The notes under the pieces are model-generated. The model was given only the letters and a program-made list of their open reading frames with translations, was not told the DNA's origin and ran no database searches. A stretch of 64,000 bases of DNA from Alphaproteobacteria bacterium (GTDB lineage: Bacteria; Pseudomonadota; Alphaproteobacteria; CADEGL01), in NCBI GenBank assembly GCA_963666705.2, contig CAXXKO010000016.1:95300-159299 (forward strand), written 5' to 3'. The position numbers and the translations under genes were made by a program. The first letter of the stretch is position 1. Each line of letters begins with the position of its first letter. Positions 1-64,000 of this stretch are shown one piece after another.

Positions 1-865
1 CGAGCCGCGGCCGCCAGCACATCTGTACCCCGTCCCACCAATGGTCGCAGCCGAGCGCCATGGTGACGTGGGTGTTGGGGATCACCCCTTCATGGAGCAG
101 GACGAGGCCGGTCTCGATGCGCCCGGGCGCCCCGCCGGCGGTGAAGGCGATGGCCTCGCACGCCCCCTGCCCCTCGATGGCGAGGCCTCTCGCCTCGCGG
201 ATGCGCTCGACCCCCGCCCGGCGGAGGTCGCGGAGCCAGCCCCAGCCGCGCGCCAGCAGCCCACTCTCGAGCGCGAGCGCCGGCGCGTGGGGGAGGGCCG
301 CGAGCTGGTTGCGGCGCGGCGTCGTCTCGACGAGGGCACGAATGGAGGCGCCCGCCTCGAGATACTGCCAGGCCAGGAGGTAGAGGAGCGGGCCGCCGCC
401 GGCCAGCACCACCGGCTCCGCGGGCACGAGGGACGCGGTCTTGAGCAGGATCTGGGCCGCGCCCACGGTCATGACGCCGGGGAGCGTCCAGCCCGGGATG
501 GGTACCGGCCGCTCCATGGCCCCGGTCGCCAGGATCACCTGGCCCGCGGTGGCCTGCTCGGCCGCACCCGCGCGCGAGAACCCTATCTCCCGCGCCCCGT
601 TCAGGTCCCAGACGGTGGTGCCGGGCAGGTATTCGATATCCGCGGCATGGAAGCGCTCGACGAGCGCCATGCCCTCGGCGTGGTCCGGGCCCAGGGCCGC
701 CGCGAGGCCGGGCGCCGGGCGGGCGGCGTGGCGGTAGACCTGGCCGCCCGGCCGCGGCTGCTCGTCGAGGACGGCGACGCGGAGGCCGAGGCGGGCACCC
801 TCCAAGGCCGCCGCCATGCCGGCCGGGCCGGCGCCGACGATGGCCAGGTCCCAGTGGCGCTTCAC
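1..865 (-). CDS. FAD/NAD(P)-binding oxidoreductase, HcnB/opine oxidase subunit A-like (3' part outside window)
   Basis: Not in the ORF track; the minus strand from GTG at 865 reads VKRHWDLAIVGAGPAGMAAA (Rossmann motif), later LATGAMERPVPIPGW; GTGA overlap with the upstream 2Fe-2S gene. Confidence 0.8.
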   Translation of the reverse strand, partial: MKRHWDLAIVGAGPAGMAAALEGARLGLRVAVLDEQPRPGGQVYRHAARPAPGLAAALGPDHAEGMALVERFHAADIEYLPGTTVWDLNGAREIGFSRAGAAEQATAGQVILATGAMERPVPIPGWTLPGVMTVGAAQILLKTASLVPAEPVVLAGGGPLLYLLAWQYLEAGASIRALVETTPRRNQLAALPHAPALALESGLLARGWGWLRDLRRAGVERIREARGLAIEGQGACEAIAFTAGGAPGRIETGLVLLHEGVIPNTHVTMALGCDHWWDGVQMCWRPRL

Positions 866-1161
866 AGCGGCGCCTTCCGCGCGCCCGCCTGGTGGGCGAC
901 GCGCATGCCGCCCCGCACCTCCTCCATGCAGGCCTGGCGGTTGGGAATGCCGTCGATCTCCACGAGGCAGTCGAAGCACACGCCCATCATGCAGTAGGGC
1001 GCGCGCGCGGCGCCCGAGACCGGCGTCGTCCGCATGGGCATGAGCCCGGTCTGGAAGAGGGCCGCCGCCACGCTCAGGCCAGCGGGCACCGTGACGGCCT
1101 CGCCATCGATGGTGAGCGTCACTTGGGGCTCGTCCCGCTCAGGTGCGAGGCGCCTGAACAT
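862..1161 (-). CDS. (2Fe-2S)-binding protein, HcnA/opine oxidase small subunit-like
   Basis: CMMGVCFDC...C iron-sulfur motif; start at MFRRLAPE. Confidence 0.85.
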   Translation of the reverse strand: MFRRLAPERDEPQVTLTIDGEAVTVPAGLSVAAALFQTGLMPMRTTPVSGAARAPYCMMGVCFDCLVEIDGIPNRQACMEEVRGGMRVAHQAGARKAPL

Positions 1162-2272
1162 CGAACCTCTTGGGGTGGAGCTTGGCGATGGCCTCGGGCC
1201 TGTCGGCGCCCATGATCCAGCCGCCGAGCTCGCGCGCATGGGCGGCGGCGAGGGTTACGCCCGAGTGGCAGGCGGCGACGAAGGCGCCGGGGCAGGCCTC
1301 GGACTCGGCGTAGATGGGCAGGCCGTCGGGCGAGAGCACGCGCAGCGCACCCCAGGCGCGCACCACCTGGATGTCCCGGAGGATGGGGAAGCTCGCCACC
1401 GCGCGGGCGGCGATGTCGGTGATGGTGGCCGCGGTGGTGCCGGTATCGAACCCTACATCCTCCTTCGAATCGCCCATCAGTAGGCTGCCCTCGGCCGTCT
1501 GGCGCACGTTCTGGGTGGGGAGGTCGAGGAACGGGGCGACGCGCTCGGTGACCAGGATCTGGCCGCGCTCGGGGTGGAGCGGGATTTGGAGGCCGACCAT
1601 CCCGGCGAGGCGCGGGGTGCCGTTGCCGGCCGCGATCACGAGGCGCGGGGCATGCAGGTCCGCCGCGTCCGTCCGCACCCGGAAGGTCCCGCCCGCGTGG
1701 GTGATCTCGCCGACCGGCGGGCCCGGCCTATAGACCCCGCCCCTGGCCGTGAAGCCGGCCTGGAGGGCGCGCAGGGTGAAGAGCGGGTTGGCGGTGCCGT
1801 CATAGGGCGTGAAGGAGGCGCCGTAGACGGCGGGGCCGATCGCGGGCAGGCGCCGGCGCAGCTCCGGGCCCGTCACCATCTCGTATTCGAAGCCGTCGTT
1901 GCCGGCGTCGCGGCGGTGGCGCTCCATCATGGCGCGGCGGTCGAGGAACTCGGCCTCGCTCAGGCACAGGGTGAAGCCGCCCTTGCGCTCGTGATGGGTA
2001 TCGGCGCCGACTGCTTCGAGGAGCTCGGCCGCGAGTCCCGGCCAGCGGTCGGCCGACATGCGCGTCCAGCGCGTGTAGTGAGGCGCGCCGTCGCCCTTGC
2101 TCTGCACCCAGACGAGACCGAAATTGCCGCGCGCGGCGCGAAAGGCGCGGTCGCCCTCGTCGAGCAGCATGACGCGCGAGGCATGCCGCGTAAGCCCATA
2201 GGCGATGGCCGAGCCCACCAGCCCGCCGCCGATGACGATGACGTCCGCGTTCGCTGTTCGATGATTCACCAT
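1139..2272 (-). CDS. DAO-family FAD-dependent oxidoreductase, HcnC/opine oxidase subunit B-like
   Basis: VIVIGGGLVG, RGNFGLVWVQSKG, PDGLP, HSGVTLA motifs; in an operon with the 2Fe-2S and FAD/NAD genes. Confidence 0.85.
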   Translation of the reverse strand: MVNHRTANADVIVIGGGLVGSAIAYGLTRHASRVMLLDEGDRAFRAARGNFGLVWVQSKGDGAPHYTRWTRMSADRWPGLAAELLEAVGADTHHERKGGFTLCLSEAEFLDRRAMMERHRRDAGNDGFEYEMVTGPELRRRLPAIGPAVYGASFTPYDGTANPLFTLRALQAGFTARGGVYRPGPPVGEITHAGGTFRVRTDAADLHAPRLVIAAGNGTPRLAGMVGLQIPLHPERGQILVTERVAPFLDLPTQNVRQTAEGSLLMGDSKEDVGFDTGTTAATITDIAARAVASFPILRDIQVVRAWGALRVLSPDGLPIYAESEACPGAFVAACHSGVTLAAAHARELGGWIMGADRPEAIAKLHPKRFDVQAPRT

Positions 2273-2380
2273 GGTTCGGAGGCAAGATAGTCGAAGCGCC
2301 GGACGGGCGCCATTGTGTCCGTGCAATACGAGCAAACGATAGATGCGAGACTGCTTGAACAACCACAATTCACCGACTAT

Positions 2381-2414
2381 GTAACCAATCAGGTGACGAT
2401 ACCAAGACGGTTAC
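2381..2414. promoter_or_regulatory. Two adjacent imperfect palindromes, probable HigA operators
   Basis: GTAACC-N5-GGTGAC (2381-2397) and GATACC-N5-GGTTAC (2398-2414) just upstream of higB. Confidence 0.5.
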
Positions 2415-2439
2415 ACTCATCCAGCGTGTCGCGGTCCGA

Positions 2440-2718
2440 ATGGCGATCAGAAATTTCCGGCACGAGGGCCTTGAGGAGTTGTTCGAGAAGGGCGCGACTG
2501 GAAAGATCGGTCGCCGGTTTCACAAGCGGCTTATCCAACTCATGGATATCCTCGATGCGGCGGTTGCGATCCAGGATCTCGTTGGCGTCAGCGATTTCCA
2601 TACACTCAAGGGCGATCGCAAGGATGAGCATTCGATGCATGTTAACGGCAATTGGGTCATCACCTTCAAGTTCGAGAGCGGCGAGGTTCTCGACCTCGGA
2701 TTCGAGGACTACCATTGA
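2440..2718 (+). CDS. higB: HigB-type RelE-family toxin
   Basis: MAIRNFRHEGLEELF...FHTLKGDRK..HSMHVNGNWVITFKF....VLDLGFEDYH, the typical HigB pattern; toxin-first order. Confidence 0.88.
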   Translation: MAIRNFRHEGLEELFEKGATGKIGRRFHKRLIQLMDILDAAVAIQDLVGVSDFHTLKGDRKDEHSMHVNGNWVITFKFESGEVLDLGFEDYH

Positions 2719-2744
2719 TATCGAGAGCGGACGGAGGAAAAGCG

Positions 2745-3053
2745 ATGCCCAAGCGCGAGAGGCGCCCGACCCCGCCGGGGGAAATTCTCCGGGAATTTTA
2801 CTTGCAGCCGCGAGGCCTTAGCGTATCCCGTTTTGCACGCGCGGCGGATCTGACGCGAAAGCACGTCAGCAACATCGTCAACGGACGGGCTTCGATCACG
2901 TCGGAGACAGCCGTCAGGTTCGCCGAGGTTCTAAAGACCACGCCACAATTCTGGCTCAATCTCCAGAACGCAGTGGACCTGTTCGATGCCCGGCGCAAGC
3001 TGGGGACCTGGCGGCCCGCCGAAACGCACGCCTCGGGCACCGCAACCGACTAG
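2745..3053 (+). CDS. higA: HigA-type XRE/HTH antitoxin
   Basis: PTPPGEILREFYL, HTH, TTPQFWLNLQNAVDL; GGAGG RBS upstream. Confidence 0.9.
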   Translation: MPKRERRPTPPGEILREFYLQPRGLSVSRFARAADLTRKHVSNIVNGRASITSETAVRFAEVLKTTPQFWLNLQNAVDLFDARRKLGTWRPAETHASGTATD

Positions 3054-3075
3054 TGGTTCGAGTCTGACGCTTGGA

Positions 3076-3200
3076 ACCCTCTCCCCACCGGGGAGAGGGT
3101 GGGGCGAGCAGCGCACCGGGTGAGGGCGTGGCCGCCGGCAGGCGGCGGAAAGTCTCTTATAACGCGCCGACGCGCGCCCCCCACCCCGACCCTCTCCCCA
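3076..3200. repeat. REP-like hairpin doublet (CCCTCTCCCC/GGGGAGAGGG); second hairpin split by IS481
   Basis: Perfect 11-bp stem at 3076-3100; second left arm at 3190-3199 with its right arm displaced to 4588-4597. Confidence 0.7.
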
Positions 3201-4581
3201 TGTACAGACCGGAGACATAGCTGACAGGTGTTCGGAGACATGGTTGACACTTTCCCGGTCCCTGGCGGATTGGGGAAGGATTGGATCATGGTCTGGCGGG
3301 AGCGGTTGGTGATGGATCTGCGAGAGGAGTTTGTGGGTCTGGCGGGAAGCGCGGGGGCGAACCGGCGTGAGCTGTGCCGTCGGTTCGGGATCAGCGCCCA
3401 GACCGGCTACAAATGGCTGCGGCGGCACGCGGCCGAGGGGCGGGAGGGCTTGGCCGACCGCTCGCGGCGGCCGCGGACGAGCCCGGGGCGTGTGGCGCCG
3501 GTGCTCGAGGCGGCGGTGCTCGCGGTGCGGGCCGACAGCAACCAGGCGTGGGGCGGCCGCAAGATCCGGCGGCGGCTCCAGGACCTCGGCCACGCGGCGG
3601 TGCCGAGCGCCAGTACGATCACCGAGATCCTGCGCCGCCACGACAAGCTGGACGCGGCGGCGGCCGGGCCGGCGCGCTGGTGCCGGTTCGAGCGCGCCGG
3701 CCCGAACGAGCTGTGGCAGATGGACTTCAAGGGCCACTTCGCGACCGTGGCCGGGCGCTGCCATCCCTTGACGGTGCTCGACGACCACGCGCGCTACGCG
3801 CTCGGGCTCGCCGCCTGCGCCGACGAGCGCGCGGAGACGGTGCGCGAGCGGCTGAGCGCCATCTTCCGGCGCTACGGGCTGCCCGAGGCGATGCTGATGG
3901 ACAACGGCGCGCCGTGGGGCGACGCCGGCGGCCAGCCCTACACCGTGCTCACCGTGTGGCTGATGCGGCTCGGCATCCGCATCGCCCACTGCCGCCCCTA
4001 CCATCCCCAGACCCAAGGCAAGGACGAGCGCTTCCACCGCACATTGGCGGCCGAGGTCCTGGCCGGGCGCCGCTTCGCCGATCTCGGCGAGTGCCAGGGC
4101 GCATTCTCGCGCTGGCGCCACGTCTACAACCACCAGCGCCCGCACGAGGCCCTCGATCTCGACGTGCCGGCGCGCCGCTACCGCCCCAGCGCGGTCGCCT
4201 TCCCGGAGACGCCGCCCGAGATCGCATACGGTCCCGGCGATAGGGTGCGCAAGGTCCAGAGCGGCGGCATGGTCAGCTTCCAGGGCCGCCAGTTCCGCAT
4301 CTCCAAGGCGTTCAAGGGACAGCCCATCGCCCTGTGCCCGAGCGCCGTCGACGGCGTGTTCACGGTGCGCTTCGGCGCCAACACCATCGCCCATATCGAC
4401 TTCCGAAAAGCGCCCGCCGAGACACGAGCCGCCTGTGGATTTGATGGATATCGCTGGCGCGATACCCACAACCCCACAGGCACAACAACCGCAAAACAGG
4501 ATTGATCTGGTATTGAAGTGCAGCATCCGAGGTGTCAACCATGTCCCCGAACACCCGTCAACCATGTCCCCGGTCTATACA
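3201..4581 (+). mobile_element. IS481-family insertion sequence
   Basis: TGT...ACA termini; 50-bp terminal inverted repeats (44/50 by manual comparison) with internally repeated GACATGGTTGAC-like units; flanked by CCA on both sides. Confidence 0.9.
3288..4505 (+). CDS. IS481-family DDE transposase
   Basis: HTH N-terminus, PNELWQMDFKG, LDDHARY, MDNG, HPQTQGKDERFHRTL, YNHQRPHEAL. Confidence 0.92.
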   Translation: MVWRERLVMDLREEFVGLAGSAGANRRELCRRFGISAQTGYKWLRRHAAEGREGLADRSRRPRTSPGRVAPVLEAAVLAVRADSNQAWGGRKIRRRLQDLGHAAVPSASTITEILRRHDKLDAAAAGPARWCRFERAGPNELWQMDFKGHFATVAGRCHPLTVLDDHARYALGLAACADERAETVRERLSAIFRRYGLPEAMLMDNGAPWGDAGGQPYTVLTVWLMRLGIRIAHCRPYHPQTQGKDERFHRTLAAEVLAGRRFADLGECQGAFSRWRHVYNHQRPHEALDLDVPARRYRPSAVAFPETPPEIAYGPGDRVRKVQSGGMVSFQGRQFRISKAFKGQPIALCPSAVDGVFTVRFGANTIAHIDFRKAPAETRAACGFDGYRWRDTHNPTGTTTAKQD

Positions 4582-4795
4582 CCACAAGGGGAGAGGGGGA
4601 TTCTTTCGTCGCGTTCAATCCACTAGGTTCGGCGAGACGCTCATCGCCGGTCGTCAGACCAAATCGGGGCGGCATGAAGACTACCGCCCGTTCCTGCGCC
4701 ATCCCCATCGCGCGGCCATTGACGTGGGCGGTGTGGGGCGTAACCTCCCGGGTCTGAGAGAGGTTCGGGCAACCACGCGAGAAAGGAGCCAGGGG

Positions 4796-5578
4796 ATGAA
4801 CGCGAAACTCGCCGCCGTGGCGGATCGGTCCTTGAAGGGTCATGTCAGCGACGCCGAATGGGAATCCAGGATCGACCTCGCGGCCTGCTACCGGCTCGTG
4901 GCCCATTACGGCATGACCGACCTGACGGCGCTGCACATCTCGGCGCGCCTGCCGGACGCGCCGGACCAGTTCCTGCTCAACCCCTACGGCCTCCTGTTCG
5001 AGGAGATCACGGCGTCCAGCCTCGTCAAGCTGGATATGGACGGCAACATCCTCGACGACACGCCCTACGGCCTCAACATGGCCGGCCACTGCATCCATTC
5101 GGCCGTCCTCATGGCCCGGCCCGACGTGGCCTGCGCAATCCACACCCACACGCCGGCGGGCATCGCCATCTCGGCTCAGAAGGTCGGGCTGCTCATGCTC
5201 TCGCAGACGGCGCTCCGCTTCCACGGCCACATCGCCTATCACGATTACGAGGGCATCGCGACCGACCTCGAGGAGCGCGAGCGCCTGGCCCGGGACCTGG
5301 GCGGGGCCAGCGCCCTCGTCATGCGCAACCACGGCCTCCTGGTGGCCGGGCGGACGGTGGCCGAGGCCTTCACCCTGATCAGCGAGCTCGAGCGCGCCTG
5401 CGTCTCGCAGATCCAGGCCCAGTCGGGCGGCGCCGAGCTGATCGTGGTCTCCCAGGACCTGGCCGACCACACGGCCGCGCAGTACAAGGCCTTCTACCAC
5501 AACAAGCCGGCGGGGGAGAGCGGCTGGCCCGCCTTGATGCGCAAGATGGACAGGCTCGACCCCAGCTATCGGACCTGA
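4796..5578 (+). CDS. Class II aldolase/adducin family protein
   Basis: RIDLAACYRL, FLLNPYGLLFEEITASSLVK, IHSAV...HTHT, MRNHGLL. Confidence 0.9.
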   Translation: MNAKLAAVADRSLKGHVSDAEWESRIDLAACYRLVAHYGMTDLTALHISARLPDAPDQFLLNPYGLLFEEITASSLVKLDMDGNILDDTPYGLNMAGHCIHSAVLMARPDVACAIHTHTPAGIAISAQKVGLLMLSQTALRFHGHIAYHDYEGIATDLEERERLARDLGGASALVMRNHGLLVAGRTVAEAFTLISELERACVSQIQAQSGGAELIVVSQDLADHTAAQYKAFYHNKPAGESGWPALMRKMDRLDPSYRT

Positions 5579-5585
5579 GCGCGCC

Positions 5586-6596
5586 ATGGAATACCGCCGG
5601 CTCGGCCGCAGCGGGCTCCGGGTCTCGCCCCTCTGCCTCGGCACCATGCTGTTCGGCGCCCAGACGAGCGAGGCGACGGCGCGGCGCATGCTCGACCTCG
5701 CGCGCGCGGCGGGCGTCAACTTCATCGACACCGCCGACCAGTACGTGCACGGCCGGTCGGAGGAGATCGTCGGCAAGCTGGTGGCCAAGGACCGCGGCGA
5801 CTGGGTCATCGCCACCAAGGTCGGCACGGTGTGGAGCGAGCGCCCCAACGAGTCCGGCACCGGGCGCGCCTGGATCATGCGCCAGGTCGAGGCGAGCCTG
5901 GCCCGCCTGGGCACCGACTACATCGATATATACTACACCCATGTCGACGACCAGGGCACGCCGGTCGAGGAGACCGTACGCGCCATGGGCGACCTGATCG
6001 GTGCCGGCAAGGTGCGCCATTTCGGCATCAGCAACTACCGCGGCTGGCGCATCGCGCTGATAGCCGAGGCCTGCGACCGCCTCGGCGTGCCCCGGCCCGT
6101 CGTGTGCCAGCCCTACTACAACGCCATGAACCGCATGCCCGAGGTGGAGGTGCTGCCCGCCTGCGGCCATTACGGCATCGGCGTCGCCCCCTACAGCCCC
6201 ATCGCCCGCGGCGTCCTCACCGGCAAGTACCCGACCGCCGGCGCGCCGCCCAAGGGCACCCGCGCTGGGCGCGGGGATGCGCGCATCATGAGTTCGGAAT
6301 ACCGCCCCGAATCCCTCGCCATAGCCCAGATCATCAAGGCGCACGCCGAGCGCCGGGGCATGACGGCGGCCCAGTTCGCGGTCCTCTGGGTGCTCGACAA
6401 CAAGCTGGTCACCTCGGCCATCGCGGGGCCGCGCACAACTTCCCAGTGGAAGGAGTATCTGGGCGCCCTCGACCATACTTTCGAGGCCGGGGACGAGGCG
6501 CTCATCGACACCCTCGTGCCCCCCGGCCATCCCTCGACCCCCGGCTACACGGACCCCTCCTACCCCATCACTGGCCGCCCCACCTGGGCGGGATGA
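5586..6596 (+). CDS. Aldo/keto reductase
   Basis: MEYRRLGRSGLRVSPLCLGTM, FIDTADQY, IATK, SLARLGTDYIDIYY. Confidence 0.92.
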   Translation: MEYRRLGRSGLRVSPLCLGTMLFGAQTSEATARRMLDLARAAGVNFIDTADQYVHGRSEEIVGKLVAKDRGDWVIATKVGTVWSERPNESGTGRAWIMRQVEASLARLGTDYIDIYYTHVDDQGTPVEETVRAMGDLIGAGKVRHFGISNYRGWRIALIAEACDRLGVPRPVVCQPYYNAMNRMPEVEVLPACGHYGIGVAPYSPIARGVLTGKYPTAGAPPKGTRAGRGDARIMSSEYRPESLAIAQIIKAHAERRGMTAAQFAVLWVLDNKLVTSAIAGPRTTSQWKEYLGALDHTFEAGDEALIDTLVPPGHPSTPGYTDPSYPITGRPTWAG

Positions 6597-8308
6597 TCGA
6601 GCCCTTGGCCGCCGGCTCCGGCGCCGCGCGCCCCAACCTCTCCGCCGCCGCCCTCGCCGCGGCGCTTGCACGCCACGGCGTCACCCTCACCTTCGGCCAG
6701 AGCATCCCCAGCGCCTTCCACCTGGCCGCCGCCGACATCGGCATCCGCCAGATCGGCTACCGTACCGAGAACGCGGGGGCCGCCATGGCCGACGGCTACG
6801 CCCGCATCGCCAACCGCGTCGCCGTGGTGACGGCCCAGAACGGGCCGGCGGCGACCCTGCTCGTCCCCGGCCTGGCCGAGGCCTACAAGGCATCGGTCCC
6901 CGTCCTCGCCATCGTCCAGGACGTGGCGCGCGCCACCGTCGACCGCAACGCGTTTCAGGAGATCGACCATTTCGACCTGTTCCGCGCGTGCGCCAAGTGG
7001 GTGCGCCGGGTCGCGGTGGCGGACCGTATCGACGATTACGTGGACATGGCCTTCGCGGCGGCGTCGAGCGGGCGGCCGGGGCCGGCCGTCCTCCTCTGCC
7101 CCGTGGACATGCTGGGTGACGCGGTCGCGACCGGCGGGCACAGGACGGCGCGGCTCGGCCACTCGCCGCTCGACCCGGCAATCGCCGACCCCGAGCGCAT
7201 CGAAGCGGCGGCCGCGCTGCTGGCCGGGGCCGAGCGCCCGCTCGTCATCGCCGGCGGCGGCTGCCACCTCTCGGGCGCGCAAGGGGCGGTCGCGGGATTG
7301 CAGGAACGCACCTCCCTGCCGGTGGCGACGACCCTCATGGGCAAGGGCGTGGTGGACGAGCGCCACCCCCTGTCGCTGGGCGTGGTGGGCTACACCATGG
7401 GCCGGCTCGGCATGGCCCACCACCTGCGGCCCATGATCGAGGGCGCGGACGCGGTCCTCCTGATCGGCACCCGGACCAACCAGAACGGCACGGACTCCTG
7501 GTCCCTCCTGCCGCGCGAGGCGCGCCTCGTCCATCTCGACATCGACGGGGCCGAGGTCGGGCGCAACTACGAGGCCATGCGCCTCGTGGGCGACGCCCGG
7601 CTCACCCTCGAGGCGCTCTCGGAACGGCTCGACCGCATGGACCTGGGCAAGCGCCGGGCCGCGCGGCCGGCGGTCGAGCGCCGAATCGCGGCGGGGCGCG
7701 CGGCCCATGTTCGCGATGCGACGCCGGTCCTCGAATCGAATGCCGTGCCGATCCGGCCCGAACGCATGATGGCCGACGTGCGCGCGGTGCTCGAGCCCTC
7801 GACCATCACCGTCGCCGACGCCAGCTATGCCTCGGTCTGGGTCGGGAACTACCTCCACGCGCTCCGCCCCGGCATGCGCTTCCTCACCCCGCGCGGGCTC
7901 GCCGGCCTCGGCTGGGGCCTGCCCATGGCGCTCGGCGCCAAGCTCGCGGCGCCCGAGAGCGCGGTCCTGTGCTTCGTCGGCGACGGCGGCTTCGGCCATG
8001 TCTGGTCGGAGCTGGAAACGGCCCGGCGCATGGGCATCGAGGTCGTGGTGACGGTCTTCTCCAACCAGATCCTCGGCTTCCAGCGCGACGCCGAGGACAC
8101 GCGCTTCGGCCGCCACACGGACGCCATCTATTTCGAGCCCGTGGACCATGCCGGCATCGCGCGCGATTGCGGCTGCCTCGGTGTCCGCGTCGAGCGGCCG
8201 GAGGACTACGCCCCGGCCCTGGCCGCGGCCATGGCGGCCGAGCGCACCACGGTGATCGACGCCATTGTCGACCCCGACGCCAAGCCGCCGCTTACACTGT
8301 TTGAATAA
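6593..8308 (+). CDS. Thiamine-diphosphate enzyme, acetolactate synthase catalytic subunit-like
   Basis: RTENAGAAMADGYAR, GDGGF...SNQILG ThDP motif; ATGA overlap with the AKR gene. Confidence 0.85.
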   Translation: MIEPLAAGSGAARPNLSAAALAAALARHGVTLTFGQSIPSAFHLAAADIGIRQIGYRTENAGAAMADGYARIANRVAVVTAQNGPAATLLVPGLAEAYKASVPVLAIVQDVARATVDRNAFQEIDHFDLFRACAKWVRRVAVADRIDDYVDMAFAAASSGRPGPAVLLCPVDMLGDAVATGGHRTARLGHSPLDPAIADPERIEAAAALLAGAERPLVIAGGGCHLSGAQGAVAGLQERTSLPVATTLMGKGVVDERHPLSLGVVGYTMGRLGMAHHLRPMIEGADAVLLIGTRTNQNGTDSWSLLPREARLVHLDIDGAEVGRNYEAMRLVGDARLTLEALSERLDRMDLGKRRAARPAVERRIAAGRAAHVRDATPVLESNAVPIRPERMMADVRAVLEPSTITVADASYASVWVGNYLHALRPGMRFLTPRGLAGLGWGLPMALGAKLAAPESAVLCFVGDGGFGHVWSELETARRMGIEVVVTVFSNQILGFQRDAEDTRFGRHTDAIYFEPVDHAGIARDCGCLGVRVERPEDYAPALAAAMAAERTTVIDAIVDPDAKPPLTLFE

Positions 8309-8341
8309 GGGGGCGGGGCGGGGTCGCCCCCGCGCGGCGGC

Positions 8342-9916
8342 TCAGCCCTCGCCGCCCACGCCATGGAGATGGACAATGTGGGCGCGGTAGGCCTCGACCT
8401 CGGCATCGATGCGCGCTTCGTCCCAGCCCAGGATATCGGCCACCGTCTCGGCCGCCTTTTGCGCCCCTTCGCGGGCCATGGTCTCGGTCCAGCCGGCACC
8501 CACCCGCCGGAACAGGAGGTCCACAAGGGTCATGGGCTGCTCGCGCTCCGCCGCGTGGCGCAGGTCGCTGAGCGTGACGCCCCCCCAGTGGTTGAGGAGG
8601 GCGGGCGAATCCACGTCCTCGGGGAAGGGCTTGGCGGCATAGGAAATTTCCTGGCGCGCGCCCGATGGGGCGATGCGGCGGCCGACGGCGGCCGAGAGCT
8701 GGCGCCCGGCGAAGCGGTGGGACTGGATGGGTGAGGAGGTCATGGCGAAGGCGCCGGGCAAGCCGTCGGCGGCAAGATCGTGGAGGGTGTGGCCGCGCTT
8801 GCCCATGGGCTCGTCCGCATCGTAGGTGAGCGGGCGCACCCCGGCCCAGCTGAACAGCACGTCCGCGCGCTTCACGCCGGCGCCCGGCAGCAGGTGGTCG
8901 ATCTCGTGGATCAGGTGCTCGATCTCCGCCTCGGTCGCCTTCACGTCGTCGATATCGCCCTCGAAGGCCGTATCGGTGGGGCCGGCATAGTGCATGCCGC
9001 GCCAGGGGATGAGGTAGAAGGGCTCGCGCCCGGTCGTATGGGTGCAGACGCCGTAGGGCGCGCATTCGGGCGGCAGGCGGACCATGACGTGGCAGCCCTT
9101 GGTGCCCAGGATCTTGCGCCCGGCGGATGCGCTCCCCAGCCCGTTGACCCGGTCGGTCCAGACCCCGGCGGTGTTGAGCACGCATTTGGCCTCGACAACC
9201 GCCGCGGCGCCGACCTCGAAGCCGTCGCCGAGGGTTACGCGCCAGCCCCCGCCCGCGCGGTCGAGGCCGGTGACGGGCGTGTGATTGCGCGCGAGGGCAC
9301 CCATGCGCACGGCATCGAGAATGGTGTCGAGGGCGATGTGCTCGGGCCACTCGTAGCGGAACTCGCGCCAGGTCTGGACGCAGCGCAGCTTCGCGGGCTC
9401 GCGCAGCCATTCGAGGAGCGGCGTCTTGCTTGCCTCGGCCGCGCTCAAGCGCGCGGTGCCGAGCGGCACGCCGCCCTTGGGGGCCAGGGACGCGACCAGG
9501 CGGAGCCCGAGCCCCACATGCCAGGGACTGTAGGGGCCGTCCTCGTAGACCGGGAAGCAGAAGGTGAAGCCGTGCAGCCGCTCGGGCATGGTGGTGGAGA
9601 GCTCCGTACGCGCGGCCATGGCGTCGCGCGCCCGGCCCAGGTTGCGCAGGAAGTTGCGCGGGCGGAAAAGCGGCTCCCAGACCGAGGGCTCGCGGTAGCC
9701 GAGCCCCTCGCCCGGCTCGAGGAAGCGCAGCCCGCAATGGAGCAGGCGGCTCGACCGGCTGCTCGCCCCGCTCGCAAAATCGCCCTTGTCGACGATGAGA
9801 ACGCTGTAGCCCTCCGCCGCCAGGTGCTGGGCGGCGCTGATCCCGCTGACCCCGGCGCCGACGATGGCCACGTCGAACGCGCGGCCATCGAGCTCGTCGA
9901 GTGGCATGCGCTGCAT
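8342..9916 (-). CDS. GlpD-like FAD-dependent oxidoreductase (paralog 3)
   Basis: GAGVSG, SSRSSRLLHCGLRFL, SWAGVRPL, DLLFRRVGAGW. Confidence 0.85.
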   Translation of the reverse strand: MQRMPLDELDGRAFDVAIVGAGVSGISAAQHLAAEGYSVLIVDKGDFASGASSRSSRLLHCGLRFLEPGEGLGYREPSVWEPLFRPRNFLRNLGRARDAMAARTELSTTMPERLHGFTFCFPVYEDGPYSPWHVGLGLRLVASLAPKGGVPLGTARLSAAEASKTPLLEWLREPAKLRCVQTWREFRYEWPEHIALDTILDAVRMGALARNHTPVTGLDRAGGGWRVTLGDGFEVGAAAVVEAKCVLNTAGVWTDRVNGLGSASAGRKILGTKGCHVMVRLPPECAPYGVCTHTTGREPFYLIPWRGMHYAGPTDTAFEGDIDDVKATEAEIEHLIHEIDHLLPGAGVKRADVLFSWAGVRPLTYDADEPMGKRGHTLHDLAADGLPGAFAMTSSPIQSHRFAGRQLSAAVGRRIAPSGARQEISYAAKPFPEDVDSPALLNHWGGVTLSDLRHAAEREQPMTLVDLLFRRVGAGWTETMAREGAQKAAETVADILGWDEARIDAEVEAYRAHIVHLHGVGGEG

Positions 9917-9990
9917 CTTAGGCTCCCTCTCGAATTCAGGCGGTAACGAGCCTGGGCCCGCTTCCGAGATTACCCACCCCGGGCCCCACC

Positions 9991-10035
9991 CTTCGACAAG
10001 CTCAGTGTGAGGCCCTCATGCTGAGCCTGTCGAAG
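9991..10035. repeat. REP-like palindrome CTTCGACAAGCTCAG...CTGAGCCTGTCGAAG
   Basis: 15-bp near-perfect inverted repeat between two GlpD-like genes. Confidence 0.65.
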
Positions 10036-10076
10036 TATGAGGGCCGACGGTGTGACTCTCCGTTTCATGCCGTCAA

Positions 10077-11657
10077 TCATGGCCCGATGTCCGCGCCGAT
10101 TCGGTGATGGCGCGCGAGGTAGGCGTGATAGGCCGCGACCTCGGCATCGATGCGGGCCTCGTCCCAGCCCAGGATGTCGGCCACGGTCTCGGCCGCCTTG
10201 CGGGCACCCTCGCGGGCCATGGTCTCGGTCCAGCCCGCACCCACCCGCCGGAACAGGAGGTCGGCCAGACTCGCCGGCTGTTCGTGCTCGGCCGCGTGGC
10301 GCAGGTCCGCGAGGGTGGCCCCGGCCCAGTGGTTGAGCAGGGCGGGCGAGACTTCGTCCGCGGGCGCGGTCTTGGCGGCGTAGGAGATGTCCTGGCGCGG
10401 CCCCGAGGGCGCGACGCGCGCCGCGACCGCCAGGCACAGCGCCCGGCCCACCTGGCGGTAATACATGATGGGTGTCGAGGTCTGGGCGAAGGCACCCGGC
10501 AGGCCGTCCGCCGCGAGGTCGTGGAAGGTGGGGTCGCGGAGGCCCATGGATTCGACCGGATCGTAGGTGAGCGGGCGCACCCCGGCCCAGGCGTACAGCA
10601 CGTCCTCGCGGCCGATGCCCGCCGCGGGCAGCCAGTGGCCGACCTCGGCCAGGAGCTGCTCGATCTCCGTCTCGGTCGGGCGCACATCGTCCTCGTCCCC
10701 GTCGTGGGGCGTGTCGGTCGGCCCCACGTAATGCATGCCGCGCCAGGGCAAGAGGTAGAAGGGCCCGCGGTCGCCCGTATGGATGCCGAGGCCGTGGCCC
10801 TCGCAGCCGGGTGGCAGCCGGAACATGATGTGCGTGCCCTTCGTCCCCCTGACCTTGCGCCCCGCGCGGTCGCTTCCGAGCCGGTTGACCCGGTCGGTCC
10901 ACATGCCGGTGGTGTTGAGCACCCACTTCGCCCGCACCGTGGCGACGGCCGCCGCCTCCAGCGCATCGCCGAGGGTGATGCGCCAATCGCGGCCCTCGCG
11001 CGCGAGGCCGGTGACCGGGGTGTAGTTGCGGGCCGCGGCCCCCATGCGCTCGGCGTCGAGCACGCTGTCCATGACGATGCGCTCGGCCCATTCGTATTGG
11101 AATTCGCGGAAGGTGTGGGTGCTGCTCACCCGATCGGGCTCGCGCAGCAATCGGAGGAGCGGCACTTCCGCCGCCTCGCGCCGCGAAAGCCGCCGCCCCT
11201 CGAGCGGCAGCCCGCCGCGCGGGCCGAGCGCCGAAAGCAGCTTGAGCCCGGCCCCCACGTGCCAGGGCCGGTAGGGGCCGCCCTCGTAGTTCACCAGGCA
11301 GAACGTGAAGTCGCGGACGCGCTCGGGCATGGTGGTGGCGATCTCGTGCCGCGCGGCAATGGCGCCGCGCGCCCGGCCCAGGTTGTGCAGGTACCGGCGC
11401 GGGTGGAGCACGGGATCCCACATGGTGGGGTTGCGGTAGGCGAGGCCCTCGCCCGGCTCCAAATACCGCAAGCCGCAATGGAGCAGCCGGCTCGACCGGC
11501 TGCTGGAGCCGCCGCCGAAGTCGCCCTTGTCGACGATGAGCACCCCATAGCCCGCCGCCGCCAGGTGATGGGCCGCGCCCGCGCCGATGGCGCCGGCACC
11601 GATCACCGCCACGTCGAAATCGCGCCCCTCGAGCGCCGAGAGCGCCAGGCGCGGCAT
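10077..11657 (-). CDS. GlpD-like FAD-dependent oxidoreductase (paralog 2)
   Basis: Same motif set (GAGAIG, SSRSSRLLHCGLRYL, AWAGVRPL); start at MPRLALSALEG chosen by alignment with the paralogs. Confidence 0.85.
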   Translation of the reverse strand: MPRLALSALEGRDFDVAVIGAGAIGAGAAHHLAAAGYGVLIVDKGDFGGGSSSRSSRLLHCGLRYLEPGEGLAYRNPTMWDPVLHPRRYLHNLGRARGAIAARHEIATTMPERVRDFTFCLVNYEGGPYRPWHVGAGLKLLSALGPRGGLPLEGRRLSRREAAEVPLLRLLREPDRVSSTHTFREFQYEWAERIVMDSVLDAERMGAAARNYTPVTGLAREGRDWRITLGDALEAAAVATVRAKWVLNTTGMWTDRVNRLGSDRAGRKVRGTKGTHIMFRLPPGCEGHGLGIHTGDRGPFYLLPWRGMHYVGPTDTPHDGDEDDVRPTETEIEQLLAEVGHWLPAAGIGREDVLYAWAGVRPLTYDPVESMGLRDPTFHDLAADGLPGAFAQTSTPIMYYRQVGRALCLAVAARVAPSGPRQDISYAAKTAPADEVSPALLNHWAGATLADLRHAAEHEQPASLADLLFRRVGAGWTETMAREGARKAAETVADILGWDEARIDAEVAAYHAYLARHHRIGADIGP

Positions 11658-11658
11658 C

Positions 11659-13248
11659 TCATTCCCCTCCCAGAACCCGCCGGTCACCGCCATGGAGGCC
11701 ATCCGGGCCGACCCGGTGATTGCGGGCGAGATACGCTTCGTACCTCTCGACCTCTCGCGCCACGCGCGCTTCGTCCCAGCCCATGGGCGCCGCCACCTCC
11801 TCGGCCGCGCGGCGGGCGGCCTCGCGGGCCATGGTCTCGGTCCAGCCCGCGCCCACCCGGCGGAACAGGATGTCGATCAGGTCCGTGCAGTGCTCGTGCT
11901 CGGCCACGTGGCGCAGGTCCGAGAGCTTGACCTCGGTGAAGTGGTCGAGCAGTGGCGGCGAGTTCTGGTTCTCGGGCAAGCGCCGCGCCTCGTAGGAGAT
12001 CGCCTGGGGCTCGCCCGAGGGCTCGATGCGCTTGGCGACGGCGTCGCGCAGCTCCATCCCGGCCGAGCGGTGGGTCATGACCGGCCCCGCTGTCAGGGCG
12101 AGGACGCCCGGCATGCCCTCGCGCGCCATGTCGTGGACCTGGCGCCGCCGCGCGCCCTTGGGCTCGGCTGGGTCGTAGGTGAGCGGGCGCACCCCGGCCC
12201 AGGCGAAGAGCACGTCCTGGCGCTGGAAGCCGAGGCCCGGCATGAGGTGGTTGACCTCACCGATGAGCCAGTCGATCTCCTCGTCCTCGGGCCGGACATC
12301 GTCGATATCGCCCTCATAGACCGTCTCGGTGGGCCCGAAATAATGCAAATCGCGCCAGGGGAAGCAGTAGAGGTGCTCGCCCTCCCGGTTGTGGCCCATG
12401 ACACCCTGGCCCTTGCACCGGGGCGCTAGACGCACGGCCAGGTGGATACCCTTGGTGCCGAGGATTTTGCGCCCGGCCCCGTCACCTGCCATGGCATTGA
12501 CGCGATCGATCCAGATGCCGGCCATGTTGAGGACCATGCGGGCCCGGATCGAGGCCGTCCCCTCCTCACCGAGCCCGTCGGCGAGGTCGAGGCGCCAGCG
12601 CCCGTCCCCCTCCCGCGCCATGCCGGTGACGGTGGTGTAGTTGCGCGCCGTCGCCCCCATGCGCTCGGCGTCGAGCACCGTGTCCATGGCGATGCGCTCG
12701 GGCCAATGGAACTGGTACTCGTGATAGCGGCCGGCGGCCACCAGGCGCTCGGGCTCGCGCATCCATTCGAGGAGCGGGAGCTTGAGCGCCGCCGCGGGCG
12801 TCAGCATCTCGAAGTCGAGCGGCAGGTCGCCCGGCCCCAGCATCTCCAGCATCTTGAAGGCGAGGCGCACCTGCCAGGGCCGGTAGGGGTCGCCCTCATA
12901 GATGGGAAAGCTGAAGGTGAGGTTCCGCGCCCGCTCGGGCGTGGTGTTGACGAACTGGCTGCGCGTCGCCATGGCGGCCTTGGCCATGCCGAGCGCGGTC
13001 AGGAGCTGGCCCGGGTGGCGCACGAATTCCCAGATCGAGTCGCCGGGGGCGAGATAGCGGATACCGCCGCTCAGCATGCGGCTCGAGCGGCTCGACGAGC
13101 CCGACGCGTAATCGCCCTTGTCCGCGAGGAAGACGGAATAGCCGGCGGCGGCGAGATGCTGCGCCGCGCCGCAGCCGTTGAGCCCCGCGCCGACCACCGC
13201 CACGTCGAATTCGCGGCCGTCGAGCGCACCAAGAGGTTCGCGCGCCAT
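11659..13248 (-). CDS. GlpD-like FAD-dependent oxidoreductase (paralog 1)
   Basis: GAGLNG, SSRSSRMLSGGIRYL, AWAGVRPL; start at MAREPLGALDG. Confidence 0.85.
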   Translation of the reverse strand: MAREPLGALDGREFDVAVVGAGLNGCGAAQHLAAAGYSVFLADKGDYASGSSSRSSRMLSGGIRYLAPGDSIWEFVRHPGQLLTALGMAKAAMATRSQFVNTTPERARNLTFSFPIYEGDPYRPWQVRLAFKMLEMLGPGDLPLDFEMLTPAAALKLPLLEWMREPERLVAAGRYHEYQFHWPERIAMDTVLDAERMGATARNYTTVTGMAREGDGRWRLDLADGLGEEGTASIRARMVLNMAGIWIDRVNAMAGDGAGRKILGTKGIHLAVRLAPRCKGQGVMGHNREGEHLYCFPWRDLHYFGPTETVYEGDIDDVRPEDEEIDWLIGEVNHLMPGLGFQRQDVLFAWAGVRPLTYDPAEPKGARRRQVHDMAREGMPGVLALTAGPVMTHRSAGMELRDAVAKRIEPSGEPQAISYEARRLPENQNSPPLLDHFTEVKLSDLRHVAEHEHCTDLIDILFRRVGAGWTETMAREAARRAAEEVAAPMGWDEARVAREVERYEAYLARNHRVGPDGLHGGDRRVLGGE

Positions 13249-13367
13249 GTTGCCCCCCGAAAGTCGCTTCACCCGGTGAGCCTAGTGTGCCGTCCCAAGA
13301 ATATATAGCCCCTAGGACGGCCCGCCGGGGATTGCCGCCGGGGGCCGCTTCGGCGAAGCTAGGCGCC

Positions 13368-13790
13368 ATGCAGGGAGGAGGCTCACACATTGCCCGGGCG
13401 GGGGCGCTGTTGGCGCACGAGTCGTTCTACAAGGCCTTCGCAACCCGCGACATCGAGGCCAAGGACGCGATCTGGGCGCGCGAATGCGGCGTCACCTGCA
13501 TCCATCCGCGATGGCCGCCCCTGTTCGATCGCCGTCAGATCATGGAGAGCTGGGTGGCGATCTTCGAGAGCTCCGACGAATTCCACATCAGGCCCCACGA
13601 CCCGCGCTACCACTCCAACGACGGGTGGCTCAACGTCATCTGTTTCGAGGAGCTCGGCGAGATGTGGCTGGCGGCCACCAACATCTATGTCTGGGAGGAA
13701 GGCGTGCTGAAGATCGCCCACCACCAAGCCGGCCCGACCTCCGGCGAGCCCCCGGTGGGCGCGCCGCCCGACTCCGACATGGTGCATTAG
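13368..13790 (+). CDS. NTF2/SnoaL-like protein
   Basis: HESFYKAFATRDIEA...W, CIHPRWPPL...IMESW, ATNIY, HHQA; start uncertain. Confidence 0.75.
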   Translation: MQGGGSHIARAGALLAHESFYKAFATRDIEAKDAIWARECGVTCIHPRWPPLFDRRQIMESWVAIFESSDEFHIRPHDPRYHSNDGWLNVICFEELGEMWLAATNIYVWEEGVLKIAHHQAGPTSGEPPVGAPPDSDMVH

Positions 13791-13810
13791 CAAGAGGGAA
13801 TACCTGTCAC

Positions 13811-14773
13811 ATGAGCAGACCCGAACCGGGTGAGGTCAGTCGCGTCGCCGTCATCGGCACCGGCACCATCGGCGCGAGCTGGGCCGGCTACTTCCTGGCC
13901 CGCGGCATGAGCGTGGCGGCCACCGACCCGGCACCCAACGCCGAGGAGCGCCTGTTCGCCTATGTCGACCGCGCCTGGCCCGTGCTCGAGGAGCTCGGCC
14001 TGGTGGTGGACGGCGCCGCCATCGATCGTCTGGTCTTCGAGCCCTCGGTCCGGAAGGCGGTGCGGGCGGCCGAGTTCGTGCAGGAGAACGGCCCGGAGCT
14101 CGAGGACGCCAAGACCGATCTGATCGCCGAGATCGACGCCGCCTGCCCGCGCGACACCGTCATCGCCTCCAGCACCTCGGCCCTGCTCATGACGCCGCTC
14201 CAGTCCAAGTGCCGGCACCCGGAGCGCTGCGTCCTCGCGCACCCCTTCAACCCACCGCACCTGATCCCCCTGGTCGAGCTCTCCGGCGGCAAGGCGACGG
14301 ACCCAGCGGTGCTCGACTGGGCGCACGCTTTCTACGAGGGAATCGGGCGCTCGCCCATCCGGTTGGGGCGCGAGGTCTTCGGCCACGTCGCCAACCGCCT
14401 GCAGTACGTGGTGTGGAACGAGGCCGTGCGGCTGGTGCTGGACGGGGTGGCCAGCGTCGCCGACGTGGAACGCGCGATGCGCGACGGCCCCGGCCTGCGC
14501 TGGGCGTTCATGGGGCCGTTCGGCACCCTCAACCTGACGGGCGGCGAGGGCGGGCTCGCGCGGACCTTCGAGATGTTCCGCGCCCGCGACCGTGGCAATA
14601 CCGACCGCGCCGCGCGCCGCACGCTCACGCCCGAGCAGGAGCAGGTGATGATCGACGGCATCGACGAGGCGAACGGTGGCCGGGATATCGCCGAGATCAT
14701 CCGCGCCCGGGACGCACGCCTCGTCGGCCTCCTCAAGATGCGTGCGGCCTTGGATGCGGAGGATGCCGGCTAA
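13811..14773 (+). CDS. 3-hydroxyacyl-CoA dehydrogenase family (L-carnitine dehydrogenase-like)
   Basis: GTGTIGASW, VQENGPE, SSTS, HPFNPPHLIPLVE, GHVANRLQ, GPGLRWA. Confidence 0.85.
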   Translation: MSRPEPGEVSRVAVIGTGTIGASWAGYFLARGMSVAATDPAPNAEERLFAYVDRAWPVLEELGLVVDGAAIDRLVFEPSVRKAVRAAEFVQENGPELEDAKTDLIAEIDAACPRDTVIASSTSALLMTPLQSKCRHPERCVLAHPFNPPHLIPLVELSGGKATDPAVLDWAHAFYEGIGRSPIRLGREVFGHVANRLQYVVWNEAVRLVLDGVASVADVERAMRDGPGLRWAFMGPFGTLNLTGGEGGLARTFEMFRARDRGNTDRAARRTLTPEQEQVMIDGIDEANGGRDIAEIIRARDARLVGLLKMRAALDAEDAG

Positions 14774-14917
14774 TACCAGCGGCCGATGAGCTCGACTCAT
14801 CGACCGCTGGCAAGCGCGACCGCGCGCCCGAGCTTATGCGAGGTAAGCCAAGGCCGCGGACGCGGCCGCCCGGCGTCTGAGGGAACATGCAACGGGTCAT
14901 TCTTATGGGCCGTTGGT
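14773..14917 (+). repeat. MITE family 1, copy A (ATACCAGCGGCC...GGCCGTTGGT|AT), right end interrupted by IS110
   Basis: Aligns with 40912-41172; terminal inverted repeats; 5' hairpin CCAGCGGCCGATGAG/CTCATCGACCGCTGG; last 2 nt displaced to 16299-16300. Confidence 0.8.
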
Positions 14918-14944
14918 TGTCTAATTCCGGTTCGTTGGTCAAGC

Positions 14945-15140
14945 CCTTCCGGACCCTTGTCTCCACCGGGAACACGGTTGTCTGCGAAGTCTTCCCCGGC
15001 GGGTCCGCCGGGTCGCTTCATGATAGTGCCCTTTGGCTTCGGCCTCCCAAGGTATTAGACGCAATCGCGAACGGCTGTCCGCCTTGCAGCCAAGCGAGCG
15101 GGATCGCCTCGGCCATCGTCCCGGCGGGGACGGGTCTTCC
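14945..15140 (-). ncRNA. Putative bridge/seek RNA of the IS1111-type element (boundaries approximate)
   Basis: About 255-nt non-coding region downstream of the recombinase; 5' hairpin CGTCCCCGCCGGGACG; guide-like matches to target (15070-15075, 15051-15057) and donor (15023-15028, 14977-14983). Confidence 0.7.
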
Positions 15141-15174
15141 GCTTCTCGCGGAGCTCTCTCTTCTCCTTATCCAG

Positions 15175-16209
15175 CTATGCCGTGGCGCTCGCCTCCTTTT
15201 CCGGCCAGCGGAAGGCTTCGCCGGTGATCAGCATCCGGTGCAGGATCACCGCCAGCCGGCGCGCCAGCGCCACGCAGGCCTTCTTGTGGCTGGTCCGCCT
15301 CTTGATCCGGCGCGCCCAGTCCTTCAGCGGGTGGGCCCGGCGCACCACCGTCAGCAGGCTGTTGGCGGCCTCGTAGAGCAGCGCCCGCAGCATGGCGTCG
15401 CCGTGTTTCGAGATGCGCCCCGAATAGTCCATCCCACCCGACTGCCAGCGCCGCGACGTGAGCCCCACATAGGCCCCCACCGCGCGCGATTTGGCGAACC
15501 GCTCCGCTTCGCCAATGGTCGCCACATAGGCCAGCGCCGTCACCGGCCCCACCCCCGGTGTGCTCATCAGCAAACGGCAGGCCGGAGAGCCTTTCGCCCG
15601 CCCCACGACCGCCTCGTCCAGCCGCCCGATCTCGCGGCCCAGCGCCGCCGCCGCGGACAGAAGCGGCTCGATCATCACCTTCAGCTCGGGACGCCCCTCC
15701 AACGCCTCGCGGACGCGTCCGGCCAGCTTGCCCGAGCCCTTGGGAAAGCGAAGGCCCAACGACCCCAACAGGCCACGGATCGCGTTCTCCGTATCGCGCC
15801 GCTGGCGCACCAGATGACAGCGCGCCTTGAGAAGTGCCCGCGCCTCTTGCGCCACCTCGATCTTCACCGCCACAGGGCGGCAGAACCCCGTGCGCGCGAT
15901 CTCCGCCAAGAGCTCGGCGTCGTTCGCATCCGTCTTGTTGTGCTGAAGACGCATCACAGCGTTCGCCTGGCGCGCGTCGATCACATCGACCGAGACCCCC
16001 AGCCGGCCCAGCTCCCGCGCCAGCCAGCCACTCAGCGTACCCGTCTCCAGAACGATACGGCCAGGGCACAGACAATGCTCCCGCAAAGCTGCGAACAGCG
16101 CCCCCGGATCGGTCGCAACCTTGCCGCGCGCCAATATCTTTCCCGCCACGTCCTTCACGCAAAACGCCGTCTCTTCCTTCGACACATCAAACCCAACATA
16201 CTCCGTCAT
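15175..16209 (-). CDS. IS110-family (DEDD) recombinase/transposase
   Basis: YVGFDVSK, VLETG, KTDANDA (DEDD tetrad); PGVGPVTA; YVGLT..RWQSG (catalytic Ser region); ALARRLAVILHRML. Confidence 0.93.
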   Translation of the reverse strand: MTEYVGFDVSKEETAFCVKDVAGKILARGKVATDPGALFAALREHCLCPGRIVLETGTLSGWLARELGRLGVSVDVIDARQANAVMRLQHNKTDANDAELLAEIARTGFCRPVAVKIEVAQEARALLKARCHLVRQRRDTENAIRGLLGSLGLRFPKGSGKLAGRVREALEGRPELKVMIEPLLSAAAALGREIGRLDEAVVGRAKGSPACRLLMSTPGVGPVTALAYVATIGEAERFAKSRAVGAYVGLTSRRWQSGGMDYSGRISKHGDAMLRALLYEAANSLLTVVRRAHPLKDWARRIKRRTSHKKACVALARRLAVILHRMLITGEAFRWPEKEASATA

Positions 16210-16294
16210 GGTCACTCTCCTTGGTTTGCCCACTGGGGCGCGTCCTCGCGACCCCGAATCATAGGCCCGGGAGAGTGACCACCGGAATTACGCT

Positions 16295-16744
16295 ATGTAT
16301 AAGGGTTGCATTCGCGCTTCGGTTTCGGGCGCGCTCGCGGCTCTGGCGGTGGCGGGAGCGGCGGCCGGACCTCTCGTCTGTGCCGGAGGGATGGGCGAGG
16401 GCCAGGCGGTCGTCTCGATCGAATTCCCCGGCCCGGCGCCGCTCGGAAGCTGGTGGGCGGCGGTGGCCGAGCCCGCGGCCCCGCGCTACCGCTACACCGT
16501 GCTCGGCATGTGCGGTGAGTTGGCCATGCCCGAGCCATGCCCGGTGGAGATGGTGTTCGACGCCGTCGGCTATCGCGGCATGGCGCTTGCGCCCAGCGCG
16601 GAAGCGGCAGCCGCGGCGGCGGAGCGCAACTGCCATACCGCGATCGAAAAGGACTACGGCGGCCTGCGGAACGAGTTCGCGGTAACGCCACGCTGCGAAG
16701 TTCGTCAGGTGGTTCGGTGCGACCCCGGATCGGCCGCCGATTGA
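16295..16744 (+). CDS. Hypothetical, probably exported Cys-containing protein
   Basis: Hydrophobic Ala-rich N-terminus and several Cys; the ATG lies within the IS end, so the start is uncertain. Confidence 0.45.
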   Translation: MYKGCIRASVSGALAALAVAGAAAGPLVCAGGMGEGQAVVSIEFPGPAPLGSWWAAVAEPAAPRYRYTVLGMCGELAMPEPCPVEMVFDAVGYRGMALAPSAEAAAAAAERNCHTAIEKDYGGLRNEFAVTPRCEVRQVVRCDPGSAAD

Positions 16745-16967
16745 AGGGGGAACCGGCCGGTCATTTCCGTCCTCCGGCGACACGCCCTTCCTCCTTGGGC
16801 ATTGACCGGTTTGGGCGCCGGGACCAGGAGGATCGCCCTCGCGCCGGGCCACCGCTACACTCTTGCCCAACCATTCGCACGACGCCCTGGAGGCGACGGG
16901 AGCCGATGACCAAGCTTCACAATTGCGGCGCCACGCGCGGGCGTGACCGCCGCCCGCCGCGCGCGCG

Positions 16968-18788
16968 ATGACCTACGCCCAGATCGTCGTCCTGGCGCTG
17001 GTGCCGGCCCTGTTCGTCTTCTTCGTCTGGGGGCGCTGGCGCTACGACGTGGTCGCCTTCGTCGCCCTCCTGGTCGCCGTGGTCCTCGGCGTGGTGCCGG
17101 CGGCGGGCGCCTTCGCTGGCTTCGGGCACCCCGCGACCATCACCGTGGCCGCCGTCCTGGTGGTGAGCCGCGCGCTTTCGAACGCCGGCGCCATCGATTT
17201 GGTGGCGCGCACCCTGCGCCCCGCGGCGCGCACGGTGACGAGTCACGTGGCCGCGCTCTCCGGCGCGGCCGCGGCGCTTTCGGGCTTCATCAACAACGTG
17301 GGCGCCCTGGCCCTCTTCATGCCCGTGGCGATCGAGACCGCGCGCAAGGCCGGGCGCTCCCCCGCCACGGTGCTGATGCCCCTTTCCTTCGGCTCGATCC
17401 TGGGTGGCCTGGTGACGCTGATCGGCACGCCGCCCAACATCATCATCGCCGCCTATCGCGGCACCATCGGCGAAGAGCCCTTCGCCATGTTCGACTTCGC
17501 GCCCGTGGGCTTGCCCATCGCGGTCGTCGGCGTCGCCTTCGTGGCGCTCGTGGGCTGGCGCCTGATCCCATCCCAGCGCCGCGCGGCCCGGCCCGCGGAG
17601 GCCATGTTCGACATCGGCGACTATGTCGGCGAGGCGCGCGTGCCCGAGGACTCGAAGGCCGTGGGCAAGGCGGTCTTCGAGCTCGACGACGTGACCCATG
17701 AGACCGACGCCCTGATCGTCGGCCTGATCCGGGGCGCGAGGCGCATCCTCGCCGTGCGGCGCGAGCGTATCCAAGCCGGCGACCTACTGCTCATCGAGGC
17801 CGCGCCCGAGGCGCTCGGCAAGCTCTCGGCCGCCCTCGGCCTCGATCTCGTCGCCGACCCCGCGGATGAGGCGGGGGCGGACGGCGAGGCGGGGGGGAAG
17901 GCGGAGCCGCGCTCCATTAGCCTGCGCTCCGACGACGTCGCCGTCTCCGAGGCCGTGGTCGGCCCGCGCTCGCGCGTCGCCGGGCGCACGGCGGAGACCA
18001 TCCATTTCCGGCGCCGTTACGGCGCCAACCTGCTGGCCGTCTCGCGCGAGGGGCGGCCCTACCGGGACCGTCTGTCGAGCTTCCGCTTCGAGGTCGGGGA
18101 CGTGCTGCTGCTGCAAGGCGACGCCGAGCGCCTGCCCGGCATCATCGCGACCCTCGGCTGCCTGCCCCTGGCCGAGCGGCGCCTGCATGTCGGGCGCCCC
18201 CGGCAGGCGGGCATGGCGACCGGCATCTTCGCGGCCGCCATCCTCACCGCCGCCTTCGGGCTCGTCTCGTTCCCCGTGGCCCTGGCCCTGGCGGCGGCGG
18301 CCATGGTGGTCGCGAACATCGTGCCGGCGCGCGAGCTCTACGACGATATCGACTGGCCCGTGGTGGTGCTGCTGGGCGCCTTGATCCCCGTCGGAGGCGC
18401 GCTCGAGAGCACCGGCGCCACCGGGCTCGTCGCGGGCGCTATTCTGAGCCTCGCTGGCGACGCCTCCGCGGTCGTGGTGCTGACCCTCCTGATGGTCGTG
18501 ACCATGACCCTCTCGGATGTCATGAACAACGCCGCGACGGCGGTGGTCGCGGCCCCCATCGGCGTCGCCATCGCGGGCCAGCTCGGGGTCAGCCCCGATC
18601 CCTTCCTGATGGCGGTGGCGGTGGGCGCGTCCTGCGCCTTCCTGACCCCCATCGGGCACCAGAACAACACCCTCATCATGGGGCCGGGCGGCTACCGTTT
18701 CGGGGATTACTGGCGCGTCGGCCTGCCGCTCGAAATCATCATCGTCGCCATGGGCATCCCCCTCATCCTGTGGGCCTGGCCACTGTAA
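16968..18788 (+). CDS. SLC13-family permease with TrkA-C domains
   Basis: WRYDVVA, LSGFINNVGA, TLIGTPPNII, MNNAATA, FLTPIGHQNNTLIMGPGGYRFGDYWRVG. Confidence 0.92.
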   Translation: MTYAQIVVLALVPALFVFFVWGRWRYDVVAFVALLVAVVLGVVPAAGAFAGFGHPATITVAAVLVVSRALSNAGAIDLVARTLRPAARTVTSHVAALSGAAAALSGFINNVGALALFMPVAIETARKAGRSPATVLMPLSFGSILGGLVTLIGTPPNIIIAAYRGTIGEEPFAMFDFAPVGLPIAVVGVAFVALVGWRLIPSQRRAARPAEAMFDIGDYVGEARVPEDSKAVGKAVFELDDVTHETDALIVGLIRGARRILAVRRERIQAGDLLLIEAAPEALGKLSAALGLDLVADPADEAGADGEAGGKAEPRSISLRSDDVAVSEAVVGPRSRVAGRTAETIHFRRRYGANLLAVSREGRPYRDRLSSFRFEVGDVLLLQGDAERLPGIIATLGCLPLAERRLHVGRPRQAGMATGIFAAAILTAAFGLVSFPVALALAAAAMVVANIVPARELYDDIDWPVVVLLGALIPVGGALESTGATGLVAGAILSLAGDASAVVVLTLLMVVTMTLSDVMNNAATAVVAAPIGVAIAGQLGVSPDPFLMAVAVGASCAFLTPIGHQNNTLIMGPGGYRFGDYWRVGLPLEIIIVAMGIPLILWAWPL

Positions 18789-18811
18789 TCAGCGCGCCCC
18801 GCAGAATAGCG

Positions 18812-19174
18812 GCGGACCCGCTCCAGGCCGCAAGGCGGCCCGCCGGTCGTCCGGCGCGCCCGCGCAGGCGCGGACCTCTCGGTCCGCTGCCGCGAGCGAA
18901 ACAAACGCTAGAGCGGGTCCGTTCGAAGCGGACCCGCTCCAGGCCTCGAGGCGGCCCGCCGGTCGTCCGGCGCGCCCGCGCAGGCGCGGACCATTCGGTC
19001 CGCTGCCGCGAGCGACAAGATAGCGAGAGCGATTCCAGCTCGACTGGAACCGCTCCAGGCCTCGAGGCGGCCCGCCGGTCGTCCGGCGCGCCCGCGCGGG
19101 CGCGGACCTCTCGGTCCGCTGCCGCGAGCGAAACAAACGCTAGAGCGGGTCCGCTCGAAGCGGACCCGCTCTAG
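18812..19174. repeat. RIME-like repeat family, three tandem units of about 116 bp
   Basis: Repeated GGCGGCCCGCCGGTCGTCCGGCGCGCCCGCGC.GGCGCGGACC-N4-GGTCCGCTGCCGCGAGCGA separated by CTAGAGCG...CGCTC(C/T)AG hairpins. Confidence 0.85.
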
Positions 19175-20046
19175 CGCGTCGGCGTGGGGGTGTCGCCGCT
19201 ATAGTCGTAGAAGCCCCGGCCCGCCTTGCGGCCGAGCCAGCCGGCCTCGACATACTTCACCAGCAGCGGGCACGGCCGGTACTTCGAATCGGCGAGCCCG
19301 TCATAGAGCACCTGCATGACCGCGAGGCAGGTGTCGAGGCCGATGAAGTCGGCCAGCTCGAGCGGCCCCATGGGATGGTTGGCGCCGAGCTTCATGGCCG
19401 TGTCGATGGAACTGACGTTGCCCACGCCCTCGTAAAGCACGTAGATGGCCTCGTTGATCATGGGCAGGAGGATGCGGTTGACCATGAAGGCCGGGAAATC
19501 CTCCGACACGGCGACGGTCTTGCCCAGCTTGCCCGTAAGTTCGCGCACCGTGTCGAATGCGACCGGGTCGGTCGCGAGCCCGCGGATGAGCTCGACCAGC
19601 TCCATCATCGGCACCGGGTTCATGAAGTGCATGCCGAGGAACTTCTCGGGCCGGTCGGTGGCCGAGCCCAGACGCGTGATGGAGATCGAGGAGGTGTTGG
19701 TGGCGAGCAGCGCCTCGGGCTTGAGCAACGGGCACAACTCCTTGAAGATGGTGCGCTTGACCTCCTCCTTCTCGATCGCCGACTCGATGATGAAATCGCA
19801 ATCCGCGACCGGGGCCAGGCCCGTGCCGGTGCCGATGCGGCCGAGGGCCGCCGCCATGTCGGCCTCGCTGATGCGGCCGCGCCCGGCCTGGCGCCGCAGG
19901 TTCCGCTCGATGACCTCGAGCGCCCGGTCGAGCGTCGCCTGATCGATATCGGCCAGCACCACGTCGAAGCCGGCGAGGGCGCAGACATGGGCGATGCCGT
20001 TGCCCATCTGGCCGGCGCCGATGATGCCGATCTTCCTGATTTCCAT
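19171..20046 (-). CDS. hbd: 3-hydroxybutyryl-CoA dehydrogenase
   Basis: [47 protein letters not shown]; downstream of etfA. Confidence 0.9.
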
Positions 20047-20078
20047 GGGCTCCGCGTCCCCTTTCGAGTCCGGGCCGC

Positions 20079-21023
20079 TCAACCCGCCTTGTCCAGCTCG
20101 GCCGACAGCTCCGGCAGCGCGTTGAACAGGTCCGCGACCAGGCCGTAGTCGGCGACCTGGAAGATCGGCGCCTCCTCGTCCTTGTTGATGGCGACGATGA
20201 CCTTGCTGTCCTTCATGCCGGCCAGGTGCTGGATGGCGCCCGAGATGCCGACGGCGATATAGAGGTCGGGCGCCACGATCTTGCCGGTCTGGCCGACCTG
20301 GTAGTCGTTGGGTACGAAGCCCGCGTCGACGGCCGCCCGGGAAGCGCCGACGGCGGCGTTCAGCTTGTCCGCGATGTCCTCGAGCATGGGGAAGTTGTCT
20401 CCACTCTGCATGCCCCGGCCACCGGAGATGACGACCCGCGCGCTGGTGAGCTCGGGCCGGTCGCCGCCACTCTCGGAGAGCCCGCCGAAGGTGACGAGCC
20501 CGGAGTCCGTCGGGGTGCCGGCGACGGCCTCGATCGAGGCCGAGCCGCCCTCCGCGGCCGCGTCCTCGAAGCTCGTGCCGCGCACGGTGATGACTTTGAC
20601 CGCATCGCTCGACTGCACGGTCGCCAACGCGTTGCCGGCATAGATCGGGCGCACGAAGGTGTCCGCCGACTCGATGCCGGAGATATCGGAGATCTGGGCC
20701 ACGTCGAGGGCCACGGCGACCCGCGGCATGACGTTCTTGCCCAGGGTGGTGGCGGGGGCCAGCACGTGGGTGTAGCCGGTGGCGAGGCCGGCGATCACGG
20801 GCGCCAGGTTCTCGGCCACGTGGTGCTCGAGGGCCGGGTGGTCGGCGACCAGCACCCTGGCGGCGCCCACGACCTTGGCGGCGGCCTCGGCCACGGCGCC
20901 GCAATCGTGCCCGGCGACCAGGATGTCGACATCGCCGCCGATCATGGCGGCGGCCGTCATGGTGTTGAGGGTCGCGGGCTTGAGCTCGCGGTTGTCGTGC
21001 TCGGCGATGACCAGGATGCTCAT
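20079..21023 (-). CDS. etfA: Electron transfer flavoprotein alpha subunit
   Basis: [41 protein letters not shown]. Confidence 0.96.
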
Positions 21024-21024
21024 C

Positions 21025-21774
21025 TCAGATGACCTTTGCTTCGTTCCTGAGCTTCTCGACCAGCTCGGCCACCGATGCGACCTTGGTGCCGGCCTGGCGC
21101 TTGGACGGCTCGACCACGCTCAGAAGCGTGAGCCGCAGCGTCGGGTCCACGCCCAGATCCTCGGGCGAAAGGGTCTCGATCGGCTTCTTCTTCGCCTTCA
21201 TGATGTTGGGCAGCGAGGCGTAGCGTGGCTCGTTGAGGCGCAGATCGACGCTCAGGACCGCCGGCATGGTGAGGGTCAGGCTCTCGAGCCCGCCATCCAC
21301 CTCGCGCACCACTTTCGCCTTGCCGTCGGCGATCTCGAGCTTGGAGACGAAGGTGCCTTGCGCCCAGCCGAGGAGGGCGGACAGCATCTGCGGCGTCTGG
21401 TTGCAGTCGTCGTCGATCGCCTGCTTGCCGAGGAGGATCAGCTCCGGCCCCTCGCGCTCGACGATCTTCTGCAGGCACTTGGCCACCGCCAGCGGCTCGA
21501 GCGCCACGTCGGTCTCCACCAGGATGCCGCGGTCGGCGCCCATGGCGAGCGCGGTGCGGATGGTCTCCTGGCACTGGGTCACGCCGAGGGATACGGCGAT
21601 GATCTCCGCCACCGTGCCCGCCTCCTTGAGGCGTATGGCCTCCTCGACGGCGATCTCGTCGAAGGGGTTCATGGACATCTTGACGTTCTGCGTCTCGACG
21701 CCGGTGCCATCGGACTTGACGCGGATCTTGACGTTGTAATCGACCACCCGCTTGACCGGGACCAGGACCTTCAT
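21025..21774 (-). CDS. etfB: Electron transfer flavoprotein beta subunit
   Basis: [53 protein letters not shown]. Confidence 0.96.
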
Positions 21775-21807
21775 GGCTGACCTTTCGCTTGCCCGCCGCG
21801 GTTACGC

Positions 21808-21819
21808 TGCACCGCACAA
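21808..21819. promoter_or_regulatory. Putative PhaR box upstream of etfB
   Basis: TGCACCGCACAA, same TGC-N3-GCA pattern as the sites at phaR, phaA and ccr/ecm. Confidence 0.45.
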
Positions 21820-21931
21820 GAAGACACCACGCGAGGCGGCGCCTCCTTCAAACGAGTTTTCGCGCGGCCCCGGCTTCGCGGGCGCAACCTAAGCCGGCCA
21901 TTTGGGCATGTCAATCAGCGCGGCGGACCCG

Positions 21932-22507
21932 TCAGCGGCTCGCGCCCGGGACCCAGAGAACGTCGCCGCCGGCGCCCAGGTTCACGTGCCGCGCGAGCAC
22001 GAAGAGGTGGTCGGACAGGCGGTTCGCATACTTGAGCGCGTCCGGGTTGACGGCCTCCGACGCGGCCAGCTCGGCGATCAGGCGCTCGGCCCGCCGGGTC
22101 GTGGTGCGCGCGAGGTGGAGATAGGCCGCGCCCGGCGAGCCGCCCGGCAGGATGAAGGATTCGAGCGGCGCCAGGGCCGCGTTGAGGCCGTCGATCTCGC
22201 GCTCCAGCCGCTCGACCTGGGACGGGGTGATCCTGAGGGGCGGGTATTTCGGGTCCGGGCGCTCGGGCGTGCAGAGGTCGGCCCCGAGGTCGAACAGGTC
22301 GTTCTGGATGCGGGCGAGCATGGCGTCGGCCATGTCGTCCCCTGGGCCGTCCAAGTGTAGCCGGGCGATGCCGATGACGGCGTTGGCCTCGTCCACCTCG
22401 CCATAGGCGGCGACGCGGAGGGCGTATTTCGCGACCCGCGCGCCGTCGCCGAGTGAGGTCTCGCCGGCGTCGCCGCCGCGCGTATAGATCTTGGTAAGCT
22501 TGACCAT
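21932..22507 (-). CDS. PduO-type cob(I)alamin adenosyltransferase
   Basis: KIYTRGGDAGETSL, AYGEVDEAN, QNDLFDLGADL, FILPGG, RRAER, YANRLSDHLF. Confidence 0.92.
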   Translation of the reverse strand: MVKLTKIYTRGGDAGETSLGDGARVAKYALRVAAYGEVDEANAVIGIARLHLDGPGDDMADAMLARIQNDLFDLGADLCTPERPDPKYPPLRITPSQVERLEREIDGLNAALAPLESFILPGGSPGAAYLHLARTTTRRAERLIAELAASEAVNPDALKYANRLSDHLFVLARHVNLGAGGDVLWVPGASR

Positions 22508-22514
22508 GGCGCCC

Positions 22515-24233
22515 TCAATTCCTCCGGCCCAGGAGGCCGCGGGCGATGACGTGGGCCTGGATCTCGGCCGTGCCCTCGAAGATGTTGAGGATGCGGGCAT
22601 CGCACAGCACGCGGCTCGCGGCGAACTCCTGGGCATAGCCGTTGCCGCCATGGATCTGCACGGCCTGGTCCGCGTTGGCCCAGGCGACCCGGGCGGCGAG
22701 CAGTTTCGCCATCCCCGCCTCGATATCGCAGCGCCGGCCCGAATCCTTCTCCCGCGCGGCGAAATGGGCGAGCTGGCGCGAGACCATGGTCTCGACCGCC
22801 ATCCAGGCGAGCTTGCCCGAGACCCGCGGGAAGGTGTAGATGGGCTTGCCGAACTGCACCCGCTCGGTGGCGTAGCCGAGGCCGATCTCGAGCGCGTTGC
22901 GCGCCACGCCGACGGCCCGGGCGGCCGTCTGGATGCGGGCCGATTCGAAGGTCGCCATGAGCTGCTTGAAGCCCTGGCCCTCGGCGCCGCCCAGGAGGTC
23001 GTCCGCCGGCACCGCGAAGCCGTCGAAGGCGAGCTCGAACTCCTTCATGCCGCGGTACCCGAGCACGCCGATCTCACCGCCCGTCATGCCGTCGGCGGGG
23101 AAGGGGTCCCCCTCGGTGCCGCGGGGCTTGGCCGCGAAGAACATGCTGAGGCCGTGATAGCCGGCCACGTCCGGGTCGGTGCGCGCGAGAAGGGTCATCA
23201 GGTCGGCGCGCGCGGCGTGGGTAATCCAGGTCTTGTTGCCCGTGACCCGGTAGACATCGCCGTCGCGAATGGCGCGGGTGCGCAGGTTGCCGAGGTCGGA
23301 GCCCGAATTGGGCTCGGTGAAGACCGCCGTCGGCAGGATCGCGCCGCTGACGATGCCGGGCAGCCAGCGTTCGCGCTGCTCGGGCGTGCCGAAAAGGACC
23401 AGGAGCTCGGCAGCGATCTCCGAGCGGGTGCCGAGCGAGCCGACGCCGATATAGGCCGCCGCCAGCTCTTCCGTCACCACGCACATGGCCGTCTTGCCCA
23501 TGCCGAGGCCGCCCAGCGCCTCCGGCACCGTGAGGCCGAAGACGCCGAGCTCGGCCATCTGCTCGATGATATCGAGCGGGATCAGCGCGTCGCGCAAGTG
23601 CCACCCGTGGGCATGGGGCGCCACCTGCTCGCGCCCGAAACGGCGGAACTGGTCGCGCACCAGGACGAGGGTCTCGTCCTCGAGCCCGTCGTCGCCGAAA
23701 TTGCCGTCGGCGATGAGCGCGGCAATGCGCGCCCGCGCGGCGTTCGTATTGCCACCGGCCACCAACGCCGCGACGGCCGAATCGTCGAGCCCGCGCGCGG
23801 CATCCCCCGAAAGGCCCATGTCGGCGGGGCGCACGATCTCCACCTGGCTCAGCGGAATGCCGCCCCGCATCTGGCCGAGATATTCGCCGAAAGCCGCCTG
23901 GAGCATGAGCGCCTCGAGCTCGCCCAGGCGCCCGGCCGCCTCCAGCCGCCGGGCCCAGCCCAGCATCTCGCGCAGGGCGGTGGCGTAGGTGGCGGCCCAG
24001 GCGTAGCCGTGAGCGGCGAACTGGTGCTCTTCGAGAAGGGCGGGATCGGCCCCCTTCTCCCCCGCCACCAGCGCCGCCACGGCGGCGCGCGCATCGGCCA
24101 CGAACCGCTCGGCCGCGAGAAGCGCCCGGCCGCAGGTCGGGATCAAATCGGGGACCAGCCCGCCCACGGGCTCGTCGAAGGCTTTCTCGAGGGTCTGGTT
24201 CATTGGCACTCGACTGGGATCGTCCGTTGCCAT
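22515..24233 (-). CDS. mcd: (2S)-methylsuccinyl-CoA dehydrogenase (acyl-CoA dehydrogenase)
   Basis: N-terminal extension with HQFAAHGYAW, SLGTRSEIAAEL, VLGYRGMKE, FESARIQTAARAVG; linked to ccr/ecm; alternative start at 24203. Confidence 0.85.
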   Translation of the reverse strand: MATDDPSRVPMNQTLEKAFDEPVGGLVPDLIPTCGRALLAAERFVADARAAVAALVAGEKGADPALLEEHQFAAHGYAWAATYATALREMLGWARRLEAAGRLGELEALMLQAAFGEYLGQMRGGIPLSQVEIVRPADMGLSGDAARGLDDSAVAALVAGGNTNAARARIAALIADGNFGDDGLEDETLVLVRDQFRRFGREQVAPHAHGWHLRDALIPLDIIEQMAELGVFGLTVPEALGGLGMGKTAMCVVTEELAAAYIGVGSLGTRSEIAAELLVLFGTPEQRERWLPGIVSGAILPTAVFTEPNSGSDLGNLRTRAIRDGDVYRVTGNKTWITHAARADLMTLLARTDPDVAGYHGLSMFFAAKPRGTEGDPFPADGMTGGEIGVLGYRGMKEFELAFDGFAVPADDLLGGAEGQGFKQLMATFESARIQTAARAVGVARNALEIGLGYATERVQFGKPIYTFPRVSGKLAWMAVETMVSRQLAHFAAREKDSGRRCDIEAGMAKLLAARVAWANADQAVQIHGGNGYAQEFAASRVLCDARILNIFEGTAEIQAHVIARGLLGRRN

Positions 24234-25738
24234 CAGGCAGCCTCGCCGAGGAAGCCGGCGAAGTCCTCAAGACCGACGCAACGGTAGCCCATCCGTTCGA
24301 GGCGGTTGCGTTGATCGGCGGTGAAGGCCGGACTATACAACGCCTTTTCCACTTCCCAGTTGGAAAACCGCCGGCCTTCCTTGGTCGCGAGGAACCTCGC
24401 GATGTGGCCATCGAAAGCTTCGAGGGAGGCGGGATTGTGGGCAACGGGATTGCGCTTGCAGGAGCCGAACCGGGCCACGGCCGCGTCGTCGTTGCTGGCC
24501 ACCATGTCGATTTCTATATCGGAGCCATCCGCCTTGTTCCAGTACCCGCGCACCATATCGGTCAACGGGAAATCGCCGACCCCTTTTCGTGAGCATTCCG
24601 CCATGAGAAGGCGCACCATTTTCTCGAACGCGAAGCCCTCCCGGACCTTCAAAGCCGCATCTGCGCGCGCGACGGCCCGCGGAATCGGCTGTACCCGCGC
24701 GATCTGTACGTTGCGGGCAAGCGCGCTCAACCAGGCCGCCAGGAAGTTGTCGGTAATGGCGTACCGCCCCTTCCGCGACCGCCGGCCGGCGAAAACCGGC
24801 TGGCGCCTCTCGACCATTTGGTATCGCTCGATCAGCGTCTGCAGGTAGGCGCTCAACTGCCTGTCGTCATCTGACCCGGCCCGGGCGTATTCCGAGACGA
24901 GCTCGCCATAAGAGCTCGCACCCTTGTACGCGAGCAGCTTCAGCACGCTGTCGTACCGGCCGCGCAACTCGCGCAGGAACCAATACGCGGCTTCGTCGCG
25001 CATGGGGCTCGATCCCTCGAAAAATAGTCGCCGGATTGTATCGGCCCGATAGTCGGCATTGGGCCCGAGGACTCCCTGCTCGAAGCAATCGCGGTAGAAT
25101 TTGGGCACGCCCTCGAACAGCGACCACAGGAACAGACGCTGCCCCGGGTCGGTGATCCCGTGGGCGGTGAACATTTCGAACAATGTGGCGAAATCCCAGT
25201 GGCCCACCTCGATGCGATGGGTCACCCGATTGAAGAGCGGTGAGCCGCGGTCCTCGAGGATCGCCGTCATCTCGGTATTGATCGAGCCGAGCACGAACAG
25301 CCCGCCCTTTCGCGTATCGCGCAGCCTGTCGACGCCGGCCTGCAGGTAGGATGTGAAGGGCGAGAGCTGCTTGCGGTGGAAGTACTGGAATTCGTCGATG
25401 ACGACGATGGTGCGGTTCTCGCACAGCACCGCGATGACGTCCGCCATATCGGCGAAGGTTCGCGCCGGGCGGGGGCCCGATTCGGCGCCCGTGTCCTCCA
25501 GCGCGTCCTCGAACGCCTGGACGACACCGCGTTCGTCGCTGTCCGGAACCTGAAAATAAATCGACCGTGTTTTCGGCCGGTCGAGAAGCGCGCGCCGGAT
25601 GAGCGTGGTCTTGCCGATGCGCCGGCGGCCGGAGATCGCGCAAAAGAACCATCGCCCGGAGGAGACGATGCCGTCGATTTCCGCCTGCTCCGTCGCCCGG
25701 CCGTAAAAATCCCAGGTGCAAGGTGGCTGTGGGGTCAT
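24233..25738 (-). CDS. Archaeal-type AAA+ ATPase (ATPase_2/DUF234-like) with wHTH and C-terminal PD-(D/E)XK-like domain
   Basis: FYGR..E, Walker A SGRRRIGKTT, Walker B IVVIDEFQ, EGVPKFY, DNFLAAW, EIDMVA...FGSCK. Confidence 0.8.
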   Translation of the reverse strand: MTPQPPCTWDFYGRATEQAEIDGIVSSGRWFFCAISGRRRIGKTTLIRRALLDRPKTRSIYFQVPDSDERGVVQAFEDALEDTGAESGPRPARTFADMADVIAVLCENRTIVVIDEFQYFHRKQLSPFTSYLQAGVDRLRDTRKGGLFVLGSINTEMTAILEDRGSPLFNRVTHRIEVGHWDFATLFEMFTAHGITDPGQRLFLWSLFEGVPKFYRDCFEQGVLGPNADYRADTIRRLFFEGSSPMRDEAAYWFLRELRGRYDSVLKLLAYKGASSYGELVSEYARAGSDDDRQLSAYLQTLIERYQMVERRQPVFAGRRSRKGRYAITDNFLAAWLSALARNVQIARVQPIPRAVARADAALKVREGFAFEKMVRLLMAECSRKGVGDFPLTDMVRGYWNKADGSDIEIDMVASNDDAAVARFGSCKRNPVAHNPASLEAFDGHIARFLATKEGRRFSNWEVEKALYSPAFTADQRNRLERMGYRCVGLEDFAGFLGEAA

Positions 25739-25741
25739 TCC

Positions 25742-25767
25742 ATTAACATAATAAAAATTATGTTAAT
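25742..25767. promoter_or_regulatory. Perfect AT-rich inverted repeat, probable operator of the ATPase gene
   Basis: ATTAACATAAT-AAAA-ATTATGTTAAT, 3 nt upstream of the ATPase ATG. Confidence 0.55.
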
Positions 25768-25824
25768 TTCAATCCCATTGTAACCCTTTGACTCAACTTG
25801 TATAAGTACGAACTCAAGCGTGCC

Positions 25825-27105
25825 CTATGCTCCCACGGCCTCCTCGAGGCTGCGCATGCCGGGGCGGGACGCCTGGACGAGGACGGCCATGTTGCCGGGC
25901 TTGTGCGCGTTGCGCAGCATCTTGGTGTGCGCCTTGGGGATCTCCTCCCAGGGGAAGACCTCCGACATGCAGGGGTCGATGCGGCGCGAGACCATCAGCT
26001 TGTTGGCCTGGCTGGCCTGCTTCAGGTTGGCGAAATGGCTGCCCTGGATGCGCTTCTGGCGCATCCAGATGAAGCGCGCGTCCATGGTCAGGTTGAAGCC
26101 CGTGGTGCCGGCGCAGAACACCACCATGCCGCCGCGCTTGACCACGAAGCAGGAGACCGGGAAGGTCGCCTCGCCCGGATGCTCGAAGACGAAATCCACA
26201 TCGACGCCCTTGCCGGTCGTGTTCCAGATGGCGCGGCCGAACTTGCGCACTTCCTTCAGGTAGGCGCCGTAGGCCTCGTTGTCGTCGAGGTCGGGCAACT
26301 GGCCCCAGCAGTCGAACTCGGTGCGGTCGATGACCTCGCGGGCACCCATGGACATGACGAAATCGCGCTTGGACGGGTCCGAGATGACGCCGATGGCGTT
26401 CGCCCCGGCGGCGGCGCAGAGTTGCACGGCCATGAAGCCGAGCCCGCCCGAGGCGCCCCACACCAGGACGTTGTGGCCGGGGCGCAGGATGTGCGGGCGG
26501 TGGCCGAACAGCATGCGCCAGGCCGTGGCCAGGGTGAGGACGTAGCAGCCGCTCTCTTCCCAGCTCAGGTGCCGCGGCCGGGGCATGAGCTCCTGGGACT
26601 GCACGCGCGTGAACTGGGCGAAGGAGCCGTCCGGCGTCTCGTAGCCCCAGATGCGCTGGGAGGGCGAGAACATGGGGTCGCCGCCGTTGCACTCCTCGTC
26701 GTCGCCATCGTCCTGGTGGCAATGGACGACGACCTCGTCGCCGACGTTCCAGCGCCGCACCTTGCTGCCGATGGCCCAGACCACCCCCGCGGCGTCCGAG
26801 CCGGCGACGTGGAAGTCCGCGCCATGGACGTCGAAGACCGAGATCGGCTTGCCGAGCGCGGCCCAGACGCCGTTGTAGTTGACGCCCGCGGCCATGACGA
26901 GGACCAGAACCTCGTGGGAATCGATCTCCGGCACGGGCACGACCTCGTCGACCATGGCCGCCTCCGGCTCGCCTTGACGGTCGCGCCGGATGGCCCAGGC
27001 GCGCATCAGCTTGGGCACGTGCCCGAGCGGCGGAATCTCGCCGATTTCGTAAATGTCCTTGTGCGCTCCTGGAATTTCGAGCGCGACGGCCTGGGCTTCA
27101 GCCAT
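25825..27105 (-). CDS. ccr: Crotonyl-CoA carboxylase/reductase
   Basis: KDIYEIGEIPPLGHVP, MAAGVNYNGVWA, QRIWGYETPDGSFAQF, WGASGGLG, WMRQKRIQGSHFAN. Confidence 0.95.
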   Translation of the reverse strand: MAEAQAVALEIPGAHKDIYEIGEIPPLGHVPKLMRAWAIRRDRQGEPEAAMVDEVVPVPEIDSHEVLVLVMAAGVNYNGVWAALGKPISVFDVHGADFHVAGSDAAGVVWAIGSKVRRWNVGDEVVVHCHQDDGDDEECNGGDPMFSPSQRIWGYETPDGSFAQFTRVQSQELMPRPRHLSWEESGCYVLTLATAWRMLFGHRPHILRPGHNVLVWGASGGLGFMAVQLCAAAGANAIGVISDPSKRDFVMSMGAREVIDRTEFDCWGQLPDLDDNEAYGAYLKEVRKFGRAIWNTTGKGVDVDFVFEHPGEATFPVSCFVVKRGGMVVFCAGTTGFNLTMDARFIWMRQKRIQGSHFANLKQASQANKLMVSRRIDPCMSEVFPWEEIPKAHTKMLRNAHKPGNMAVLVQASRPGMRSLEEAVGA

Positions 27106-27192
27106 GCCTGGTCTCCCTTCTCCCGCGCCGTCCCCGCGACCGACGCGCGGGGCGGAGCCGCGTGTGGACTCTTACGTGGGCCACCGTTATTT

Positions 27193-27204
27193 TGCAATGC
27201 ACAA
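27193..27204. promoter_or_regulatory. Putative PhaR box between divergent ccr and ecm
   Basis: TTTTGCAATGCACAAAA. Confidence 0.55.
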
Positions 27205-27251
27205 AACTGCCCGCCAGGGCATGGCCCGGGCATCGAGCGAGGACGTCCCGC

Positions 27252-29252
27252 ATGTCCGAGAGAGAGACCGGGAACCGGGCCGGCCGGGACCAGCCGTGGC
27301 TGATCCGGACCTATTCCGGGCATTCGAGCGCGGCGGCCTCGAACGCGCTCTATCACACCAACCTCGCGCGCGGCCAGACCGGCCTCTCGGTCGCCTTCGA
27401 CCTGCCGACCCAGATGGGCTACGATTCGGACCACCCCATGGCTCGCGGCGAGGTCGGCAAGGTGGGCGTGCCAGTGGCCCATCTGGGCGACATGGAGGCG
27501 CTGTTCGGCGGCATTCCCCTCGGGCGCATGAACACCGCCATGACCATCAACGCGACGGCGCCCTGGCTGCTGGCGCTCTACGTCGCCGTGGCGGAGCGCC
27601 GCGGCATCGCGCGCGCGGCGCTCTCGGGCACGGTGCAGAACGACACCCTCAAGGAATACCTCGCGCGCGGGACCTACGTTTTCCCGCCGGCGGCGAGCCA
27701 GCACCTGACCGCGGACCTGATCGCCTTCACCTGCCGCGAGATCCCGCGCTGGAACCCCATCAACATCTGCTCCTACCACCTGCGCGAGGCCGGGGCCACG
27801 CCCGAGCAGGAGGTCGCCTTCGCCCTCGCCAACGCCTGCGCGGTGCTCGACGCGGTGCGGGCCTCGGGCCAGGTGGCGGACGCGGAATTCCCGCGCGTCG
27901 TCGGGCGCATCAGCTTCTTCGTCAATGCCGGCATCCGGTTCGTGGCGGAGATGTGCAAGATGCGCGCCTTCACCGAGCTGTGGGACGAGATCTGCCGCGA
28001 GCGCTACGGCATCGAGGAGGCGAAATACCGCCGCTTTCGCTATGGCGTCCAGGTCAACTCCCTCGACCTCACCGAACAGCAGCCCGAGAACAACGTCTAC
28101 CGCATCCTTCTCGAAATGCTGGCCGTCGTGCTGTCCAAGGACGCCCGCGCGCGCGCGGTGCAGCTCCCGGCCTGGAACGAGGCCCTGGGCCTGCCCCGGC
28201 CCTGGGACCAGCAATGGAGCCTGCGCCTCCAGCAGGTGGTGGCGTTCGAGACCGACCTCCTGGAGCACGAGGACCTCTTCGCCGGCAACCCGGTGGTGGA
28301 GGAGAAAGTCGAGCGCCTCAAGGCCTTGGCCTGCGTCGAGCTGGCGGAGATCGACCGCCTGGGGGGCGCCGTCGCGGCCATCGAGGCTGGCCATACCAAG
28401 CGCCGCCTGGTCGAGTCCCAGGCCGCCCGCCTGACCGACATCGAGGAAGGGCGGCGCACGGTGGTCGGTGTGAACGCCTTCACCGACAGCGCGCCCTCTC
28501 CCCTCGCCGCGGGCGCGGACGGGGGTTTCCTGGCCGCCGTGGAGGGCGCCGAGGACGATCAGCTCGCCGGCCTGCGCGCCTGGCGCGAGGGCCGGGACGA
28601 GGCCGGCGCCCAGGCGGCGCTCGACGCCCTCGCCGGCGCGGCGCGGCGTGGCGGCGAGGGTGTGATGGAGGCGTCCATCGCCTGCGCCCATGCCGGCGTC
28701 ACCACGGGCGAATGGGCGGACGCCCTGCGCCAGGTGTTCGGCGAGTACCGGCCGCCCACGGGCCTCGACGGCGTCACCGTCGCACCGCCCGAGAGCGCGG
28801 GCGCCCTGCGCCTTCGGGTCGAGGAGGTCTCGGCCCGGCTCGGCCACAGGCTCAGGATCCTCGTCGGCAAGCCCGGCCTCGACGGCCATTCGAACGGCGC
28901 CGAGCAGATCGCGCTGCGGGCGCGGGAGGCCGGCATCGAGGTGCTCTACGACGGCATCCGCCAGAGCCCGGCCCAGATCGCCCGGCGCGCGGTCGAGGGC
29001 GAGGTCGACCTGGTCGGGCTCTCGATCCTCTCGGGCTCGCACATGGCGCTCGCGCGGGACGTGATCGGGCGCCTGGCCCAGGCCGGCCGGCCGATACCGG
29101 TGGTGGTGGGCGGTATCGTGCCCGCGGCCGATCGCGCGGCCCTCGAAGAGGCCGGCGTCGCCCGCATCTATTCGCCCAAGGACTACGAGCTCAGCCACAT
29201 CATCGGCGAGCTCGTCACCCTCGTCGCCCGCGACAACCTCGGCCCGGCCTGA
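27252..29252 (+). CDS. ecm: Ethylmalonyl-CoA mutase (MeaA), B12-dependent
   Basis: PWLIRTYSGHSS, GLSVAFDLPTQ, LPAWNEALGLPRPWDQQWSLR, B12 motif GLDGHSNGA; divergent from ccr. Confidence 0.93.
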   Translation: MSERETGNRAGRDQPWLIRTYSGHSSAAASNALYHTNLARGQTGLSVAFDLPTQMGYDSDHPMARGEVGKVGVPVAHLGDMEALFGGIPLGRMNTAMTINATAPWLLALYVAVAERRGIARAALSGTVQNDTLKEYLARGTYVFPPAASQHLTADLIAFTCREIPRWNPINICSYHLREAGATPEQEVAFALANACAVLDAVRASGQVADAEFPRVVGRISFFVNAGIRFVAEMCKMRAFTELWDEICRERYGIEEAKYRRFRYGVQVNSLDLTEQQPENNVYRILLEMLAVVLSKDARARAVQLPAWNEALGLPRPWDQQWSLRLQQVVAFETDLLEHEDLFAGNPVVEEKVERLKALACVELAEIDRLGGAVAAIEAGHTKRRLVESQAARLTDIEEGRRTVVGVNAFTDSAPSPLAAGADGGFLAAVEGAEDDQLAGLRAWREGRDEAGAQAALDALAGAARRGGEGVMEASIACAHAGVTTGEWADALRQVFGEYRPPTGLDGVTVAPPESAGALRLRVEEVSARLGHRLRILVGKPGLDGHSNGAEQIALRAREAGIEVLYDGIRQSPAQIARRAVEGEVDLVGLSILSGSHMALARDVIGRLAQAGRPIPVVVGGIVPAADRAALEEAGVARIYSPKDYELSHIIGELVTLVARDNLGPA

Positions 29253-29297
29253 GGCGCGGGCGCGGGGCTGGGACGGACGGGCGAATCGGGGCCGGAT

Positions 29298-30149
29298 TTG
29301 GACGACGATCTCCTACGATATCTGATCCATTCCAACCTGACGGGCGCGATCCTGGCGCCGCTCTTCATCGGCTGGGCCGTGTCCCGCTTCGCGGGCTCCG
29401 CCGGCATCGCCATCGGCATGGGCTTCCCGGTGGGATATGCCCTCACAGCCGGTCTGCCGCCGCTGCCCACGCTCGCCTCCGACCAGAAGGTGGCCTATCT
29501 CGTCCTCGCCGGCGCGGCCCTCGGCCTCCTCTTGGCACTCACCCGCGCTGGCCGTGGCTGGCGCCGCGCCGCCCTGGCCCTGTGGCCCGGCGCCGGCCTG
29601 GCCTGGATCGCCTGGCGGCCTCTCGCGGTGGCCACGCCCTCGCTGCTGCTGACCCTGGCGGCCCTGTGGCTGGCGGCGACGGCCGTCCTGTGGCGGCTCG
29701 AGGCCCGGGCGGGCCAGGACGCGGACTGGGACCGGGTCGGCCATGTCCCCACCATGCTGGCGGCCGCCGCGGTCGGCGTGGCCGCCGTCGCGCTCTTCGC
29801 CGGCTCCGCCTCGCTGGTCCTGGTGTGCCTGGCCCTGGCCACCGCCGTCTGGGGGGCGAACATGGCCAACTGGGGCCGGACCCGCGCGGCCTTCGGCATC
29901 GCCGCCCTGCTCGCGGGCGGGGGCGGGGTCTTCTTCCTGGCCGCGGTCGCCGTGCTTTACGCGGGCGCGAGCGCCGCGGCGCTGGCCATCCTCCTGCCCT
30001 GCTTCTGGGCGGACAGGCTGGCGCCGTCCGCGGGGGGCGTCTGGCCCCGGCGCGTGGCGACGCTCGCCGTTGCGGCCATCCCCGTCCTCATCGCCGTCGC
30101 GGCGGCCTACGCCGTGCTTTCTATCCCCTCGACCGGGCCGTCTGGTTGA
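29298..30149 (+). CDS. Hypothetical multi-pass membrane protein
   Basis: Multiple hydrophobic segments; fills the gap downstream of ecm; TTG start. Confidence 0.6.
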   Translation: MDDDLLRYLIHSNLTGAILAPLFIGWAVSRFAGSAGIAIGMGFPVGYALTAGLPPLPTLASDQKVAYLVLAGAALGLLLALTRAGRGWRRAALALWPGAGLAWIAWRPLAVATPSLLLTLAALWLAATAVLWRLEARAGQDADWDRVGHVPTMLAAAAVGVAAVALFAGSASLVLVCLALATAVWGANMANWGRTRAAFGIAALLAGGGGVFFLAAVAVLYAGASAAALAILLPCFWADRLAPSAGGVWPRRVATLAVAAIPVLIAVAAAYAVLSIPSTGPSG

Positions 30150-30828
30150 AAAGGATCTTGCGCGCTTCGTCCGATGGCGGACCCGAGCGGCGGAATTCCT
30201 TGCCGAGATCGACGCCGCGCTGGACGGCGGGGCGCTCCTTGATGGTCGCGCGCCAGCGCGCGACGTTGGGGAATTCGTCGAGCGGCTGGCCCAGCGGCTT
30301 GGCGATCAGGACCCAGGGCCACGAGATCATGTCGGCGATGGTGTAATCATCACCGAGGATGAAGGGGCGGTCCGCCAGGCGGTGCTCGAGGACGCCCAGG
30401 CAGCGGTCGTATTCGTTGGCGTAGCGGGTTTTGGCATAATCCTGGCCTTCGGGCCCGTAGTTGACGAAGTGGCTCAGCTGCCCCGCCATGGGCCCCTGGT
30501 TGCCGACCTGCCAGAACAGCCACTCCAGGGTCTCCTTGCGGCCGAGCGGGTCGGGCGGCATGAACATCCCGGTCTTCTCCGCGAGATAGAACATGATCGC
30601 CCCGGATTCGAAGACCGGGACCGGATCGCCGTCCACGTCGCGGTCGACGATGGCCGGCATGCGGTTGTTGGGGCTGATGGCGAGGAAGGCGGGCGCGAAC
30701 TGGTCGCCCTTGGAGATATCGACGGGAATCGTGCGGTAGGGAAGGCCGCATTCCTCCAGCATGATGGACACCTTCCACCCGTTCGGTGTCGGCCAGTAAT
30801 AGAAGTCGATCACGGCGCTCGTCTCCAT
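30121..30828 (-). CDS. Glutathione S-transferase, YfcG/YghU-like
   Basis: YWPTPNGWK, ISPNNRMPAI, FESGAIMFYLAEK, YTIADM. Confidence 0.9.
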   Translation of the reverse strand: METSAVIDFYYWPTPNGWKVSIMLEECGLPYRTIPVDISKGDQFAPAFLAISPNNRMPAIVDRDVDGDPVPVFESGAIMFYLAEKTGMFMPPDPLGRKETLEWLFWQVGNQGPMAGQLSHFVNYGPEGQDYAKTRYANEYDRCLGVLEHRLADRPFILGDDYTIADMISWPWVLIAKPLGQPLDEFPNVARWRATIKERPAVQRGVDLGKEFRRSGPPSDEARKILFNQTARSRG

Positions 30829-30985
30829 TCGCTCGAGCCTTCAGCGGCAATCGCCGGCGCGCGGACGAAGGCGGCCCACCCACTGGGCGGCATCATATCA
30901 GAATGTAGAATCCGTGCGCCGCGTCTATGCTTGAATGCCGGCGCGGCGCGCGCCGCTTCGCCGCCCCCTTCCCCAAGGCCAGACC

Positions 30986-32431
30986 ATGGACCTCTCATCC
31001 CTGCCGCCCGCCGCCTTCATCGACCCCACGGGTGCCAACCGGGAGGAGGTCGATGCTCTCATGGGGCGCCTCTGGGCGCTGCTGCGGGCGCGGGCGGCGG
31101 GCGCCGCGACGCACCCGCCCATGCCGCCCGCCGACGCCCCGGTGCCGGCCGCCGTCATCCCCGACGACCCGGTGGCGGAGGCGGCCATCCTGGAGGGCCT
31201 CGACCGCCTCCTCGCGGGCGCGATGAACCCGGCCAACCCCGGCTTCATCGGCCATATGGACCCGCCGCCGGCGACCTTCTCGGTCCTCGGCGAGCTGGCC
31301 GCGGCCCTCGCCAACAACAACATGCTGAGCCTCGAGATGTCGCCGGCCTTCTCGCGCCTCGAAGCCGGCCTCATGCGCGCCTTCGGGCGGCTCTTCGGCC
31401 TCGGTCCTGATTCGGGCGGCGTGATGGCCAGCGGCGGCAGCCTCGCCAACCTCCAGGCCCTCGCCGTGGCGCGCAACCGGGCCTTCGGCGTCCGCGAGCG
31501 CGGCCTCGCCGGCTACGCCGTCCGCCCCATGATCCTCGCCTCCGCGGCGGCCCACGCCTCGGTCGCCAAGGCGGCCATGATCCTCGGCCTGGGCACCGAA
31601 TCGGTGGTGCCAGTCGCGGCCGACGCCGGCGGGCGCATGGCGAGCGATGCGCTCGAAGCGGTGCTGGCGCGGGTGGCGGACTCGGGCATCGTGCCGTTCT
31701 GCGTCGTGGCGACGGCCGGCACCACCGTCACCGGCGCCATCGATCCCCTGGCGGAGATCGCGGCCGTCGCGCGGGAGAAAGGGCTGTGGCTCCACGTCGA
31801 TGCGGCCCATGGCGGCGCCCTCGCCTTCTCGGAGCGCGAGCGCCATCGCCTGGCCGGCATCGAGAAGGCCGATTCCGTCACCTTCAACCCGCAGAAATGG
31901 CTCTACGTGGCCAAGACCTGCGCGATGCTCCTGTTCCGCGACATGGGCGTGCTCGAGCGCGACTTCCGCATCCCCGCCCCCTACATGGCCGAGGCCGGCG
32001 GCTTCACCAACCTCGGCGAGATCACCATCCAGGGCACGCGCCACGCCGAGGTGCTCAAGCTCTGGCTGGCGCTCCAGCACCTGGGCCGCCGGGGCTACGG
32101 CGGGCTCGTGGAACAAGGCATGGATCTGGCGCGCCACCTCGCCGAGGGGGTCGCGGCGCGGCCCTGGCTCACCCTCGCGACCGAGCCCGACACCAATCTC
32201 GTGTGCTTCCGCGCCGCGCCCGACGACCTCACGCCCGAGGGCCAGGATGCGCTCAACGCCCGCCTGCAACGCCGCCTGCACGACGAAGACGGCTTCTTCC
32301 TCTCCCTCCCGGTGTTCCGCGATCGGCGCTGGCTGCGCGCGGTGCTCGTCAACCCCCATGCGGACGCCGTAAGCCTCGACCGCCTCCTCGCCGCCCTCGA
32401 CCGATTGGGCGCCGAGGAGCGGGCGACTTGA
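30986..32431 (+). CDS. Group II PLP-dependent decarboxylase
   Basis: [46 protein letters not shown] (PLP lysine). Confidence 0.88.
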
Positions 32432-32465
32432 TCGCGCGGCCGGGTGCTGCTAGCTTCCGGACACC

Positions 32466-32585
32466 ATGACCACGCGACTTACCACGCGGCGAATTACGGC
32501 CCCGACGCCCACCGGGTGTCGGAGTGATTGCGTCTGCCGTTTTGCCGTTGGCTGGGAGCTCGCGAGGCATGTCTCACCTAACTGA
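32466..32585 (+). promoter_or_regulatory. Putative Thr-rich leader peptide / attenuator
   Basis: MTTRLTTRRITAPTPT... has 7 Thr in the first 16 codons; 9-bp hairpin at 32502-32522; precedes an ACT-like gene. Confidence 0.45.
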
Positions 32586-33045
32586 ATACCCCTCCACCGC
32601 CTGTTTTTCCGTCCATGCCGGGGTCGATCCCTCGGTGATGCCGCGCGTGCTCGAGGAGCTCGCCAAGCGCGGCCTCGTGCCGACCCAATGGCACAGCACC
32701 ATCGCCGGCCCCATGGGCGACGAGATCCATATGGACTTCCAGGTCGCCGGCATCGCGCCGACGCTGGTCGAGCGCATCGCCCAGGCGCTGCGCCGGATCG
32801 GCCTCGTCGAGCTCGTGCTGACGGCGGAGAAGCCACTTGCGCGCGGCGCTGTAGATAGCGAATTAAGTTGGCCGGTTTATGTAGCACATCGATTGACCGC
32901 TCTGTTGATGTTGTGGCGCCTGTGGGGAAGTGGTCAGGTCGGCGTAGCCGAGCTGTCCACTTATCCACGGGCGGGTCGCGTCGAGCGGCATCACGCGGCC
33001 CTCTTCATGGTGTCTCCTTCCAGAAGCGCGCCATCGCCTCGGTAG
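32569..33045 (+). CDS. Small ACT-domain-like protein (native 94 aa, now extended into the IS)
   Basis: FSVHAGVDPSVMPRVLEELAKRGLVP...IAQALRRIGLVELVL, ACT-like pattern; native stop moved to 34277-34279 by IS insertion. Confidence 0.65.
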   Translation: MSHLTEYPSTACFSVHAGVDPSVMPRVLEELAKRGLVPTQWHSTIAGPMGDEIHMDFQVAGIAPTLVERIAQALRRIGLVELVLTAEKPLARGAVDSELSWPVYVAHRLTALLMLWRLWGSGQVGVAELSTYPRAGRVERHHAALFMVSPSRSAPSPR

Positions 33046-34259
33046 CGGGCGATCGGGCGCGGCCCGTGGAATATGGCGTAGGTGGCGTCCGGATAGTGGT
33101 GGACGCGGACCTTGGCCTTGACGTAGTGCGGCCTCAGCGATGACGGCGGGATCTGCAGGACGATGCCGTGGAAGCGTACGGTGTTGTCGTTGCCGACGGT
33201 GCGCGTCTCCTGGACGCACAGCACGTCGCGCCACTGTTCCGCCGGCACGGCGACGAAGGCCGAGCCCGGCTCTTCGGGAGCGATCGCGAAGCGCGCATTG
33301 TAGTCGGGAATGAAGGTCTCGGCGAGGAAGCGGTTGGCCCCTTCGATCGTCGAGACGCCGGCCAATGCCAACTCCTTGGGGAGCCGGTCCTGCAAGGTGC
33401 GGAAGGCGCGCTCGGAGCGCCCGCGCGCCTCCGGCGAATAGGCCGCGATGTGCTCGATGCCGAGCTGGGCCAAGGCCCGTCCGAGCTGGGAGGGCTTGTC
33501 GCGGTCCACCTTGCCACCCGCCTGGGGGGTGTGGAAGTAGTGGCTCGCGCGGTCGGTGTAGAGCGCGCACGGCAGCCCGTGCCGGCCGAACACCTCGCCC
33601 AGCCCCTGGAAGCTCGACATGGTGCCCTCCTCGGCGACCAGGAAGCCCGAGTAGATCGCCCCGCTCGCATCGTCCAGAGAGACGATCATATCCTGCTCTT
33701 CGTCGCGGCCCGGCAGCCAGCGGTGCGTCGAGCCGTCCTGATGCAGCATCATGCCCACGAGCGGCCGCCGCGGCCGCTTGCGCCGGTGCGCCCCGCGCCT
33801 GGGCGCCGGCGCCGCCAGGCCGCGGCCGTGGAGAAACGTCTTGGTCCAGGTGTAACCCCAGCGGAAGCCGTGGTCCTTCACCAGGTGCTCGTGGAAGTGC
33901 TTGACCGTGAAACCCGCGTAGCGCTCGCGGTAAAGAGCTTCGACCCGCATCGCCTCGTCCACCGGCACCCGCTTGGGCGACGGCTTGCCCAGACGCCGGT
34001 CCAGAAGCCCCGCATCGCCCTCACACTCGAAACGACGGCACCAGCGCCGAAACGTGCGCTCGCCGACCCCAAGCACCTCCGCCGCCTCCAACTGGCTCAA
34101 CGATCCCGCCTCACAACGACCGAAAACATCCCGAAACCTCATCATGCGCACACCTTGCAAAACATCTGTCCGTCTCATCCCACCCCCTTCAAACAGGAGG
34201 CTCAATAAACCGGACAGATCGTGTGCTACATAGAACGGACAGATCGTGTGCTATCTACA
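32850..34259 (-). mobile_element. IS1202-family (ISNCY/IS481-like) insertion sequence with 16-bp target duplication
   Basis: TGTAGATAGC...GCTATCTACA termini; CACTTGCGCGCGGCGC at 32834-32849 and 34260-34275; repeated CGGACAGATCGTGTGCTA at one end. Confidence 0.88.
32991..34178 (-). CDS. IS1202/ISNCY-family DDE transposase
   Basis: MLHQDGSTHRW, LDDASG, LYTDRASH, SPEARGRSERAFRTLQDRL. Confidence 0.9.
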   Translation of the reverse strand: MRRTDVLQGVRMMRFRDVFGRCEAGSLSQLEAAEVLGVGERTFRRWCRRFECEGDAGLLDRRLGKPSPKRVPVDEAMRVEALYRERYAGFTVKHFHEHLVKDHGFRWGYTWTKTFLHGRGLAAPAPRRGAHRRKRPRRPLVGMMLHQDGSTHRWLPGRDEEQDMIVSLDDASGAIYSGFLVAEEGTMSSFQGLGEVFGRHGLPCALYTDRASHYFHTPQAGGKVDRDKPSQLGRALAQLGIEHIAAYSPEARGRSERAFRTLQDRLPKELALAGVSTIEGANRFLAETFIPDYNARFAIAPEEPGSAFVAVPAEQWRDVLCVQETRTVGNDNTVRFHGIVLQIPPSSLRPHYVKAKVRVHHYPDATYAIFHGPRPIARYRGDGALLEGDTMKRAA

Positions 34260-34420
34260 CACTTGCGCGCGGCGCTTGAGGTCGCCCCCCGTTCGTGCGT
34301 TAATCGAGGCACTGACGCCCAAGCGCGCCAGTGCCTCGGGGCATGCGCGACGACAGGTAGGCGTGACTCCCATGCGCGGTTGTCCCGGCGGCTTCAAAAG
34401 CACGCACAGGAGGACACGCC

Positions 34421-35677
34421 ATGACGTTCAAAAATGCCGCGATCGCGGCGGCCGCCCTTGGCGCGGCCGCGTGGCTCGCGGCACCCGCGGTTGCCGGCGA
34501 GACCAAGGGCCCGGTCACGGACGATTTCGGTGTCGTCAAGATCAACGTGAACGACCCCGTCATCATCGGCGCCTACCTCGCCATCGGCGGGCCCGAATCG
34601 GCCCTCGGCATCGATGAGAAGCGGGCCATCGAGATCGCCTTCGACGAGGTCGACTGGAAGATCGCCGGCCACCCCATCAAGCTGACGGTCGAGGATTCCG
34701 CCTGCAACTCGGAGGGTGGCCAGAACGCGGCCACCAAGCTCGCCGCCAACCAGAAGATCCTGATCGTGATCGGGCCGTCGTGCTCGAACGCGGCCATGCC
34801 GGGCGCGCCGATCCTCGGCAAGGCGGGCATCCCCAGCATCGGGCTCAACAGCGTGCCGGCGATCACCGCGCCGGACCGCTCGACCGACTACAACTGGTAC
34901 GTGCGCACGGCCTTCAACGACAGCTGGTCGGCGCTCGCCGACGCCGACTACGCCTTCAACGTGGAGGGGGCGAAGACCGCCACCCTGCTGCACGACGGCA
35001 CCGCCTACTCCCAGTCCGTAGCCGAGCATTTCGGCGCGGCCTTCGAGGCCCAGGGCGGCAAGGTCCTCAGCATCGAGGCGGTGGGGGCGCAGGACGTCGA
35101 CATGCGCCCGGCACTCACCAAGATCGCCGCCGACCCACCCGACCTGCTCTACATGCCGCTCTACGTCTTCGCGGCCGGCTACGTGGTCCGCCAGGCGCCC
35201 GAGATCAGCGGGCTCGAGAAGACCACGCTCCTGGGGCAGAACGCACTCATGACCCCCGACATGATCACGGCCGCCGGCAAGGCGGTCAAAGGCTTCAAGA
35301 TCGCCCTTGTGGACCTGTCGGAGTCCGCCTTCAGTGGCGCCTATCCGAGCTTCATCGAGACCTATATCGCGAAGTACGGCGAGCGGCCGCCCCAGGCGTA
35401 CCACTACCTGGCCTACGACGCGGCACTCCTGGCCATCGCCGCGATCGAGGACGTGGCCGTCACTGACGACGCGGGCAACACTTATGTCGGCCGCGATGCG
35501 CTGCGCGACCGGGTCTACGCCACCAAGGGGCTCCAGGGCCTCTCGGGCGAGATCAACTGCAACGAGTACGGCGACTGCGGCGTGTTCAACGGCGCCATCT
35601 ACGAGTTCGTCGACGGCGACCCGGCGACCTTCGAGCCGGGCAAGAACCCGGTGCGGGTATTCCCGGCCAGCGACTGA
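34421..35677 (+). CDS. Branched-chain amino acid ABC-type substrate-binding protein (orphan)
   Basis: Signal peptide, EDSACNSEGG, IGPSCS, HDGTAYS, YDAA, GLSGEINC; no permease or ATPase genes adjacent. Confidence 0.88.
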   Translation: MTFKNAAIAAAALGAAAWLAAPAVAGETKGPVTDDFGVVKINVNDPVIIGAYLAIGGPESALGIDEKRAIEIAFDEVDWKIAGHPIKLTVEDSACNSEGGQNAATKLAANQKILIVIGPSCSNAAMPGAPILGKAGIPSIGLNSVPAITAPDRSTDYNWYVRTAFNDSWSALADADYAFNVEGAKTATLLHDGTAYSQSVAEHFGAAFEAQGGKVLSIEAVGAQDVDMRPALTKIAADPPDLLYMPLYVFAAGYVVRQAPEISGLEKTTLLGQNALMTPDMITAAGKAVKGFKIALVDLSESAFSGAYPSFIETYIAKYGERPPQAYHYLAYDAALLAIAAIEDVAVTDDAGNTYVGRDALRDRVYATKGLQGLSGEINCNEYGDCGVFNGAIYEFVDGDPATFEPGKNPVRVFPASD

Positions 35678-35716
35678 ATGGGTTACTCGGGCTGATAGTC
35701 CGATTGACGGAGCCAC

Positions 35717-35749
35717 CGCGGGGGCGCATAAGCGCCCCCGCGTTTTTTT
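35717..35749 (+). terminator. Rho-independent terminator
   Basis: CGCGGGGGCGC-ATAA-GCGCCCCCGCG followed by T7. Confidence 0.85.
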
Positions 35750-35775
35750 GTGCGAGACGGTGCCGGAGCGACGGC

Positions 35776-36621
35776 ATGAGCTTCCTCGACCGCATCAACG
35801 AGTGCAACGCCCACGACATCTCCGGCTTCCGCCCGTTCGCGGTCGCCGGCCGGCGGGTCGGCTGGGTGCGCCACACCTTCGCGGAGCGGCTGCGGGGCTT
35901 CCCGGGCGTCTTCCGGGTCGAGGCCGACCGCGTTCGCATGGCCGAGGGACTCGATGGCTTCGACGCGCGCTCGGCCGCCATGGGGAGCGTCGTCGAGGCG
36001 CTTGCGGCCGAGGGGCTCGTGCCCGGCTGGCGGGGCGAGACCTACCCCGTCGCCGCCGCCCCGGGCGAGGCGCCCCTCCTCGCCATGGAGCGCGCCGCCA
36101 TTCCCATTTTCGGCGTCACCGCCCACGGCGTGCACATGAACGGCTACGTGCGCGATGGGGACGGGCTCGCCATGTGGGTCGCGCGCCGCTCGCGCGCGAA
36201 GCCCACCTTCCCCGGCATGCTCGACAACATGGTCGCGGGCGGCCTGCCCATGGGCATCCCCGCCTTCGAGAACCTGGTCAAGGAATGCGCCGAGGAAGCG
36301 AGCCTGCCCGAGGCAATCGCCCGGCGCGCCACCCCCGTCGGCGCTATCACCTATTGCATGGAGGCGGTGGAGGGGCTGAAGCCCGACGTGCAGTACTGCT
36401 ACGACCTCGAGGTGCCGCGGGGCTTCACGCCGCGCCCGGGCGACGATGAGATCGAGTCCTTCCACCTATGGCCCATCGCCAAGGTGATGGCGGTGGTGGA
36501 GCGGACGGCTGAGTTCAAGTTCAACTGCAACCTCGTGATCATCGACTTCCTCATCCGCCACGGCCTGGTCGGCCCGGAGCATCCCGACTACCTGGCCCTG
36601 GTCGGCGGCCTGCACCGGTAG
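35776..36621 (+). CDS. NUDIX hydrolase (DUF4743-type)
   Basis: GWRGETY, GVHMNGYV, LDNMVAGG...KECAEEA Nudix box, FKFNCNLV. Confidence 0.88.
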   Translation: MSFLDRINECNAHDISGFRPFAVAGRRVGWVRHTFAERLRGFPGVFRVEADRVRMAEGLDGFDARSAAMGSVVEALAAEGLVPGWRGETYPVAAAPGEAPLLAMERAAIPIFGVTAHGVHMNGYVRDGDGLAMWVARRSRAKPTFPGMLDNMVAGGLPMGIPAFENLVKECAEEASLPEAIARRATPVGAITYCMEAVEGLKPDVQYCYDLEVPRGFTPRPGDDEIESFHLWPIAKVMAVVERTAEFKFNCNLVIIDFLIRHGLVGPEHPDYLALVGGLHR

Positions 36622-36640
36622 CACCCTGGGACCGGACGAC

Positions 36641-37188
36641 ATCACGCGCTTCGAGATCGTCGTCCTGGCCATCGTCGTCGTGGCCGTGGCCCTGCTCTTC
36701 GCATACACGCTCCTGACCGGGATCTCGCCGGTGCCCACCTCGCCACGGGTAAAGAAGGCCATGCTGGCGAGCCTGCCGGCCCATCTCGGCGGCCCGATTC
36801 ACGAGCTCGGCGCCGGCTGGGGCACCCTCGCTTTCCCATTGGCCAGGCGCTATCCCGCGTGCCGGGTGGAGGCCTACGAGCTCTCCCCGGTGCCCTGGCT
36901 GTTCCTGCTCGGGCGCAAGGCGCTTTTTCGGCCGCCCACCTGGCGATCCACCGCTCGGACTTCCACAAGGCCGACCTCGGCCCCGCGGCGCTCGTCACCT
37001 GCTACCTCTACCCGGGCGGCATGGAGCGGCTGCGGCCGAAGCTCGAGGCCGAGTTGCGGCCCGGCGCGATTCTACTCAGCAACTGCTTCGCCATGCCCGG
37101 CTGGACGCCCGCCGCCACGCGCACCGCCGACGACCTTTACGCGAGCCCCGTCTACACCTACGTCATACCGCCCCCTCCCGGCGCCTAG
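36641..37188 (+). pseudogene. Class I SAM methyltransferase, frameshifted
   Basis: GISPVPTS...ELGAGWG...YELSPVPW in one frame and VTCYLYPGGMERL..KL..EL...SNCF in another; shift near 36925-36937; no ATG at the expected start (ATC at 36641, GTG at 36680). Confidence 0.7.
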
Positions 37189-38033
37189 TCGTCGGCGCCC
37201 GCGAGGCGCCGTGCTTCGGCGGGGGTGTGGCCGGCCTCGCGCAGGGCGCGGAGGGTGAGCGCGCCGTCGCGCTTGGCCAGGCGCTGGCCGCCGGGGCCCA
37301 TGACCAGCCGGTGGTGATGGTACGCCGGCACGTCGAGGCCGAGGAGGGCCTGGAGCAGGCGATGGACGTGGGTCGCCTCGAAGAGGTCCATCCCGCGCGT
37401 GACCAGGCTCACGCCTTGGATATGGTCGTCGAGGGTGACGGCGAGGTGATAGCTCGTCGGCGTGTCCTTGCGCGCGAGCACCACGTCGCCATGGACGGCC
37501 GGGTCGGCATCCTGGGGCCCGCGGCCCCGGTCGTGCCAGCGGAGGGGGCCGGCGCGGGCCACCGCCGCGGCGGCATCGAGCCGCAGGGCATGGGCCTCAC
37601 CCGCCGCGATTCGCGCCCGCCGCTCCCCGGCTTCGAGCCGCCGGCAGGTGCCGGGATAGAGCGGGCCGTCGGCGCCGTGGGGGGCCTGGCCCGAGCGCGC
37701 GACCTCGGCCTGGATCTCCTTGCGGGTGCAGAAGCAGGGATAGGTCAGGCCATCGGCCCCGAGCCGGGCGAGGGCGGCGGCATAGTCCGCCATATGCTCG
37801 GACTGGCGGCGCACGGGCGCCTCCCATGCGAGGCCGAGCCAGGCCAGGTCCTCGAGGATCGCGGCGTCGAGCTCGGGCCGGCGGCGGCCCTGATCGATGT
37901 CCTCGATGCGCAACAGGAAGCGCCCCCCCGCAACCCGCGCGGCCCGCGCCGCGAACAGCGCCGAATAGGCATGGCCGAGATGGAGGAGCCCGGTCGGGCT
38001 GGGCGCGAAGCGGGTCACGGGGCTGGGGCTCAT
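37185..38033 (-). CDS. gluQ: Glutamyl-Q tRNA(Asp) synthetase
   Basis: TRFAPSPTGLLHLGH, LRIEDID, YPCFCTR, YPGTCR, YHLAVTLDD, RLAKRD; no anticodon-binding domain. Confidence 0.92.
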   Translation of the reverse strand: MSPSPVTRFAPSPTGLLHLGHAYSALFAARAARVAGGRFLLRIEDIDQGRRRPELDAAILEDLAWLGLAWEAPVRRQSEHMADYAAALARLGADGLTYPCFCTRKEIQAEVARSGQAPHGADGPLYPGTCRRLEAGERRARIAAGEAHALRLDAAAAVARAGPLRWHDRGRGPQDADPAVHGDVVLARKDTPTSYHLAVTLDDHIQGVSLVTRGMDLFEATHVHRLLQALLGLDVPAYHHHRLVMGPGGQRLAKRDGALTLRALREAGHTPAEARRLAGADD

Positions 38034-38187
38034 GATGGTGGCAGTATGCCAGGGATGGGGCCGGCGCGCCCTCTGCCCGTGGTGGCTCGAAGCCGATTTC
38101 CCGGCGGGCGAAAATACGCTAACGTCGATCCTGGACAAGGTCGCCGCCTGGCCCTCGCCAGGCCCGCGGCCGAGAGGGAGATACACC

Positions 38188-39699
38188 ATGACCGCGACAC
38201 CGATCGTCCTGCCGGAGCCCATGGAATCGGCCGTGCGCTTCGTCGAGGACACGGCGCCCGAGCGCATCGTCGACGAGACCATCGCCCGCCTGCGGGGCGG
38301 GGCCAGCGCGCGCGATCTGCTGGCCGCCTCGGCCCTCGCCGTCAGCCGCTCGACCGACCTGCCGGCGACCCACCATGGCGGCCCGATCCACCCGGTGGCG
38401 GCCGTGCACGCGCTCGACGGCTTGGGGCGCCGCATGCGGGGCGACTGGGCGCTCATGCCGGCGGTACAGCAGGTGGCGCTCTGCAACGCCTTCATCCACT
38501 CGCCCGAGATGGGGCCGGCCATCATGGCCGAGATCCCCGTGGGCGCGAACGGCGCCGATCGCGCGGCCGCCTTCCGCGCGGCCCTCGGCGGCGCCCAGCC
38601 CGCCGCCGCCGAGCATCACCTCGTGGCGCTGCTCGAGAGCCGGGGGCCGGGGGAGATCCTCGACCTGATGCTCGAGCACGCGACCCGGCGCCACGCCATC
38701 GACGACCATTTCTTCATCTATGCCACCGCCGCCTGCCGCGCCCTCGACGCCATCGGCTGGGAATGGGCGGCCGTCCTCCTGCGCCCGGTCGTGCGCTACC
38801 TGGCGGCGCATCCGCAATCGACGATCGACGGCGACGAGGGCTCGCCCGGCTTCGTCGAGGCCCTCGGGCGCTACTGGGGCTTCGGCCGGCTCGAGCGCCT
38901 GATCGAGGATCACGGCCTCCTCGAGGGCAACCCACGGGCCCGGACCGGCGCGGACGAGGACGCGGCGGTGGCGGCACTCGGCCGCGCCCTCGGCGACTGC
39001 GACGATTTCGACCGCATCGCCGATATCCTCGCCACCGCGCTGTGTGGCGGCCTCTCCCTCGAAGGCGCGGGCGAGGCGCTGGCCATCGGCACCTCGCGCC
39101 TGATGATGCGCAGCAACTACGGCAACCCGCTCGACACCCACATGCATAACGGCACGGCCCTGCGCCGCTACGTCATCGGGCTCGACGGCGTCGGTTTGCG
39201 CCACAAGCTGCTGGCGCTCCTGAGCTGGGGCGAGGGGCCGGAGAACCGCGGCACCCAGTCGAAGCTGGTGTGGCCCGCCGAGGCCGAGCCCGAGCGCCTC
39301 GCCGCCCTGCCGGCGCGGGACCAGACGGCGCTCCTCGAGGCCATCTCCGACAGCATCCTGGCGAGCGAGGAGATCGACGTGCACAGCGTCCCGGCCGCGG
39401 GCCGCGGCGCCCTGGTGGTGGGGCCGGAGGTCCGCGAGACCATGGCCCTGGCCCAGCAATATGCCGAGGCCGGATACGACGGCGCGGCCCTGTTCGCGCG
39501 CCTGGGCGAGATCGTGATGCGCGACGGCTATAGCGAGATGCACGCCGCGACCCACCTCCACGACGTGGCCGATGCCTGGGACACGACGCGGCCGGCCGAG
39601 CGCTGGGTGCACCTGGCGGCGGCGGCGAAGAACGCGGCCCTGAGCTACGGCATCGACGAGGACGTGTACCGCCGCGCGCGGGAGCGCCTCGCGATCTAG
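38188..39699 (+). CDS. Hypothetical His-rich helical protein
   Basis: Long ORF with typical codon usage; motifs HHGGPIHP, DDHFFIY, DTHMHNG, SEMHAATH; directly upstream of the Rieske oxygenase. Confidence 0.7.
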   Translation: MTATPIVLPEPMESAVRFVEDTAPERIVDETIARLRGGASARDLLAASALAVSRSTDLPATHHGGPIHPVAAVHALDGLGRRMRGDWALMPAVQQVALCNAFIHSPEMGPAIMAEIPVGANGADRAAAFRAALGGAQPAAAEHHLVALLESRGPGEILDLMLEHATRRHAIDDHFFIYATAACRALDAIGWEWAAVLLRPVVRYLAAHPQSTIDGDEGSPGFVEALGRYWGFGRLERLIEDHGLLEGNPRARTGADEDAAVAALGRALGDCDDFDRIADILATALCGGLSLEGAGEALAIGTSRLMMRSNYGNPLDTHMHNGTALRRYVIGLDGVGLRHKLLALLSWGEGPENRGTQSKLVWPAEAEPERLAALPARDQTALLEAISDSILASEEIDVHSVPAAGRGALVVGPEVRETMALAQQYAEAGYDGAALFARLGEIVMRDGYSEMHAATHLHDVADAWDTTRPAERWVHLAAAAKNAALSYGIDEDVYRRARERLAI

Positions 39700-39745
39700 C
39701 GTATTGTCCGAATCACCGGCACCGGGCCGGCCGCGAGGTGATGCC

Positions 39746-40912
39746 ATGACCGACCTCGACCAGCTCCTGAGCGCCATCACGGGAATCGCGGCGGCGCCGT
39801 TCGAGCAGGCCGTGATCCCGCCGCCCGCGCACTACACCTCCCCGGCGCTGACCCGGCTCGAGGAAGAGCGCATCTTCCGCGCCGAGTGGCAGTGCATCGG
39901 GCGCACGGCGGACATCCCCGCCGTGGGCGACTACATCACCTACACCCATTGCGGCCAGCCCGTCTTCTGCATCCGCGGCAAGGGCGGCGCCGTCCGCACC
40001 TTCGCCAACGTCTGCCGCCACCGCATGATGGAGCTGCTGGCGGGCAGCGGCACGGCGCGGCGCATCGTCTGCCCCTACCATGGCTGGGTCTACGACCTCT
40101 CGGGCCAGCTTTCGGGCGCCCCCCACGAGTCCTACTTCACCGATTTCGACAAGGCGGCCATCTGCCTGCCCGAGATCCGCACCGAGGTCTGGCAGGGCTT
40201 CGTCTTCATCACCCTCAACCCCGAGGCCGACAGCATTGCGGCGCGGGCGCGGCCCCTCGACGACCTGATCGACCGTTTCGGGATGGCGGACTACGTGCCC
40301 ATCGTCACCGAGGACAATGTCTGGGACACGAACTGGAAGCTCCTCACCGAAAACTACATGGAGAGCTACCACCTGCCCTTCATCCACAAGGGCACCGTGG
40401 GCGGCTTCTTCCCGGTCGAGGACTGCACCTTCCCGGAGGAGGCGCCGGCCCACTTCACCTATTCGACCTTCACCAAGAGCGAGGGCGCCGCCTACGGCCG
40501 CGCCCATCCCGACAACACCCGGCTCGAGGGCGAGTGGCGCCATACCAACATCCTGCCGACCATCTTCCCGAGCCACATGTTCACCCTCGCCCCCGATTAC
40601 ATGTGGTACCTCTCCCTCGCCCCCCAGGGCCCGGGCCAGGTGCGCATCCGCTACGGCGCGTCCCTGGCGCCCGAGGTGGTCGCAGCCATGGCGGACCGGG
40701 AGGCGGAGACGGCGGCGGCGGCGGCCTTCCTCGACGCGGTCAACAACGAGGACCGCCACGTGGTCGAGGGCGCCTACCGCGGCGCATGCGCCCCCCTTAC
40801 CGCCCCCGGCCCCATCCACCCGCTGGAGCGCGCCATCCACCACTTCATCATCTACCTGGCCGCCCGCTTGACCGGCGACGGCGGCAAGCGCGCGCTGGCG
40901 GCGGCGGAGTGA
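39746..40912 (+). CDS. Rieske non-heme iron oxygenase alpha subunit (choline/betaine monooxygenase-like)
   Basis: NVCRHR...CPYHGW Rieske motif; NWKL..ENYMESYHLPFIH and a distal ED for mononuclear iron. Confidence 0.9.
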   Translation: MTDLDQLLSAITGIAAAPFEQAVIPPPAHYTSPALTRLEEERIFRAEWQCIGRTADIPAVGDYITYTHCGQPVFCIRGKGGAVRTFANVCRHRMMELLAGSGTARRIVCPYHGWVYDLSGQLSGAPHESYFTDFDKAAICLPEIRTEVWQGFVFITLNPEADSIAARARPLDDLIDRFGMADYVPIVTEDNVWDTNWKLLTENYMESYHLPFIHKGTVGGFFPVEDCTFPEEAPAHFTYSTFTKSEGAAYGRAHPDNTRLEGEWRHTNILPTIFPSHMFTLAPDYMWYLSLAPQGPGQVRIRYGASLAPEVVAAMADREAETAAAAAFLDAVNNEDRHVVEGAYRGACAPLTAPGPIHPLERAIHHFIIYLAARLTGDGGKRALAAAE

Positions 40913-41172
40913 TACCAGCGGCCGATGAGCTTGACTCATCGACCGCTGGCAAGCGCCGCGTGGGCGCCCGAGCATATGCGAGGCCAGCCTTGGCGGCGCT
41001 TGAGCGAAAGAAGTGCCTTAGCGGCGCTTGAGCGAAAGAAGTGCCTTAGCGGCGCTTGAGCGAAAGAAGTGCCTTAGCGGCGCTTGAGCGATATGAGAAG
41101 CCAAGGGCGCGGATGCGCCCGCCCGGCGCTTGAGGGAACATACAACGGGTCGTTCTTATGGGCCGTTGGTAT
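40912..41172 (+). repeat. MITE family 1, copy B, intact, with internal 28-bp tandem units
   Basis: ATACCAGCGGCC...GGCCGTTGGTAT ends; about 3.7 copies of GCCTTAGCGGCGCTTGAGCGAAAGAAGT starting at 40987, 41015, 41043, 41071. Confidence 0.85.
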
Positions 41173-41215
41173 GAGTGCGGGAGAGGCGCGCGGCCCGTTT
41201 CGCTGACCGCCGGCG

Positions 41216-41743
41216 TTATTCCCCGCCCGAGAGTGCGGCAATTGCCTCCAGCATCTTCTCGTCCGGCCGCGCGCCCGTGCCGCTTTGGCCGGGGGAGATC
41301 GAACCGGGCGCGTACCCCACGACGCTATTCGTGTAAACCACCCGTGCCGTGCCCATGTCGTAGACGACCATCTTGCACACGTGGTCGCGGGCCTTGGCGC
41401 CGTTGATGTAGCTGCCGACCTCGGGCGTTCGGCAGTCGAGGAAGATCACCGTCTCGACCTCCTCGGGCGTCGTCGCCTGGACCTGATCGGGGAGCTTGAA
41501 GGTGAGCCAATCGAACGCCTGGTCCTTCGTCTCGAGGATCACGGTCTTTCCCACGAGATAGGGCTCGTCCTCATAGCCGTCATCGGCCGCGCCCCCGCGC
41601 CAGATCGCCATATAGGCCGGCATATGGCCTGCGAAGGCTTGGATCGTGTCCTCTCGCCGGCCCTGCTTCAACCCGTTCAAGATCATACCGGTCAGGCCCG
41701 CGAGGAGTCCGAGGGCCAGGAGCGCGAACAGCACTTTCTTCAT
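41216..41743 (-). CDS. Hypothetical membrane-anchored/exported protein
   Basis: MKKVLFALLALGLLAGL N-terminal hydrophobic segment; GGAGG RBS upstream. Confidence 0.7.
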   Translation of the reverse strand: MKKVLFALLALGLLAGLTGMILNGLKQGRREDTIQAFAGHMPAYMAIWRGGAADDGYEDEPYLVGKTVILETKDQAFDWLTFKLPDQVQATTPEEVETVIFLDCRTPEVGSYINGAKARDHVCKMVVYDMGTARVVYTNSVVGYAPGSISPGQSGTGARPDEKMLEAIAALSGGE

Positions 41744-42228
41744 CCCGTCGCCTCCGTCTCGTCCCCCGCCTCGGCCCGATCATATCACACCGGGTTGGCG
41801 GCCGGCATTGCGCGTGTCGGGCGAGGCCTTTCACATGCGGTCGAGAGCATTGTCGCAAGCGCGGTTTGCCGGGGGACGGGGCGGGCGAAGCGCAACCATA
41901 TGTCGGCCATGTTGTCCGTGTCCGCCATCACCGCGACCGGCGGCGCCGCCCCGTCCGTCGTCACGATACCCTCGCCTGCTCGCGCCCGATCCCGGCACCC
42001 CTTGAAATCTCGACTCACGAGGACGATATTCATAAATATTGCCGTTGGCGGCCCGTCAGCACCCGCGGTTAGCTGGGCTGCCCACCCCTGCCGCGAGCCG
42101 AACGGTCAAGGTTTGTCAAGGTTCGGGCCGCGATGCGCCAACCCACTGCAATTAAACGATTTCTTCCGCCAACACCTTGACAGGCCTTGACAGTTTTTAC
42201 CCCATTCGGCCCGGATCCTGCTCATTTC

Positions 42229-42254
42229 GGCTTGCAGCCGGCCGGCTGCAAGCC
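42229..42254. terminator. Perfect 26-nt palindrome immediately after the GST gene
   Basis: GGCTTGCAGCCGGCCGGCTGCAAGCC; no clear U-tract. Confidence 0.4.
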
Positions 42255-42257
42255 CGC

Positions 42258-42854
42258 TCACGTGGGCGGCCGGGTGGCGGCCATGGAGGGGTGCTCGGCG
42301 AAGCCGGCGTACCAGGCGGCGAGCTTGGGCCGGCTCGCGCGCCAGCCCTCGTCCGGCGCGCGCAGATCGACGTATCCGACGGCGCAGCCCAAGGCGATGG
42401 TGTCGATGGCGAGGGGGCCGTCGAGCAGGCGCGCGTCGGCCTCGAAGAGGTCGAGGGCGTCTGAAATTTTGAGGGTCTGCTTCTCGACCCAGGCGGGGGA
42501 GCGCTCGCCTTCGTCGCGCCAGGCCTCCTGCACCCGCAGGACGGCCGCCTCCATGATGCCGTCGGCGATGACGAGGCGGCCCAATGCCCGCCAGCGCGCC
42601 GCGCCCGCGGCCGGGAAGAGGCGTGCGCCTTGGTGCAGGCTGTCGAGATACTCGCAGATGAGGGAGGAGCCGGCGAGCGCCGTGCCGTCGTCGAGCACCA
42701 GGGCGGGCACCTTGCCGAGCGGGTTGACGGCGGCGAGGGCGGCATCGCCCGGCTTGAGGGTCACGCGCTCGATGCGCCCCTCGAGCCCGGTCTCGATGGC
42801 CGTCACGGCCAACTTGCGCACGAACGGCGAGGTGGGCGAGTAGATGAGCTTCAT
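42258..42854 (-). CDS. Glutathione S-transferase family protein
   Basis: SPTSPFVRK, NPLGKVPAL, SSLICEYLD, ADGIMEAA. Confidence 0.88.
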   Translation of the reverse strand: MKLIYSPTSPFVRKLAVTAIETGLEGRIERVTLKPGDAALAAVNPLGKVPALVLDDGTALAGSSLICEYLDSLHQGARLFPAAGAARWRALGRLVIADGIMEAAVLRVQEAWRDEGERSPAWVEKQTLKISDALDLFEADARLLDGPLAIDTIALGCAVGYVDLRAPDEGWRASRPKLAAWYAGFAEHPSMAATRPPT

Positions 42855-42949
42855 GGCCGGCTTCCTCCCTGGCGTTGCTCTGCATTCGCGCGCGACGTTA
42901 TCACCATCCCCCCCGCGCCAGACATCATTCCCGTGATACCCTCGCGCGC

Positions 42950-43756
42950 ATGTGGGCCGATGTCGTCGATCTGCGGGACTTCTACGCCACCAGCCTGGGG
43001 CGCCTCGCGCGCCACATGATCCGGCGGCGCATCCGCCTCATGTGGCCGGACACGGGTGAGGGCAGCCTGCTCGGGCTCGGCTACGCCACCCCCTACCTGG
43101 CCTCCTTCCGGGCGCCGGGCGTGCGGGTCATCGCCGTCATGCCGGCCGCGCGGGGGGTCTTGCGCTGGCCCGCCGAGGGGCCGGGCCTGGTGAGCCTGGC
43201 CGACGAGGCCGAGCTGCCGCTACCCGACCTCTCCATGGACCGCATCCTCCTGGTCCATGCGCTCGAATACAGCGAGCAGCTCCGGCCCATGCTGCGCGAG
43301 GTGTGGCGCGTTCTCACCGACGGCGGCCGGCTCCTGGTCGTGGCGCCCAACCGGCGCGGCCTGTGGGCGCGGCTCGAGCGCTCGCCCTTCGGCCACGGCC
43401 ACCCCTATACCGCGTCCCAGCTCCAGCGCCTCCTGCGCGACAACATGTTCACGCCGGTGCGCACCGGCGGCGCCCTCTACCTGCCGCCGGTGCGCTCGCG
43501 CATGTTGCTGGCGACGGCGGCGGCGTGGGAGCGGATCGGCGACCGCTGGCTCGGCCGGGTCGCGGGCGTGGTGCTGGTGGAGGCGGGCAAGCAGCTCTAT
43601 GCCCCGAGCGTCGAGCGCGCGCGCCCGCGCCGCCTGGCGCTGCCTTTGACGGAGCGGATCCCGGCGCAAACCCGGGCCGGGGCCGGGCGGGCGGAGACCC
43701 GGCTCGCTATCAGGCCGCCGAATCGGTCCGCTCGAGGTCGCGCCCGATGCGGCTGA
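42950..43756 (+). CDS. Class I SAM-dependent methyltransferase (YafS-like)
   Basis: DVVDLRDFY...LG, LGLGYATPYL, LVHALE, PNRRGLWAR, PFGHGHPY. Confidence 0.85.
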   Translation: MWADVVDLRDFYATSLGRLARHMIRRRIRLMWPDTGEGSLLGLGYATPYLASFRAPGVRVIAVMPAARGVLRWPAEGPGLVSLADEAELPLPDLSMDRILLVHALEYSEQLRPMLREVWRVLTDGGRLLVVAPNRRGLWARLERSPFGHGHPYTASQLQRLLRDNMFTPVRTGGALYLPPVRSRMLLATAAAWERIGDRWLGRVAGVVLVEAGKQLYAPSVERARPRRLALPLTERIPAQTRAGAGRAETRLAIRPPNRSARGRARCG

Positions 43757-44654
43757 TGTCGAACGGCGTCTCCTGATACATCTCGTTGATCCAATTGCCG
43801 AACAGGAGATGGCCGTGACAGCGCCAGGTGTTGGGTGGCGCCCTTCCCGGGTCGTCGCCCGGGAAATAGCTCTCCGGCATGTGGGGATCGCGCCCGGCCT
43901 CGAGGTCGCGGGCATATTCGTCGGCGAGGGTGGCGGTATCGTACTCGAAGTGGTTGAAGACGTGCACCTGGCCCAGGGCCGTATCCTCGACCAGGCACAA
44001 GCCGGCCTCGTCCGATTCGGCAATCACCCGCAGGCTCGGCACCGCCGCGATGTCTTCGCGCCGGGTTTCCGTGTAGCGCGACACGGGCACGTTGAACTCG
44101 GTGTTGAAGCCCCGCATCAGCGGCGTGTTGGGCGCCACCACCCGGTGGCGGAAGATGCCGGACAGCTTGCGTCCCAGGTCGTGCTTGGGCACGCCGTAGT
44201 GATGGTAGAGCGCCGCCTGGCCGCCCCAGCAGATGTTGTAGGAGCGCAGCACGTTGGTCCGCGCCCAGTCGAAAAGCTCGGTGAGCTCGTCCCAGTAGCG
44301 CACCGCCTCGAAGGGGATCTCCTCGATCGGTGCCCCGGTCACGATCAGGCCGTCGAACTTCCGGTCCGCGACCTCGCGCCAGGGCTGGTAGAAGGCCAGC
44401 ATATGCTCCTGCGACGTGTTGCGCGGCGTGTAGGACTCGGTCGTCAGCAGGGTCAATTCGACCTGGAGCGGCGTGCTCGCGATGACCCGGGCGAGCTGGG
44501 TCTCGGTCTTGATCTTCTCCGGCATCAGGTTGAGCAGCGCGATCTGCATCGGCCGGACGTCCTGCCGCATCGCATCATGCTCCCCGATGAGGAGCACGCT
44601 CTCGTCCTCCAGGGTCTTGCGGGCGGGCAGATCGTCCGGAATTCTGATGGGCAT
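43710..44654 (-). CDS. metA: Homoserine O-acyltransferase MetA (TGAPIE suggests acetyl-CoA preference)
   Basis: MPIRIPDDLPA, LLNLMP..KTETQ, ICWGGQAALY, NHFEYD; Glu at the position equivalent to the E111 specificity residue. Confidence 0.92.
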   Translation of the reverse strand: MPIRIPDDLPARKTLEDESVLLIGEHDAMRQDVRPMQIALLNLMPEKIKTETQLARVIASTPLQVELTLLTTESYTPRNTSQEHMLAFYQPWREVADRKFDGLIVTGAPIEEIPFEAVRYWDELTELFDWARTNVLRSYNICWGGQAALYHHYGVPKHDLGRKLSGIFRHRVVAPNTPLMRGFNTEFNVPVSRYTETRREDIAAVPSLRVIAESDEAGLCLVEDTALGQVHVFNHFEYDTATLADEYARDLEAGRDPHMPESYFPGDDPGRAPPNTWRCHGHLLFGNWINEMYQETPFDISRIGRDLERTDSAA

Positions 44655-44817
44655 GACGGGTCGGCCGAATCTTGCTTGGCGTTGATCCATTCGCGCCGCC
44701 GGGCGTCACGTCGCGGCGCTTCTTTGAGGTGGCCTCGCGAGCCAGAATGTCAACGGCGCATTCGCGTGGCCGGGCCGGCGGCGACCCACCGGGCGACCCG
44801 GCGACCTCGGCGCTTAG

Positions 44818-45087
44818 CTAGTACCCACTATCATAACTCCGTGTGCCATACGATCGCTTTTCCCGTCTCCTCGGTAGGAGGGGGCGTGCCGGTGATGCCG
44901 GGGCATCGTCAAGCGTCCTCGACGCCCCGAGGGGGCGGGAAAAGCGACCCGTAGGGCGGCGCCCCGAGGCCCCCGGACGTCGTCGCGTATCGCTTGTGAT
45001 GCCCCGGCATCACGGCGCGCCACGCTCCTAGCCGGGAACCTCGGGGCGCCGTCGTATGGCACACGGAATTATGATAGTGGGTACTAG
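44818..45087. mobile_element. MITE family 2, copy A (CTAG ends, 36-bp terminal inverted repeats)
   Basis: CTAGTACCCACTATCATAACTCCGTGTGCCATACGA ... TCGTATGGCACACGGAATTATGATAGTGGGTACTAG; no transposase; inverted copy at 58007-58286. Confidence 0.85.
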
Positions 45088-45156
45088 GTTCCAAGCCCGT
45101 TCCGTGTCAACGTTTTCTTTGAATTCCAAGGGCGTTGCGACTACTAGTAACCGGCT

Positions 45157-46119
45157 TTGACCAACGACCCAAACCATAGCCCGGCCCCCGGCCCCTCGCT
45201 CGACGATCTGCGCCGCGAGATCGACGCGATCGACGATTCCCTGCACGACCTGATCATGCGCCGGACGGCCGTGGTCGAGCGCGTCCGGGGTATCAAGGGC
45301 GACGGCGTGCGCCTGCGCCCGGGGCGCGAGGCCACGATCCTGCGTCGCCTGATCGCGCGCCACGAGGGCGGCTTCCCGCGCGCCGTGCTGCTGCGTATTT
45401 GGCGCGAGATCCTGGGTGCGACGGTGCGTCTGCAAGGCCCCTTCTCGCTCGCCGTCCACGGCGGGGCCGATGACGACAGGCGGGACTGTCGCCGCCTCGC
45501 GCGCGACGAGTACGGCGCCCTCACGCCCAGCACCGTCTATTCGACTGTCGGGCAGGTCTTCCGCGCCGTCTACGATGGCACGACCTCGGTCGGTGTCCTG
45601 CCGCTGCCGCGCGAGGACGACGCCGAGCCCTGGTGGCCCTTCCTCGCCGGCACCGACGCGCGCACGCCGCGCATCGTGGCCCGCCTGCCGTTCGGTGGCC
45701 CGGCCGGCCCCGGCGGCGGGGCGGCCGAGGCCCTCGCCATCGCCCGGCTCGACCACGCGCCGAGCGGTGACGACCGGTCATACGTCATCATGGAGACGGC
45801 CGAGGCGGTGAGCCGAGGCGGCCTCAAGGACGAGCTGGCGGGAGTCGGCCTCGAGAGCCTGTTCCTCACGTCCTGGCGCGACGGGCCCGAGGATGGCGCC
45901 TGGCTCCACCTCGTGGAGGTCGCCGGCTTCGTGGCACCCGACGACCCACGGCTCGACCCGTTGCACGGGGCCGAGGGGGGCGCGCGGCGGCGCGCCTTCG
46001 CCGTGGGAGGCTACGCCGTTCCCATCGATGCCGCGGACCTGCGGGAGATGCCGGCCGGCGCGGCGCCGCGCCCGCCCCAGCCGGTCCCCGCCGCGCCCGC
46101 AACGGATAGACGCTCATGA
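45157..46119 (+). CDS. Chorismate mutase (alphaproteobacterial extended type)
   Basis: LDDLRREIDAIDDSLHDLIMRR, RPGREA, IWRE; first gene of the CM-hisC-tyrC cluster. Confidence 0.88.
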   Translation: MTNDPNHSPAPGPSLDDLRREIDAIDDSLHDLIMRRTAVVERVRGIKGDGVRLRPGREATILRRLIARHEGGFPRAVLLRIWREILGATVRLQGPFSLAVHGGADDDRRDCRRLARDEYGALTPSTVYSTVGQVFRAVYDGTTSVGVLPLPREDDAEPWWPFLAGTDARTPRIVARLPFGGPAGPGGGAAEALAIARLDHAPSGDDRSYVIMETAEAVSRGGLKDELAGVGLESLFLTSWRDGPEDGAWLHLVEVAGFVAPDDPRLDPLHGAEGGARRRAFAVGGYAVPIDAADLREMPAGAAPRPPQPVPAAPATDRRS

Positions 46120-47204
46120 CGGCACCGCGGCCCCGGCCGGGCATCCTCGGCATCGCCTCCTACCTCCCCGGCCGCTCTTCCCTCGCCGGCCATGACGCGG
46201 TCATGCGCCTTTCCTCGAACGAGGGGGCGCTGGGCCCGAGTCCGCGCGCTGTCGCCGCCTACGGCGCGGCGGCGGGCGAGATCGGGCGCTATCCCGACGG
46301 CGGCGCGACCGTCCTGCGCGCGGCCATAGCGGCGCGCTACGGGCTCGACGCCGAGCGCATCGTCTGCGGCTGCGGCTCGGACGACCTGATCCACCTCATG
46401 GCCCAGGCCTATGCCGGGGAGGGCGACGAGGTGCTCCACAGCGCGCACGGCTTCCTCGTCCATATCATCGCCGCCAGGGGGGCGGGCGCCGAGCCGGTCT
46501 CGGCGCCCGAAGTGGACCTGACGGCGTCGGTCGATGCGCTCCTCGAACGGCTCACGCCCAGGACGCGCATGTTGTTCCTGGCCAACCCCAACAACCCCAC
46601 GGGCACCTACCTCGCGCGCGCCGAGCTCGCACGCCTGCATGCCGGCCTGCCCGAGGAGGTGATGCTGGTCATCGACGCGGCCTATGCGGAGTACGCGACG
46701 GCGGCGGACTACGAGCCGGGGACGGCCCTCGTCGAGGCCTTCGACAACGCGGTCATGATCCGCACCTTCTCGAAGATCCACGCCCTCGCCGGGCTGCGCC
46801 TCGGCTGGGTCTATTGCCCCGCCGCCGTGGCCGACGTGCTGAACCGCGTCCGCGCGCCCTTCAACGTCTCCCTGCCGGCCCAGGCGGCGGCGGTGGCGGC
46901 GCTCGAGGACACGGGTTTCATCGCCCGCTCCGTCGCCCATAACGACCGCTGGCGGGACTGGCTCACGGTCGAGCTCCGCGCCCTCGGCCTCGAGGTGCCG
47001 CCGAGCGTGGCCAACTTCGTGCTGGTGCGCTTCCCCGGCACGGGCGGGCGCGACGCCGCCGCAGCCAACGCCCACCTCAACGCCCGCGGCATCATCCCGC
47101 GCGAGATCGGCGCCTACGGCCTGCCGGACTCCTTGCGCATCTCCATCGGCACCGAGGCGGAGATGCGCGCGGTGCGCGATGCCCTCGCGGATTTCATGGC
47201 CTGA
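46116..47204 (+). CDS. hisC: Histidinol-phosphate aminotransferase
   Basis: LSSNE, YPDG, ANPNNPTG, DAAYAEY, RTFSKIHALAGLRLGW. Confidence 0.92.
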   Translation: MTAPRPRPGILGIASYLPGRSSLAGHDAVMRLSSNEGALGPSPRAVAAYGAAAGEIGRYPDGGATVLRAAIAARYGLDAERIVCGCGSDDLIHLMAQAYAGEGDEVLHSAHGFLVHIIAARGAGAEPVSAPEVDLTASVDALLERLTPRTRMLFLANPNNPTGTYLARAELARLHAGLPEEVMLVIDAAYAEYATAADYEPGTALVEAFDNAVMIRTFSKIHALAGLRLGWVYCPAAVADVLNRVRAPFNVSLPAQAAAVAALEDTGFIARSVAHNDRWRDWLTVELRALGLEVPPSVANFVLVRFPGTGGRDAAAANAHLNARGIIPREIGAYGLPDSLRISIGTEAEMRAVRDALADFMA

Positions 47205-47207
47205 CCG

Positions 47208-48152
47208 GTGACGGCCGAGCCGAAATTCAAACGCGTGGCGCTGATCGGGCTCGGCCTCATCGGATCGTCGCTCGGCCGCGCGCTGCGCAAGCATTGCCTC
47301 GCCGAGGCCATCGTCGGCTGCGCCCGGTCCGAGGCCACGCGCGCGACCTCGATGTCACTGGGCTTCGTCGACGCGGTCTTCGCGGACCCGGCCGCGGCCG
47401 CGGCGGGCGCCGACCTCGTGGTCCTGTGTACGCCGCTCGGCGCTTACGCCGACATTGCCGCCGCCGTCGGCCCGGGCCTCGCGGCCGGCGCGATCCTGAC
47501 CGATGTGGGGTCGGCCAAGCAGTGCGTGATCCGGGACGTGGGCCCGCACATGCCGGATGGCGTCCATCTCGTGCCCGGGCACCCGGTGGCCGGCACCGAG
47601 CATTCGGGCCCGGAAGCGGGCTTCGCCGAGCTGTTCGAGGGCCGCTGGTGCATCCTGACGCCGCCGCCGGAGGCGCCGGAGCATGCCATCGAGGCGGTGG
47701 CCGCCATGTGGCGGCGCTGCGGCATGCGGATCGAGCGCATGGACCCCCAGCACCACGATTCCGTGCTCGCCATCACCTCGCACGTGCCCCACGTCATCGC
47801 CTATACCATCGTCGGCACCGCCCTCGGCCTCGCGGCCGAGAGCAAGTCCGAGGTGTTCAAGTTCGCGGCCGGCGGGTTCCGCGACTTCACCCGCATCGCC
47901 GGCTCCGACCCGGTGATGTGGCGCGACGTGCTGCTCAACAACCGCGAGGCCGTGCTCGAGATGCTGGGCCGCTTCACCGAGGACCTGGCGGCGCTTCAGC
48001 GCGCCATCCGCTGGGGCGAGGGCGAGCGCCTGCACGAGCTCTTCACCTCCACCCGGGAGATCCGCCGCGGCGTGGTCGAAGCCGGCCAGGCCGGCACCTT
48101 CATTCCGACGGAGGCAGGAACCAGGGGATCGGCGGAAGGGGAAGAAGGTTGA
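47208..48152 (+). CDS. tyrC: Prephenate/arogenate (cyclohexadienyl) dehydrogenase
   Basis: GLGLIGSS, TDVGSAK, GHPVAGTE, HDSVLAITSHVPH, GGFRDFTRIAGSDPVMWRD. Confidence 0.88.
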   Translation: MTAEPKFKRVALIGLGLIGSSLGRALRKHCLAEAIVGCARSEATRATSMSLGFVDAVFADPAAAAAGADLVVLCTPLGAYADIAAAVGPGLAAGAILTDVGSAKQCVIRDVGPHMPDGVHLVPGHPVAGTEHSGPEAGFAELFEGRWCILTPPPEAPEHAIEAVAAMWRRCGMRIERMDPQHHDSVLAITSHVPHVIAYTIVGTALGLAAESKSEVFKFAAGGFRDFTRIAGSDPVMWRDVLLNNREAVLEMLGRFTEDLAALQRAIRWGEGERLHELFTSTREIRRGVVEAGQAGTFIPTEAGTRGSAEGEEG

Positions 48153-49158
48153 GCGGGCCGATATGGAGGCGCCCCTCCTGCGCCGAGAGGGGGACCTCGA
48201 GATAGGGGGTGCCGCCCTCGGGCGGCAACCGCGCGATCAGCCCGAGCACGACCTTTGCCACCGCCGCCTCGCCCGCCTCGAGCGCGCCGCTGTCGGCGAG
48301 GGCGTCGAGGGTCTCGTCGTAGCCCTCGATGCGGCCCGTGAGCGCGCCGAGAGGCCGCATCTCGCCGTCGAGCGCGAGGGTGCCGGCGGCATCCGCCGCG
48401 AGCGGGCCCCAGGCGAGCCCGAAGCGGCGCACCTCGAGGGTGCCGCCCTCGTCGCGCCAGAAGGCGACGGCCTCGTGAAGCGGCCCCGGTGGCAACAGCC
48501 CCAATAGTGTCGCCTGCATCGAAAGAAGCTCGATCACGGGGCCGAGCGGGCTGTCCCGGACATCGGGCAGGCGCAGACCGGAAAGCTCGTAGCTGACATC
48601 GAGATTGGCCGTGCGGTGGTCCCAGCGCATTGGCCGGTGGACCGAGAAGGCCGCCCGCAGACGGCGTGCCTCGGCCAGCGGATCGCCCGCCTCGGGGGCA
48701 AGGCGCAAGTCGTCTATATCGAGGCCGAAGCGGTCGTGGTCGACGCCCCAGCCAAGCTCCCCCATAAGGCTGGCGTCGCCGGCCGTGACGAGGAGGGGGG
48801 ATGGCAGCCCCGGCCAGACGTGCTCGATCCGGTGCTGGCCGGGGACGTCGAGCGTGAAGCGGCCGAGGCTCCAGGGACGGGCCGCGAGCGTGGCCGGCGG
48901 ACCGCTCCACCGGAAGGCGCCCGTGTCCGGTTCAGCCGCGAAGATGGGCGCCGCGAAGCTGGCGGTAAGGCTGAACGGGTAGCCCGTGATGTCGATGCCG
49001 CCGAACGCGACCTCGTAGCCGTCCGCCCGCAGCGCCTCGGCCCAGCGCTCGATACCCTCGCGCAGCATGCTCGCGGCGTTGAACCAATAGCCCGTGTAGG
49101 CGCCCAGGACGCCGAGGAGAACGAGGATTCCGATAGCGCTCGTCTTGCGATTGGGCAT
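48100..49158 (-). CDS. DUF2125-type membrane-anchored protein
   Basis: N-terminal TM with YTGYWF, ITGYPF, WRDEGG, GTLALD..RPLG, HIGP; usual neighbour of tyrC and chaC. Confidence 0.75.
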   Translation of the reverse strand: MPNRKTSAIGILVLLGVLGAYTGYWFNAASMLREGIERWAEALRADGYEVAFGGIDITGYPFSLTASFAAPIFAAEPDTGAFRWSGPPATLAARPWSLGRFTLDVPGQHRIEHVWPGLPSPLLVTAGDASLMGELGWGVDHDRFGLDIDDLRLAPEAGDPLAEARRLRAAFSVHRPMRWDHRTANLDVSYELSGLRLPDVRDSPLGPVIELLSMQATLLGLLPPGPLHEAVAFWRDEGGTLEVRRFGLAWGPLAADAAGTLALDGEMRPLGALTGRIEGYDETLDALADSGALEAGEAAVAKVVLGLIARLPPEGGTPYLEVPLSAQEGRLHIGPLNLLPLPPIPWFLPPSE

Positions 49159-49230
49159 GAAGCCTTATAGAGCATATCCGACGGACGTGGAATTGCGCCG
49201 GCCCCACCGGGGCCGGCGGCATGGGGCGCC

Positions 49231-49767
49231 ATGGCGAAAGCGGGCGAGATCTGGATCTTCGGCTACGGCTCGCTGATGTGGAATCCGGGCTTCGAGCACC
49301 TGGAGGCGGTGCCCGCGCTCCTGCGCGGCTACCACCGCGACGTCTGCATCTATTCGCACCGGCACCGGGGCACGCCCGAGCGGCCCGGCCTCGTGCTCGG
49401 CCTGGCGCCCGGCGGGTCGTGCCGGGGCATGGCCTACCGGGTCGCGGGCACCCGCGCCCAGGCGGCGCTCGACTACCTCCACGAGCGCGAGACGGGCACC
49501 TATGCCTACGATGCGCGCTGGGTGCCCGTCACCGCCGGCGGGCGCCGCGTGCGCGCCCATACCTACGTGGCCGACGTGAGGCACGCGAACTTCGGCGGCA
49601 AGCAGCCGCCCGCCCGCGCCGCCGCGATCATCGCCACCGGACGCGGCGAGAGCGGGCGCAACATCGATTATCTCGAAAGCACCATCGGCCACCTGGCGGC
49701 CATGGGGTTCAGCGATGCCCGCCTCGGGCGGCTGCTGGCACTCGCGCGGGAGGTGGGCGGCGGCTGA
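49231..49767 (+). CDS. chaC: Gamma-glutamylcyclotransferase (ChaC-like)
   Basis: WIFGYGSLMWNPGF, HRGTPERPGLVLGL, YLHERE, GESGRNIDYL. Confidence 0.88.
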   Translation: MAKAGEIWIFGYGSLMWNPGFEHLEAVPALLRGYHRDVCIYSHRHRGTPERPGLVLGLAPGGSCRGMAYRVAGTRAQAALDYLHERETGTYAYDARWVPVTAGGRRVRAHTYVADVRHANFGGKQPPARAAAIIATGRGESGRNIDYLESTIGHLAAMGFSDARLGRLLALAREVGGG

Positions 49768-49780
49768 CCGGCATGCCGCC

Positions 49781-52700
49781 TCAGGCGCAGCGGGAATAGG
49801 TGCAGGCGGTGCAGACGTCGCAGCCCTCCTGGCGGATGAGGCCGGCCTGCCCGCATTTGGGGCATTGGCGCATGGGCGCGCCGCCAATGGCGCCGCGGCC
49901 GCCGGCGGCTGGGCCGGCCACCTGGGCCCCGGCCAGCTCCACCGCCCGCGCCGCGCGCGGGTCGGGCAGGAAGCCGCTTGTAATCATATGCTGCTCGATG
50001 ACCTCGCCGATGGCGGCGAGCAGGGAGGGCACGTACCTGCCGCCCATCCATTGGCCGCCGCGGGGGTCGAACACGGCCTTCAGCTCGTCGACCACGAAGG
50101 ACACGTCGCCACCGCGGCGGAAGACGGCGCTGATCATGCGCGTGAGGCCCACGGTCCAGGCGTAGTGCTCCATGTTCTTCGAGTTGATGAAGACCTCGAA
50201 GGGCCGGCGGCGGCCGTCCTGGATGATGTCGTTGAGGGTGATGTAGATGGCGTGGTCGGATTCGGGCCAGCGGATCTTGTAGGTCTGGCCGGGCAGGGCC
50301 TCGGGCCGGTCGAGGGGCTGGGTCATGTAGACGATGCCGCCCGCCTCGTAGACGTCCTCGTGGCGTGCCGGCGGGGCCTCGAGCGGCAGCTCGGCCTGGC
50401 CCGGCCCCGTCGGCTCGGCCTTCGGTTCGACCGACAGCACGGCCCCCGTCACATCGTTGGGGCGATAGGTGGTGCAGCCCTTGCAGCCTAGCTCGTAGGC
50501 CTGAATGTAGATGTCCTTGAAGGCGTTGAAGGCGATGTCGGCCGGCAGGTTGATGGTCTTGGAGATCGAGCTGTCCACGTGCTTCTGCACGGCCGCCTGC
50601 ATGACCACGTGGTCGGCGGGCAGAAGGGTCTGGGCGTCGACGAAGCTGTCGGGCAGGGGGGCCGCCTCGCCCTTCATGCGACGGAACAGGTGGTAGGCGT
50701 AGTCGGTGACCTCCTCCTCCCGCCGGCTGCCGTCGGGCATCAGCACGCTGCGGGTATAGGTGTAGCCGAACACCGGCTCCACGCCCGAGGAGACGTTGTT
50801 GGCGAAGAGCGAGATGGTGCCGGTGGGCGCGACCGAGGTCAGCAGGGCGTTGCGGATGCCGCTCTCGCGGATGGCCGCGCGCACGTCCTCGTCGAGGCCG
50901 GCTATGGTCTCGCCCGCGAGGTATTTCTCCGCGTCGTAGAGGGCGAAGGGGCCCTTCTCGGCGGCGAGCGCGGCCGAGGCCAGGTAGGCCGCGCGCTGGA
51001 TCGCCCCCATCCAGCCCTCGGTCAGCTCGATGGCCGGCTTGCTGCCGTAGCGCCCCCCGCACATGATGAGGGCATCGGCGAGGCCGGTCACGCCCAAACC
51101 CATGCGGCGCTTGGCGCGGGCCTCGTGGGCCTGCTCCTCGATGGGAAAGCGCGAGATGTCGATGGCGTTGTCGAGCATGCGGACGGCGAGCGGCACCAGC
51201 ACCTCGAGGCGCGCCATGTCGAGCCGCGCCGCCTCGGTGAACGGCTCGCGCACCAGGCTCGCGAGGTTGATCGACCCCAGGAGGCAGGCGCCGTAGGGCG
51301 GCAGTGGCTGCTCGCCACAATTGTGAACATGGAGGCCGTTGGCATCGAAGGCGTTGACCCCCGGCACGATCGCGTTGAACACGGCCTCGATGCCGCGCGG
51401 GATGAGGGATTCGACCCGGGCCGTGAACCGCTCCCGATCGAGGCGGCGGCGGTAGCCGCCGAGGAGCGTCCGCAGCCGGTGCGCCTTGTCGCCGTCAGCG
51501 TAACCGATCCGCCGCTGGAAACGGGTGAGGTTCTGACCGCTCAGGACCAGCTCATGGTTGGCCGCCGTGCGGTAGAGCCCGTGCCCGCCCCGGCCGTCGG
51601 GCATCGGGCGCAGCCCCGCCGGGCGGCGCTCGCGGTAGATGCGGCTCGCCATGCCGAGGCGCAACAGCATACGCTGGGCGGCTTCCAGCAAGCCCAGGTC
51701 GCTCCGCGCCAGGCGCACGCTGACGCCCTTGGCCTGGGTGCCTTGGACACTGCCGTCGGCATCGAAGAGGCCGCGCAGGAAGCCGCGATGGAAATCACTC
51801 GAAGCGCGCTCGACCGCCGGCGTGATCGTCTTGCGGCCGGGCGCCATGCCGAGGTCGTGGGCGAGGCGTTTGATCCCGCCCAGCGCCAGGCGGTACTCGC
51901 CCCGCCCCGACACTGGGATCCAGCCCGTGAAATCCGCTCGGTGCGGCAGGGCCCGAGCGGCCTCGAGCGCCCGGTCCATCACCGCCAGCACGCCAGGCCG
52001 CGCGGCGCCGCCGTTGACCGCCAGTGCCCCGGGCCAGGCCGAGAGCACGGCCTTGTCGGCCTTGAGGGTGCCGTCGCCGACGAGGAGGCCGAGGAGATAG
52101 CCCTCGCCCTCACTGTGGGGGCCGCGCCAGCCGATCGCATCCCCGTGGTCGTGGACGATGACTTCATCCCCGGGTGTCAGGCGCCCCGCCGCAACCCACT
52201 CCGTATCCAGGGAATCGCGGGTCTTGCGGGTCACGCGGCGCACCCTGTGATCGGCGGTGAGACGCAGCCGGTAGCCTTCGCGGGTCGCGAGGTCGAACAC
52301 CGGCTTGTGCCCGGTGGCGAAGAAACCGGCGTCGCCCGAGGCATGCGCGCGGCCATCGATCGAAGCCGTGAACGGGCGCCCGACCAGATCGCGCACTTGC
52401 CGCGGTCCATCGGTCGTCTGCACCCAGGCGTCCGCGGTGATGCAGGGATTGGTGGCGCTGATCTCCTCGCAATACCACAGGTTGTTGCGGCGGTTGATAC
52501 GGTCGATGAAGATCACGCCGGGCTCGGCGTAGGCATAGGTGGCCCGCATGATGGCGTCCCACAGCTCGCGCGCGGGCAGGACCTTGTAGCAGGTGCCGCC
52601 GAAGGCGAGCTCCCAGGGCGCGTCCTCCTTGACCGCCGTCATGAAGGCGTCGGTGACCAGGACCGAGAGGTTGAACATGCGCAGGCGCCCGGGCTCGTGC

Positions 52701-53242
52701 TTGGCCGCGACGAAGGCCTCGATATCCGGGTGGTCGCAGCGTAGCGTCGCCATCATGGCGCCGCGGCGGTGGCCCGCGCTCATGATCGTGCGGCACATGG
52801 CGTCCCACACGTCCATGAAGCTGAGGGGGCCGGAGGCGTCGGCGCCGACCCCCTTCACCGGCGCGCCCTTGGGCCGCAAGGTCGAGAAATCGTAGCCGAT
52901 GCCCCCACCTTGCTGCATGGTCAGGGCGGCTTCCTTGAGATGGGTGAAGATGCCGCCCATGTCGTCCGGGATCGCGCCCATGACGAAGCAGTTGAAGAGG
53001 GTGACGTTGCGGTCCGTGCCGGCGCCGGCGACGATGCGGCCCGCGGGCAGGAGCTCGAAACCCGTGAGCGCGCCGCGAAAGCGCTCCTCCCACGCCGCCG
53101 GGTCCGCCTCGGGCGCGGCCAGCGCGGCCGCGACGCGGCGCCAGGTCTCCTCGACCGTCTTGTCCACGGGCGCGCCGTCCGCCGCCTTGAGGCGGTATTT
53201 CATATCCCAGATCTGCTGCGAGATGCTGGCCAGGGTGGTCAA
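49781..53242 (-). CDS. nrdJ: Class II adenosylcobalamin-dependent ribonucleotide reductase with intein, C-terminal TSCPD-like domain and Zn ribbon
   Basis: PAGRI, TLFNCFV, GGGIG, TNP|CGEQPL, ACLLGSINL, APTGTIS, SISKTIN, KGCTTYR, CPKC..CTAC; TTG start after GGAG. Confidence 0.93.
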   Translation of the reverse strand: MTTLASISQQIWDMKYRLKAADGAPVDKTVEETWRRVAAALAAPEADPAAWEERFRGALTGFELLPAGRIVAGAGTDRNVTLFNCFVMGAIPDDMGGIFTHLKEAALTMQQGGGIGYDFSTLRPKGAPVKGVGADASGPLSFMDVWDAMCRTIMSAGHRRGAMMATLRCDHPDIEAFVAAKHEPGRLRMFNLSVLVTDAFMTAVKEDAPWELAFGGTCYKVLPARELWDAIMRATYAYAEPGVIFIDRINRRNNLWYCEEISATNPCITADAWVQTTDGPRQVRDLVGRPFTASIDGRAHASGDAGFFATGHKPVFDLATREGYRLRLTADHRVRRVTRKTRDSLDTEWVAAGRLTPGDEVIVHDHGDAIGWRGPHSEGEGYLLGLLVGDGTLKADKAVLSAWPGALAVNGGAARPGVLAVMDRALEAARALPHRADFTGWIPVSGRGEYRLALGGIKRLAHDLGMAPGRKTITPAVERASSDFHRGFLRGLFDADGSVQGTQAKGVSVRLARSDLGLLEAAQRMLLRLGMASRIYRERRPAGLRPMPDGRGGHGLYRTAANHELVLSGQNLTRFQRRIGYADGDKAHRLRTLLGGYRRRLDRERFTARVESLIPRGIEAVFNAIVPGVNAFDANGLHVHNCGEQPLPPYGACLLGSINLASLVREPFTEAARLDMARLEVLVPLAVRMLDNAIDISRFPIEEQAHEARAKRRMGLGVTGLADALIMCGGRYGSKPAIELTEGWMGAIQRAAYLASAALAAEKGPFALYDAEKYLAGETIAGLDEDVRAAIRESGIRNALLTSVAPTGTISLFANNVSSGVEPVFGYTYTRSVLMPDGSRREEEVTDYAYHLFRRMKGEAAPLPDSFVDAQTLLPADHVVMQAAVQKHVDSSISKTINLPADIAFNAFKDIYIQAYELGCKGCTTYRPNDVTGAVLSVEPKAEPTGPGQAELPLEAPPARHEDVYEAGGIVYMTQPLDRPEALPGQTYKIRWPESDHAIYITLNDIIQDGRRRPFEVFINSKNMEHYAWTVGLTRMISAVFRRGGDVSFVVDELKAVFDPRGGQWMGGRYVPSLLAAIGEVIEQHMITSGFLPDPRAARAVELAGAQVAGPAAGGRGAIGGAPMRQCPKCGQAGLIRQEGCDVCTACTYSRCA
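51320..52444 (-). mobile_element. Intein with LAGLIDADG homing endonuclease (375 aa)
   Basis: Starts CITADAWV, block B LRLTADH, YLLGLLVGDG and FLRGLFDADG, ends GLHVHN before the Cys of CGEQPL. Confidence 0.93.
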
Positions 53243-53340
53243 GGCGGTCTCCAAGTGAACGGGCATGCGCCCGGGGCCGCACCGGAATGGGCCGTGCACG
53301 ACCGACTATTTTAAGGGCCGGATCGGGGTTGGTCAACGAT

Positions 53341-53472
53341 ATGTTCTTGAAATGTTTTGTGCCGCGCGGCCGTATCCGCGGCCTTGGCTTCGTGTTTCGC
53401 TCGAGCGCCGCTCAGGCACTTCTATCTCGCTCGAGCGCCGTTCAGGCTGGCCTCCCATAAGCTCGGGCGCGC
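53341..53472 (-). repeat. MITE family 1 internal module (2 units), no terminal repeats
   Basis: Reverse complement reads GCGCCCGAGCTTATGGGAGGCCAGCC...2 units...AAGCCAAGGCCGCGGATACGGCCGC. Confidence 0.7.
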
Positions 53473-53481
53473 AGTCCGGCC

Positions 53482-54081
53482 TCAGTCCTTGCCGCCCACC
53501 TTGCCGAGCGCCTCGAGCTGCTTTTGCAGTGCGTCGATCTTGTCCTGAAGCTCGTCGAAGCGGTCACCCTCCGTCGCCGCCGGCTCGGCCTTCGCCGCCG
53601 GCTCGGCCTTCGCGCCGGCCCCACCGGGCGCGAACATCTTCATGGCCTGCTCCATCACGGCCATGTTGTGCTTGCCGAGCTCGTCGACCTGGTTGAAAGG
53701 GAACATGCCGCCGAAGGTGCTCTGCACGTACTGGCGCATCCGCTCCTGGTTCTGGTTGAAGGCGTTCATGCTTTCCTCGAGGTAGCGCGGCAGCAGGTCC
53801 TGGAGGCTGTCGCCGTAGAAACCGATGAGCTGGCGCAAAAAGCCGATGGGCAACAGGTTCTGGCCCTTGCCCTCCTCCTCGACGATGATCTGGGTGAGGA
53901 CGGCGCGGGTGATGTCCTCGCCCGTCTTGGCGTCGTGGACCGTGAACTCGATGCCTTCCTTCACCATCCCGCACAAATCGTCGAGCGTCACATAGCTGCT
54001 GGTCGCCGTGTTGTAGAGCCGCCGGTTGGCGTACTTCTTGATGGTGATCGGCTCGTCCGCCGGGACCTGTTTGCGGGCCAT
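53482..54081 (-). CDS. phaR: Polyhydroxyalkanoate synthesis repressor
   Basis: ITIKKYANRRLYNTATSSYVTL, DAKTGEDITRAVLTQII, LLPIGFLRQLI. Confidence 0.95.
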   Translation of the reverse strand: MARKQVPADEPITIKKYANRRLYNTATSSYVTLDDLCGMVKEGIEFTVHDAKTGEDITRAVLTQIIVEEEGKGQNLLPIGFLRQLIGFYGDSLQDLLPRYLEESMNAFNQNQERMRQYVQSTFGGMFPFNQVDELGKHNMAVMEQAMKMFAPGGAGAKAEPAAKAEPAATEGDRFDELQDKIDALQKQLEALGKVGGKD

Positions 54082-54140
54082 GAATCTCCGCCGCGGCTGG
54101 ATATTGGAAAGCAATACCCGCAACCATCCACCGGATGTGT

Positions 54141-54174
54141 TGCAATGCGCAAGACCTTTTTTTGCACTGCACGT
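54141..54174. promoter_or_regulatory. Two putative PhaR boxes upstream of phaR
   Basis: TGCAATGCGCAA (54141-54152) and TGCACTGCACGT (54163-54174). Confidence 0.6.
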
Positions 54175-54251
54175 AAGGCACCAGTGGAGCACCCGCCCGG
54201 TGTGAGTAGCCTCCGAAAAGCCGATCTTCGGATCGACGGCAAGCCCGATCA

Positions 54252-54338
54252 CGCGCCCGAGCGAATAGCGAAGCCAGCCTTAGCGGCGCTTGAGCGTCAT
54301 AAAGCGCCTTAGCGGCGCTTGAGCAATATAAAAGTGCC
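54252..54338 (+). repeat. MITE family 1 internal module, partial (2 units)
   Basis: GCGCCCGAGC...GCCAGCCTTAGCGGCGCTTGAGC-GTCATAAAGC-GCCTTAGCGGCGCTTGAGC-AATATAAAAGTGCC. Confidence 0.7.
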
Positions 54339-54352
54339 CCTATACTCGGGCC

Positions 54353-54775
54353 ATGTCCGAGCCGCCGGATCTCGAAAGCCTGGCCCGCCGCTACCTCGAC
54401 CTCTGGCAGGAATACCTCGCGGCGGCCGCGGGCGACCCGCGGGCGGGCGAGGCCCTGGTCGCGTCGCTCGCGCAGCTGGGCGCGGCGCGGGACACGTTCC
54501 TCCCCGCCATGTTGGCGGGGCTCACGCCGCGAACGGGGGAGGCCGCGGGTGGCGAGCATGGAAGCGGGCCAAGCCAGTCGGCACCGGCCGCCGGACATGG
54601 TGGACCGCGCCCTGGCGCCCCGTCCGCTGCCCCTCCATCTGGCGATGGCGTTCGCGACCTGGACGAGCTCCATCGCCGCCTGGCCGGGGTCGAGGAGCGG
54701 CTGGCTGGCCTCGAACGGGGATCCGGCGGCGGCGCGAAGCGCGCTGGGAAAAGCCCTCGAAAGTGTCCCGGCTGA
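54353..54775 (+). CDS. Hypothetical protein upstream of the PhaC-like gene
   Basis: LARRYLDLWQE N-terminus and coiled-coil LHRRLAGVEERLAGLE C-terminus, reminiscent of PhaE-like partners. Confidence 0.6.
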   Translation: MSEPPDLESLARRYLDLWQEYLAAAAGDPRAGEALVASLAQLGAARDTFLPAMLAGLTPRTGEAAGGEHGSGPSQSAPAAGHGGPRPGAPSAAPPSGDGVRDLDELHRRLAGVEERLAGLERGSGGGAKRAGKSPRKCPG

Positions 54776-55820
54776 GGCCTTCGCGCGGGCGCTGTCGGAC
54801 GAAGCCGCCCGGCGCGCCGAAGCCCTGCTCGCCGGCCTCGAAGCCTACCGCCGCCACCCCTACCGCCGCGCGCTTCAGGACCCACCGTCGATCTGGGCCG
54901 AGGGCGCGAGCCGCCTCCTCGATTACGGCCAATGCGGCGCCGGGGCGGCCGGCGGCCGGCCGGTGCTGGTCGTGCCCTCCCTGGTCAACCGCGGCTACGT
55001 CCTCGACCTCTCGGAGGGCCAGAGCCTCCTGCGCTGGCTCGCGGCGCGCGGCCTCCGGCCGATGCTCGTCGACTGGGGCCGGCCGGGCGCGGAAGAGCGC
55101 GGCCTCGGCCTCGACGATCTTATCGCCGGCCGGCTCGCCCGCGCCCTCGACGCAGCGCGCGCGGCGACCGGGGCGGCGCCGCTCGTCCTCCGCTACTGCA
55201 TGGGCGGGCTCCTGGCCCTGGCCCTCGCGGCGCTCCGCCCGCGGGACGTGGCCGGCCTCGCCCTCCTGGCCACGCCGTGGGACTTCCACGCGGGTGGCGA
55301 GGCGGCCCAGGCGCGCAGGCTCGCGGCCTCGGTTCTGCCGTTCTGGCCCCTGTTCGACGCCCTTGGCGAGATGCCGGTCGACGCCATCCAGGCCCTCTTC
55401 GCCCGCCTCGACCCCTATCTCGCGGTGCGCAAGTTCACTGCTTTCTCGGCCCTCGACCCCACCTCGCCCAAGGCGCGGGCCTTCGTCGCGCTCGAGGACT
55501 GGCTCAACGACGGCGTGGCCCTCCCCGCCCCCCTGGCGCGGGCCTGCATCGACGGCTGGTATGGCGAGAATCTGCCGGGGCGTGGGGCCTGGCGCGTGGC
55601 CGGGCAGGCCATCGAAGTGGCCCGCATCGACCTCCCGGCCCTGGTGGTCATCCCGGCCCGAGACCGTATCGTGCCGCCGGCCTCGGCCGAGGCGCTGGCC
55701 GCGGCGCTGCCGCGTGCCGCCGTGCGCCGCGTGCCCCTGGGCCATATCGGCATGATCGTCGGCGGCCGGGCGCGGCGTTCGCTCTGGGCCCCGCTCGCCA
55801 CCTGGCTCGGAAAGGCTTGA
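54597..55820 (+). CDS. Alpha/beta hydrolase, PHA synthase (PhaC)-like
   Basis: VPSLVNRGYVLDL, LVDWG, (R)YCMGG nucleophile box, EDWLNDG, DRIVP, GHIG; start uncertain. Confidence 0.8.
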   Translation: MVDRALAPRPLPLHLAMAFATWTSSIAAWPGSRSGWLASNGDPAAARSALGKALESVPAEAFARALSDEAARRAEALLAGLEAYRRHPYRRALQDPPSIWAEGASRLLDYGQCGAGAAGGRPVLVVPSLVNRGYVLDLSEGQSLLRWLAARGLRPMLVDWGRPGAEERGLGLDDLIAGRLARALDAARAATGAAPLVLRYCMGGLLALALAALRPRDVAGLALLATPWDFHAGGEAAQARRLAASVLPFWPLFDALGEMPVDAIQALFARLDPYLAVRKFTAFSALDPTSPKARAFVALEDWLNDGVALPAPLARACIDGWYGENLPGRGAWRVAGQAIEVARIDLPALVVIPARDRIVPPASAEALAAALPRAAVRRVPLGHIGMIVGGRARRSLWAPLATWLGKA

Positions 55821-55825
55821 ATGAA

Positions 55826-55842
55826 ATATTGCAGTGCAATAT
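55826..55842. promoter_or_regulatory. Putative PhaR box upstream of phaA
   Basis: Palindromic ATATTGCAGTGCAATAT. Confidence 0.6.
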
Positions 55843-55950
55843 ATCATTCGGGCGCCTCCCCGAGCGCCAGGAGTCGTACGGCGAAATTCCTTCCCACGCG
55901 CGAGACGCGCTCGGGGCACCGCCCCGAACCCACTGATAAGGAGCCATGCC

Positions 55951-57126
55951 TTGACCGAGATCGTGATCGCCGGCGCCGCGCGGACGGCCGTTGGGGCCTT
56001 CGGCGGCGGACTGAGCTCCCTGCCCGCCTCCCTATTGGGCCAAGCCGCCATCACCGAGGCCATGCGCCGGGCGGGCGTCGAGGGGGATGATGTCTCGGAG
56101 GTCATCCTGGGTCAGATCCTGACCGCGGGCATGGGCCAGAACCCGGCCCGCCAGGCGGCCATCGGCGCCGGCATCCCGGTCGAGAAGACGGCCTACGGGG
56201 TCAACCAGCTCTGCGGCTCGGGCCTGCGCACGGTGGCGCTCGGCTACCAGGCGATCCGCGTCGGCGACAGCACGATCGTGGTCGCCGGCGGTCAGGAGAG
56301 CATGAGCCAGGCGCCCCACGTCGCGCACCTGCGCGACGGCGCCAAGATGGGCGACGTGACGTTCGTCGATTCGATGATCGTGGATGGGCTGTGGGACGCC
56401 TTCAACGGCTACCACATGGGCAACACGGCCGAGAACGTCGCCGGCAAGTACCAGATCACGCGCGAGGAGCAGGACGCCTTCGCCGCCGCCTCCCAGGCCA
56501 AGGCCGAGGCGGCCCAGAAGGCCGAGCGCTTCGCCGACGAGATCGTCCCGGTGACCATCAAGACCCGCAAGGGTGAGGTGGTGGTGGATACGGACGAGCA
56601 TCCCCGCCACGGCACCACCCTCGAGGCGCTGGCCAAGCTCCGCCCCGCCTTCGACAAGGACGGCACGGTGACGGCCGGCAACGCATCGGGCATCAACGAC
56701 GGCGCCGCCGCCGCCGTCCTCATGACGGCCGAGGAGGCCGCGCGGCGCAAGATCGAGCCGCTCGCGCGCATCGTCTCCTGGGCGACGGCGGGCGTCGATC
56801 CCGCGATCATGGGGACGGGGCCCATCCCGGCGAGCCGCGCGGCCCTGGCCAAGGCGGGCTGGGCGGCCGGCGACCTCGACCTCATCGAGGCCAACGAGGC
56901 CTTCGCCGCCCAGGCCTGCGCCGTCAACAAGGACCTCGGCTGGGACACGGCGAAGGTCAACGTGAACGGCGGCGCCATTGCGCTCGGTCACCCCATCGGC
57001 GCCTCGGGTGCGCGGGTGCTGGTGACCCTCCTCCATGAGATGGCGAGGCGCGACGCCAAGAAGGGCCTCGCCACCTTGTGCATCGGCGGCGGCATGGGCA
57101 TCGCCATGTGCCTCGCGCGCGACTAG
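55951..57126 (+). CDS. phaA: Acetyl-CoA acetyltransferase (beta-ketothiolase)
   Basis: [44 protein letters not shown]; TTG start after AAGGAG. Confidence 0.93.
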
Positions 57127-57140
57127 GCGGGATCGGGGCA

Positions 57141-57276
57141 CTGGAGCGCTTCCAGCTCGACTGGAATCGCTCCAGGCCGCAAGGCGGCCCGCCGGTCGCC
57201 CGGCGCGCCCGCGCAGGCGCGGACCACCCGGTCCGCTGCCGCGAGCGACGAGAAGCGAGAGCGGGAACCGCTAGAG
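57141..57276. repeat. RIME-like repeat, single unit between phaA and phaB
   Basis: Same unit as 18812-19174. Confidence 0.8.
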
Positions 57277-57288
57277 GGAGTGGGCGAT

Positions 57289-58010
57289 ATGGCGAGAGTG
57301 GCGGTGGTGACCGGGGGGACGCGCGGCATCGGCCGGGCGATCTGCACCGGGCTCAAGGACGCGGGCTACGCGGTCGCCGCCAACTATGGCGGCAACGACG
57401 AGGCGGCCGGGCGCTTCGCGGAAGAGACAGGCATCCCCATCTATAAGTTCGATGTCTCGGACTTCGATGCCTGCGTGGCCGGTGTCGCCCGCATCGTGGC
57501 CGACCTGGGCCCGGTCGAGATCCTGGTCAACAACGCCGGCATCACCCGCGACAGCACCCTGCACAAGATGGCGCCCGAATTTTGGGAGGCGTGATCGACA
57601 CCAACCTGGGCTCGTGTTTCAACATGTGCCGTTCGGTGGTCGAGAGCATGCGTGCACGCGGCTTCGGGCGCATCGTCAACATCGGCTCCATCAACGGCCA
57701 GGCCGGGCAGTACGGCCAGGTCAACTACGCCGCCGCCAAGTCGGGCATCCACGGCTTCACCAAGGCTCTGGCCCAGGAGGGGGCGGCCAAGGGCATCACC
57801 GTCAACGCCATCGCGCCGGGCTATGTGGACACGGACATGGTGCGCGCCGTGCCCGACCACGTGCTCGAGAAGATCATCGCCGGCATCCCCATCGGGCGCC
57901 TCGGCAAGGCCGAGGACATCGCCCGCGGCGTCCTCTTCCTGGTGGGCGACGCCGCCGACTTCATCACCGGCTCGACCCTCTCCATCAACGGCGGCCAGCA
58001 CATGTACTAG
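57289..58010 (+). pseudogene. phaB: Acetoacetyl-CoA reductase with a 1-nt frameshift (real or sequencing error)
   Basis: TGGTRGIG...NNAGITRD in one frame and VIDTNL...YAAAKSG...SINGGQHMY in another; TGG GAG GCG TGA TCG lacks one G near 57591. Confidence 0.85.
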
Positions 58011-58286
58011 ACCCACTTTCATAATTCCGTATGCCATACGACGGCGCCCCGAGGTTCCCGGCTAGGAGCGTGGCGCGCCGTGATGCCGGGGCATCACCCG
58101 AAACCCCTTGGCGTCGCGCGACGACGTCCGGGGGCCTCGGGGCGCCGCCCTGCGGGTCGCTTTTCCCGCCCCCTCGGGGCGTCGAGGACGCTTGACGATG
58201 CCCCGGCATCGCCGGCGCGCCCCCTCCTACCGAGGAGACGGGAAAAGCGATCGTATGGAACACGGAATTATGAAAGTGGGTACTAG
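58007..58286. mobile_element. MITE family 2, copy B (inverted relative to copy A)
   Basis: CTAG ends, similar terminal inverted repeats and internal sequence; the left CTAG provides the phaB TAG. Confidence 0.85.
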
Positions 58287-58380
58287 GGCGCCATGGTGGA
58301 GAGTGGAGCGGTTGAAGGCCGGAATACGAACCGACTTGACGGGTGGAAATTAAGCACTGAAATTGATTGGTCTGTAAATT

Positions 58381-59557
58381 ATACCAGTGAGCCTATGAAA
58401 TCACCTTCATGATCCATGGATAGGCGCAGAGGGTTCGCATACGATCCGGTTCTGCGATGAGGTCGATCCATGCTTGGCAACAGGCGTCGATGATGGCCTC
58501 GGTGTCGTCGAGGACGCGGAGCGATAGGAAGCGTTCGCGTAGGTAGAGCCAAACCCGCTCGACGGGGTTGAGTTCGGGACTGTAAGGCGGCAACAGCGCC
58601 AAGGTGACGTTGTCGGGGACGGTGAGGGCGCGCTCGTCGTGCCAACCGGCGCCGTCGCACATCATGACGGCGTGCGCATCCTGGTCCAGGGTATCGGCGA
58701 AGTGTGCGAGAAACAGGTCCATGACCTTGGCGTTGACGCTCGGCATCACCAGGGTGACGTCGTCGCCGGTGTCCGGGCGCACGGCGGAGAAGATGTAGGC
58801 CCACTGGTAGCCGATTTGACGCGTCCCGGGGGCACGCTCGCCCCTGCGCCACCACCGGTGACACACCCGGCCCTTGTTGCCGACGCGCGCTTCATCCTGA
58901 AACCACAGCTGTAGGCGCTTGTCGGGATGCGCCGCGGCGGTCGCCTTCAGGATGTCGCGAAGCCCCCTTTTTTGAAGCGCTCCTGCGCTTCGGCGTCCCT
59001 TCGCGGGTGGCTCGGGCGCGCCTTCTGGCGGGAAAATCCCATCCGCCGTAGAACCCGGGTCATGCTCGAGGGGTGGTAGGTCTTGGCGAAGCGCTCCTCC
59101 AGCCAGCGGCACAGATCGGCCCGGGTCCAGGCGCAAACCCCGTCGCGCTCAGGCTCCGGCCCGGCGATGATGACCGCCGCCAGCGCCGCTTCCTCGTCTG
59201 CCGTCAGCCGCCGCGGCGAGTAGCCCTTTGGACGGTCGTGAAGCCCCTCCAATCCCTTTGCATTGTAACGAACAACCGCGTCGCGAAGCGTTTGGCGATC
59301 CATCCCCGCAAGCCGCGCGGCATCAGCCCAGGGCATCTCCTCCAAAGCATTCGCGATCCCATAGGCCCGCGCCGCCGCTCGACCGTACGATTCCACGCGA
59401 GCCCAGCGCCGAAGCTCCAAAGGCGTCAAATCATCCCGTATCTTGAGTGCTGATCCCATGACATCCCCCACATCTGGTGGGAGACCATAGAATCACAATC
59501 CGCCATCATCCGCCATCAATGAATATCCCGAGAGTCAATTCAGGCGCTCACTGGTAT
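58381..59557 (-). mobile_element. IS630-family insertion sequence
   Basis: ATACCAGTGAGC...GCTCACTGGTAT termini in a TA-rich context; two-ORF transposase. Confidence 0.88.
58393..59459 (-). CDS. IS630 transposase, orfA/orfB joined by a probable programmed -1 frameshift
   Basis: orfA HTH (58947-59459); orfB WFQDEAR, DGAGWH, LPPYSPELNPVERVW; slippery AAAAAAGGGGG at 58963-58973. Confidence 0.88.
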
Positions 59558-59596
59558 TACATATCGCAATCCGCGATATTACGACAGAGGCCTGCC

Positions 59597-60481
59597 ATGA
59601 ATTCAGCGGATCTCAGGGTGTTCGAGGCCGTGGCCCGGTCCGGCGGCATGAGCCGAGCGGCCGCGGCTTTGAATACAGTGCAATCGAACGTAACCGCCCG
59701 AATCAAGCATCTCGAGGAGGAGGTCGGAACGCGGCTCTTCCACCGTCGTAGCCGGGGTGTCGAGCTGACCGCCGCCGGTCGAAAATTGCTGCCCTATGCC
59801 GCCAGGGTCGCGCATCTCATCGCGGACGCGGGCAGGGCGGTCCGGGACGATGGCGTCCCGAGTGGCGCGCTGGTCATCGGCTCCCTCGAGACGACGGCCG
59901 CTCTACGTCTATCGCCGGTCCTCGGTGTCTATGTCGCATCCCACCCGGCGGTCGACCTGGTGCTGAGAACAGGCACCACGTGCGAGCTCGTCCATGACGT
60001 GCTCGACCATCGGCTGGAATGCGCCTTCGTCTGTGGCCCGGTCAACCATCCGGAGCTCGAAGAGGAAGCGGTCTTCCGTGAGGAGCTGGTGTTGCTGACG
60101 GGTCGGTCCGTGCGCTCGCTCGGAGGCCTGGCGCACGAAAAAGACCTCAAGATCGTTGTGCTTCGCGCCGGCTGCTCCTATCGCTTGCGGCTGGAGGCGA
60201 TTCTGGCGAAGCGCGGGATCGTCGGATTCAGGCTGCTCGAGTTCGGTACGATCGAGTCTATTTTCGGCTGCGTTGGCGCAGGGCTCGGCGTCACCCTGCT
60301 GCCGCGAAGCCTGATCGGCTCGGTCTGGCGCGACGACCGCGTCGCTATTCACGAGTTACCCAAGGCCGAGGCCCATGTGGAGACGACCTTCATCCGTCGC
60401 CGCGAGGCATTCGCCTCCAGCGCGCTCCTGGCCTTCCTGCAATGCGCCCGCGAAGCGTCGGCCGGCACCAAGGCGATGTAA
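59597..60481 (+). CDS. LysR-family transcriptional regulator
   Basis: DLRVFEAVA...RAAAALNTVQSNVTARIKHLEEE, GSLETTAA, GCSYR. Confidence 0.92.
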   Translation: MNSADLRVFEAVARSGGMSRAAAALNTVQSNVTARIKHLEEEVGTRLFHRRSRGVELTAAGRKLLPYAARVAHLIADAGRAVRDDGVPSGALVIGSLETTAALRLSPVLGVYVASHPAVDLVLRTGTTCELVHDVLDHRLECAFVCGPVNHPELEEEAVFREELVLLTGRSVRSLGGLAHEKDLKIVVLRAGCSYRLRLEAILAKRGIVGFRLLEFGTIESIFGCVGAGLGVTLLPRSLIGSVWRDDRVAIHELPKAEAHVETTFIRRREAFASSALLAFLQCAREASAGTKAM

Positions 60482-60490
60482 TCGGTCTTT

Positions 60491-60509
60491 CTATCTGTAA
60501 AACAGATAG
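60491..60509. promoter_or_regulatory. Putative LysR recognition palindrome upstream of the MFS gene
   Basis: CTATCTGT-AAA-ACAGATAG, contains T-N11-A. Confidence 0.5.
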
Positions 60510-60659
60510 CGACCATCGGATTAAACCGTTTTTCCGGTTTTCACGAACGTCCTAACCTTCCCCTCCAATATGGAGTGATGGGGAATATGCGACGGATTTC
60601 CGTGGCGGTGTCCGCGAACGCGTTGGCGTGCGAGGCCGACCCCGTCACATGGGCTTGGC

Positions 60660-61814
60660 GTGAATAGCCCGTCTATCAGACCCTACCGGCTCGCATTGGG
60701 TGGGCTCGTCGCCATGGCGGCGGCGATGGGCATCGGGCGCTTTGTCTATACGCCGATCCTCCCGTTCATGGCCGGCGGGCTGCACTTTACCAAGGGTGAG
60801 GCGGGACTGATCGCATCCGCGAATTTCATGGGCTATCTCGCGGGAGCGCTCGCCGCCGCGTCGTCGGGTCTACCCGGCAGCACGCGCGGCTGGATGCTGG
60901 CCGCTCTGGCGGCGAGCGCCGCGAGCACCGGTGCAGTGGGTTCGGCCCAGGGCCTCGCTCCGATCCTCGCGTTGCGTTTTGTCGGTGGCGCCGCGAGCGC
61001 GTTCGTCCTGGTCCTTGCCTCGGCGCTCGTCCTGGAACGCTTGAGCGCCAGTGGACGCGGAGGCTTGTCCTCGCTGCATTTCGCCGGGGTGGGTGCTGGG
61101 ATCGCCGTCTCCGCGCTCTTGACCTGGGGCATCGAATCCCTGGGCGGCGATTGGCGATGGATGTGGATTGGCGGCGGCCTGGTTTCGCTTGCCTCGGTCA
61201 TCGCCGTGGCGACGCTCGTACCTGGGGCGCGAGAGCCTCCCGCCCCTTCGGTGGCGACAATGGCGGTCGCGTCGAAGCTCGGGCCTTGGCCCCTTGTGGT
61301 CGCCTATGGGTTGTTTGGATTTGGCTACGTAATCACGGCAACCTTCATCGTCGTCATCGTCCGCGCGTCGCCGGAGGCGCGGGCCGTCGAGCCCCTCGTC
61401 TGGCTGGCCGTCGGCATCGCGGCCATTCCTTCGATCTTCGCCTGGTCGGCGATCGGACGGCGATTCGGGTTGCTCCGGGCCTTCGCGATCGCCTGCCTCG
61501 TCGAAGCGATCGGGGTGCTCTCGAGCGTCGTCTGGGCGAGTGCTCTCGGCCTGTTCGTGGCGGCGGCCTTCCAGGGCGGCACGTTCATGGGGATTACGGC
61601 CTTGGGTCTCGTGGCGGCACGGGAGCTGTCGGGTGGAGACCCCCGCCGCTCACTCGCCATGATGACCGCGGCTTTCGGTTTGGGCCAAACACTGGGGCCG
61701 GTGGCCGCCGGGTATGGTTTCGACCTGACCGGGAGTTTCCTCCTCCCGTCGATTGTCGCCGCGACCGGTCTTTGTATCAGCTCGATTTTGGTGGTCATGA
61801 TGCGCCAGAAGTAA
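60660..61814 (+). CDS. YbfB/YjiJ-family MFS transporter
   Basis: AMGIGRFVYTPILP, ASANFMGYLAGA, AYGLFGFGYVITATF, GGTFMG. Confidence 0.88.
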   Translation: MNSPSIRPYRLALGGLVAMAAAMGIGRFVYTPILPFMAGGLHFTKGEAGLIASANFMGYLAGALAAASSGLPGSTRGWMLAALAASAASTGAVGSAQGLAPILALRFVGGAASAFVLVLASALVLERLSASGRGGLSSLHFAGVGAGIAVSALLTWGIESLGGDWRWMWIGGGLVSLASVIAVATLVPGAREPPAPSVATMAVASKLGPWPLVVAYGLFGFGYVITATFIVVIVRASPEARAVEPLVWLAVGIAAIPSIFAWSAIGRRFGLLRAFAIACLVEAIGVLSSVVWASALGLFVAAAFQGGTFMGITALGLVAARELSGGDPRRSLAMMTAAFGLGQTLGPVAAGYGFDLTGSFLLPSIVAATGLCISSILVVMMRQK

Positions 61815-61924
61815 AGCGCCTCTCGGTGCCTATCGAAGGCGTGGACCGCAATACCACCGCGCCAACTCCACGGCGCCGCGCAACCATGAAAACCGTCACC
61901 CATGTTCCCGTGATCGCACACGAA

Positions 61925-62158
61925 AGAGTGGCTCCGATCGAAGCGGAACCGCGCGAGCCGACCTTGTCGAGGCCGTAGCGCGCCTTCGCCTCTTCGTACG
62001 AACAGGCCATGCCGTCGTTGTCGAAGGCGAAATAGGCGAGCGAGGAATGGCCCCGGGAATGGTCGAACTTGATGTCGCCCATCCCCTTGGCCGTGCCCGA
62101 GCCGACCCCGCCCTCGTAGAACACCCAGCCCTCGGGAAGGACGGTGCGGATAAGCGCC
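61925..62158 (-). pseudogene. Degenerate duplicate of the 3' end of the gene at 63788-64000 plus its flanking hairpin
   Basis: LIRTVLPEGWVFYEG...YEEAKARYGLDKVG; roughly 90% identical to 63759-63992 by manual alignment; stop codon lost. Confidence 0.8.
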
Positions 62159-62160
62159 GC

Positions 62161-62238
62161 GCAATCGCGCTCGGCCACCCCATCGGCGCTGCGGGTGCGC
62201 GCCTGCCGGTCACCCTCCCCCATGAGATGGCGAAGCGC
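62161..62238 (+). pseudogene. Thiolase C-terminal fragment
   Basis: [26 protein letters not shown] versus pha[27 protein letters not shown] (56974-57051). Confidence 0.75.
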
Positions 62239-62312
62239 GCCGGCGCCGGGCCGTCCGCGGCTCGATTTCGGCAGCCGAATGCGCACCCGCTCTCGGCATG
62301 CCGGAGGCGCCG

Positions 62313-63590
62313 TCAATCAGGCAGCGGTCGGTCCTTGGTCTCAGGTATGCTCATCACCGCGACGAGGGAGACGACGGAAAGCACCATGAGGTAGTAGACC
62401 GGCGCGAAATCATCGCTGGTCCTTTGAATCAGATAGGCGGCAACGAACGGCGTGGTGCCGCCAAAGATCGACAGAACGAGATTGTAGCCGATCGACAGCA
62501 CGCTGACTCGCACGCGGCGGGGAATGATCTCGGCCTGGGCCGCCGGGTTCGCCGCATAGACCCAACTGAACAGGACCGCGAAGCCAAGCTGGCCGATGAA
62601 CACCAGAACGAGGTTGTTATGGTGCATGAACCAGAACAAGGGCCACGACAGGACGAGAATTCCCACGGCCCCGGTCAACAGAATCGGCTTGCGGCCGATG
62701 CGGTCGGCAAGGAGGGCGATCGGCAAGGGCAGGAAGGTCAGCACCACCATGCAAAAAGTGTTGATATCCATTGCGTTAGCAACAGAAACATGCATCCGAT
62801 CGGTCAAGTACGACACGGCGAAGACGAACATCATGTAGAATCCGACATTGACCGAAAGCGCGAGGCCCATGACCTGGCACATGACCCGCCAGTGGTCGCG
62901 AAAGGCGGATATCACGGGCGAGCGCGCGGACTCCTCTTCGTATTCCGGTGCTGGCGGCTCCTCGAGGTGACGGCGCAGGAACAGCGCGACCAATGCGATC
63001 AACGCACCCGCCAAGAAGGGGATGCGCCAAGCCCACGCGTGCAGGGTGGACTCGTCCAACGTGTTTATCAGTAAGGTCGCAACCCCCGATCCGATCAAGA
63101 AACCGCCCGCCGAGCCGCACAGGATCCAGCTCGCATAGAAGGCCCGCCTGTCGGTGGGCGCGTGCTCGACAACGAAGGTGGTCGATCCGGTGTATTCCCC
63201 ACCGACGGAAAAACCCTGCAGGACCCGCACGATGACGAGAAGGACGGCCGCCATCGGCCCAATCTGCGTTGTGACCGGCAAGAGGCCGATGGCGACGGTG
63301 GCAATTCCCATGAGCCAGACCGTCAGGAGCAGCACGCGTTTGCGACCGATCTTGTCGCCGATATGGCCGAATACCATGGCACCCAAAGGGCGCGACAGGT
63401 AGCCGGCAGCGAAGGCGCCGTAGGTCAGCAGAAGCGAGGAAAAGGGGTCGTCGGAAGGGAAGAACAACTTGGCGATGATCGGCGCCATGTAGGCGTAAGC
63501 GGCGAAGTCGTACCATTCCATGACATTGCCGATCGCCCCGCCGAACCCGTTCTTGCGAACCTTGCGTAGCTGATCTGCGCTCATCGACAT
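62313..63590 (-). CDS. MHS-family MFS transporter (ProP-like)
   Basis: GNVMEWYDF, RPLGAMVFGHIGDKIGRK, RVLQGFSVGGEY, FGGTTP. Confidence 0.9.
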   Translation of the reverse strand: MSMSADQLRKVRKNGFGGAIGNVMEWYDFAAYAYMAPIIAKLFFPSDDPFSSLLLTYGAFAAGYLSRPLGAMVFGHIGDKIGRKRVLLLTVWLMGIATVAIGLLPVTTQIGPMAAVLLVIVRVLQGFSVGGEYTGSTTFVVEHAPTDRRAFYASWILCGSAGGFLIGSGVATLLINTLDESTLHAWAWRIPFLAGALIALVALFLRRHLEEPPAPEYEEESARSPVISAFRDHWRVMCQVMGLALSVNVGFYMMFVFAVSYLTDRMHVSVANAMDINTFCMVVLTFLPLPIALLADRIGRKPILLTGAVGILVLSWPLFWFMHHNNLVLVFIGQLGFAVLFSWVYAANPAAQAEIIPRRVRVSVLSIGYNLVLSIFGGTTPFVAAYLIQRTSDDFAPVYYLMVLSVVSLVAVMSIPETKDRPLPD

Positions 63591-63639
63591 GGAATCCCCG
63601 GTCCTCGGCCGGCGGCGGAAGCTGGCACCGCCGGCCGCG

Positions 63640-63791
63640 CTGGAGCGTTTCCACCTCGACTGGAATCGCTCCAGGCCGCAAGGCGGCCCGCCGGGCGCCC
63701 GGCGCGCCCGCGCGGGCGCGGACCACTTGGTCCGCTGCCGCGAGCGACAAATAGGGCTAGAGTGGGTCCGATCAAAGCGGAGCCGCTCTAG
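63640..63791. repeat. RIME-like repeat, single unit
   Basis: Same unit as 18812-19174, with hairpins at both ends. Confidence 0.8.
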
Positions 63792-64000
63792 CCGACCTTG
63801 TCGAGGCCGTAGCGCGCCTTCGCCTCTTCGTAGGAATAGGCCATGCCGCCATTGTCGAAGGCGAAATAGGCGAGCGAGGAATGGCGCTGGGAATAGTCGA
63901 ACTTGATGTCGCCCGTCCCCCTGGCCGTGCCCGAGCCGAGCTCGCCCTCGTAGAACATCCAGCCCTCGGGAAGGACGGTGCGAATGAGCACCTCGCCGTC
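63788..64000 (-). CDS. 3' end of a protein, possibly DUF1326-like (5' part outside window)
   Basis: VLPEGWMFYEGELGSGT..GDIKFDYSQRHSSLAYF; family assignment tentative. Confidence 0.55.
   Translation of the reverse strand, partial: DGEVLIRTVLPEGWMFYEGELGSGTARGTGDIKFDYSQRHSSLAYFAFDNGGMAYSYEEAKARYGLDKVG

Follow-up and report, generated by a model that had tools for sequence, protein, structure and literature searches.

An IS1111-group element with a small RNA that probably directs it to the ends of miniature transposons

How does an insertion element select its sites when many of them lie at the end of another, smaller transposon? The window analysed here, a stretch of 64,000 nucleotides from an alphaproteobacterial contig, raises this question at positions 14918-16298 (minus strand), where an element of 1381 bp, one copy of its 2-nt core counted, interrupts a miniature transposon. 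By its anatomy it is an IS1111-group element of the IS110 family. The explanation that we favour, at a probability of about 85%, is that such an element makes an RNA with two guide loops, which bridge the joined element ends and the target. To the same degree we expect the element to be active, as well as multicopy, and to be directed by its own small RNA to miniature-transposon ends. The evidence comes from the anatomy, the copy number, the insertion sites, the RNA fold and the covariation between guides and targets.

The boundaries follow from an intact miniature-transposon terminus at 41161-41172 and from 19 full-length copies with different flanks, found in the genome at 97-98% identity along with many fragments. 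Deletion of 14918-16298 joins GGCCGTTGGT to ATAAGG and restores the terminus GGCCGTTGGTAT found at 41161-41172, as the original prediction had it, and the GT core that it placed at both junctions was present at each. This core reads GT in the window orientation and AC in the element's own. The degenerate left ends of two copies (C16:218075 and C17:236831) were considered as imprecise insertions; both copies are interrupted near that end by two other elements, and the idea was rejected.

The transposase gene (15175-16209, minus strand) encodes 344 amino acids from an ATG at 16209 with AAGGAG before it, and a longer frame of 352 residues, starting from a GTG at 16233, is open as well. In all 19 full-length copies the transposase frame is open. 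Pfam searches found DEDD_Tnp_IS110 (PF01548, E 8.7e-19) at residues 13-156 and Transposase_20 (PF02371, E 3.7e-23) at residues 219-294, so that the DEDD/RuvC-like N-terminal domain and the C-terminal PF02371 domain that together define the IS110 family are both present. Distant matches to solved structures were obtained for ISCro4 (9t56, E 2.6e-15) and IS621 (8wt6, E 6.5e-14). The best plasmid-borne transposase was 53% identical, and the clade of the element is without a close named relative.

Several features place the element in the IS1111 group. The non-coding stretch after the stop codon measures 257 nt (14918-15174) and that before the ATG 89 nt, a long downstream region being usual in this group. 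A perfect 10-bp inverted repeat, kept in homologs, is formed by the RNA-proximal TAATTCCGGT (14922-14931) and the transposase-proximal ACCGGAATTA (16281-16290); subterminal repeats of this kind characterise the IS1111 group and are given as 7-17 bp in PMC11208160 and usually 11-13 bp in PMC11187229. Outside the repeats, and with the core left out, the element extends by 6 nt (ATAGCG) at one terminus and 4 nt (GACA) at the other, figures that shift with core placement, whereas for the group and its seekRNA elements PMC11187229 describes 7 (or 6) bp on the left and 3 bp on the right. The transposase length lies inside the group range of 330-350 residues. The group motif GL-P----S(t)G reads GLTSRRWQSG here, with S replacing P, another difference from the elements of that study.

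The landing site in the window is a miniature inverted-repeat transposable element (MITE): it is small and gene-less, ends in inverted repeats, is flanked by a target duplication and occurs in many copies. The interrupted copy (14771-14917) runs from TACCAG at 14774 to GTTGGT at 14917, with its last base at 16299, and is flanked by a 3-bp duplication TAA at 14771-14773 and 16300-16302. TAATACC, which had been noted at its other end, was found there at 14771-14777. An intact copy of the same miniature transposon occupies 40913-41171 between TGA duplications, and its end TTGGTATGAG (41167-41176) is an unoccupied perfect target. The two copies are 145 and 259 bp long. The miniature-transposon ends TACCAGCGGCCGATGAG and TACCAACGGCCCATAAG agree at 14 of 17 positions, as counted by eye; the genome holds 41 ends of the type interrupted in the window and 87 of the other-end type. 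An IS5-type origin, assumed at first, was rejected: a related 1172-bp element has DDE_3 and helix-turn-helix domains in Pfam and is read from these as IS630-like.

Across the genome the insertion sites follow the consensus (C/T)TGGT|ATnAG, in which GGTA, the end of IS630-like miniature transposons, is followed by the TNA duplication that they cause and by a G. GT precedes the element at 34 of 37 left junctions and was found at all 28 right junctions. The bases beside the core differ between the two junctions; insertion is thus specific for site and orientation, with a short core common to both junctions and no duplication beyond it, as in the IS110 family. In the right flank (consensus AT-n-A-G) A was invariant (28/28) and G present at 24/28 junctions. 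This G after TNA is enriched at occupied sites, since only 34 of 80 empty miniature-transposon ends carry it (Fisher P 6e-5). Left junctions abut miniature-transposon ends in 17 of 37 cases, and GGGCCGTTGGT is the most frequent target (8/37). The view of a multicopy MITE as landing pad stands in that miniature-transposon ends are the main landing sites; other copies lie in unrelated sequence and in the element itself.

For the non-coding RNA, a consensus fold was computed with RNAalifold on 21 related sequences; the comparison set comprised 15 related lineages from other genomes with transposases 66-81% identical. The structured core (14962-15128, minus strand; covariance model R1, 182.6 bits) is closed by a long-range stem, 15125-15120 paired with 14970-14965, which encloses a target-binding and a donor-binding loop. 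Both are internal loops, and each is split by a stem-loop. Standard pairs made up 96.8% of the consensus, 12 pairs showed compensatory changes on both sides, and none of 500 shuffles was as good; when the partner strand was slid by 1-3 columns, 30-45% of the positions remained paired. Within the target loop an inner stem (15060-15088) pairs TGCAA (15088-15084) with TTGCG (15064-15060) and encloses the hairpin CGGAC-AGCC-GTTCG, in which CGGAC (15081-15077) pairs with GTTCG (15072-15068). CCCG pairs with TGGG outside the loop. All four pairs of helix 6 had changed on both sides, as had two of the five in helix 5. Folded as a single sequence, the 257-nt region gave an uninformative result (z -2.1). 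An intact IS1111-type element with its RNA encoded after the transposase gene had been proposed, and the open frames and this fold agree with that. The structure drawn for it, a loop closed by CAAGG/CCTTG with an internal hairpin CGCGATTGCG, gives way to the consensus, which pairs the bases differently.

Model R1 also found the non-coding regions of two other elements, one from Sinorhizobium (28.8 bits, E 1.4e-5) and one from Ruegeria (14.9 bits, E 0.0027). The model did not detect that of IS4321, the one classical family member compared, whose transposase is only 28% identical. An Rfam search with E up to 1 gave no match to the element and a single chance microRNA match outside it, and a DNA search of 11 same-family genomes with the non-coding region returned nothing usable beyond one 24-nt match. 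Neither Rfam nor the R1 matches gave homology to an experimentally validated RNA, the R1 test set being the Sinorhizobium, Ruegeria and IS4321 elements, none with a purified seekRNA.

We used a blind scan to locate the guides. RNA columns were compared with the insertion flanks of the 15 lineages in six-column windows, with a 60% match cut-off and 200 permutations. Seventeen windows reached 60%, and permutation signal was confined to two diagonals that correspond exactly to the two halves of the target loop: on one, columns 50-58 are complementary to target positions +9 to +1; on the other, columns 105-111 read in the same sense as the target from position -5 up to the core. The matches thus fall on opposite strands and overlap at the core, as is diagnostic of a seekRNA or bridge RNA, and the top-strand complement comes first, as in IS1111 types. 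The scan and the fold together bear out the order of a target-binding loop followed by a donor-binding loop that had been read from the sequence.

The first target guide, CTCGCTTGGC (15089-15098, minus strand), consists of the 10 nt directly 5' of the conserved TGCAA and complements the core and the flank left of the element in the window. It gave the only top-strand-complementary diagonal of the scan (z 5.0-5.5, 0/200 permutations) and had been missed before. The second, CTAATAC (15052-15058, minus strand), had been noted; it has the same sense as the minus-strand right flank plus core and lies on the same-sense diagonal (z about 3.2, 0-2/200 permutations). Guides and flanks change together: TTAAGGTGT goes with flank ACACCTTAA in L073, ACTGGTGT with ACACCAGT in L066, TTCCGT with ACGGAA in L089 and ACTTGGT with ACCAAGT in L061. 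Some details speak against the guide model. Guide 1, in all six of its alleles, matches the most used site GGGCCGTTGGT over only 4 contiguous bases, starting at the core C, or 5 if the base facing the core A is included. That facing base is C in the window copy and T, A or G in homologs. The columns just after the core read AT in 8 of the 15 lineages, like the element's own end; these columns may act after strand exchange. The guide positions are in this way mapped by covariation, not guessed, and about 15 relatives were enough to place them.

These results bear on a reading in which the transposase protein itself recognises the target, for example as palindromic or inverted-repeat DNA, and the non-coding region serves only as a 3' untranslated or regulatory sequence. 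Many targets are indeed structured repeat ends, and the RNA is known here from the DNA sequence alone. However, what the used sites have in common is limited to about 10 bp around the core, and unrelated sequences and the element itself are among them; both loop halves change along with the flanks in lineages with transposases 66-81% identical; and published relatives need the RNA for movement, as PMC11187229 describes. We therefore consider recognition by protein very unlikely. The resemblance of guides and targets might instead be a by-product of imprecise excision or of nested insertions, with no guiding role. Nested insertions do fill this genome, and the guide DNA is a hot spot for the element and for an IS630-like element, but in 15 other lineages the guide segments keep their places within a conserved fold and vary in step with the targets, and a captured flank would be expected at the element ends, not 130-180 nt inside. 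A by-product of this kind is extremely improbable.

The short sequences named in the original prediction all occur on the minus strand as reported: GCCGTT (15075-15070), TAATACC (15057-15051), CACTAT (15028-15023), AGACAAC (14983-14977) and TTGACC (14942-14937). The first four had been taken for guides, and GCCGTT for the left target guide, which would read the GCCGTT of the miniature transposon directly from within the loop closed by CAAGG/CCTTG. Its 6-nt identity with the most frequent target is real, the match adjoins the 4-5 nt read by the other guide, and L063 has a similar 6-nt match in the same hairpin (AACCGT, flank ACGGTT). GCCGTT nevertheless makes up the loop and the 3' side of a hairpin whose four pairs all show compensatory changes, and the blind scan showed no diagonal there, although the loop columns are gappy and shifted matches could be missed. 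Moreover, GTCGTT takes its place in 7 of the 19 copies, the element also uses sites of the other-end type, where GCCG lies a base farther from the core, and about 0.3 such matches are expected by chance (a rough estimate from five 6-mers of the target flank against about 250 positions in the right sense). A guiding role for GCCGTT is accordingly very unlikely, and the second target guide is found at 15098-15089 instead. TAATACC holds as a guide, and CACTAT and AGACAAC hold as probable donor guides; the fourth match lies in a covarying structural hairpin without target covariation, an example of how short matches found by eye can mislead.

The donor loop is the second loop, and matches to the element ends sit at equivalent positions within it. 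Donor guide 1, CACTATCA (15021-15028, minus strand), lies in its 5' half and complements the transposase-proximal end ATAGCG; the window copy has a C opposite the core C. Changes in this guide are compensated in L066 (CCAT, end ATGG) and L078 (TTAT, end ATAA), and an end change in L065 is uncompensated. Donor guide 2, AGACAAC (14977-14983, minus strand), equals the final 5 nt of the RNA-proximal end together with the core. Guide and matching end were invariant in all 21 aligned sequences, which is conservation without covariation.

By analogy with described relatives, movement guided by the two loops would proceed as follows. The DEDD transposase would excise the element as a circle whose ends meet at the 2-nt core, which is AC when the element is read in its own direction. 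An RNA made from the 257 bp that follow the gene would then bridge the circle junction and the chromosomal target; its expression and binding, like circle formation and catalysis, would be those of the family. In the target loop CTCGCTTGGC (15098-15089) would pair with one target strand on one side of the core and CTAATAC (15058-15052) with the other strand on the other side, and in the donor loop CACTATCA (15028-15021) and AGACAAC (14983-14977) would read the joined ends likewise. In this genome the site (C/T)TGGT|ATnAG arises mainly when IS630-like elements or their miniatures, with GGTA ends, insert with a TNA duplication before a G.

The outward-facing TTGACC (14937-14942, minus strand) is a candidate -35 box. 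TTGAC occurs in 20 of the 21 aligned sequences at a constant distance of 20 nt from the end of the element, and it is possible that a promoter is completed only once the ends join in the circle. A promoter scan of the integrated copy found no complete promoter. The same scan returned two terminator-like hairpins on the wrong strand. We searched the contigs of four of the 24 sequencing runs for joined element ends; none joins 16298 to 14918 and none skips the element, and these contigs break at repeats. Contigs from two RNA libraries span 14915-15143 and parts of the gene, which, as assembled contigs, are no proof of transcription.

Variation among the genome's copies clusters in the guides. 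Among the 19 copies there are at least six alleles of target guide 1 and two of guide 2, CTGATAC occurring in 10/19. Five of the 10 positions of guide 1 vary among the genome's own copies (P 1e-5), and 10 of 49 informative variable columns fall in the 43-nt target loop (P 1e-6). The guide 1 allele CCCGCCTGGT fits the miniature-transposon end GCCGCCTGGT at 9/10 positions, TTCGCTTGGT fits the end GCAGCTTGGT over 7 nt, and a further allele is TTCGTTTGGT. Alleles did not correlate with the flank of their own copy; this is expected if the RNAs act in trans, and we do not count it as support.

Eight of the 37 left junctions lie inside the element itself. Three of them hit the DNA coding for CTAATAC at element position 136 (CCCAAGGT|ATTAGAC); those at positions 96 and 73 fit guide 1 or neither guide, not CTAATAC. 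Fragments of the element end are each directly followed by a further element copy (for example C4:30527-32480 and C26:427949-430710), except for a lone 1-136 fragment in C29, a pattern consistent with insertion into a copy already in place and a subsequent homologous deletion. We propose, tentatively and with the odds somewhat against it, that the element is actively re-aiming within one genome, and that its guide DNA, by mimicking the target, attracts the element and IS630-like insertions that truncate the RNA gene and leave arrays of end fragments.

The element shares much with the IS1111-family seekRNA elements ISEc11, ISKpn4, ISPst6 and ISPa11 (Siddiquee et al. 2024, PMC11187229). As described there, these have a DEDD transposase of 330-350 residues, subterminal repeats, a long non-coding region after the gene, short matches to both target strands, overlapping at the core, of which the top-strand complement lies 5' of the match to the bottom strand, and repeated sequences as targets. 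The target here is different, and the present element has been characterised through sequence comparison only. The bridge RNA of IS621 (IS110 group; Durrant et al. 2024, PMC11208160; Hiraizumi et al. 2024) is alike as described in being one RNA with target and donor internal loops, each reading both strands around a common 2-nt core, and its transposase is a distant homolog. In contrast to the account in PMC11208160, the RNA here follows the gene and the guide order in each loop is reversed; the element also has long subterminal repeats, and the base that faces the first nucleotide of the core is often left unpaired.

Insertion into another mobile element's repeat is known from the founding IS1111, 20 of whose 21 copies lie in QMITE2 according to PMC5896051. 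Compared with the sites described there, the site here consists of the last 4 nt of the miniature transposon, the TNA duplication and one flanking base, and thus exists only after a miniature transposon has inserted; in addition, both miniature-transposon ends are used. ISPpu9 of Pseudomonas putida is reported in PMC12288879 as an IS110-family element in repeated palindromes; additional partial modules of its RNA-proximal end are present at other places in that genome. Those modules are explained in that report by separate circles, whereas the end fragments here adjoin further element copies. The suggestion of an undescribed specificity thus overstated the novelty, as MITE insertion by IS1111 (PMC5896051) and the guide order (PMC11187229) have been published in these accounts.

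The locus presents no new mechanism; it is one more case of the one described in 2024, and it leaves the known workings of the family unchanged. To the RNA-guided recombinases reported in that year it contributes a natural example that is well resolved. Distinctive here are the coexistence of guide alleles in one genome and the guide-coding DNA being itself a target. If the tentative proposal on re-aiming and self-targeting is true, RNA-guided transposons would carry a built-in brake, and in this genome two transposon families would be engaged with each other and with their miniature derivatives in a three-way interplay.

The element studied is a 1381 bp insertion (14918-16298). Taking it out joins GGCCGTTGGT to ATAAGG and restores the terminus found intact at 41161-41172; this sets the element boundaries. 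Its minus strand carries an open transposase frame of 344 aa, which runs from an ATG at 16209 to a stop at 15175. Pfam matches for this frame are DEDD_Tnp_IS110 and Transposase_20, and the solved ISCro4 and IS621 transposases are distant homologs. Non-coding regions of 257 nt and 89 nt follow and precede the gene, and each end has, a few bases inward, one copy of a perfect 10-bp inverted repeat (14922-14931 and 16281-16290). Wherever testable, the structure was that of the IS1111 group, with two small deviations, in the terminal extension lengths and in one motif residue. Every motif listed in the original prediction was found exactly where it had been placed.

When homologs were sought in one genome for each species, 29 loci turned up in about 14 genomes; their transposases share 66-81% identity with the one studied. 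Those loci that include an element end have essentially the same ends and subterminal repeats (deviating by one or two end bases in three lineages, L065, L066 and L078) and different flanks. The best plasmid match to the transposase was from Ruegeria (53% identical); identity to the transposase of the classical IS1111-family member IS4321 is 28%.

The genome assembly (30 contigs, 93.5% complete) contains many fragments of the element and 19 full-length copies that are 97-98% identical; in every full-length copy the transposase frame is open. Searching it with the element end sequences gave 37 left and 28 right junctions. The core GT closes the left flank in 34/37, preceded by a further G in 32 of these 34. 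Past the core, the right flank reads A-T-n-A-G, with A in 28/28, G in 24/28 and n being T (16), A (8), C (3) or G (1). Eight of the 37 left junctions abut the GGGCCGTTGGT end of a miniature transposon, nine the other-end type (CATCG...GGT) and four a further repeated sequence (...GCAGCTTGGT); eight lie within the element itself and eight in other sequence, three of these last being nested-insertion artefacts or from a diverged copy. Two additional insertions at the GGGCCGTTGGT-type end are masked because another element is nested close to that end.

The miniature transposon has the terminus ...GGTA and 3-bp duplications on both sides: TAA for the interrupted one (14771-14773 and 16300-16302) and TGA for the intact one (40910-40912 and 41172-41174). 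The target site is the transposon tip, its duplication and one further base. That base, x in GGTAT-n-A-x, is G in 34/80 empty ends versus 24/28 occupied sites (Fisher P 6e-5). GGTATnAG occurs 257 times in the genome, mostly at repeated-element ends. Both window miniature transposons sit directly on an apparent stop codon of an upstream frame (TAA at 14771-14773, TGA at 40910-40912), which fits a TNA target preference, and the duplication preserves a stop codon in each case. The intact one contains about four tandem units of roughly 29 bp (GCGGCGCTTGAGCGAAAGAAGTGCCTTAG, 40990-41090), which the interrupted one (14774-14917) lacks. A related full-size element of 1172 bp is present at about 58388-59557 (G000:C16:153685-154857, contig C16 of the studied genome), with about 30 further genomic copies. 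Its ends, TACCAGTGAGC..., are similar to those of the miniature transposon, and its duplication is TTA. Helix-turn-helix domains and DDE_3 are encoded in its two overlapping frames, and because of these domains it looks IS630-like.

The alignment of non-coding regions comprised six variants of this genome plus 15 further lineages. RNAalifold gave two internal loops within a long-range stem, each interrupted by a stem-loop; the fold drawn in the original prediction was wrong. In a trimmed 19-row alignment, standard pairs occupied 96.8% of cells, both sides had changed at 12/33 pairs, and 0/500 shuffles attained any of five fold measures. Sliding partners by 1-3 columns as a control reduced pairing to 30-45%. 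A covariance model of the fold detected the non-coding region of a Sinorhizobium element (28.8 bits), matched that of the Ruegeria element weakly (14.9 bits) and did not detect that of IS4321; Rfam gave no match for the RNA. Between the stop codon and the structured core, a small minus-strand stem-loop (TCCGC-GAGAA-GCGGA, 15137-15153) recurs in homologs with other sequence; it is possibly a processing or 5'-end element.

Guides were sought by comparing every 6-column RNA window with every insertion-site position, in both senses, in the 15 other-genome lineages only, judging scores against 200 lineage permutations. Seventeen windows attained 60% matches, and those with a permutation signal formed two diagonals only. 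On the first, alignment columns 50-58 were complementary to the site, starting at the core and moving outward (z 4.0-5.5, 0/200 permutations), which places the first target guide, CTCGCTTGGC, at 15098-15089. On the second, columns 105-111 read in the same sense as the other flank plus core, with z about 3.0-3.3 in three windows (0-2/200 permutations) and weaker values in the two outermost (z 2.1-2.7, 3-6/200); this is the second target guide, CTAATAC (15058-15052). The guide complementary to the top strand thus precedes the other one, in agreement with the published guide order of IS1111-type seekRNAs (PMC11187229, section 9). GCCGTT, proposed earlier as a target guide, gave no covariation signal. 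These bases make up the loop and 3' arm of helix 6, whose four pairs have all changed on both sides, and 7/19 copies have GTCGTT in their place. The loop columns there are gappy and shifted matches could be missed, so GCCGTT might be an auxiliary contact. Columns 112-113 (15051-15050), directly after the second target guide, are AT in 8/15 lineages and CT in the window copy. AT resembles the first bases of the element's own end, of which L066 matches four (ATGG); these columns may be a contact made after strand exchange.

Variation among the copies was scored in 49 informative alignment columns (minor allele in at least two copies). Ten fell within the 43-nt target loop (P 1e-6) and five within the 10-nt first guide (P 1e-5). 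The genome carries six alleles of the first target guide alongside two of the second. Certain alleles match particular sites well; at the commonest site, the match of every allele extends from the core C over just 4 contiguous bases. No correspondence was seen between guide allele and flank of the same copy among the genome's copies, as would be predicted for RNAs acting in trans. The short region before the gene (16231-16269) holds 7/49 informative columns across the 19 copies, a higher density than in the coding region.

In the putative donor loop, the first candidate donor guide, CACTATCA (15028-15021), is complementary to the transposase-proximal end, with changes compensated in L066 and L078 and uncompensated in L065. 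The second, AGACAAC (14983-14977), equals the other element end plus core; guide and end are both invariant, giving conservation without covariation. TTGAC lies at a constant 20 nt from the element end in 20/21 sequences. It may serve as the -35 box of a promoter that would form when the ends are joined, an arrangement reported in relatives (PMC11187229, section 4); its -10 partner would be a weak one.

Of the left junctions inside the element, three fell at position 136, four at 96 and one at 73. Position 136 is the DNA encoding CTAATAC; 96 and 73 fit the second target guide poorly. The sole surviving fully nested structure is at C26:427949-430710, and in the remaining self-insertions a full copy comes after an end fragment, a pattern that we infer to reflect homologous deletion after nesting. 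At G000:C4:30527-32480, end fragments of 96, 253 and 218 nt precede a nearly full copy in one orientation, which could represent repeated nesting or an assembly problem. Locus L085, from a Roseibium chromosome record, has three tandem partial units of a related element 1155 bp apart (locus positions 3800, 4955 and 6110), each stopping at the RNA-proximal end before the same internal sequence; partial-copy arrays therefore recur in this clade. The L085 array junction does not match that lineage's first target guide. Other elements also enter the studied one: the 1172-bp element sits in the TTA of guide-coding DNA GGTATTAG in three copies (C29:48825-49997, C24:140623-141790 and C30:231926-233096), and a copy at C9:303926-306758 is interrupted in a similar way. 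Another abundant element, about 1640 bp long (G000:C16:216428-218074, about 30 further copies), is nested in two copies of the studied element, a few bases in from the RNA-proximal end (C16:216428, C25:19553).

The overall idea of an RNA-guided element inserting at miniature transposon ends was largely right, apart from GCCGTT and the fold; its novelty was overstated, as PMC5896051 had already described MITE targeting by IS1111. Judged by this analysis, the element very probably operates in the manner of the published IS1111 seekRNA and IS110 bridge-RNA systems.
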